From positions 682,001 to 746,000 of the forward strand of contig CM074821.1 of the NCBI GenBank assembly GCA_037447605.1: 64,000 bases of DNA. Direction: 5' to 3'. The notes under the pieces are model-generated. The model made no database searches. It worked only from the letters and a program-made list of their open reading frames with translations, and was not told the DNA's origin. This stretch comes from Zygnema circumcarinatum SAG 698-1b (Eukaryota > Plantae > Zygnematophyceae). Position 1 is the first letter of the stretch, and every line of letters begins with the position of its first letter. Below, piece by piece: positions 1 to 64,000 of the stretch. Made by a program: the position numbers and the translations under genes.

Positions 1-10771: not shown

Positions 10772-13216
10772 ATGGCTGCCGCCACCGCGTCCTTCCGCGC
10801 CATGGCCATGGCGGGTCCCTCCTTGGAAGGTGGTCGGGGGGGAAGATACCAGCTGTCAGCGTCTCAGAGCGCGTTCCGAGGGGCGCGGGCGGGGCTGGAG
10901 TGGGCGGGGACAGACCAATGGCGTGAGACCTCGCGGCGGTTGAATGTGCAGAGTTTGCAGAAGAGTCTGGCGCCGCCGGAGGAGAGAAAGGCGCTCTATG
11001 CGACAGTGGAGAAGCTGGGACCGGTGGGATTACAGAGCCTCCCTCCCTCTATCTCCCTGTCTCCCTCTATCTCCCTCTATCTCCCTCTGTCTCCCTCTAC
11101 CTCCCTCTATTTCCCTCTATCTCCCCCTGTCTCCCTCTATCTCCCTCTATCTCCCTCTATCTCTCTCTGTCTCTAACTCTGTGTCTCGAGTCGCACTCGC
11201 TCTCTTCTCAATTACTCTTTCTCCTACTTTGTTCTGCTACCACCACGCCCCTCCCCCCTCTGTCGCCGTCTCGCTTATCCATCGTCTTGTTTTCCAACTC
11301 CCCCTCTCTCTCTACTACTTGTTCTCTATCTTCCATTTTCTCTCACTGTCCAATTCTCTCGGTTTCGTTCGCAATCTTTTCACTAAATGTGCATTATCTC
11401 CCCCTCTTTATGGGTTGCTGTATCTCTTCCCTCTCTCTCCGAGCTATCGCTCTCTCCGCCCTCTGAATCTCCTCTCTCTGATCTGTTGCTTCTCCTGTGA
11501 GGGATTTGTTCCTTTCCTGTTCCGCGATACTTTTCAATTCCCTTCCCGACCCACTCCATTTCAATTTTTTATTATTAGTATTACTATCGTTCATTTGATG
11601 CATGAATGCATGGCATGTCCACCTTATCTTGCTACGCATATGATGTATCTATAACATTGTTGTGGATGATCAACATATTGACATAATGTCCAGGAATTCC
11701 TCAGACATATCTATAATTGCACATATAATGTGCATCTAGTGAAGTGTAAGCGAGACAAGGAATACATTTCGAATCCTTTTGACGTACCATACTCGTCGTA
11801 AGTCAGTTCTAGTTCAACTTTTTAAGAGAATGGGAGCTATTTTGTCTGCTTTTCGGCGACATGCAGTGATCCTTATGAAGGTCTTTCGATTTCTTTTAGT
11901 TGACCTATTATACGTATGTACGTATGATTGTGTGTATTCACATTTGCTGCTTGGCTGTACATGGCAAAGTCTCTTGAAATGCTATTGTGAAAGCTCTCAT
12001 TTCTGTAAGCTAGCTGTTAGGGAAGGGCGGCAAGAGCATTCTGATGGGCTTTTAGTTTGCTGCTCGATGCTGTACGTAATGAGCGTGTACAGAACCGGCT
12101 CAGTCTAAAGTGCGTTGATTGTTTTGCCACTCGTAGGCAACATTACCTTATGCTCGTTAGTCTTCCGCTTCCGCTTTTCTCATCCCCCTCCATCCGCTTC
12201 CTAGATTAACTTCATCTCGAGTTTAGGACGGTTTGTTATGCATTCGAATTTTCGTCTGATCCTCCTTCCTCAACTCTGCATGGAAATGCAGTCTGCTGTG
12301 GAGAGCTCACATCGTTGAGTGACTTTCTCCTTTTTCTGCAGGATCTTTGGAACCGCACATATTATCCAAAGGAGGCAGATCATTTGAATATCGAGAAGCA
12401 GTGGTATATTGTGGATGCATCAAAGAAGCGTCTAGGCCGCCTTGCCTCAGCTATAGCCGTCCATATCCGTGGAAAGAATCTTTCAACTTATACGCCATCA
12501 GTTGACATGGGAGCATATGTGATTGTGGTGAGCAAACAGATCAATACCCCTCCAATACGTGCATTTTTTAAGTCCCTCCCCTGTACTTGAGCTGTCGTCT
12601 TTCCAATTATCAGATGATCGACGCTAGTCCGTTGACCGTGAAGGTCTTTGAAGTCTGCAGTAAACGACGTTTCTGACTTTTTTTCCAGCTGTGTCAGAGA
12701 TGGAAGGGCCTTGGAAAGGATGCGTGAATGTAAGCTGTTCTAGAGGATGGGTTGAGTGCAGGTGAATGCGGAGAAAGTAGAAGTGACTGGAGCGAAGAGA
12801 TTTCAGAAGAAGTACTACCGTCATTCCGGAAGGCCTGGAGGTATGACTGTGGAGACGTTTGACAAGTTGCAGATACGAATTCCAGAACGCATTGTGGAGC
12901 ATGCAGTCAGGGGCATGCTGCCCAAAGGCCGAGTAAGCAACAGAACCTAAAGCTCTAACCATTTTCTCCTTTCTTCTCAAGTACTAATCTCAGATCTGCT
13001 TACCTTTCCTCCTCTTTGGAGGAGCATGTCAGTTTGCATTCACTTGTTCCCTGTTGAGTCGTAGGCTTACGAACATCTTTGTGGGTTTTCGTCTTTCAGC
13101 TCGGAAGACAGCTGTTCACACATCTCAAAGTTTACAAGGGCGAGAGCCACCCTCACGAAGCTCAGAAGCCGATACCGCTGCCCCTTACCGACAAGCACAT
13201 AAACATTGTAGAGTAG
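10772..13216 (+). CDS. RPL13: Nuclear-encoded plastid 50S ribosomal protein L13 (uL13c) with transit peptide; exons 10772-11023, 12342-12527, 12762-12932, 13100-13216
   Basis: All introns are phase 0 GT-AG. Motifs [32 protein letters not shown]|[26 protein letters not shown]|[19 protein letters not shown]. Ala/Ser/Arg-rich N-terminal extension. Confidence 0.96.
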
Positions 13217-14604
13217 GCTGGGCATGCAAGTGTGCAGTCCATTCTTATCTTTAGGAGGCTCAACTTTTCTAAGGACAAATGGAAGAGAGTTTAGTAGCTG
13301 TGGCATTTTCCCCCACTTGCAGGAGGAGAACAGCAGGGTGGGTGTGAAGAGAATTCAAGATTATTTCCTCTTTGAATGCATTCAGTTAGAGGAGGAACTG
13401 GTGCCGTAGCAGAGGAACTGTTCTGTGTTGGGAACGCCGTTTGCGCAAGGTGGGAGGGAGGTAGCTGAGCTGTAATTCTCACTTCAATATTCAATGTTTG
13501 AATTGTTTTAACTAGTGTAATTATATATATCGTGTACTGACGGAAATCTGTTGGCAGTATTTTGCAGTTTTTATGTGACCACTGAATGGTTTCGTTTTAT
13601 TTTGTGTTCAAGTCGAAAGTATTTGCATGCTAGATTGTCTTACAGGATAGTGGCCAGGGTTATTAATTCCGTTTCGTTAACTTAGTTTCGCACTTCGGAT
13701 TGGTCGCATGTTTTTCGGGCAATTCTGAAATGTTTGACTCAATAATGTTTTTTTATCTTCTTTGCTGCGACTTTGCTAAATTGGTAAAGTAAAATCAGTT
13801 TTTTGAACACAAGGCTACTTTTGTGTTAGTTTATGGACAATCGACATCTTCTCGAATCAATCAACTGACAGCTTCGTCTATGAATCTTCAAAACCAAATC
13901 AGCATTATAGCTTTTATTGTGGTAAAAGTAAAAATCTGCCAGCCATTGGATTGCAATTTTAGGACGATCCAATGGTTGGGAACAACTGCAATGGTTGCCA
14001 GAGGGAGAAGACGGGAATGAGGGGGTGGTGAGGAGTGGGAAACCGGTGGATGGAGGAATAGGGGGGGGGGGGGGAGGGAGGGAGAGAGAGGCGGGATGGA
14101 GATGATGAGGAAGACGATGGGGAATGGGGAAAGGATCGAGGGAGGGAGAGAGACGAGGTAGGGGATAGTTTCTTCTAGTAGTAATTGGTTTTTTTTTTCA
14201 GTGTCAAAAGAAATATAAAACAAATCAGACTGTTGTTATAGAACGACAATAACGAAAAAACCATATTTTTTGTTTTATGACCAAAGAAATAATGAAACAA
14301 ACCAGAGATTTGTTCCATTAATAGAACAAAATCTGAAATTCAGTTGAGAGTGAGCAAAATCAAAACATCTTGAGTTCCTGGAGCTCCCCTACTGCCATAG
14401 CGAGGCCTACGCTTCTGGTCCCCCTACCAACAGAACGAAAAAAACGATATGCAAATCCTACCCCTACATGTCAACACTCCCAAATCCCAAACCCTAAAAA
14501 CCCCCAACCTCCAAATTCCTCCGCCGTGCACACTACAAACAGCCGCCTTCCCCTCCCCTCCCCTCCCTCCCTCCCTCCCTCCCTCCCTCCCTCCCTCCGC
14601 TCGT

Positions 14605-16162
14605 CTATTGGGAGGCGGTGTAGTACTTGATGCCGCGGCCGTTGAGGGGCTGAGGGGGGCGGTTGTTGGTGCGCATACCGTGCATTACCCCAGACACGAT
14701 GTTCATAAGAGCGATGGACTGCAGCAGAGACAGAAAAAAAAAACAAGAATAAATGTCAATATACGATGCTTCTTTCTCGATTCTTTTTGAAGGTTGGGAC
14801 ATTACGTACGAAATCAGCTTTCTGTAAAGTGGCAGATACATACATTCACGCCTTCGCTTTCATTTACAAAGTCAAACTTTCGCTAAGGTGAAGAGCGTTG
14901 CCGAGGTGAGGAAAGGTACTCAATTTGCAAAGGAAAAGGGAAATAGGGAGCTGGTCAGCACTGACCTGCTTGACAGAGATGTACTGGGGCCTGTTGAGGT
15001 AATGCCACGTCACTGTCTCCGTGCAGGGCGGCGTAGTGAGGGAGCCCGCGTACGTGTAAAAGCTGATGTCATTCTTGGACCCGCTCCGCAGGAAGAGGTC
15101 GCTCGGCCTGAAGGGAGCCGTCACGTTCACATCCCCCTTCGCGGTGGGGACGACACCCAAAAACCTGCACACACCCCCTCCTCAGAGCAGGAATCGTTAG
15201 CCCTAATCCTAACCATACGAGGGGGCTACAGGGGGTCCCATGGATTAGAAACAGGTACTCCAATAACTAACAAAAATGAAGTAACAATTAAAGCAAATAC
15301 AGCTATCTGGAACGTAATCGTCATAATTCGGATGCGTAGAAAAATTATTATGGATTTTAGAAGGAAAGCGGTTGGCGGAGAGGGGGGGGGGGAAGAAAGG
15401 GAAAGGGAGCTGACTTGTTGAGCCACGCGTTGTCCTTGTCCTGAGGGTGAATGCGGAGCTCTACTCCGATGACGGCGAGGGCCGTGGGGTCGTCCACTTT
15501 TGAGTGCACGAAGTGGCATTCCGCTGCGGAATACATTCCGTTGCGGGCGTGCTCCGAGAAGGCGTGGAAGTGGAACTGGAGGAGGGAGTACTGCCCGTCG
15601 AGCATGTTCGCGATGCTGGAGCTGCTGCCGACGGCCTTCACCTCTGGGGAGGGAGGGGAGAGGGAGGGGAGAGGGAGGGGAGAGGGAGGGTGAGGGAGGG
15701 TGNNNNNNNNNNGGGAGGGAGGGAGGGAGGGATGGAGGGAGGCTGGTCGAAGAGTGAGAGCTTACGGATGACTTTGCCGGTGTTAATGACGGAGTAGGTG
15801 GGCCACACCCCGTAGTTGACGCTGAAGTTGGCGAGCGCGCCGCCCTGGCAGGTGAGGCCCTTGGCGATGTTGATGGGCGACTGCCGCATGCCGGTGGCGC
15901 ACACGTCCTGCTCACTCGCTCGCACCCCGGCCGGTTAGGAAGAGGGAGAGAGGGAGGGAGAGAGGGAGGCTGAGCGAGAGGAGAGCCAATAGGAGGACCC
16001 CTTCACACGTAGCTGCTGCAAGACGCGATGGTTTGATTGGCAGAGAATGGGACTCACCGGCCAGTCCGTCCCTGAGAGCGCCCAGTCGTACTCACTGGCC
16101 ATGGCGGAGGTGGCGGTGAGGGCCAAGGCCAGGACCAGCACTAGCCCGCAGGAGGAGGCCAT
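14605..16162 (-). CDS. Secreted alpha-carbonic anhydrase A (262 aa); exons 16162-16058, 15907-15766, 15643-15415, 15164-14966, 14718-14605
   Basis: Signal-peptide-like MASSCGLVLVLALALTATSAMA; QSPINI; Zn ligands QFHFH and ECHFVH; SEH; GSLTTPPC; NNRPPQPLNGR. Intron phases 0/1/2/0 give a continuous frame. Confidence 0.95.
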
Positions 16163-17113
16163 GGCTGTAGCAGGGAATGAGCGGAGACCAGAGGGAGAGG
16201 AGGGAAGGACAGAAAGAGAGCGAGCGAGTGATCAAAGGAGAGAGAGACGGGGATTGGGAGGGTAGAAGGGAAACTGATCTTGTGTTCGATAGAGGGAGCG
16301 GAGCCGCTCTTACATGCGGGAGGGGAGAGCGTCCGTACACAGTCCGTACACGGTATGTACCGACACATCCTGAAGGGATTCCGGCTGTGTCCAGAAATGG
16401 AGACCATGTTGGTCCCCCCCAGCCGCGGCGCCACGTGGCATGTAAACGAGCGGCCACGTGGCATTTCCCCTTAAAGACAGTCTACGTGCAGCCAATGAAA
16501 TGACGAGGCCCACCCGCGGCCGTGATTGGTTGAGCCTGCGCCGTTTGTGGCCAATTCAAGTCTGCCACGTGGCAGATTGAAATCTGGGAAAGACCGTCCG
16601 TACTCCATTGACAGAGCAGTTCAGATCCTTTCACACGTGTATTCAATAAAAAATAGCCACGTGTGACAGTTTGGATTCGGACAGTCTCCCGTGCTGACGT
16701 GGTACCTCCACATTGGCAGAGCATGAAGGTAGACTTGACTTTGAGTGGAAGTCGCCCTTCCCCAGATGAAGACGAATGGGCGGCTGGGATGTCGCAACGT
16801 GGCAGTTCATTCCCTGTCGCGCGTGCGAACTCCTATCTTATCCAAACTCCTCCATTCCGATCGAGCCACGTGGCAGTACGGCGAGGGGCGGCACTTCGCT
16901 GCCATTTCGGCCCGCGGCCCCCCCGGGACGAGGATTCGAGGCAGCTGCGCCGCAACTATACGGACTCTGTACGGTCAGGGTACGGCCTTGTAAACCTGCC
17001 GTACAGTATTGTACGGCCGGGCTCGGCCCGGCGCGGTTTTATCTGCCGGGCCGCGGCTGGATAGTCAGTGTGCTATTTGCCTTCCTCTCTGCCTTCCTCC
17101 CTCCCTCGCACGC

Positions 17114-17161
<48 letters not shown>

Positions 17162-17196
17162 GCTTTGCCTCTCTCTCTCGCTCTCTGCCGGAAGCC
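16163..17196. promoter_or_regulatory. Shared bidirectional promoter of the two alpha-CA genes with G-box and GTAC clusters
   Basis: Perfect CACGTG at 16432, 16455, 16566, 16634, 16658 and 16867; ACGTG variants near 16482, 16696 and 16796; about 10 GTAC cores. CT-rich tracts lie just upstream of both ATGs. Confidence 0.7.
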
Positions 17197-19178
<1,982 letters not shown>

Positions 19179-20688
19179 GCGCAGCACTCGGGAGGTAGCC
19201 GGAGGGAGCTTCGAGATTGAAGTTTGCTTCCTTAGCAAGCACTTCTTGAGGTGGTTACTAGCTTCAGTAGATAGTTGTTTTGTTTTGAGTTAAATCGTTT
19301 TTGTAAAATAAAGTTCGGACGCAGGGAATACAATTGAAATGACCGACCCAAAATTTTGTTGTTGCTTGCGATGAATGTTTTGCTTTAAAAGCGTTGTCCA
19401 ACACTTGGTTATTTAAGTAAATTTCTATTCTTCTGATGCGACGAGCAGCTCCTATCGTCATCTTTGGCCGCTTTCTCCGTACTTTTTGTGAATTATGTCA
19501 AAGCTGCGAGCTGTTATCATTGTTGACTTGGTGTTGGATGATGAGACTTGGAAGGAAGACGAGGAAGAACTGTCTGAACATTGCTGAAATGTCTGCTGAA
19601 ATGTCGATCTTTTGATTTCCGACTTCACAATTACAACACTTCTCAACACTACTTGCCTGCTAGCGTTTTTATCTGTACCTCGAAACAGAACCACCTTCAT
19701 CACCTTCTTTCTTCTCTTCATTCTTCTTCTTCTTCACCTTCATCTTACTCTTCAAGGGGCAGAACCAGGTTGACCTCAATTCTGGATTCCTTTCCCCTTG
19801 TGCTTCGCAAAATGGGTCCTTTCTCAACCATGTCGTGTCTAGGATCAGCAGATGACAGCTCTGAAAGTGGCACAAACTATAAGAGAAAACCATTCATGTA
19901 CATGGGGACGAGAATGAACGAATATCACTAAAAAGCACTCTACCGGACATACTCGTTGACATTCCTCCCTACATGCCTTTTTATGACTTTTTTCAAAACC
20001 AGATTTGAGACCAACCTCCCCCATCATGAGCATGCAAATCCCTTACTGGGAAAGCTAATTCCACACCGCTCCAACACCTCCTTTCAGATCCTGATCCTGG
20101 TGGTAGCGGCAGAGCGGGTAATACTGGGCCGTATTCCAGTAGCCAATTTACGGCTTGTCCTGGCAAAGGCTACACTACGCTTGAGGTCGCTGCGCATTGA
20201 CATGCTGCTGATTACAGCAATGAAAAAACATGCAAAACAGTGCAATGGCTAGCCAATGATCCGACATGTGAAGTGTTTGCATGTAAATTGTATGTGGATT
20301 CGTCCAACTCCCATTTCATAACCTTTGATTAGAACATCTCATTGTCTCGTAGCCGGGGCGAGAATAGAAGAAGATGAACCAACCGGGAGATCGACCACTC
20401 ACAGATGTTGCAAAAAATGAGCACTTCGAGTTTTACAATGGCAAATCCTCCACTATCGTCACCAACTCCTCTCTAAGCTTACCATCATAAACCAATGGCA
20501 ATGAAAAGTATCTCAAAAGTTTATTCTACAGCGACTCAACAAATAGATTTAAAAGTTACTCTGGCTTAACTTCCTCATCGATCATGTGATGCTCCCGTTC
20601 AACACCTGCTTCTCCGTTACTGAACTGCAACCGGAACAGCAAGAGCCACATGGAACCTGAACACACTGGTTCAATGCTCTTCTAAACC

Positions 20689-23265
20689 TTACTTTACAGA
20701 AATAGTCGCGCTCTGCAGACCTGCCGCTTCAATTGTCTGCGAATCATCTGACAAGGGTTTGGGCGGGAAAGATGTGAGCAGCTGGAAATTGGGGGGAAGA
20801 ATTGGCTTCGATTTCCGGATAAACACCCGAATATCAGCAACTGTTTGGCTAAGGTTGAACTTTTCGATCAGCCGCGAACCATCTCCAAGTCGAATTTGTA
20901 TGGAAGTGGAGGGCTTAGACTCGTCAAATGGAGTCGATGGTGGGGCCGAATTCGCGGGTGGGGTCGAACTTGATGGTGGGGCCGAATTCAATGGTTGGAC
21001 CGAATTCAATGGTTGGGCCGAACTCGATGATGGCAACAAAGGAAATGGTTGAGGACGAGGATATAGCTGAGGGAACGGCGGGCGAGGGTATGGCTGAAGG
21101 TATGCATGGGGGAAGGGCCGAGCATATTGGGGAGCGTAAGCTTGAAGATATGCAGGAGGAAATGGCTGAGGGTATGCTTGAGGGTGCGGCTGAGGAAGCG
21201 GCTGAGGATGAGGATTAGACGTCGATGATTCACCTGCAGAATCGCAGAATAACTTAAGAAGGGTTCAGAAGGGGCATGTATACAGCCATGAACATGTATC
21301 TTATCTTCACAGTAACAATAACCTATCCCCTCCAGATCCTACTTGTAGATATCCCAGGTTTCCTCCATTATGCAATGAATAGAGTTACATTCCATGAACG
21401 AGTTTGGCAACAGGTCAACAAGTCACTAACACATATTGGACATCCATTTGATGTGTATTCAACACATCCACTTCCACTCCCACCTTCCATCCAAGAGAAC
21501 GAGCAGCTATTTGCAGATTGCATCTCCTTATGTGAACCTGCACTGGGAGCGGAGCATGTGGGTGAACCTCTTTGCAACTTAGGGAGAAAGTTCGCATACC
21601 CAGACGCCGTCCCTGCCCACTGAAGCTGGCGGTAATAGGAGGGTTGGTGTAGTGTTTCTGCACCATGGCCTTCAGCTCCGGCTCGTTAACACCCACCAGC
21701 TCCTCCACTTTTCGTCCTTCACTGTACACCTGGAAAGTGGGCAGCCCTCTCACACCGCACTCCATGGCCACATCCTGTACAAAACAAAGAAGTCATGAAG
21801 TGTTCGTCAACATAAAACAAACGACTTCAGGCAGGGAAAGAGTACAGGGTGCGCCATAGGAAAGTGAGAGAAGATAGAGGCAACACAAGCGATGGTTCTG
21901 TAGCTTCAAAACGACGAATAGTGCGACCCGGGAAGAGGGAAGGGGATGGGAAGTTAGGTTATCATGCGTTAAGAAGCAGTGGCAGTGGCTGCTAAACCAT
22001 ATGTGAAAGAGGTTAATACTCAGTTTGAACAATCCAAGATCTAGAAATTAGCTTTTAAGAGTGTGGTTTTGAGCATGGCTGCTACAACTAGTGCTATCAA
22101 TCCCTTTTCAATATTTGCAAATCCTAATACTGATAATCCTAAAGATAATCAAATTTTACACTGTAAACACCAACAGAGGCTTCGCAGAAGAAAGCTATGA
22201 CTTGAACTTAATGCCCAGCTGTAAAAACTCCATCAAATAATTAATTTATGAAAATTGAGGATGAACATTGACCCGTCGTGGAGGGCAATGGTAACGACGC
22301 TTCCATCTCTTTACAAAGCATAGTTCTTATTTCTCCTGGTGGTAAACTAGTTGTATTCAGCTGCAATCTCTTGAAAAAGAACAAGCAAGAGTATGTGACG
22401 GCACTCCTTGTACCGAAAATGCGCTATACACTTGCCCCACATCAGTCAAAGTGGGTTTTTTTAAATACTTAGGTTGTCTGAGGGGCAACAACAACAGCGG
22501 GATTGGAGGGTGCACGAAATCGAGAAGGGTTTGAATTCAAACCACCCACCGAAACCTCGTCGACATCAATTTTCAAAAAAATGGCATTTGGAAAAGCGGC
22601 GCTGAGAGCTTGGTATGCTGGTGCGATCGTCTTGCACGGCCCACACCAAGCGGCCGAAAAATCGACTACAAGCTGCACATGCATCCCCAAAAAACCCAAG
22701 AAAGAACGATGTGCTTACAACACACGCTAAAACGTTCCGAAAATTGGCCAGTAGAGCAGAGAGAAGAAAATGCCAACCGTATGATCAAGAAATATGACCT
22801 ATGTGGGATAAGTATGCGTATTCGCCCAGGTATGGCAGACAGATGGATGGACATTGGAAAGGAGAAACATGCCTTGAGAAAACTCCAAACGACAGTTAAC
22901 TAACCAAAGGAATCTGCTTCACCTAGACCAGTGCTTGCAGCTGACCCTGCAAATCACTTGATTCCGCTTCCTTAATTTCCGCGACGACAACCCATTTAAT
23001 TCAAACATTGCAATGCATTTTGTCCTGCATAATTGAAGATTTAGGACAGCAGTTGACATTTCTGTACGCATAATTCTATGCTTATGAAAATAGAATGCAT
23101 GGATGCACGTCACACTGACCACGTGCATACGATACCTCGCATGAATGCTGGGAAGTACCCTGAGGGGGGTTGAGAGCTCACAATCTTCTTGCTGGCGACC
23201 GCCTGACTGTGGTGCCTGTCCCAATCCCCACGCGACTGCACCTCGACGATGCTCCCGCCGGCCAT
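20689..23265 (-). CDS. Thioredoxin (WCGPC) - SHP box - Pro/Gln-rich linker - UBX fusion protein (~308 aa); exons 23265-23182, 22672-22550 (or 22556), 21774-21600, 21233-20689
   Basis: Trx: [41 protein letters not shown]. Exon 3 runs without a stop into FSGQGRRLG (SHP). A phase-1 GT-AG intron joins exon 4, which ends in [50 protein letters not shown] (p47-type UBX). Confidence 0.88.
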
Positions 23266-23277
23266 GGCGTGCATAGG

Positions 23278-23300
23278 AAACCCTAATTTTGGAAACCCTA
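23278..23300. promoter_or_regulatory. Two telo-boxes (AAACCCTA) in a 15-bp tandem duplication just upstream of the Trx-UBX ATG
   Basis: GGAAACCCTAATTTT occurs twice; AAACCCTA at 23278 and 23293. Confidence 0.5.
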
Positions 23301-23666
23301 ATTTTGAAGGAGGCAGCAGGAGAGGAAAGGGTGCCACGGAGCGATGACCTGCCAAGCGGGTGCCTCTATTGCGTCCTTAGGGCCTGGTATTATCCAATCG
23401 CTGTTCGCCACGTGTTCATTCTCTACACGTGACGAACACGCATTGGTCCCTGTCGCCTGTTCGGACTAAATCGGACCAGGTTCCAATAGGGGGTCTCAGA
23501 CTTAAAAAACGATTACCAATTACCAAGCTGTACGATTACCAAGTTTTCGAGTCAACTTCACCAGTCTCGCGCCCCCCGAACGTAACCGTGATCGTGACAC
23601 GACGTGACTTTATCACCACTCCGCATTTGCCGGTATGACCAATTTCCAAAGGCGCGNNNNNNNNNN

Positions 23667-24762
23667 CAAGCTTCCATCCTGCCCCCTCTTCAGCTGCATT
23701 CCCAGCAGATACTGCGCCTCTCCCAGATCTGACATTTTGAAATTTGCCTGAAGCAACTCTTTCAAAGATCTGATTCTTTCAAGGGAGAGGCTCACCATGA
23801 TCAGATCGTCCACATAGATTCCTACGAACATGATGTCTGCCCCCTCTCCTTGAAGGTACATCGAATGATCTATTTCGAATCTCACAAAATCATTCCTCCT
23901 CAAAAGATCATCGATCTTTTCGTACTACACTCTCGGCACCTGCTTCAAGCCGTACAGGCTCTTCACTAGTCAACAGACTAGGTGCTCCTTCTCGGGGACG
24001 ACCTTCCCCTCCGGCTGCTCCATGTAAATCTCTTCTATGAGATCACCATACAGAAATGTCGTCTTGATGTCCAATTGATGGACGTGCATTCCTTCAGCCG
24101 CTGCAATGGAAATCAAGGCTCTCAAGGAATTGAACTTTACCACCGGAGCGAATGTCTCCATGTAGTCAATCCCATATTGCTGGCCGTATCCTTTCGCCAC
24201 TAATCGCGCCTTGTACCTATCCACGCTTCCGTCTGCCTTCCTCTTGACTTTGAAGACCCACTTGCAGCCGATAGCTCGCCTCCCTTGAGGCAGCTCCTCC
24301 AATCTCCACGTGTCGTTCTCGATCAGGCTGTCCCATTCGCTAGCAATCGCAACCCGCCACTTATCGCCATCGACTCCGTCGTGCGCCTCCTCGAAGGTCT
24401 GTGGCTCGGTAATCATGAAACAGTGGGCAACTCCCACAAGGTCAGCTGAATCTGATGGCACCCTCTCTTGGATCAGATTGTTACCAGGCGAGAACCGATC
24501 TGGTCGCCTCGTATCTCGGCCGCTCCTCCGGATTGTCTTCGCGCTTCGGCCTCTCGGGTAGAAGTAGAGTCCGGGAACAAATCCTGGGGGCATGTTTGCT
24601 AACATTGCCTCCCTCTCGGCCACCTCAAGATCCTCTGAATCTTGCGCGTGAAGCGGGACCGTCTCCACTGAGTTCTCCTCTTCACCTCCGCTGAACTTTG
24701 CGGCTCCTCCGCATGCGCCTCCATAGGCGTCTCTCCAACATCAGCCGGCTCGCTCATCGCTG
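23667..24762 (-). pseudogene. Ty1/copia reverse transcriptase fragment with in-frame stops
   Basis: EPQTFEEA, SLIENDTW, AIGCKWVFKVK, RYKARLVAKGY, ETFAPV, HQLDIKTTFLYG, KSLYGLKQ, IYVDDL, MSDLGE. In-frame TGA at 23970-72 and a TAG soon after. Confidence 0.93.
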
Positions 24763-24772
24763 NNNNNNNNNN

Positions 24773-26183
24773 TGGATTTTGGGTGGAACGGCCGAGAGCA
24801 CATCCGTAGATGTGATCTGCCATTCCTGATCTTCGTCATGAACATCCTCAGTGGCTGCCATGACATGCACCATGAACAAGGTGCAACCTTCCTTAACTGC
24901 TTTGGCCAATTGCATAGCTGAGCAGAGATAAGGAGTAGCAGGCTGCTTGATAGCAGCGGATGTGGCTCTGCCAGGGTGCAGGGTAAGCCGCCTGTCACCA
25001 CTGTGCAGAATGCAATGTGGGACAGAAAAGTCCATTTGTGCTTTGACCATGGTTAACCAAGCACTCCCCAAAATAACATCAGTACCAGGGGCCAGTTGTG
25101 TTAGAAGACACTTGACTGCCCCGGAGTAGGATTGGAGCTTGATCTTGAGTGTGACGCTACCAGAGATCTGGCCCTTGCGTCCATCCCCGAAAGTAACACT
25201 TTCTGAATGGGGATTTGTGGTCAATTGAAATCTCTGGGTGAATGCAGAGCTAACAAAGTTAGCATCTGCCCCAGTATCTAGCAGTAGAACTGCTGGGTGA
25301 CCATTGGCTGATCCGATGAAGGTCATGGCACGATGGGCAAGGTGGAACATAGATCGCACTATATGCGAAGATTGAGGACGAGTCGTCCTCCACACCAATG
25401 TGTAGGGTGAGCCAACCAGCAAGCTGGTGGATCCTTCCATCTCTTGCACCAACGTGTGCCCTTTCCTCAACTGTTTCACCAACCGCCAAGTGGCGTTGGG
25501 AAAGGTGCGAACTGCCATGTGCTGAGGACCCAGCACATGCAGCCCAAGGACATGGGAGGTGTTTCCCATGACATGCAAAGCATCGATGGCACATTGCACG
25601 AGAACATCATTGCCCATGACATTGAGGATAAAGACATGCCAATCACCATTCATCACTACATCCATAAACCCAGAAGGAGTCACTACAGTGGCAGGGGAAA
25701 GAGAAATGGAAGAAGGGAGTACAGCAAAAACAAAGAGATCTTGCACTCCCAAAGGCCTGTCCACCAAGTTAAGAATGTCCAGGGTTCTAAGAAACAAGAG
25801 TCTTTTATCCCTGATGGCAGCCCCATTCCCTCCCCCTAGCCTAGCATGTCCACCAGCAACGACCCCTAAGCTGCTGGTGGGTTGGGGTTTTCCGGCCCCT
25901 TGCCCTTCTTGTCCTTGGTGTTGAGAGGGCAATCCCGGGCCTTGTGCCCCTCCTTGCGGCAGCGGAAACACTTGTTCTCCCGCTGCATCTTCTCCATTTC
26001 CTCTGGAGTCAACTTCTGCGGCCGTGCAGTGGGTGGGCGGGCAGCCACTTCCGGCTGCTTCCGCTTGTTCTTTCCTGCCATCTTGGCAGGAGCTGAGGGT
26101 CCCGCCTTCCACGACCCTGTCACGTCGCCCGACCTCTGCTGGGGTCGGGAAGGGCCTGCATCGCCTGCAGGGGCGGTGTCCAA
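24773..26183 (-). mobile_element. Ty3/gypsy gag C-terminus (zinc knuckle) and aspartic protease fragment; gag and pol are in different frames
   Basis: CFRCRKEGHKARDCP ends at TAG 25866. The overlapping -1 frame encodes LLLDTGADANFVS...DVILGSAWL and then LCSAMQLAKAVKEG. Gaps cut both ends. Confidence 0.88.
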
Positions 26184-26427
26184 NNNNNNNNNNTCTCCCT
26201 CTTCCACTGCCTCTCCCTCTCCCTGTCCCATTGCCTCTCCCTCTCCCTTTCCCACTGCCTCTCCCTCTCCCTCTCCCTCTCCTTCTCCCTCTCCCACTGC
26301 CTCTCTCTCTCCCACTCCCACTGCCTCTCCCTCATCCTCTCTCCTCCTCTCTCTCATCGCACTTTCAAATAGTCATTATTCCCTTTGTCTTCTGGTTTTT
26401 TTTTACAGCATCAAGGCCGTCTCCACC

Positions 26428-26876
26428 ATGCCTCCACCGTCACATAAAGACCACATGCTCAGAATACTGATGGGCTTGATAGTCTACGCTTTTTGCAAGA
26501 AAGACAGGAACAACATGCAGTCTTCAAAGGAAGTAAGAGAGATACAATTTTTGTTTGGATTGTACAAGAATATTGAAGGTACACGGTATCTTCATGACCG
26601 TCTAAACTTGAAGAAGAGTTCTCAGTACTTACTTTACCATAGTTTATATATGGACGAAAGTAGCTTTCGGCAAACCTTTCGTACCAGTACAACTGCATTT
26701 GCACAACTTGTAAAATTAGTTGAAAAAGATAAAGTTTTTAAAAATGGTAGTAGGTGTCCTCAAACTGCTGTACATTATCAAGTAGCTATAGCATTATATA
26801 GATTAGGACATAACGGGAATGGGGCAAGTCACGGGGAGATAGCCCGATTGTTTGGGATTGGAGAAGGTGCATTTTT
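26428..26876 (+). mobile_element. PIF/Harbinger (HARBI1-like) transposase N-terminal HTH region, cut by a 100-N gap
   Basis: SFRQTFRTSTTAFAQLV..VFKNGSRCPQTAVHYQVAIALYRLGHNGNGAS..IARLFGIGEG matches the recalled Harbinger transposase N-terminal pattern. Confidence 0.8.
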
Positions 26877-28041
26877 NNNNNNNNNNNNNNNNNNNNNNNN
26901 NNNNNNNNNNNNNNNNNNNNNNNNNNNNNNNNNNNNNNNNNNNNNNNNNNNNNNNNNNNNNNNNNNNNNNNNNNNNGCTTGGAGGAGCGCTTAGCGGCCG
27001 GGCACGCTGAGCAAGAGAGGGACGCCGCTACGGCAAGCAAGACGCAGTGGAGTGAGGCAGTGAGGCTGAGGGTATGGCTGCTGAGGGGATGTCGCCTCTG
27101 TGTGGATCTTCATGGACTCCCGCTTTACTACTTCATTTCTCATGAGACCGAAAACCAATCGCTGGGGTGGTGATGCTCGTGACAGCTCACACACAAGTCC
27201 TCGGGGCCACCAGCCTCCCCGACTCTCAGACGCATTACCGCTGAAGTTGCCAAGACTTGCATTTGGTTCGGCACAGGTTCGGCAAAGTAATCATTATTAC
27301 CAATTTCTCTATCCCCGATTACCAATTACCAAGCTGTACGATTACCAAGTTTTGTTTAAGTCTGAGACCCCCTAATAGTTGTGAGGGGAGCGTGGTGTCA
27401 AGGTCTAAGGTTCGAACTCGGCACCTCCGCGTGAGGTTCCATGTTCCGTTCTAGTTCCCGTTCCCGTTCCCGTTTATCAGATAGACGGCCCAGATTAGAC
27501 AAGTTCGATTTAATCGACGGTCAAAAAACACCAAATCGAATTTAAACAGCGTTGAAATTAATGCATGGATAACCCGAGTACCGTTGCACGAGCTCGCTCC
27601 TATGGCAGGCGTACCAACCTTGACCTTTGACATTTCCCGAGATCTACTGTCAAATCAGTACTTTTCAATATCGAATTTACCAATTATTTCGCATGATAAC
27701 TGTACAGTACTAGCTTCGAAACCAAGTTTGAACGACGAGCCAATGGTTGGCACGCCGTAGTGTGAACGCCCTGGTCCCGAAGTGGCACGCCACTCGCCAC
27801 GTGTTCTCGCTCGCCGGAAACTGCCGACTGGCCGGCCAATTTCTGCCGACGTGGTGACCACGTGGCGCCAACGTGACTTCCACGTGGACTAAAGCCCATT
27901 TCAGTTCCAACTACCAGCCAGTCCTCGCATTCCGAAGCGCCAACTCATCATGTCATGTGACGTGGCGCTTTTTGGTTTCTGGCCCTCCTTTTAGGGCCCC
28001 ATGGGAGGGCTTCAAGTTTGGAAAAGGAGCTTTCCGTAGCC

Positions 28042-31000
28042 ATGGCTGCCGCCTCAGAGCTGCGGACAGCTGTCATGGCGGCAGCCATGGCTGCCTTGCT
28101 CCTCTGCGCGCACGCAAGAACCCTAAAATGCGTTGAGGACCTTCTTGGGAACGGCAGCCTCGACACAAGCTGCACAGTGAACGGAACCCTAAAGCTGGAG
28201 GATGCTTCGTCCCGGATTGAAGGGGCAGGAAGCCTGAATTTCCTCCCCTCTAGCTCCCTCGCATGCCCTGTTCCTAACTGTGAACTCGACATCCGAATGG
28301 GAGGAGTGCTGCAGATTAGGGCTGGAGCCTCTCTACTTGCAGGAGTCCTCTTTATTGAGGCTGAGGACGTGGTGCTTGAAGAAGGCGCAGTGATATCTGC
28401 AAAAGCGCTTTCAAAGGAGCAGCCCTCGCAGACAAGTGGCACTCCCACAGGGCTCGACGGTGCAGGCGGAGGCTATGGCGGGAGAGGAGCTTCTTGTGCT
28501 GCGCTGGCCGGAGGCGATCCTTCTGACACGTGGGGGGGCGACTCGTACGGATGGAGCTCTCTAGGAGAGCCATGGAAGTTCGGAAGTCCGGGAGGCCCTT
28601 TGGGGGCAGATGGAATGGGAGGGCTTGGAGGAGGCCTGGTCAATGTGACAGCTCGCGGAGTACTTAGGCTGCAGGGGACGATAGGGGCAGATGGGGGGGC
28701 AGGGGGGCTTGCAGGAGGAGGCGGATCCGGAGGGAGTGTTGTGGTGAATGCGCTTAAGATGTGAGTTTGAGAAAGCGAAAGTGGGAGGGAGTCTCCTGGG
28801 GGGGGGGAAAGAGGGACGGAGGGAGAAAGAGAGGGAGACAGAGGGAGGGACGGAGGGAAGGAGAGAGAAGGAGGGAGATATTTCTGTCTTGTTGACAACT
28901 TTTCATGTCAACTTTGCATTAGGAGTGCGGATGTTGGAAAGTTTTGCTGACCATCATGAGGATTATCAGCTTTCTTCCCCCTATTTCTCCCGCCCAAACC
29001 ATCCCCTTCTACTTGACCTATTCCAATGCACTTGACGGTATTGATTCAATCACAGATGTTTCCTCCTCTCCCTAACCTAGCTGTTTGATCTATTTTGCAG
29101 AGAAACGCTGAACAATTCCAAAGGAATGATTTCTGCTGTGGGGGGTAATGGACATGGAGGCGGAGGAGGGGGGCGCATTGCGGTAAATTATGAGGTTGCT
29201 GATGGCCCTATACGCACGAGTACCATTGGTCAGTGTCCTTTTCATGCTTGGATCCGCGCGGCTTAATCAGTCGTGCTTTCTTTCCTGTACAACTCTTAGG
29301 TCGATGCATTATTCATTTCATTATATTTTCTTGACGCTCATTTTGCTAATAATATTATACTGAACATGCCATTTGGAGGCATAGTCCAGCCATTGAATTG
29401 CGTGTTATGTAGCTTTTACTTTGGGCGTGTCTTTCGACAGTTCGTGTCGTTGCCACTCTGCAGAATAGATTAGCTGAGTGGCTCATCAATCGTTTCCAGA
29501 AATACTAAAAGTGTATTTTGGATTGGGAAATTTATGCATCCCAGGTGGTGCAAGCATTGGATGTGTGGAGAATGCAGGTGCTGCCGGCACTGTTTATGAT
29601 GGAAATCTACGGCAGCTCACTATCAATAATGGTAACCAGACAAGCGTAACCGCGACTCAAGTATTTGAAACCCCATATTACCCGGTGTGGAACTACTTTG
29701 TCATGGAGGGAAGATCAAGGGGAGTTTCGCCTATTCAAAATTTGCGACTTAAGGTAAAGCCCTTGAGAAACTCAGCTGGAGACCATTTGGAAGGTGAAAG
29801 ACTTTCTTGCAGTGCCCCTTAGCATTTCTGAGAGGACTGGTGATGATTTGGAAACATCCGGTAGGCCACCTGTCATATAGATCCTACGGCCTGTGTTTTC
29901 TCCCCTGCAGAAGTACACAAAACACACAAATTGATCCAAATCAGGTTTCTCATTTCTGAGTCCCTGAAAATACTCTTCTTTGCAGCTCGCCCGGGCTCAT
30001 ACAGTTGATAACTCTGCTAGAAATAATCTGAGATTGCTACTAGGTTGACAACTTCTTTCGACCCACATTGATTTGCACTTGATTTTCACTAAAGACTGTC
30101 AACAACTTTGACGGAGCAAAGTGAGGATAGGTTCACGCTCATGTAGCTGTCCTTTCTGAATATTGGGGTGATAATTGAAATTAGTAATACATTCTTACGA
30201 TGGCGTGTGAAAGGTTCATGTTGCGCACTTCCTGCGAGAAGGTTCTGTATTCGTATATGGAACACGCAGCTTGGGGCTGGGAGATATTGTACTTGAAACC
30301 AACACCAACGACGGATGGCTTGAGCTGCAAGATTCGCGCATTATTGTGAGCTCAGACCACACATTGCCAACGCGTGCTAGGAATGCAATTTCTCGCTTGC
30401 TTTGATTTCTCGAAGAGCGAGCTAACTTGTCTCCTCCCTCTCTCATCAGCCCTTTTTTCCTCTCTCCCCTTTATTTTCTTATCTTCCCGCCCCTCCCTCC
30501 CTCCCTCCCTCTCTCTCTCCCTTGGAAAATGTCTGATTCTGCTACTGAGAGGTTTCTTAAAACTGAGGAAGTTTTGGGCCATTGTTCTTTCAAACACGTC
30601 TCGTTAGTTTACAATGCCGTCATGGAGATGACCTTTGCATAGCATCCCTTGCTTGGTGGCAGGTCTATGGCCGCCTGCAAATGTTGGTGCCCTTTGTTCG
30701 TTTAGTTCGCTCAAGCATAGAGATATTCCATTGGCATCCCGAGGAGGGGCTGCAACAAGGGGGAGGGGAGATCAACTCGAATCATTTGGAACTGACTGTA
30801 CGTTACTTTTATCACGTATACTTAATCGTTTGTCCATTACTTTCTTGTTTTTGTGTTTAGTGAATTCTCCTGCTGAAGGTACTCTCTCGCAGGAGGGCTC
30901 CAACATGACGCACACGGGACTGCTGAAGCTGACCAATCAGAACAAGCTGACTGTGGGGCCGGGCAGCCTTATGGGGGCCGACAAACTCATGCTTCAAAAT

Positions 31001-34000
31001 GTGCTCCGTGTAAACGTAAATTCTTCCGTCTCCATGACGCACCATAGTTTCCGTTACAGTATTTCTTTAAACAACGTTCATAATCCTTTAATTTTGTGAT
31101 GGAGGTTAAACATAATGCCAGCTTCTAATGCTCATGCCTTTTGAGTTATTGGACTCCTGCAGGTGGAGAAAGGAGGAAGTGTATTGGCCCCAATCCGTGT
31201 TCCATACACCAGACAAATGTGAGCGCTGCCTTTGGTTGTGTGGAGTAGAGAGTAAGTGAATGTATCTTGTCATAGTATGTCGATATGAAGGAAGTGCAAG
31301 CTGACACTTACAAGTGATCAATGAAATGGTTCATATGGAAGGATGTCTAAGAATGTTAGTACAGAGTTATACTTACCGCTTTTGTGCGTTTTTTCTAATT
31401 AGAATTAATCAATTGCTGCTTTGTTCTATCGCAGGAAGAGTCAGCTGTACTGCGGCAAGACAATGTGCCCTGCATCGATTATTCCGAGCTCGGAAGACTG
31501 CAACGATAATTCGCCATTCTCCCTGCATGTGGGCATGCCTCAAACTTAAAGCACTCTCTTTCTCTCTCCCTCTCTATTACCGTTAGAAGATGTGAGATTG
31601 TCCCGTAAATACAAAACTGCTGCTGCGCATGAGTGAACATTTTCTTTCCTCTTCGAACCCTTCCGTGTCAAGGAAGAGACGTCACAGCCTATTTTCCTCA
31701 TACAACTGTCTCGCATTCGGTAAAGGCAAGGCAGCCCTACTAGACCATGCTATAACCCTCCTAATTCATAGTGTTCGCAATGCACAAGTAGCCATACGTC
31801 CACGTCTTCCCCCCTCCCCCCCCCCTCTCCCTCCCCCCTTTCAAGACTAAGTCCTCTACTTCCATGCCTCGTGGCTGCCTGTCTGAAGGTGCCATCTGCA
31901 GATATGCAGAGCAGAGGAAGTGGTGATCGCTGGGCGAGTCTCGGGCAGCATTGTGCACGTCAACGTTAGGGGCACACTTCGGGTCGCAGAGGGGGGAATT
32001 TTGTCAGCTTCGGGCCTTGGTATCCCTCTCTTAACCCTACTAAAAAAACCCTCATTCTAGACGTTTATAAAGCTGGCATAAATATTCTGTGTCTAATGTA
32101 AATTTCAGGACGTTTGTGTTCTATACTGAGGTATGCAACGAGGGGATGTTGGTCAGGATGTGAGGGAGGAGAAGGAGAAGGGGCAGGAGGAAACGCATTG
32201 ATGATTTTTGGAGCTTCAGGGGGAGGGGGTCATGGAGGCGAAGGAGGGGTGGGAAGCTTCAATGGGACGGTGACACGTGGCGGGAGAGCTTTTGGGGATG
32301 CGAGTCTCCCTTGTGAGCTGGGTAGTGGAGGAGGGCTCATCACTGATGCGAGTGGCCAACAGTTGGGAGCAAATGGAGGAGGAGTGCTTGGTAAGTGCCC
32401 CAAAAAAAACATCAAACAAACAAGCAAAACAAATCAATCAAACATCTGCAGTCCCGAAAACCCTACAAGTGGGTTTTTGAATGATTTGTTTGTCTGTTTG
32501 TGTAGTTATTGGCTCCAAGGAACAGCCAATCAAAGCTGTAGAACTGGAAGGAGTGATATCGGCAGATGGTGGCGATGCATCTACAGCTGATAGCGGCATT
32601 TCACTATGGACCGGAGTCAATCAAAGGGGCCGTTGGGAGAGAAGCTACGGTTTGGGAATTGGACCTTTCTCTGTCGGTGAGAGAGGGGGAATGGGAGGAG
32701 GTGCGGGGGGAAGCATTTTGATATATATGGAGTCATTATCGATGTCAAATGGGTCCGGAATCTCGAGTGTGGGAGGACAGGGCAGTCGTACGGGAGGGGG
32801 GGGCGGAGGGGGAGGGAGAGTGCATTTTGGATGGTCGAATGTAGCGGAGGGAGATAAGTATGTAGCTCGAGCAAATATCTCTGGAGATCTCGACTTCATA
32901 CTCTCGATTAGGTGAGAAATTCAACTTTGATGACGGTTGCTTTATGCAAGTGGATTGTTGTGTCGACAAGTTTGGAAGGAAAATATGTCTATTCCAGTGC
33001 ATGATGAGCACTTAGGGTTGGGATTTCAGAGGGGGTAAGAGCATTGGAGGTGGCACGGATGGATACGTGGGAAGCATCACTACCATCCCATGCCCGCCCG
33101 GACTGCATGGACTCTTGTGTGAGGTGAACCACACACTTGCTTGTTAAGTATGGGAGATAGTGACTTAGGGGAAGAGGGTTGCTGCCCATAGCATAGGCTT
33201 ATCGTTTATGTGTATGTTTCAAAATGCAGCTGAGCTTCTTTGGGGAAAGTGAGGAGAGTGGACCTGATGGATTTTAGTTTTTGTTTTTGTCTTGTCCTTC
33301 TGATTAGGAATGTCCTCTGGGTACTTATAAGGACCAATTCGGCTCGGAATCCTCACTGTGCAAGCAATGTCCACAGGCTGAATTGCCGTATCGTGCAAAG
33401 TACATAAGAAAAAGAGGTGAAACTTTCAATTCCTGACTCCTAAGCCACTTAAACTTCCTTTTGCCCCCGAGTCTCGTGTCTAGTGTGTGATTTGTTACTT
33501 TGGGCAACTATTTTTACCGCTAGTGAAACCATCGTCTATTGACATTGCTGGGTCATATCATTTGTTGATGTTGCTACATTTATACAAACATTCCATACAA
33601 AAATACAAATACAAATACAGATAATATACAAATATTGCTGCATAAAAACTGTTGGCAGGTGGAGTCCCAAAGACTCCTTGTCCATACGAATGCGTTTCGG
33701 CGAAGTACAACTTGCCAGACTGCAACACTCCCATAGAGGATTTGATCCAACGCTTAGGGGGAGCATGGATATTCACGGGGGGAAGTCTGCTCGTGCTCGT
33801 CCTGCTCGCACTCTCCATCAGTGCGGCGAGGGTGAAACTCATCGGAAACGAAGATCTGAGTGGCCCTCCTGCACGGGCTTCAGATGCGAACACTCAAGTG
33901 GATCATTCATTTCCCTTCCTTGAGTCACTTAATGAGGTGAGGAGAGGAAATTTCGAATCCGTTTTACATGTCGGAAGTCCGTTTATTGTAAGTTCGAACT

Positions 34001-36967
34001 GTTCTTTGCGAACATAGCGTTGAGGAGAAGGTTTGGTTAGTCGCATGAGAGAGAGGTAATGGCTGCCGGGGAATGCAGGTGATGGAGAGCACGCGAGTGG
34101 AGGAAAGTGCAGGTCACGTGCACAGAGTGTACTTTCAAGGGAAAAATTCATTTTCTGATCCTTTTCATCTACCGCACACTCCTCCTGATGCTATTTCGGA
34201 GCTTGTGTAAGGCTGAACAGTCTCCAGTCTTGCACCCCTCCGGTTGCGCAGCTAGTTATAGTTGCTATCGGTGCGCACGTGTGTGAGAGGGAGAGGAGGA
34301 GAGAGCGGGAGAGAGAGGGAGAGGGAGAGGGAGAGGGAGAGGGAGAGGGAGAAGGAGAGGGAGAGGGAGAGGGAGTGGGAGAGGGNNNNNNNNNNAGGGA
34401 GAGGGAGAGGGAGAGGGAGAGGGAGAGAGAGAGGGAGAGGGAGAGGGAGAGGGAGAGGGAGAGGGAGAGGCAGAGGCAGAGAGAGAGGGAGAGGCAGAGG
34501 GAGAGGGAACGTCAAGATTAATTCGTTTAGTGTCTCTGTTGCATCAGGTATGAAGATGCGTATAACCGATTCGTGGAGGAGATGAACAGCTTGGCGGGTT
34601 ACCAATGGTGGGAGGCTTGTGTGTACTCCGTGGTTGCTGCGGCTGCCTACCCCTTCGCATGGAGTTGGCAACAGTGGCGACGTCGCTGCAAAGTGCAACG
34701 ACTTCGTGAGTTTGTGCATTCCGAGTACGACCACTCCTGCCTGCGATCATGCCGGTCTCGCGCCCTCTATGAAGGACTCAAGGTGAGAATTCAGAAATGG
34801 GGATATGATTGGGATATGATTGGGATATGATTGGGATGACCCATGTTCCATGTTGATCCATGGGACGGAAACTGAAGCAGATACGTATCTGCAACAGGTG
34901 GCAGCTACGCCGGATCTCCTCCTTGGCTACATTGATGTTTTCTTAGGGGGTGACGAAAAGCGACCAGATCTTCCACCTCCTTTAGTAGAGCGGCTTCCAA
35001 TGGCTGTTCTCTTTGGGGGAGATGGCTCCTATATGGCACCGTACAACCTCCATTCCGATAATCTACTGACAAGTCTTGTTGGACAGGTATATTATCCTCT
35101 CTACAGCTTCCAATATACATGAAACTTCACACATGTTTGTTGTTGATCTCTCTTCTTCCACGTATCCTTACACCACCTTGTACAAGCTATACATTCTTAC
35201 AGCCACTTACATCATGAAGTTTGCGCTCATTTCTGCTTCTGCTTATTCGGACATGTTGCAGTGTATCCCTCCCACTGTATGGTATCGAATGGTAGCTGGT
35301 CTTAATGCACAGCTGCGAACAGTTCGACGGGGTGCTTTGAGGTCCCGTCTCAGTCCCGTTCTGTCATGGATTACCACCCATGCAAATCCATGGCTCTCTA
35401 TGAATGGGCTCCATGTTGAGCTCGCCCACTTCCCAGCCTCCACCTCCTCTGGGTATTACCAGCTTGGACTGCTCCTTATGGCTCCTACCTCAGAGACCAC
35501 TCTCTCTCTTCCATCTCTCCCAAAGGGGCAGCTTGACGGAGTAGGGATTCCTCGCTCGCAGCAGCAGCTCCCTCAGTCGAGGTAATACTTTACAGGGGAG
35601 CATAATTGCACTTTTTTTTAGACGCTGCTTTTGCTTTTGCTGATTTTTTCTCTCTTGATTGTGCTTCTTTCGTCCCGTTGTGTCAGATTAAAGAGGGCAA
35701 GTAATGAAAGTTCGTTTTAACCTGCTCACAATCCTTTGTGTTGGCTTAATAGCAGGGTCCCCTTTATTCCAGCCTCCCCTTCTCGGTACGACTCCTTTGG
35801 TGGTATCTCACAGCAGCGACCCTCCACTCACTTCACTTCTCACCCCCATCTCCCACAGTCTCCCCGCCTTCATGCAGGCAACCCCCCCCACCAGCCAACC
35901 ATTGGCTCAGCCTCTCTCCCACACTGGCATAGCTCTCCCTCCCTCATAAGAACGACAACTTCTCCTGATGAAACAGATCATCCTCTGCAGCCATTGAGCA
36001 GCCGGAGGAGACCCCCATGGACTGTTATCACAGAGTCCAACTTGAGGGTGTTGGAAGAAGGCAGAGATATTTGGCTCCCATTTACCCTCGTCATGCACAA
36101 TACCCGACCCATCGGCCATGATGTGGGTGCATGAATGACCTCACTACTACCTGCTATTTTGTGCTGTGATTTGAACCCATGGACCGGATTCTGACCCCAG
36201 TTTTTTGTTCTGCATGCAGGCGGTGGTGGGGTTGGCCATGTCGATGTTGCTGTTGGCAGACATGTCTCTCAGCTTCCTCACTCTGCTTCAGATTTACAGC
36301 ATTTCAGTCACAGGGTTCTGGGTGGTCCTCCTCATTCTCCCCCTTACTCCCCTCTTTTCAGCAGCTGCGGGGTTGAATGCGCTGTTTTCACATGGACCTC
36401 GGCGAGCAGCAGGATTGGGTCGAATATACGGTCTCTGGAATATCACATCCATTTCAAATGCGGTAAGTAGTCACTTTTTTTACTTGGGGTTTTGGATACT
36501 CATGAAAGTGTTATGGTCACAAATCAAAAAACTCCGACTGGTTGAAAATTAGAGAGCAAGGTCGGCCGGTCTTGAGGAGTGGTTTTAGTGAAATAGTAAG
36601 GACCTTACTTACTTAGACCATTAGGGGGGGGTGGGGGGCCTGGGGGGGGAACTTAGAAAAGTTTCATACGTTTGAAATTCGAAGTCCGTAGTAGTGCATT
36701 ATAAACAAATTTGTATAGCAATATGCGAAGTCTGAACCCTCCCCATTGGTCCGGGTGTGGAAGCAGCTGGTTGCCCTGTTTTGGGGATTTCTTCCTCTTA
36801 GAGGGGGGACGACGGAAATTGAGCCGGTAACGCGGTGGATTTTTCCTTCCCTCCTATTGGCTGCTAAGGTGGTCCAAGCACGAGTCATAGATCGCCACGT
36901 GGCAAATCTTGACATTCAAGACAGGACACTCTATGCAGACACTCCCAACAAGTTTTGGGCCTCCTGA
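28042..36967 (+). CDS. Large Gly-rich multi-pass membrane protein, At5g11700/At4g32920 family, about 20 exons (first 28042-28760, last about 36769-36967)
   Basis: Signal-like N-terminus; CVEDLLGNGSLDTSC; GGGYGGRGASC; CPYECVSAKY..P.C.TPIEDL; DHSFPFLESLNEV; YQWWE..AYPFAWSWQQWRRR; EYDHSCLRSCRSRALYEGLK; FLGGDEKRPDLPP; FGGDGSYMAP; HVANLDIQDRTLY..FW* C-terminus. Confidence 0.9.
36623..36744. mobile_element. Degenerate ~120-bp MITE-like remnant in the last intron of the At5g11700-like gene
   Basis: G-run start, GGGGGAACTTAGAAAAGTT and terminal AAGTCTGAACCCTCCCC resemble the motifs at about 3485 and the Harbinger TIR. The TSD is not cleanly matched. Confidence 0.35.
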
Positions 36968-37851
36968 GGTGACTTTCTCTCTTCCCCCCTCTGCACTGAT
37001 TTAGGGTGGAGGGGATGGAAGAACCATTCTTTTTGTTTTTCTCCTCAACTCGAGGGAAGAGCCGCTACCCGTGGCTATGTGCTTTGATAACGCCGCCGTT
37101 CTTGCACTCATAGTGTTCATTGTACAACGGAACGGAACGGCATAGATAGGGGTGGAGAGGTTCTGCTGTATAGACCGGAAGCTGAGTGAGGGTGTTTGTA
37201 GTTCGGAAATTAGGGATAGGCTTGCAGCGCTACATATATGTGGGGTTAGTGAGGGAGTGGAGTAGGGTAGGAGGGACCTTAGGAATATCTGTCGCGATGC
37301 TGGCGAAGTCATCGATATGAAATTGGCCCTGATTTGTCGATATTTGCTATCAGGGGTGAGAGGGTAAGAGAGGGCGTGAGAGTGACATTTTGCACTTCAG
37401 CAAGGACCATGTACAGCTTCTAAACTCAAATTTTTTGTAGGAATGAACATAGGTAGACAAATTGCATGCATACAGTTTTTCTTTCCATTGTCACAGATTT
37501 ACAGGTTTCTGTTACAATTTACAAAGTGCTTGTCTAGCACAATTACTTCATGACGTCACCAAAGCATGAAGGCTGGCTGCAAATCGCGTAAAAATTCGCT
37601 GCCTCCTCGCTCTCTCGTCTACATCACTTCTATGTTCCTCCGTTACAGTTACAGTTCTTCCAAGCACGAGACGTACCCGTGCCTCTGTTCTGAAATCAAC
37701 CAAAGTAAAGCCTGAAGGCAACGCTCAAAGACCCACTTTGATCGCAACCCTTCCTCATATTTTATTTTATCTTATTTTCCTTTATTCCTATTTCTCCCCT
37801 TTTGAATGCCTCTCTCTCTCTCTCTCTCTCCCTCTCCCTCTCTCCCTCCCT

Positions 37852-40565
37852 TCAAGACAACATGAAGTTTGCCTCCAGCTCAGCGGCCAGCTCCAATTCC
37901 CGCCCTACAATTACATTCACGTGGTCTCCCCCCTGCACACATTTCAGCGCCACATTGGAGTGCAGCTGCGAGAGCGCCAAACTGCCTGAAAATTGGCAGA
38001 CGGGGTCGTCCGAGCCGTGAATTATGGATACGTGGCGCCCTTGCGACCGCAGGATCTCAAGATTAGGGTTCACAAGACGAGCCCCTCCACAGACAGTGTT
38101 GTGAAATGTATGCCACGCAGAGTAGTGCGTGTGTCGCATGGTGTCCCGAACAAAGGAAAGTGGCGCTCTGTGAGGGGGCAGGGGGCAGCAACGCATAGAA
38201 TTCTTATGAGCACGGAAAGGCTAAAGAAACTGCTCCAAAATCCAAATGCCCAAAATTTGAAAAGCCCCAAAAGCTCAGAGAGAGTTTAGAGAAGGCCTAC
38301 CTTCGTCCTCCGAGTAGGGGGAGGACTCGAGCAAGGAGCGGCTCCCACATGCGGTGCCCATGGCAGAGGATGCAGCAGAGGAGGCGGCCGACATGCTCGT
38401 ACCATGACATGATGCTGATGCCCAATGTGCCCAGCGGCCATGCATGGCGAGGGGCAGCGCTGCGGAAGAAAGCGAGGGAAGGGTCTGTTCCAGGCACTGC
38501 TTGGATGGATGGCTGCAAAACAAGGGGTGGAAGCATGAGAGGAAGGGATGGAGGAGATGCAACTACCTGGCTGGGCATGCGAGACTGGTTAGTGAGGTAA
38601 TAAAATCCATTTAATTATGATTTGAACACGAGGAGGTCACTTGGGCCCGCAGCGAAACCATACCAAAGTTCCTATTGGCAGGAAGTCTGTGGAACGGATG
38701 GCAAGAAAAATCTGGGAGGGAGGGGGAGAGGGAGGAAACGGGGAGGGAGGAAGAAAATACTATAGCGCGTGAGATAGAGAAGCGAAGACATAGACAAGGA
38801 GAACGAGGGATGACACATACATCGATAGAGAGAGACGAGAAAGAGGTGGAGAGGGAGGGAGGGAAGGGAGGGGGAGGAGGGGGCGAGGGAGGGAGGGAGG
38901 GGAGGGACGGAGGAGGGACTTGTACACATGTGACGGCATGGAGGAGGAACACACCGGAGAGATGAGTGTGATGCTGCGGACGAGGTTGGCATTGCGAGCA
39001 GCCAAACCGAGGGCCACAACACATCCCATGGAATGCGCAACAATGTGAAACCGCTGAACATGGAAGCGCTTCAAAACCGAATGTTCTATGCGGCTGCATA
39101 TCCAGTGTTGAAAGTCAATGGAATAAACGAGTTACATGCCAGGAAATCACCACACTGAAAATTGCTTTAGTAGAACACTGCAATGCACCATTCAATTGGG
39201 ACAACTGTCACCATTCGTTTTCGCTCCCTCAGTCTATCTGACTGCATTTCACACGACCTTATTTTCTTGCTATTTGAAGAGGCAAAGTAAAACAACAATT
39301 AGAAATGAAAAATCTTGAAATTAAGCCCAATTTATTTGTAAGCAAAAAAAAAAAAAAAAAAATGACTGAAGATGCTCTCACCTGACATGATCCTTCACCG
39401 TGTACCCACAATCACGGGGCTTCGGGCTTTCTCCGAAACCTACAAGGTCGACAGCAAAGAGCCGATAGCTACGTCTACATTTTGGAGAGAGATGGGGGAT
39501 CACAGTATCGGTCCAAAAGGAGGAGGATGAGAGGAAGCCATGGATGAATATGACGCTGCAGTCTGAGTCGCTGTCAAAGGAGAGAGAAGAATCCATTAAT
39601 GGAGAGGGAGAGAAGCTTTCAGAAGGAAAGCTCATCGAGCGGTGCTTTAAAGGGGAATTTTCACAAAAAAGGGAGGTAAACCTTTTGGGTAATCTAGCCC
39701 TCTCCATTTGCCGTCCTATATCACTGTTTATAGCGATCTCAAGATTGTCAAACTCTTCATTTAAGCTGCTCCTTACCACTCCATCATCTCGTGCAAGTAC
39801 TAAATCCTCCTTACCCGTGGTTTCATTCTCCAGCCACGAAAGATTTGAATTTTTCGTCTTCGACGATAGACCTTCCACCTCTCCCATTTCAACATTTCTC
39901 TCCACTCTCCTCCCAACTGAAGGTATCGTCCCTCCCCCTCCTGTCCCCTTTCCCGCCACTCTCACATACAAGTGCCCGTCACCTCTCTCCCACACTCGAC
40001 ACGTGGCGCACTGACAGTCCGTCCACCTCACTGAAGACCTCAACAGACCAACATCCCGCCCGCCCTCTTTCCTTCTAACAGAAAGCTTCGTGGGTCCTTC
40101 AGAAAATGCAAAATCTCTCTCCTTAGCCGCCATAGCCGAAGCTGTGCAGTCACATTCTTCGATAGCTCGAGAGGGAGAACTCGAAGAGCTCCCCAGCAGC
40201 CATGGCCCCAGTCTCCCCTGCGTCCACGTGGCAGCGCTTCGGATCCAAAACCGGAGGCCTCCCATAAGCTCTCTCCCTCTCAAAGTCGCTGAGGGAGAGC
40301 TCCACGAGGTGGGGATGGAGGTGCATCCGCCATGGCTATGGCTGCCTTGAAGGGAGGGGCAGCACAGTGGGGGGTTACTGCGAGATGCCCAAAAGGGGAG
40401 TATAGGGGAGCAGTGGCATCCTTCCCAGCGTTGGTCGAGGAGGGAGTCGAGGAGGGAGAAGAGGGGGCAGAGGAGGAGGTCGAGCACGTCGAGGAAGAGA
40501 AAGAGCAGCGCACTGAGGGAGAGGAATGCGGCGGTCTGGAGAGATCTGACGATGCGACTGTGCAT
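37852..40565 (-). CDS. BDG: BODYGUARD-like alpha/beta hydrolase; exons 40565-39382, 39093-38955, 38512-38301, 38167-37852
   Basis: Hydrophobic N-terminus; WTDCQCATC; FIHGFLSSSSFWT; LFAVDLVGFGESPKP; AHSMG nucleophile elbow; WYEHVGR; HTHYSAWHTFHNTVCG; HGSDD; GDHVNVIVGR. Intron phases 2/0/2 are consistent. Confidence 0.88.
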
Positions 40566-40998
40566 GGCTGTCGGGAGGAGGGAGAGAGAGGGAGAGAGAG
40601 AGAGAGAGAGAGAGGGAGAGAATGTGAGAGTGCGACTGGAGGGAGGGTGTGGGAGGGAGAAGCGGGAGTGGGAGAGAGAGGGCGAGAAGGAGGAGAGAGG
40701 AAGGGAGAGGGAGAGAGAGGGAGAGGGGGAGGGAGAGGGAGGGAGGGCGAGAGAGAGTACAGAGGGATGGGAGTGGGAGAGAGGGAGGGAGAGAGCAGTA
40801 GAGGGGGAGGGAGTTAGGGAGGGAGAGTCACCGTCGGGCCCCGGACTCCGCTCCGCCGACACGCGCTGACGGCCAGTTTTGTCGGCTACTGCAGTACCGG
40901 TCCCGCCCGAGATCTGCGGCAAAAGTAGCGGGCGTAGATCGAGCCACGTGGCGTGAAAGCGGACTGTACGGTAATTGATCGTACGAACGTCTGTTACA

Positions 40999-41042
40999 GT
41001 ACAGTACAGTACAGTACAGAACTGTACTGTACTGTACTGTAC
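40999..41042. repeat. Perfect 21-bp inverted repeat of (ACAGT)n with a 2-nt loop
   Basis: GTACAGTACAGTACAGTACAG-AA-CTGTACTGTACTGTACTGTAC. Confidence 0.85.
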
Positions 41043-42629
41043 AGTCAGCAGTCCTCATATTTTCCACCCTGTACAGTGCGTCCCCATGTAGCACAAGATA
41101 AGTGGGGTTAAACAAGGACTGCTGAGCTAGCTGCAGGTGCTGTACGGCCACTCGCGTGTCCGTGCTGAAACTGACGTAGGGTTGGGGTGGTGCTGTGGGT
41201 CTGCCTGCAGCATAGAGCCAGGATCCGGGGGATTCAGAGGTACGCGCAGCGGAAGACGTAGGGATTCTGAAGACGTTCCCACCGGCGGCTGGACTTGATG
41301 CGCAAAGAGCCCTTCCTTGGGGACTCTCTTCCCCTGTCCTCTCCTCGGCTAGTCTCTTAGCTAGGCTTCTAGTTATCATCGGTCATTGGGAAGAGGGTAA
41401 GGCAGGATAGAATAGGATAGTGGCTTGGCATAGTGACAGCAAAGGGAAAACAGGTCACAACTTAGATAAAGGTGGCATTTTGGAAACTCACCCCAGCCAG
41501 CGGTTGGCTGGGGAATGTCATTACAATGAAATTGTCTTCTCNNNNNNNNNNCTCTCTCTCTCTCTCTCTCTCTTACTTAGCATCTGTTGCTGTAACTGAA
41601 GAGGAAGGAAAAGAAGAAAGAAGAACAAGACAACAAACCACACAGCAAATACAAATACTAAGCCCAGCACTAAAAGACAAAGAAGCATCACTGACATCCC
41701 ATCTACTCAACACTGACAATAGATCTTGAGTCTTAGCAGTGACAGTCTCTGATTGGCCAACTGCCCACTGAGAGGCCTGACTGACTACGTGGAGCCTTCG
41801 GATAGGTCAACTGATGATAATCGGCGGCATCTTGCGGCGCTTCCGAGTGCGCCTTGCTGGATGGTGTGCCGTTCCGTGGGCCGCCAACGCATGGCGCCGC
41901 CGTCTCTCAATCTCCGTTGGCAGCTCCTGAATTCCGTTGATCCGTGACACGGAAGATGCATACGTCAAGTACAATCGAACGGACGTGGATCCGTCGAACG
42001 CAGCTCCGTTACGCTACACCCAAGAAATTCGCCCCGATTTTGCCGAAACCACCTTTTTGTACGGTAACTCTGTGTTAGCCGTACTATCCGTACTATCCGT
42101 ACTATTCGTACCGCTAAAACCCTAAAATCCTAGAAACCATGAAACCGTACTATTCGTACTATCCGTACTTGCTGTACTAGCCGTTACGGGCTTCAGCAAA
42201 ACTCACCGAATCTTCCCGCACTTGCCGCCGTAAGAGGCGCTCGCTCGTCTTTCCTCCTTCTAGGCTCCGATACGACACGATACGATACGATACTGAATAC
42301 GGTACGATACGGTACGATATGGTACGGCCCGATACGCACGGACAAACATGAACTCTAGCATGAACTTAACAAGACCGACCGTCTATTGGTAACACGAACC
42401 TTCTATTTGCAAAAATCAATATTTTCGCAACATATTTGCCAAAACCATGGCGAAAATATGAGGACTGTTGACTGTACTTGAAGGTGTTGTACTATTGTAC
42501 GAAAACAAGAGCGCATCCGACGGATGTTGTACGAAACGGTCGGACCGTACGACCACGGTGCGCGATGTGGTACGATCGGTTGGGTTCTTGTTGTTTTTTG
42601 GCTTTTGTTGTTCAAGGGGTTCAGGGGGA

Positions 42630-43030
42630 CCTTTAGGGTTTTAGAGTTTGACAGGATTTTAAGGGTTTTAGGTCTGCAAAGGATTTACGGTTTTGAAGAT
42701 TTTAGAATTTTTAGGTTTTAGGGTTTGTAGGGTTTTCGGGTTTGTAGGGGACTTAGGGTTTTTAGGATTTCAGGGTTTGTAGGGTTTTAGGGGATTTAGG
42801 GTTTGGGGTTTCAGGGATTGTAGGGTTTTAGGGTTCGTAGGGGATCTAGGGTTTAGGGTTTCAGGGTTTGTAGGGTTATAGGGTTTGTAGGGACTTTAGG
42901 GTTGAAGGTTCAGAGTTTGTAGGGTTTTCGGGTTTGTAGGAAATTTAGGGTTTTTAGGGTTTTAGGGTTTGTAGTTTTAGGGTTTGTAGTTTTAGGGTTT
43001 GTAGGGATTTTAGGGTTCTTAGGGTTTCAG
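42630..43030 (+). repeat. Degenerate interstitial telomere-like array (TTTAGGG, TTTTAGGG, TTTGTAGGG, TTTCAGGG)
   Basis: Dozens of TnAGGG variants over ~400 bp. Confidence 0.85.
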
Positions 43031-43319
43031 CGTTTGTGGTAGAACATTTTAAAGAAAAACAAAAGCGATATGAGACGAAGAATCGAAGCAACAAATAATA
43101 TCGTTGCTGGCACAATATCGCGATAATATCGGCGTCAAAACTGTATCGGTACTAACTACCAAAGAATGCAGAATATGATATCGGAGTATCGAAATATCAG
43201 GAATTAACTGTATCGTTAACCTATTTTCTTTTTTTTCCTTGCCTGCTGCTCTGCCCTGCCCTGCCACGTGGCGCCCTAAGCCTACTCGTGCCCTACGGCC
43301 CTAGCTACCCCTAGCTCCC

Positions 43320-46300
43320 CTACTGCACCACCCTCACCCCAACTCCAAAGTCGGAGTAAGCAGACGCATTCGCCCCCTTGTCTCGTGAAGAAGAGCTGCG
43401 GCTGGAAGACTTGTACAGCTGCAATGACTGCTCCGGAATGAACAGCATGTCTGCAAAAAAACCCAACTTCAAAAACGCATCAAATGCGAACATTTGCTAT
43501 TCAGAAAGGGGAATTACTTGCAGGTTTCGCACAGATGATGCGAAATTTCACTTTTGCCCCTTCCTTCCTTCCTTCATGCATTCCTTCATTCCAGCGACCC
43601 TCACCGCGTTGCCTTGTTGCAATGTGAAGCGTGTCCAATGTGATGATGCCATCTGTCAATGCGAGAAGCTCACACTGCACCTCCGCTGTCCCATTGGGGG
43701 GGACGCGCCTGCACCCTCAAAGAAAGAAAGAAAGAAAGGAAGAAAGAAAGAAACAAAGAAACAAAGAAAAAAAGAAAGAAACAAAGAAACAAAGAAAGTA
43801 AGGCGAAGTTGTGGACCGATCAATGCATGTTCTATGCTTCCCCCCCATGAACCATTGCCACATTTGCAACATGAACCATTGTCCCCATGATTCCGGGGAC
43901 GAACCCGATGGGCACGACCGACTGCAGCCACAAGTGTGAACGCTCCGGAAGCTGGTCTGCAAGCAGCTCTGCTGCTGACGTGGCCCTCTCCATGACTCCA
44001 CTTGTCTGCAGCCGCAGACTCTCAAATGCGGCACTCGGAATTCCCAACAGACTTTCCATGCGATGTACGGGCGGGAGGGATACGATCCGTGACAGGAAGG
44101 ACGATGGCTGCATCCACAATGCAACTCTGACTAAGAGCACAGCAAAACCCATTCGAGTTTTCAGACTCAAATCTCGCCTTCTAAGGGCAAATGCCCTTAG
44201 TCTAAATGCAAAAAGCATCAGTAAACAGTTTGTTTGTTTGTTGGTTATTTCCGACTCACCGGGCGACCCTGACTTGTAGTCGACCGAGCCATCCTTTTGC
44301 TTGCTCCACTTCCTTCCCAAACACCTCCCACTTGCTTTCTCTCCCCATCTCCCTCCTTCCCTATCCTGCTTTTTCCTCCTCCAAATTCCTCTCTCGTCGT
44401 TGAAATCTCTACCCTTGTCGCACCTTCTCCCTTTGAGTGATCCATTCCCCCAACATCGTTCTCAGCACTGAATTCAATAGTCTCCCCCTGCCGCTGCGAG
44501 CCCCTTGGACTGGTGGGGAAGGAGAGACGGGAGAGAGCAGTAGAAGCAAGTGAACTAGGGGCTAACAGAGTGAGGTTAAGTTCAGCAGATGTTAAGTTTG
44601 TGGCCCGGATTGTAACCATCTGCAGCAGAAGCGATAACATAAGGAGGAGGTGAGAATGGACAAATGATTGGAGAGAAGAACAAAGGAAATGTGAGCCTCC
44701 GAACATGCTGCTAAGAAGAAGAAGCTATAGTAAGCCGAACTGGAGAAGGTTTACCTGAGGGGCAAAGTTTGATGAATCAGAAATGGAGGGGTTTGAATCA
44801 TCCAAAGTGACTGAGAGAAGGAGGTCTCGGGGAGACCGAGGTTGCCACGTCAGCGCATGGCGGTAGTACAATCTCGACTCTGCCATGCTCCGCATAGCCA
44901 CCCACATTCGAGTTTTGGAATTTTGGGTTCCTTTTTAAAAGATTTTGAAGGGATAATTAGACCCAACTTTGAGAGGTAGAATGACTCTATTTACCTGAAT
45001 GCGAACACCTGCATGCGATTACCACTGAATACTCCCACTCCACCGTCTCCTCCACTCCTCCCCCCGAGTCTGAACCCCGTCTTCCTGCTGCTTCTCCCAT
45101 AGATTCTAACCGGTGAGATGGACCCCCTTTCGCTTGTTTCGGAGCCGTGATATTTAGAGATACGTTACTGGAAATTCCGGGAATGGCAGATGTGGCGGGA
45201 CGGAGAACAAAGGAATGCTGCTCACCGGGCCTGTCAGCATATAGGGAAAGTCTGTCAAGTCTACCATCTGAAGCAAATTGCTAGTCTATAACTTCCCCTG
45301 AATCCGAGAGTTTTTGTATAACAATAGAAGAAATTATATTCTATAACAGAAGAGACGGTGATGAATTGCCACGGAGGCAAATGGCAAACTAGACTATGTG
45401 CTACATCAGAAACCTCCATAATCCTAACCCCCCAACGGTCGCCCTGAACCCAGAATGAACCGGCTTAATCTCGAGTTTTAAGACTCGTATCTTAACCAGA
45501 ATCTGAAAGGCAAGTGGGGAAACAAGCCCATCACCTGAGAGGCAGACCTGGAAGCTCCTCTCCTTCTCCTGCCTCTACTGATGCGACCTGCACAGGGAGA
45601 GGGCCTCCCCCTAAAGCATGTGGGTGGCATTCCATGTTAATGCTGTCAATGTATAGCACCAAATCTGAAGTCTCCTTCTCCTCCGGTAGTATGTTCTGCA
45701 GCACAGACCCAAAGAAACGCAGCCACCAAATGGGCCCTTAAAACTCAACTCGTAGTTAAACATCTTTTCATTCATTTTTGTCATGATGATGTGCTTGTCA
45801 GAAGCATTCTTGCAGGAAAGCTCACCTCTACAAGGATGCAGACGAGATCTTGCATGTTACATGCTGCAGTATAACTCTCGATGAACAGCGGCTGAAGAAC
45901 GGAAAGGGGGCGCATCCATCGCCTTCCGGGCACATAGCAACCCTCCAATCCGCACTGGCCAGAAAACCGTTGTGGCTCTAAATTCGCAGCACGGAAAGAT
46001 AGGAGCCCCTCGGCCCCAACTGCCCCAACATCTCTCTGTGCACCGACCAAGTCGAGTTCGGTGAGGGAGTGAGGGTGGGAGAGGAGAGGAGGGAGAGGGG
46101 AAACGGGAGGGGAGAGGGAGAAAGATGAGCTTGGCAATCTCGAAATGGAGAAGCCGAAGGAGGAGGAGGAGGAGGAGACTGAGAGGAAGGAAGCGGGAGA
46201 GGACCAAGAGTTGCTAAAGGAAGCATTAAGTGCGTTTGCAGAAGGAGGGTTTGAAGTTCTTTCTATGGGGAGTAGCCATTGCTGCAATTGGTTGATTGGT

Positions 46301-47533
46301 TCTCGGACAACTCGGTGGGAGTGATTGGGAGCAGATGGTTTGGGAGAGGGAAGGGGGGAAGTAGAAGGAGTTGTGAGGATATCATCGCTATCTTGGGAGA
46401 TAGTCTCCACTTGCTCATATTGCAGCACTTCGAGTACTGCATCGGGAGTGAGCACGTTGGTGTCTACACACACCTCCAAAAGCACCTGCCATAACCAGCA
46501 CTACACATAAATGCCTGAAAATAAACAAAGAAGCAAATAAACAGATAAAGGAACATTGCTAAGAATGAAAGTATTCACTCACTGCAACATCGCCGCTTGG
46601 TAGAGCACATGTTGCAACAACTCTTCGTGCTAAACCTCCGCCACTCCGAGGATCGAACTGGGGTTCTTCTATGGTCAATGGAGTGCATCCATAGTTCCCT
46701 AATCTTGTGGAAGATTCCCTCCCATGCCCATCTGCATCTGCTTCATCCGCCGCATCTCCCTTCCCCACAGAGATGGTGGGAGGGTTAAACCTGCTCCCTC
46801 CCTGTCGCCTAAACCCCATCCCCAGCAAGCCATGTAGCCGCTACATGTCAGTGTTCTACTGCATGCAAACATACATTACATACGTTACATTATTTACATC
46901 TCAGCATGCTCAGATTTCTTTAGAGCTTTTTAAATAAAAATAAATATAAGATAGAGATAGAAATAGATAGATAGAGATGATAGATATAGATAAAGATAGT
47001 GATGAATATGAATAGAGATAGAGATGATAGAGATAAATAGATAGATATAGATAGATAGATGGATAGAGATGTGTAATTCAGCTTACCCCCGTTGGGCAGT
47101 CGGATCTGTTATTCGCACATAGTAATGCGAGCGTTCCGCGGCTTCATAGAGGAGTCTACTCCTCCTTTCATGGCCCTCTTTCTTCACAGAGCTCATCCTC
47201 TTGTAGTATCCGGGGTCAAGGACAGATCTCCTCTTTATTGAATTTGACTTTCCAAGAGTTGGAGAAGACAACCCCCCCCCTCCTTCCTCTCCTCCAGACC
47301 CAACTCTTCGGAAATTGAGAGACCCATCTGCAGATATCGACTGAGACCGACGATGCTCTCCAGCAGTGAGAATAAGAGGAGTTTCGTCAGGTTTATCGAA
47401 CTCAAGAGCTGCTTCAGGGGCGACCAATTCCGATATGGAGGGATCAAGAGGGGTGATGTGCACAAGAATGTGCAGCAGTTCACCTGGAATTTCACAGCGG
47501 AACTAAGTACATGAGGATGGAGTTGATGGCACG

Positions 47534-47566
<33 letters not shown>

Positions 47567-49501
47567 GGGGGAGAGAGGGGAGGGGAGGAGGGAGAAAGTG
47601 GAGTTGGAGAGAGAGAAAGAGAGAGAGAGGGGGAGAGAGAGTGGGGGAAGAGAGTGGAGGGGAGGAGGGAGAAAGTGGAGTTGGAGAGAGAGAAAGAGAG
47701 AGAGAGGGGGAAGAGAGGGGAGGGGAGGAGGGAGAAAGTGGAGTTGGAGAGAGAGAAAGAGAGAGAGAGGGGGAAGAGAGGGGAGGGGAGGAGGGAGAAA
47801 GTGGAGTTGGAGAGAGAGAAAGAGAGAGAGAGGGGGGAGAGAGGGGAGGGGAGGAGGGAGAAAGTGGAGTTGGAGAAAGAGAAAGAGAGAAAGAGGGGGG
47901 AGAGAGGGGAGGGGAGGAGGGAGAAAGTGGAGTTGGAGAGAGAGAAAGAGAGAGAGAGGGGGGAGAGAGGGGAGGGGAGGAGGGAGAAAGTGGAGTTGGA
48001 GAAAGAGAAAGAGAGAAAGAGGGGGGAGAGAGGGGAGGGGAGGAGGGTTTTTGGAGAGTGGAGTTGGAGAGATGATGGACAGAGGGGCTGGTGAGTGGGA
48101 GAAAGAGAATTCGTTGCACCTTGAAAGACAGCATTTCTTCCGAGTTTGGCGAGGGAAGCAGCATCTGGGCTTTCATCCCAGTCGTCCGGCACCGGCCCTG
48201 CGAATTGAAGGCAAAGAGGCAGGAAAATTGAGAAAAAAAATTTAGGGTCAATATGTGCGTTGATAAAGTACAATGTAGAGTGTGTTTGAGAAGATGGTCA
48301 GCAACTAACAAACCAACCAATGTTTCTTGACGCAATTGCCTTCCACAGCTCAATTGGTAGACCTCCAAATTCGGATCGAACTTTGCATAATTCATTATTG
48401 CAGAGTTAACGTTACAAATTGGTTATGATGATCTCAAGGATCAAACTCTACCAACGAGTTGGGCTCATGAAATATTCAAGAGGGAGAACAAGCTCGGGTA
48501 CAAGGAAAGCGCAATCAGTAATACATAGCAGCAGGGCTGGAAATAAACGGAGGAGCCTAAAGGGCCATAAAGGTCGATAGAATTCTAACGTTCACAGTTT
48601 TTCAGCACCGCCTGCCAACATTTGAGCTCCTCACCGAGGATCAAGTTTTTGAAAAAGAGGTGTTCCATCAATGAAGCAAAAACCAAATCGCACGGAACTT
48701 TGACCCATTCTCTCCAGGATTGACCTAAATATTCCTTTGAGGAGACATTCCAATCAAGTCAAGTCAAGTCAAGTCAAGTCTGTCTTGACTTAAAGTCAGA
48801 CACGCTTCTACTAGCACGCCTCTAATCCGTATCGTTGTTCTGAACAGCACATGGATTAGAGGGGACAATGTGGTAATGACGATGCTTAATTACGCAATTA
48901 TTGCTTATTTTCGCTTTATACATTGCAATAACAGCAAATGTACCACGATCGCAACACATTTGCGACCTTTTGCAGTTTTTTTGGCTGCCTTATTGTCAAA
49001 AATCTCATCATTGATCTGACCATTAATAAGTCACAATTTAGCCATGTCGGGCAGCTCACTAAGCCTTCACTTCTACTTAGCAAAGCGTTTCCACACTTAC
49101 TCTATCTCCAACATTAACGGGCAAAAAGGAAAAAAAATTAAAAACCATTACATTCCCTTAGACACATGCACTGCAGACTAAGAAACACAACTTCATCTTG
49201 CCTCTCAAAACACAAACAAAAGCGCTTAATGTGCGCTTTCAAATCCTCTTCAAGCCCGTCCAAAACGCTAGAACCCAGTCCCAGATTTCCCACCTTTGAA
49301 GATAATAACCCCTCCTTCAGAGGGCAGCACGGTGGCGTGGCCCTCCAGCGGCATCATGGAGTGAGCCCGCCGATTCTCCCCAAAGGAGGCCGAACGCCCT
49401 CCTTCTCCCACCTTCGCATCGCCGCTGCTAAGAGGGTAATAGGACGCACTGCTTGGCGGCCCTGCATCCCCTCCCGCAGCGTCCCGCTCGCTGGACGCCA
49501 T
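43320..49501 (-). CDS. TRIPP: TRIPP (TRAPP-interacting plant protein, At3g17900-like); first exon 49501-49294, stop at 43320
   Basis: Collinear motifs EGGVIIFK|GPVPDDW, NAVFQ|GELLHIL, RSHYYVRI, FDPRSGGGLAR..CALPSGDVA, LLSFRAANLEPQRFSGQCGLEG..VPGRRW, ESRLYY..WQPRSPRDL, SHLWLQSVVPIG, LTDGIITLDTL, FIPEQSL. Confidence 0.88.
47570..48070. repeat. ~50-bp purine-rich minisatellite, about 9-10 copies, in TRIPP intron 2
   Basis: The unit GGGGAGGGGAGGAGGGAGAAAGTGGAGTTGGAGAGAGAGAAAGAGAGAGAGA repeats. Confidence 0.9.
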
Positions 49502-51746
49502 CACATCTGCATGAGGAGGCGAGAGAGGGGAGCGGGAGAGAGGGAACGAGGAGGGAGAGAGAGGGAGAGAGAGAAAGAGAGAGGGGGAGAGAAGGAGCGA
49601 GAGGTAGAGGAGACCAAGGAGGTGTTTCCGTTGGCTATGGCGGAGGCCGGCCTTGGCTGCAGGAGGGGCGCAAGGCAGCCATGGCCATGGCGGGAGGGAG
49701 CTGCTCAAGAAGTTGCAGAGCCATTGTACGGTCCGTACTGTAACTCTTCTCGCTAGGTAACAGGGACGTGCCGTACAAGAATCCCGTACGATGGGATGCC
49801 ATGTCAGCCTGTTCGTACAGAACCGCTATAGGTTGAACACATAAGAAATTAAAGATTTTGGCCTCTCAAAGAAAAAAAACTTTCGAAATCGTAGTTCAAA
49901 TAAAAAGATTTTGCTTTTTGTTTCTTTTTTCTTTTTGTGAAACGAGTCCGTGTTCAATGCGAATCAAATGCGAATCCAGTTGATCCAGTGGATCCAATAG
50001 AATCCAGTTAGACATTGAACAATTAACTGCCAGTTGCGTTCAATTTCACTTTACTCTGCATCCACGGATCAACACAGATTTTGGCAAATCGCAAAGCGTT
50101 GACCCACTTCTGGTTTCCTTTGCCGTACGGTGATGGAATCCATTTGCACCGTACGGTAATCGTTGATCTGGCGAAAAAAGTCGTACGGCGAAAATTGGGC
50201 CGAAGTGAAGGAAATCCCTCAAACTGCCTTGAATATTGCGAAGCAAAATTAGGAATCCAGACGTGTAAGCGAAAACATTGAATTTTTGAGCTTCTGAACT
50301 TTCGTTTCTTTTCAAGTTCTCAAGTTCCAAAACATCCGATTTCGTCTTTTTCAATTAAACATTGAACAATTAGTAAAAAAAAAAATGTTCGATTTCTCAA
50401 CCTGATTGGTAGTAGGGTAGCAGTTGTAAAACGAAATGAAGCTAGGATAGAAATTTGTTTTTTTGTACGGTCAGTATGAAAAACAAATTTTCGGTTCGTA
50501 CAGGCTAAACTTCTACGTACGGTCCGTACACGTCTGAGTAGCCTTGTACTTTAGGGTTGCATCAGCCTGCACATTACAGGTGCACTTGTCCAGTGCTTTC
50601 TCTAAACTTCTGTCTTCTATATTTTGCATTCTGTATGCAAAATGTAAGATGTAAAATGCAGAGTGCATTCTGCACATTCTTCATTATTCATTCTGCATTT
50701 TACATTTTTAATTCACGATGAAAATGCAGAAAAAAATGCAAAATGAAAAATATACAGTGCAGAATGCAATTCTTTACACTTGGCATTTGCATTCTGCATG
50801 CAAAGTGCCAAACGCCAAATGCAGAGGGCGTTCGATACCCTCCGCATCACACATTCTGTATTTGAATGTTCCATTTGCAATCAAACTGCAGTGCGGGATG
50901 CAGGTCGAGAAACCCTAAAACGAGCGAGAGCGGCAGCGATGGCGGTGCAGCCGCGCGAGCCCAAATTTTGATGCTGGTTCGCGCCGCCACCGCGCCAACG
51001 CCGCTTTTGAGCTTCTGCGCCTCCGATTCTGGGAGGCAGCGCTGACGGAGAACTCGTCATCAATACGGCTATTTTCAAGTGTAATTAGACGGAAACCGGG
51101 AGGAGAACGCTGGTGCAGCTTGGCATTAGAGGGTTGGGAATTAGGGTAACTTAGCTTTATATTTCTCTATGATAGTAAGCTGCTGTACTGAGGAGAGAGG
51201 CGCTTCCAGCAGCGAGGATACCACCCTGCAATGCTGCCAAAAATTTGTATTTCAGTTTTGCAGTCTTGATTCTACCGTTATTTTTCAGAATTTGCTGTGC
51301 GAAGTGACAGTGCTGCAACTGTAGGAAAACGCTTAAGGGGGATTAGCCAAATTTGGTGAAGGAGCCGACAATGAAATGTGAGGACGCCTTGGATGGTCCC
51401 ATGTGCTCTTGCCACTTCTTTGATAATGGCATAATTGCCATCATAATAATATCATCATCATAATGTCAAGGAACATCTAATACCCTCTCACATTTCAAAC
51501 TTTGAATGATAAATACTGTCACGAGCAATGATCAGGAAGTGAGCAATGAAGCGTGTACAATGTCACGAACAACCATATGAACATTTCCAATCATGAGAAA
51601 GTACAGGAGGGGAGAACGCTTCTTAGCCAAATAACCACTTTTTTATTTTAGATGGCCCAAATCTGAAACTGCGTTCAGTGGGCTCTTCGTCTCGCCAAAT
51701 TTCCGTGGATTTTTCGGGGGTTTTTTTTTTTTTTTTTTTTTTGCAG

Positions 51747-55109
<3,363 letters not shown>

Positions 55110-55673
55110 CTTCGCTTTAAGGGGCTCAGAAAAGTGCTGTGTAGGGGATAGGCCTTTGCGGGTTTTCCTTCAACTCGCCGCCCTTCGCTTACAGAGACAT
55201 TGAAGCGTGGTCGGAGTGAACCCCATTGATTGTCTCTCTCAGGTCCAGGAGGAAACAACATTACATTGATTTCTCCATATGTTTTTCTTGGAAAGGAAGA
55301 GAGGAAAATGGCATTGAAAACCATTCTTGGAAAGCAGTAGTCAATCTCTAGAAGTGGAGTCCGTGCAGGCATGAAAGCATAGGCAAGCATGTCGCCCACA
55401 TTCTTGCGCACAACCAATGCTAGAGAATAGACATTGTCCTTGTTGAAGTGTGGACCTTCATGTTTGGTTCTTGCACACAAATTCATGCTTTAAAGTCTGA
55501 GTGACCTGGAACTGGAACTGGAACTGTCATGCGTGATAATTTTTTTTCTTACGAATTTTGAACAAAATATGCACCTTCTATGCAATAATAAGCCGACCGT
55601 ACGACGCCTCCCACTCCCTCTCTCTCCGCCTCTCCCTCTCGCCCTCTCCCTCTCGCGCTGCAAGCTGCCCTCC

Positions 55674-58600
55674 ATGCTGAAAAGCTCTGTTTGCTTCCCA
55701 GCGGTCCCTCCCTCCGTTCCTCCTCGCGCACCTCCCTTCCACCGCACTTCTCTTCCTCGCATGCCCTCCCGCCTTGCTGTCTCCGTCACCCGGAGAAAAT
55801 GTCGAAATTTCTCAACTCGATCTCTTTATGACGAAGTACCTCGTGTGGAATCATCTGCAAATTTAGACTTGAAACCTGTTTTTGATCGTTCAAATGGGTT
55901 AATTACAACAGTGGAAGTTTCCACAAGTGATAAGGGACCTTGGAGTCTCCTGCCTGGAGGAAAGGTGTGTGCAGAATAAGAGGGAAAGAGAGAGGGAGAG
56001 AGAGAGAGGAAGAGAGAGAGAGAGAGAGAAAGCGAGAGAGAGGAAGAGAGCGAGAGAGGTTTAGGCTCCATTTCGATTCAAGACCTTCTGGATGACCAAC
56101 GCGCATAATTTGGAGAATTGGGTTTTTTCATGCATACTGGTTTTGGTCGTATTTTAAATTAGATTCAGTTGTTCTTAAAATTAGCGTGTTTTCAAATTGT
56201 CTATAAGCAGTTATCGCAAGAAATTCGTTCCAAATTTCGTTGAGTATCCAACAAGACCGTCCTGTTTGAAGCTTACACCTTATATACACATTTTTCTGTC
56301 ACCTTGAAATCTTCCAAACTTCTCCTACTCTCCCCCATTCGTCCTATCTTTGTGTAGGTTGCCGCTGCTTCACTTATGAAAGATGGTCTTTTGAATGCCA
56401 CCGTTCATCCCGATCTTCCCGATGTCACGTCTTTAAAGGACTATTTCCTCCAACCGATCTTAAAGCATAGATTTCGGGAGAAGCGGGATGATTCCGTAAC
56501 TGGTAATGGAAATTTGGAGAACAACAGGGATCGTTCATCTGCAGAGAATGCAGTTGGGTTCAGAGGATGGCAAGTTCGAACAGTGGCGGCGCAAACTCGT
56601 TCTCTGCCAGTTATCTGCAACAAGATGGTAGAACGGGCTCGTGACATAGAAAGCACGGGCCATGGAGGCTCTCTTCTCCTGGTTTCGGGAGGTAAGATTT
56701 TGCTTTAGTTGTCACAGCTTGAAAATGCGTTTTTTGTATCCAAGTTTCACCTGAAGAACTGCTTTTTGTTGTTTTTGGGATTTTGAAGTCCTATGTCCGT
56801 TAGGGTTTTCTCTTACCTCTTTTAGGGTTGGGGTTGCAGGGCATCCCCTGCGCCAGTTGCCTCTTATTCGGAGCCTTCTGCCGGCCAATTCAGAACTGCT
56901 TCTCAGAGAGGCACACAAGATGAGGAAGGAGGGGAAACTTCCTAGTGGTGAGGAGATTTGTCTTCTCACCTCCTTTCTCTTTTTCTTTCCCTTGTGTTCC
57001 TTCTTCCTCTTTTTCGTTTGTCTGCATCTCTCTGCTTTCCAGGTTTCTCCCTCTATCCATTCCTCTGGAAGTTCTGCCAATCCTGAACTTTCTGCTTTTC
57101 AGACTTTTAAATCGAACTTTCATCGTTCTCTCTTCCTTCAACTCTTTTCTCCTCCCTCTTACTGTTTACGCTTTATTACGCTTCAGAAAGAAATATACAT
57201 TTAGTGTTCAGCAGACAGGGTACCTTTTAGTTCATTCAGAATTCCGCATGCTTGAAGGGGTGCAGCTGTGGGCTGTTGAGAATCCGTTGGTGGACTCCGT
57301 GGACCGTCTACAAAGAAAGGTGCAATTTCAGTTTCCAACTTACTGTTCTCACTCTTTACTAGGCCCTATCTGCACATTCTTTAAGGACAGCATATTGTCA
57401 ATAGTATGCTGAACTTTTTTACCCTATACTGTACTCCTGCTAAAGCAATGTTTGGAATTTCTGGTTGCATTTTTTGCAGGTAGAGGCAGGGGCAGAGGCC
57501 ATAATCACGCAGCCCCCTCTCCTTGAAGATCGATTCTTCGCTTGGTGGGAGGCAGCATTGAAGCGAGGGTGAGCCAAAGCATGAGTTGTAAACAGACCTT
57601 TGGTATAATAACTAAGGATTGTTTTTAGTTTCAGAACCTCACTTTGATTGTACCCTCAACAACATTTCATATGAATAAACCAATAGTCTTCGTGAAACTG
57701 AGAGGGGTGCAGGTTGCCCGGAGCCGTTCCAATCATTGTGGGCCTACCCATCATTTCTTCTGCAAATAATTTTGCTTTCTGGCTTCGTCTCACCAATGTG
57801 ACTGGTAAGAGCTTGCCTCCCTTCAGGGCCCAAGGTTCAAATCGAGAGTTCAGATTCCACTTGGGTTGTTCAACGGTTGATTCAGTTCAGCCTCTAGGTC
57901 AACCCCTTATTTTCAACTGTAAGTTTGTTTGTGCAGGTTGTTAAACTCCGTCTATTGAATGTTTTACAATTGTGGGCTTCTTGATTAGCTCCCCTATTAG
58001 CTGATGCAGAGCTTCCCTTGTTGTTGCAGGCGCGGCAGCAGATGCAGCCCTTGAGAAGTACAAGAAGGCGGAAGCCATGGCTGCCTCTGACAAGCTCTCG
58101 CAGGGGGAGTTTAGAAGGGAGCAGACGCAAGCCATGGCCTCCTTTGCATGCCGGTTGTCAGGTCAGTCAGTTCCGTGCTCTCAAACGCTCGTTGAACAGC
58201 CCCTCAACTGAGCCCCCTCCCTTGTTCACAAATCTCCAATGCACTGCCACTCCTCTGCCAGTTCTCTGCCAGTTTCTCTGCCAGTTCTCTGCCAGTTTCT
58301 CTGCCAGTTCTCTGCCAGTTCTCTGCCAGTTCTCTGCCAGTTCTCTGCCAGTTCTCTGCCAGTTCTCTGCCAGTTTCTCTGCCAGTTCTCTGCCAGTTCT
58401 CTGCCAGTTCTCTGCCAGTTTCTCTGCCAGTTTCTCTGCCAGTTCTCTGCCAGTGCCAGTTCTCTGCCAGTTCTCTGCCAGTTCTCTGCCAGTTCTCTGC
58501 CAGTTTCTCTGCCAGTTCTCTGCCAGTTCTCTGCCAGTTCTCTGCCAGTTCTCTGCCAGTTTCTCTGCCAGTTTCTCTGCCAGTTCTCTGCCAGTTCTCT

Positions 58601-59031
58601 GCCAGTTCTCTGCCAGTTCTCTGCCAGTTCTCTGCCAGTTCTCTGCCAGTTCTCTGCCAGTTCTCTGCCAGTTCTCTGCCAGTTTCTCTGCCAGTTCTCT
58701 GCCAGTTTCTCTGCCAGTTCTCTGCCAGTTCTCTGCCAGTTCTCTGCCAGTTTCTCTGCCAGTTTCTCTGCCAGTTTCTCTGCCAGTTTCTCTGCCAGTT
58801 TCTCTGCCAGTTCTCTGCCAGTTCTCTGCCAGTTCTCTGCCAGTTCTCTGTCAGTTCTCTGCCAGTTCTGTTAGAGCGTCCTCCCTCTGCTCTTTTGACT
58901 GAGCCCTGTAGTGAAGTGCAGGCGTTGCAGGGGTCCACCTCATGCCGGTCACTGCCAGGGGGTGGAGGGACCTGCCCTCCGTCCTGCGCCGCGTGAAGGG
59001 GAGGGGGGAGGAGGGGCTCGAGGGGCGCTGA
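55674..59031 (+). CDS. Divergent MetF/MTHFR-like FAD-linked oxidoreductase with a predicted plastid transit peptide
   Basis: Ser/Pro/Arg-rich N-terminus; LLLVSG|GHP; LWAVENP; RK|VEAGAEAIITQPP; VPIIVGLP; GVHLMPV. These follow the order of MetF barrel motifs (KVDAGADFxITQ, VPIxxG, GxH). Seven exons with consistent phases. Confidence 0.7.
58251..58866 (+). repeat. Tandem array of roughly 50-55 TTCTCTGCCAG / TTTCTCTGCCAG units in the last intron of the MetF-like gene
   Basis: Directly visible mixed 11- and 12-mers. Confidence 0.95.
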
Positions 59032-59979
59032 CAGCAGGCAGACCTTCACTTACTTATAATATGGGGCTCATATTTTTCACATCTGCGGAGACATTGTGGA
59101 GATGATGATGATGATGATGGTGGTGGGTCATGCTTTTGATAATTGGGTTTTTTTTTTTTTTTCATTTTTTTTTTCAGTTTCGGTTGTCAACTGAAACTGA
59201 GTTCGCAAATTGAACGACTCTTGTGCAAGGAATTAACCTCAAATGCCCCATAAACCCTAAAGCCCTCAAAACCCTGAAAACGAAGGGGTTGTGAAAGAAT
59301 GCGCCACATGTCCGTTGAGATCAACAGTTGACTCAGCAAATGCAAACATACATTCGTGCTTGTCCGTCAAGCGCGAGTCCACATGTCTCTTGTCCGCATT
59401 TTGCGCTGGATCCACTCCATCCAACGGTCGTTTCCGTACAGAACCCGTCTCAAATCGCGTGAGGCTAACTCCAGGTGAACCCGTACGGCTTGTTCAACCG
59501 TACGATTTGCCGTACATATTCGTACGTTTTTTTGTAGATTTCGTACGAGGTCGTACGGACCATTCAAAATTCAAACTCGTCCTTGTCTTCCTGCCTCTCC
59601 CCGCCCCCCTCTCTCTCTCTCTCTCTCTCTCTCGCTGCTGCTGTTGCCCCACTATCCTCCGTCAAGCCTGCAAGAATAAGTTATAATTTCGTTTTAAATA
59701 TTTAATATTTTAATACCTCCCTTAATTCCTTAAAGAAGCGTTCAGGCCCGTATTAAAGGTCAACTCCTCTGCATGTGAGTTAGTTGCACGTACTCAGTAT
59801 CTTAGGCTTGAGCTCTGAAACGGAAGTCTGCTCTATGCAGATTCGAATTGTATTTTTTCGCGATATCTATTCAAAGTGCCCGAAAACTGTCAGATTCAAA
59901 ATACCAAGTGACAGCTTGCCCTAATAAGCTCGCAGATTGATTAGCGGCTGGTGATAGCAGTATCCGGAAAGTTGAAGGG

Positions 59980-62900
59980 ATGCGTGGAGAGGTAGAGGAG
60001 GGGGAGAGCGACGGGAGAGAGAAGAAGTATGCGCATCTCCTGCAGCCGATAAGGAACCTTGCAGAAAATTGGAATGTGGATATCGCGCACGAGCTGGAGG
60101 AGTATCTAGCGGAGTTAGAGACCGTCAGAATAACTGTGGAGGGAGGGGCTGTGCTCAACTTTGCAGAAGGTAAGGACGTCGCTCTTCTTGCTTAGAGTTA
60201 AACATTAAAGGTTAAAGTTAATGTAAGCGATAGGGCTATGGTTAGGGTTAGGGTTAGGGTTAAGGTTAGGGTTGGGTCAGGTTGGGTTAGGGTTAAGGTT
60301 AGGGTTAGGGTTAGGGTTAGGCCTAGCAAGCTGGCCAGGATGAAGGAGGGTGAGGAAGAGAGGGGAGGAGTGGGCGACAGTTAACGGGAGATCTGATAGG
60401 ATGGGCGAGAGGGCCAGTGGAAATGACGAGGGAGGGAGCTAATAGGGAGAGGGGAAAATGGGGGGAAGAGGGCGAAAAGGGGGAAAAGAGGGATGATGGG
60501 AAAAAGTGAACATGGTGTAATGGGAGTGTGAGAAAGGGAACAAGACGAAATGAGGAAATTGGGAGGGACAAGTAAAGAAGGGTAGGAATGAAGAGAGAAT
60601 GAGAAACTATGAAGGGAACGTGGAGAGAAGGGGAACAGGGAATGGAAGAATAGAGGAGAAAGAATGGAGGAAGTGAATATTGAGGGGAGGAGGAACTGGG
60701 GAAGGAAGGGGAATCGGAGAGAACAAATGATGGGGGGAGGAGGGAAATGGGCAGAGCGGGAATGAATGATGCCAGTAAAATTGGGTTAATGGGTCAGAGA
60801 AATAACTTTTCAAATGGATGCTCTTGAAGTGCACATTTGTCATTGCAGGTGACGTACTGGTGCGCTCAATATTGACAACTGGCCTTGCAGACATTCTTCG
60901 CATAAAATCCTATATTTTGAGCTGCTGAATATTAGCGGTGCTATTAACATTGAACTGTTGAATTATACAAAGTCGAATGTTGTCAGGAGCAAGCTTCAAG
61001 GACATTAATACATCGCACGCATTGTCTGAACCCACAGCTGCGCTTCTAATTCAAGGATCAGCATGCATATACGGCAAAAAAGTGGAATATTTATATTCAC
61101 TTGTTTTGCAGACCCTCGGATCTATTTCACAAGAAAGGTGCTCAATTTCACCCTTGAAGATCAAACTGCAATGCTGTCATGTGTTTTAGGTCAAATTGCC
61201 GAGTCCTAAAGAAACATACGAGTAGCACCATCTCTAACTATTACCCTTAAAAGTGAAAGCTGCCAATCCATTCAACTTAATGCTAATTTTTAGTCTCGAC
61301 AAAAGCACACTTAGCATCTTGTTTTGCAATTCATGTGCACAGAAAGGAGCAGCCGCAGTCGACAGCAGAAAAAGAGGTCCCATCTGAAGGGCATGAAGCT
61401 GAGGAGGAAGATGAGGTGGACCAATTTCTAAACCTTGATGATGTTTCAGGTAGTGAAACAAAAAGCCCACTCTGAACATACATTGCGGAAATCAAACTAT
61501 ACAAATAGACATGTCTGTGAATGAAAGCTTTCTGCAAGCTCCAAAAGCGTTGGCATTCAGCGACTTTTTAAGCCAGAAAAATGTAGTGGAAATTCGCATG
61601 CTGCATCAAACAATGTATTGATGGATTAAGTGTGGTTTACAGAATGTTCTGATATCGATCTTGACGAAACCGACGGAGATGCTCCCTCAAAGGGTCCTGA
61701 AAGGAGTAAAAAGACTCCTTCAATTCTCCTCACAGTGGAAGAAAACATTCAAGGACTGAGGTGTCCACCGGGTATCGATCCCGAACTCGCCTCCTACAAG
61801 GTCCGAAACTATTCAAAAAACCCTAAAATCTCCATTCATTCGCTAAGATCACGATGTAAGAAAAAAGCTACTCTTTTGCATAGATTCGTGAAACGATGGT
61901 TTTGTGTACAGCCTTCTTTTCACTACTCTCCGGTCAACGCTGAAGAGATGAGCTTGAATTAGGGTTAGGGTTCATACTCGTATCAGTGGTGGTGGTGGTG
62001 GTACATTGCTTGACAAAAAATGCAGTGGTTATGAAATTTCAAAACTCAATTTTGCAGATTTTCAGCTGCACAATGCACTGCTCCGGAGCCCTTCTTTTGG
62101 AAGCGGGAGATGGCGATTTTTTGGATGAATTTCTTCAACCAATTGACCAAACAGATGAACCCAACATGAGAAATACATCCTTTGGATCACCTTCTCCGGA
62201 TTTTGGAAATTTGGAGCCTAGAGATGTTCCGGCACGAACTCCGGGAACTTTCAGAGGAATGCAATCGGTGGAAAAACGGAGGCAATCTGTACATAACGGA
62301 ACAGGAACGGAATTTGAGCATGTAGCGAATGCAGAGAATCTCTTTGAGAAGTTTGACGAGTTTGGAGGAAACGAAGACAGTCAAATGAATGAAGCTGCGG
62401 AGGAGGAGGAGGAGGTTGGAGTGGGAGCGACTGCGGGAGTGGGAGAGGGAGAAGGAAGGGAGGCAGAGGGAGAGGGAGAGGGTGGGAGGGCTGAAGCTGA
62501 GAAGCATGGTCCAGCCGGCAGACCGAGAAGGGAGAAAGCCAAAGAGAAAAATGGAAAATATGATCCGTACGCACCTTTAGACCCTCATGATGGAGGCAAC
62601 ATTCCCCTCCGACCGTTTAAAAAAGGTAGGGTAAAAAAAAAAAAAAACCCCAGAAAAAAAAATGAACTCCCGTGTCAGACTAAAAAGCATATGCAAGTAA
62701 TCAGTGAAAGCAGAACAAGCAGTATACAACCTTAAATACCTTATAACCCGTTTCGATTGCGGATTTCTCCGTTCATTTTGTGTTTCTTGTTTTTTAAGTG
62801 AAAAGCTTCTTCCCTTGATGACGTGTGCAGGACGTCATCGACGGCGGGTGACGTCAGCATCATCACGGCAGGATGGGGAGTTCCCTCTTGCATCTTTGAC

Positions 62901-63814
62901 CGGAGTTTCAAATCCGGAATTTGGGGCCGGTTGGGAGGCAGAGAAGGCGAGGGCTTATAGGAGAAGCATGGAGGGAGAGGAGAGGCTTCGTTCTGGGGGG
63001 CAGGTAAGAATTAGGGTTTAGAGTCTCAAACCTACAAGATTGAAGAAAGGAACCCAAAAAAGGAAGGTAAAGGAAAATGGTCATAAGCAGGCTAAAAGTT
63101 AGCCCAGAGCTTCACTTAACTAAAAAATCATTCATGGCGGGAAAAGCTTGAATTTTTTCGGTAAAAGCCTGAAAAAGGTCAAGTTTTTCTAGGAGCCCAA
63201 ATTAGCTTGAAAAAAACCCAAAAATTGTCAAAAGGAGGCCCTCAAAAACTTCGAAGGTTGGGAGCCAATCTCTCGAACTCTCATGGGTTTCTATTTGCAA
63301 CAAGAAAAGGAGTTTTCAGTTTCGGTTTCAGTCACTTGGGACTCTCCCCCTCTCTCCCCTTTTTTTTTTTTTTTTTTTTTTTTGCAGACTCAAAGTGCGT
63401 TCGAGGCGGAAGCTTCTCATTGTGAGGTTCCTGAAGCGGAAGAAGGCGGAACTTGGAATGAATACGGGGCAAACGATTTGGATGGCGATGTTGCCGACTT
63501 AGATACTCATTCTGATATGCCCCAGGTAGGGTTCACATTACCTTTTTCTACTCTTTCTTTTCTATTCCTATTGTTAAGGTTTTGCTTTCTTTGTTCGTTA
63601 GCTTGATGGAGAAGGTAAACCTTTTCTTGTCTCTCTCATATCTCTCTTCTCATTTGCTTTCAATTTGTTTCTTTTTTTTGTTTCTTCGCCCCAGGTTGGA
63701 GCCCATGATTGTGATAACTTATTTTCGAATGCGGATTTTCCCAATGTTTCCGCAAGGGAAGCATCGGCCACACCGGCAGAGTCGGCATATGGTGATCTAT
63801 GTCGAGCCCATATT
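59980..63814 (+). CDS. CAPH2: Condensin-2 complex subunit H2 (CAP-H2); continues beyond the window
   Basis: [32 protein letters not shown]|[47 protein letters not shown]. Confidence 0.92.
60241..60321 (+). repeat. (TTAGGG)n interstitial telomeric tract, about 13 units, in CAP-H2 intron 1
   Basis: Directly visible, mostly perfect hexamers. Confidence 0.9.
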
Positions 63815-64000
63815 GTGAGCATCTGCTGCTAACTAACTTTCAGCTTGAGTTTGAGGAGAATTGATATACTTCATTATCCATTTTGAGTGCAGCATCAGTT
63901 AGGAAGTGTCCTCTGAACGATATCTTTTATGTGATTGGAGTGTTCCCTGGAGGAAGATTACGACAATCAAATGAACTTGAATGGTTAAAAATAGGCGGCA

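Follow-up and report, generated by a model that had tools for sequence, protein, structure and literature searches.

Proteins that the CDC48/p97 AAA+ unfoldase has to unfold may carry disulfide staples or cross-links after oxidative stress, and cysteine oxidation switches off the machine itself; the solution to both problems outside the ER is unsettled. A locus of Zygnema circumcarinatum SAG 698-1b raises the question of whether a disulfide reductase can be built into a cofactor of this machine. Within the window, by which we mean the whole stretch of 64,000 nucleotides that was analysed (contig CM074821.1), an original prediction had described a gene joining a thioredoxin (Trx) to the SHP and UBX modules of p47. 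Here we address whether this is a single expressed gene, whether its Trx is of the catalytic kind and what such a protein would do on CDC48.

The gene and its transcripts

Based on direct reading of the sequence the gene occupies 23265..20689 of the minus strand and consists of four exons with compatible phases, separated by GT..AG introns (Table 1). The coding sequence of 927 nt, with the ATG at 23265 and the TAA at 20691..20689, encodes 308 amino acids. The four-exon frame of about 308 residues that had been predicted was recovered, and its length is exactly 308 once exon 2 ends at 22550. This end is fixed by the RNA joint 21773>22549, corresponding to use of the donor TCG/GTGGGT (the slash marks the exon end). 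The donor GAG/GTTTCG at 22556, which is the simplest reading of the sequence, was ruled out by this joint, and a second ground against it is that an exon 2 ending at 22556 leaves the Trx profile two positions short; the donor at 22550 adds Val-Ser and fills the missing profile positions 61-62 at the exon 2/3 junction.

All three introns were found spliced in the RNA contigs of four runs. The joints 21231>21598, 21773>22549 and 22672>23182 were each present in all four runs (Logan contigs), and the first of them spans the junction 21600/21233, for which the original prediction had asked for RNA reads. RNA depth was 200-600 in the exons versus 6-20 in the introns. One contig links the UBX exon with the Trx exons, so that Trx, SHP and UBX lie on one mRNA, as had been proposed. 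Upstream, the contigs reach to 23315-23329 in the 5' UTR, and the 3' UTR extends past 20500, with RNA contig X1 record 1 going 344 nt further. If intron 3 is retained, the frame stays open to a stop ending at 21415 (ORF 21415..21771), and the product, if made, would consist of Trx-SHP and an unrelated tail of about 60 residues, without UBX. By depth, such retention does not exceed about 3% of the spliced form (0-13.8 versus 216-496).

Logan contigs are assemblies, and a contig spanning two genes does not prove a single transcript; a neighbouring Trx h gene and a UBX gene could in principle have been joined by read-through or mis-assembly. We reject this explanation as having next to no probability. 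The joint between the Trx and UBX parts is as deep as the other two in four runs, the SHP box shares its exon with the C-terminal Trx half, no stop interrupts the frame, exon depths are alike along the gene, and more than 40 divergent clusters encode the same fusion, among them proteins predicted from the genomes of fungi, algae and insects. The gene is real and expressed. Its protein was absent from the protein collection searched and seems unrecorded as a predicted protein, and the practical yield for the genome is a corrected gene model with RNA support.

Table 1. Features of the Trx-SHP-UBX gene, in positions of the window; residues are those of the 308-residue protein.
Feature	Position	Strand	Residues and content	Evidence
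Exon 1	23182..23265	-	1-28; start codon and N-terminal strand/helix of the Trx fold	joint 22672>23182 in 4/4 runs
Exon 2	22550..22672	-	29-69; Trx core with buried Asp (VVDF) and WCGPC	PF00085, RNA joint
WCGPC active site	22648..22634	-	37-41
Exon 3	21600..21774	-	C-terminal half of the Trx fold and SHP box	sequence, RNA joints
Exon 3, first part	21646..21774	-	70-112; C-terminal Trx half, cis-Pro loop LPTF	PF00085
cis-Pro loop LPTF	21744..21733	-	80-83	cis-Pro invariant in family alignment (P80)
SHP box FSGQGRRL	21601..21624	-	120-127; same exon as C-terminal Trx half	motif match
Linker, Pro/Ser/Gln/Tyr-rich	20920..21600	-	128-232; intron 3 inside
Intron 3	21234..21599	-	366 nt; interrupts linker
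Exon 4	20689..21233	-	rest of linker, UBX and stop	sequence, PF00789
UBX domain	20695..20919	-	233-307	PF00789 E 4e-17
UBX IQIRL (conserved Arg)	20901..20887	-		aligns to IQIRL of p47 in 1s3s
UBX FPPK loop	20769..20758	-	283-286	aligns to FPNK of p47 in 1s3s
TAA stop	20689..20691	-		sequence

Domains of the predicted protein

In the Pfam search exon 2 matched PF00085 (Thioredoxin) at profile positions 22-60 with an E value of 1.2e-12 and 48.2 bits (cut-off 23.5), and exon 3 continued the profile at positions 63-102 (E 1e-4). The match to Thioredoxin_7 was far weaker (E 0.0065 versus 1.2e-12). The fold begins at about residue 5, with no targeting peptide before it, and carries a buried Asp in the VVDF of residues 30-33. 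Queries were the exon pieces of the gene and P0001:81-302, a close relative 65% identical to the window protein; the structure model and the exhaustive search are those of P0001. The P0001 model superposes on plant Trx h of barley, Chlamydomonas and Arabidopsis with TM 0.94-0.97 and an rmsd under 1 Å. In an alignment of 17 family members the WCGPC, the buried Asp, the cis-Pro and a Gly are invariant or nearly so, and PF00085 scores of Trx-SHP-UBX family members range from 80 to 103 bits. From sequence and model the domain is the canonical Trx with intact WCGPC that had been predicted, of h-type, with its catalytic residues kept and apparently active. A reading as a UAS-type domain is ruled out by the WCGPC and the PF00085 match.

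The SHP box lies about 7 residues past the end of the Trx fold and fits the consensus FxGxGxxL, whose docking site is the outer face of the p97 Nc lobe (PMC5042407). The Phe that lies upstream in the 11-residue form of Ufd1 is absent. In the 17-member alignment the F, the first G and the L never vary, with the second G at least 90% conserved; in the P0001 model the motif sits in a linker of low pLDDT. The linker of the window protein contains 32 Pro among its 105 residues and is encoded in part by in-frame tandem repeats (18 nt x 5.6 at 20934-21033 and 12 nt x 3.7 at 21164-21207). The spacing between SHP and UBX is about 25 residues in P0001 and varies from 13 to 316 across the family, the long form being specific to the lineage of the window protein.

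The UBX domain, on exon 4, matched PF00789 with 62.6 bits (cut-off 21) at profile positions 3-80 of 82. Its best PDB matches were p47 in 1s3s (the p97 ND1-p47 complex; 5.8e-20), Arabidopsis PUX5 and p37. The strand-1 Arg of IQIRL and the FP loop, which are p97-contact elements in the 1S3S structure, have their Arg and Pro kept across the family (R156 and P198 of the alignment). P0001 and a SEP-UBX protein align without a break from the SHP box into the UBX domain (45% identity, E 6e-27). By these sequence comparisons the UBX is p47-type, and the stretch from SHP through the linker to UBX is a homologue of the p47 C-terminal module. The SHP consensus, Pro-rich repeat linker and UBX with FPP loop of the original prediction are thus in place (Table 1). 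With Pfam, neither UBA nor SEP (PF08059) was matched in any window exon or any short-form family member, and PITH (PF06201) was not matched in the window exons.

An old family with a patchy spread

In the exhaustive search, 46 of the best 150 representatives of 50%-identity clusters carried Trx together with UBX. A word-indexed search with the UBX piece had returned only 4 proteins and far understated the family, and the exhaustive and profile searches corrected the count. Carriers were found among green, red and glaucophyte algae, Chromera, amoebae, early-diverging fungi, rotifers, arthropods and a flatworm. The WCGPC is kept in 42 of the 46 representatives and the SHP motif was found in 34 of them, and the distance from the active-site Trp to the SHP box is 79-88 residues in 30 of 33 family members (83 in the window protein). 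The frequency of the combination, the retention of WCGPC and the near-fixed spacing of Trx and SHP argue for selection on the domain combination. The family layout, Trx with WCGPC, SHP about 80 residues past the active-site Trp, a variable linker and a C-terminal UBX, is also that of the window protein, which aligns end to end with 18 members. In the tree it is the sister of P0001 (support 100/99) in a streptophyte clade near Zygnematophyceae sequences, and the groups of the tree broadly match organismal groups.

Some relatives have an insert between Trx and UBX, which can be UBA, UBA-SEP (a whole p47) or ZZ. A few relatives, from a chytrid and a flatworm, are full p47 proteins with an extra N-terminal Trx, and SEP occurs only in these distinct Trx-UBA-SEP-UBX relatives. 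It had been proposed that the UBA-SEP end of a p47-like gene was replaced by a Trx at this locus; the p47-type nature of SHP and UBX stands, but an unusual local swap does not, since the layout is old and eukaryote-wide.

Databases name some members automatically, e.g. as 'Thioredoxin/UBX domain-containing protein'. We found no study of the Trx-UBX layout in the literature searched and no characterised or solved protein with it in PDB or Swiss-Prot, in line with the original prediction, which named none. The possibility that the layout belongs to a known, widespread family, raised there as an objection, proved half right: it is widespread and in databases, but not functionally known. The family is therefore old, eukaryote-wide and recorded, yet functionally uncharacterised. 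Among the matches, both domains together were seen in no Swiss-Prot entry from Arabidopsis or rice and in no protein of a vertebrate or an ascomycete. That human, yeast and Arabidopsis apparently do without the family is probably why it seems unstudied. It seems dispensable in many lineages. The patchy but broad spread (algae, early-diverging fungi, rotifers, some arthropods, amoebae) raises the question of what replaced it after loss; candidates are free Trx and NRX, working in trans.

Possible roles on CDC48/p97

The gene product, a member of this old uncharacterised family, most likely works in the cytosol or nucleus as a cofactor of CDC48/p97 and places a reductase on the N-domain. The general claim of an active Trx docked on CDC48 we consider quite probable. 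Docking is supported by the conservation of FxGxGxxL in an otherwise unalignable disordered linker, and by the closest UBX matches, p47, PUX5 and p37, all of which were solved in complex with p97/CDC48. From the p47 and Ufd1 structures, the UBX would dock with its FP loop in the cleft between the Nn and Nc lobes of the N-domain, and the SHP box would bind the outer face of Nc. This would keep the Trx within a few residues of the N-domain surface, while the long disordered linker would give both anchors the reach to occupy one N-domain or two neighbouring ones. The Trx would presumably be recycled by NADPH-thioredoxin reductase, like other h-type Trx.

That the tethered Trx reduces disulfides of CDC48 clients, such as oxidatively cross-linked or disulfide-stapled proteins that are to be unfolded, is a reading to which we give somewhat less than an even chance; the Trx may also act as a client receptor through a transient mixed disulfide. 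The sister architectures with the ubiquitin-binding UBA, or with UBA-SEP, point to clients, as these domains are sensible for substrate adaptors and unneeded for self-repair of CDC48. However, the short form is without a ubiquitin-binding element, and CDC48 itself is a documented target of the Trx superfamily in plants (PMC13616930). As the SHP site is on the far side of the Nc lobe, facing outwards (PMC5042407), the Trx would be at the periphery of the hexamer and not over the D1 pore.

Just as serious an alternative to disulfide reduction coupled to p97 extraction is that the Trx reduces CDC48 itself. Docked in the same way, it would then act on CDC48 cysteines, in the N-domain or in D1, that are sulfenylated or linked by disulfides, and would bring back the ATPase activity or the binding of cofactors once oxidative stress has struck. 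This would be a dedicated, tethered version of the role that NRX1 plays in trans in Arabidopsis; taken by itself we rate this as possible, though rather unlikely. H2O2 oxidises Arabidopsis CDC48A, where nine cysteines were labelled, including Cys73, Cys81 and Cys109 of the N-domain; oxidation of Cys271 inhibits the ATPase, and NRX1 reduces the oxidised protein (PMC13616930). In yeast Cdc48 the N-domain residue Cys115 is a redox switch, placed close to the UBX-binding site by modelling, and association with Shp1 is lost in the C115S mutant (10.1101/733709). The short, near-fixed tether between Trx and SHP, which would pin the Trx to the N-domain surface, suits this reading too, as does a short form with no substrate-binding or ubiquitin-binding domain at all. 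Nevertheless, the relatives with UBA or UBA-SEP inserts resemble substrate adaptors, Cys271 is in D1 and does not adjoin the SHP site, and lineages without the family handle CDC48 oxidation by free Trx or NRX. The near-universally kept WCGPC (42/46), buried Asp and cis-Pro argue for catalysis, and against a reading in which the Trx is mainly a sensor or a non-catalytic, chaperone-like binder whose redox state alters the occupancy of the N-domain, e.g. by excluding Ufd1-Npl4 or p47, which occupy the same SHP and cleft sites, and retunes cofactor choice in oxidative stress. SHP and UBX sites are indeed shared and competed for among cofactors (PMC5042407; PMC8181520), and TXNL1 is reported to have a redox-independent chaperone function besides its activity (PMC10570131). 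The P0001 model, however, predicts no contact between the Trx and the SHP or UBX parts (pTM 0.52; linker pLDDT below 50), and we find such gating improbable. Binding to CDC48 is here a prediction, and some UBX-like folds bind other partners, so the UBX could also be a generic ubiquitin-like fold with another partner and the FxGxGxxL incidental. This is very improbable in our view: the conserved Arg and FP loop mark the UBX as specifically p47-type, members from different supergroups share an invariant SHP motif inside a disordered segment, and SHP and UBX together make up the exact bipartite module of p47.

For a Trx docked on CDC48, as we prefer, several known systems offer comparison. In p47, NSFL1C, Shp1 and PUX3-5 (UBA-SEP-SHP-UBX) the SHP-linker-UBX part is homologous, and the same bipartite binding to the N-domain is expected; unlike these, the window protein is without UBA and SEP and has a catalytic Trx directly before SHP. 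Precedents for the client-directed reading are PNG-1 (below) and TXNL1, of which Trx-SHP-UBX proteins may be the CDC48 counterpart. TXNL1 (Trx and PITH, 26S proteasome) likewise fuses an active Trx to a module that docks on an AAA+ unfolding machine, and it sits at the proteasome entrance, where it was proposed to reduce substrates during unfolding (PMC12700817). However, it docks by PITH on Rpn11/Rpn2/Rpn10 and not by SHP and UBX on the CDC48 N-domain, the two proteins have no sequence relation outside the Trx, and Trx proteins with PITH cluster apart from Trx+UBX. The Trx of TXNL1 is near the pore entrance, whereas that of the window protein is predicted at the N-domain periphery, a position less suited to co-translocational reduction at the pore.

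We tentatively propose, with a confidence that stays short of even, that the family is an ancient class of eukaryotic CDC48/p97 cofactors that supply the unfoldase with a disulfide reductase of its own, a counterpart of TXNL1 that went unnoticed because the family is apparently missing from human, yeast and Arabidopsis, and that the near-fixed Trx-SHP tether sets a defined working position on the N-domain for reducing clients, the redox-switch cysteines of CDC48, or both. If true, the recently established TXNL1-proteasome principle would extend to the second major unfoldase. As one small natural protein (about 220-310 residues) combines an intact Trx with both N-domain docking motifs, the reduction of clients and that of CDC48 are both directly testable.

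Other proteins share single traits with this layout. The UAS-UBX proteins (FAF1, FAF2/UBXD8, UBXN7; PUX7, 10, 11, 14-16) and UBXN4 also have a thioredoxin-fold domain and UBX in one CDC48 cofactor, but the UAS domain has no CxxC and was reported to sense fatty acids and to serve as a polymerisation domain (PMC8181520), whereas the domain of the window protein is a true PF00085 thioredoxin with WCGPC. PNG-1 of Caenorhabditis, a PNGase with an N-terminal Trx that is also among the structural matches of the P0001 model, has an active Trx fused to a component of the p97/ERAD pathway; this Trx is needed in vivo and stands in place of the p97-binding PUB domain (PMC8997433). In PNG-1 the Trx thus replaces a p97-binding domain and has a glycanase as its partner and not a pure adaptor, whereas in the window protein p97-binding modules are what the Trx is fused to. 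The Trx-superfamily reductase NRX1 has a functional tie to CDC48, as it reduces oxidised CDC48A (PMC13616930). Unlike the window protein, NRX1 is without a CDC48-docking module and acts in trans. In animals, SELENOS/VIMP is a redox-active membrane selenoprotein that recruits p97 by a VIM motif and has no Trx fold.

A periplastid Trx-PUB cofactor ('sPUB') was not confirmed in the Cavalier-Smith paper. An atlas cluster whose commonest known phylum is Bacillariophyta has a Trx joined to PUB in a protein of about 794 residues, and so combines Trx with another p97-binding domain, although PUB binds the C-terminal tail of p97 and not the N-domain. This cluster suggests repeated recruitment of Trx to CDC48.

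Gene model and protein anatomy

The gene reads as four exons with GT..AG introns in compatible phases (see table). Exon 2 matched the Pfam thioredoxin (Trx) profile PF00085 at positions 22-60 (E 1.2e-12), exon 3 continued the profile at positions 63-102 (E 1e-4), and exon 4 gave a nearly complete match to PF00789 UBX (positions 3-80 of 82, E 4e-17). As two PF00085 positions were absent at the exon 2/3 junction and P0001, a relative 65% identical to the window protein, has two extra residues there, a donor 6 nt downstream (TCG/GTGGGT) was suggested. We compared RNA contigs from four public runs of the same organism with positions 20500-23400. The splice joints 21231>21598, 21773>22549 and 22672>23182 were present in all four runs, with no others, and each ends CT..AC on the plus strand, i.e. 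GT..AG on the gene strand. The second joint confirms the downstream donor, giving a CDS of 927 nt and a protein of 308 aa. A 1,282-nt contig from run X1 covers 3' UTR sequence, exon 4 (UBX) and exon 3 (C-terminal half of Trx and the SHP box, FxGxGxxL) and reaches into exon 2, and a second contig carries the connection of exon 2 to exon 1. Depth was alike throughout the exons (~200-600) and ~6-20 in the introns, the spliced full-length mRNA being the dominant form in the four runs. The original prediction of a four-exon Trx-UBX ORF of ~308 aa was thus borne out by exon reading, Pfam and RNA joints; the UBX exon is spliced to the Trx exons, and neither transcripts stopping in intron 3 nor Trx and UBX on separate mRNAs were seen in the contigs of the four runs.

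Features of the Trx-SHP-UBX gene and its product (window positions in nt; protein positions in residues)
Feature	Position	Details
Gene	23265-20689	minus strand, four exons
Exon 2	22672..22550	
Intron 3	21234-21599	
Stop upon intron 3 retention	21415-21417	ORF 21415..21771
A>G difference	21476	intron 3, run X2 alone
Tandem repeat	20934-21033	in frame, 18 nt x 5.6; hexapeptides of NSxPPx type
Tandem repeat	21164-21207	in frame, 12 nt x 3.7; xPQP repeats
Telo-box copies	23278-23303	minus strand, 5' UTR
N run	~23640-23665	directly upstream of gene
Trx fold	residues about 5-112	buried Asp VVDF 30-33; WCGPC 37-41; cis-Pro loop LPTF 80-83
SHP box	residues 120-127	FSGQGRRL; shares exon with Trx C-terminal half
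Linker	residues 128-232	105 aa, 32/105 Pro; holds both in-frame repeats
UBX	residues 233-307	IQIRL and FPPK

The window protein sequence has no N-terminal extension able to serve as a targeting peptide. The two tandem repeats make up much of its linker. P0001, its closest relative, has ~25 residues in this place and lacks the repeats, so the linker looks recently expanded; the long Pro-rich linker is a lineage-specific expansion with DNA repeats. The called ORF of P0001, on the Logan transcripts L001/L002, has 80 residues ahead of the conserved MAGG start. These residues look like translated 5' UTR, and the real protein is therefore probably 222-223 aa.

An AlphaFold2 model was made of P0001, not of the window protein, with an input alignment of 17 family members. 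It has two confident domains (pLDDT ~97 for Trx and ~95 for UBX) joined by a low-confidence stretch containing the SHP box, as expected of a linear motif. The Trx domain of the model superposes on Trx h of barley, Chlamydomonas and Arabidopsis with a TM of 0.94-0.97 and an rmsd <1 A.

The best solved relatives of exon 4 were p47 in the p97 ND1-p47 UBX complex (1s3s, E 5.8e-20), other p47 entries, a fusion of Arabidopsis PUX5 with the N-domain of CDC48A (9v9o) and p37/UBXN2B; in these matches both IQIRL and the F-P loop are directly aligned. P0001 also aligned contiguously from SHP box through linker to UBX with a SEP-UBX (p47-like) protein (45% identity, 111 aa, E 6e-27). Together these matches uphold the earlier assignment to a p47-type docking module.

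Distribution of the Trx-SHP-UBX family

An exhaustive HMMER search with P0001:81-302 covered 1.84 billion 50%-identity representatives. Among the best 150, Trx and UBX occurred together in 46, with WCGPC in 42 and the FxGxGxxL box in 34 of these. Members were found in green algae (Trebouxia, Coccomyxa, Apatococcus), Zygnematophyceae (Spirogloea with three copies, Netrium), red algae (Rhodosorus, Bangiopsis, Purpureofilum, Cyanidiococcus), other protists (Cyanophora, Chromera, Balamuthia, Vermamoeba), early-diverging fungi (many Mortierellomycota with two paralogues, Basidiobolus, Entomophthora, Neoconidiobolus, Hyaloraphidium, chytrids) and animals (bdelloid rotifers, sciarid flies, a copepod, a weevil, a flatworm). 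The local or unique domain swap implied originally was therefore not borne out. None of the best 120 profile matches was an angiosperm-, vertebrate- or ascomycete-labelled protein with both domains, no Swiss-Prot entry matched both, and a review of Arabidopsis PUX proteins describes no Trx-UBX protein (PMC8181520). The family seems to have escaped notice because it is apparently absent from the standard model organisms.

In the ESM Atlas several Trx+UBX clusters were present (proteins of ~220 aa, 50-153 members each, Chlorophyta and Rotifera being the commonest known phyla), some auto-named 'Thioredoxin/UBX domain-containing protein', together with a red-algal Trx+UBX+UBA cluster. A Trx+PUB cluster from Bacillariophyta (diatoms, about 794 aa) may be an independent route of Trx to CDC48, as PUB is another p97-binding domain. 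Database names of all named members were generic ('thioredoxin-like protein', 'hypothetical protein' and the like). In longer forms Trx is separated from UBX by UBA, UBA-SEP (the whole of p47 after Trx) or UBA-ZZ; thioredoxin has been joined to UBX cofactors in more than one arrangement. A complete p47 (UBA-SEP-UBX) plus an N-terminal WCGPC thioredoxin makes up P0027 (flatworm Cichlidogyrus) and P0042 (chytrid Phlyctochytrium). P0110 is Trx-UBA-ZZ-UBX, while in P0029 Trx and UBX each match twice.

In the ML tree the window protein was sister to P0001 (support 100/99), both falling in one clade with Spirogloea and Netrium (94/96). Fungi formed a separate, well-supported clade, arthropods grouped together with weaker support (91/70), and chlorophyte sequences adjoined streptophytes in an unresolved region. 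This pattern would fit a family that is old, was inherited for the most part vertically and has been lost many times.

In 30 of 33 family proteins the active-site Trp and the SHP Phe are 79-88 residues apart (83 in the window protein), which places the SHP box only a few residues past the last Trx helix, whereas SHP-to-UBX distances spanned 13-316 residues. Columns with little or no variation in the 17-member alignment include the Trx catalytic set, SHP F/G/G/L and UBX Arg, Gly and Pro. Spacing and conservation thus indicate a conserved unit of Trx, rigidly followed by SHP, with a leashed UBX.

The window protein differs from p47 in lacking UBA and SEP, from UAS-type UBX proteins in its true CxxC thioredoxin and from TXNL1 in lacking PITH, and belongs to none of these. 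Trx-SHP-UBX is a sequence family already in databases, of which the window protein is one more member, distinctive for its unusually long repeat linker. The expectation that no protein of this layout has been characterised held, with none found in a full-text search covering about 8.4 million papers and preprints and no solved example in the PDB; the family is widespread and database-recorded, but is not known to have been characterised.

Possible roles at CDC48

The window protein is predicted to be a CDC48 UBX cofactor with a catalytic thioredoxin head. UBX, like UBD, VIM and VBM, occupies the Nn/Nc-lobe cleft of the p97 N-domain and SHP binds the Nc lobe on its far outer face; being separate, the two sites can be bound simultaneously (PMC5042407). 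SHP and UBX would dock bipartitely and park the active Trx on the CDC48 N-domain, as we infer. That the docked Trx reduces CDC48 clients is the leading but tentative reading, with somewhat less than an even chance. Its direct analogue is TXNL1, which is located on Rpn11 and was proposed to reduce substrates while they unfold (PMC12700817), and a pathway precedent is worm PNG-1, with an active Trx in place of the p97-binding PUB domain (PMC8997433). The UBA- and SEP-bearing sister architectures also look like substrate adaptors.

A serious rival, somewhat less likely, is that the docked Trx repairs CDC48 itself. H2O2 oxidises Arabidopsis CDC48A at nine cysteines, three in the N-domain, and Cys271 oxidation inhibits its ATPase, which the Trx-superfamily protein NRX1 reverses in trans (PMC13616930). 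Yeast Cdc48 has an N-domain redox switch, Cys115, which lies near the modelled UBX site; mutating it reduces Shp1 association (10.1101/733709). With so short a tether between Trx and SHP, Trx would sit at the periphery, a position that suits repair at least as well as client reduction. Unlikely further readings, each with little support, are a sensor or competitor role, a role outside CDC48 and an artefactual Trx-UBX fusion. The family gives a small, experimentally accessible way into the question of how CDC48/p97 handles disulfides and its own oxidation.

Intron 3 retention and upstream sequence

Intron 3 retention reached at most ~3% of the spliced depth (depth up to ~14 against 216-496) and is probably just pre-mRNA; the retained form is predicted to encode Trx-SHP with an unrelated tail and no UBX. 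The A>G difference in public run X2 probably stems from allelic or strain variation. Next to the ATG, AATTAGGGTTT occurs twice, 15 nt apart and 13-38 nt ahead of the start codon. Both copies are 'telo-box' motifs of the plant telomere-repeat-like kind, the other strand reading AAACCCTAA, and lie within the transcribed region, since RNA contigs extend to 23315-23329. The short N run appears as X residues in ORF 23558..23677, N totalling 170 across the window.
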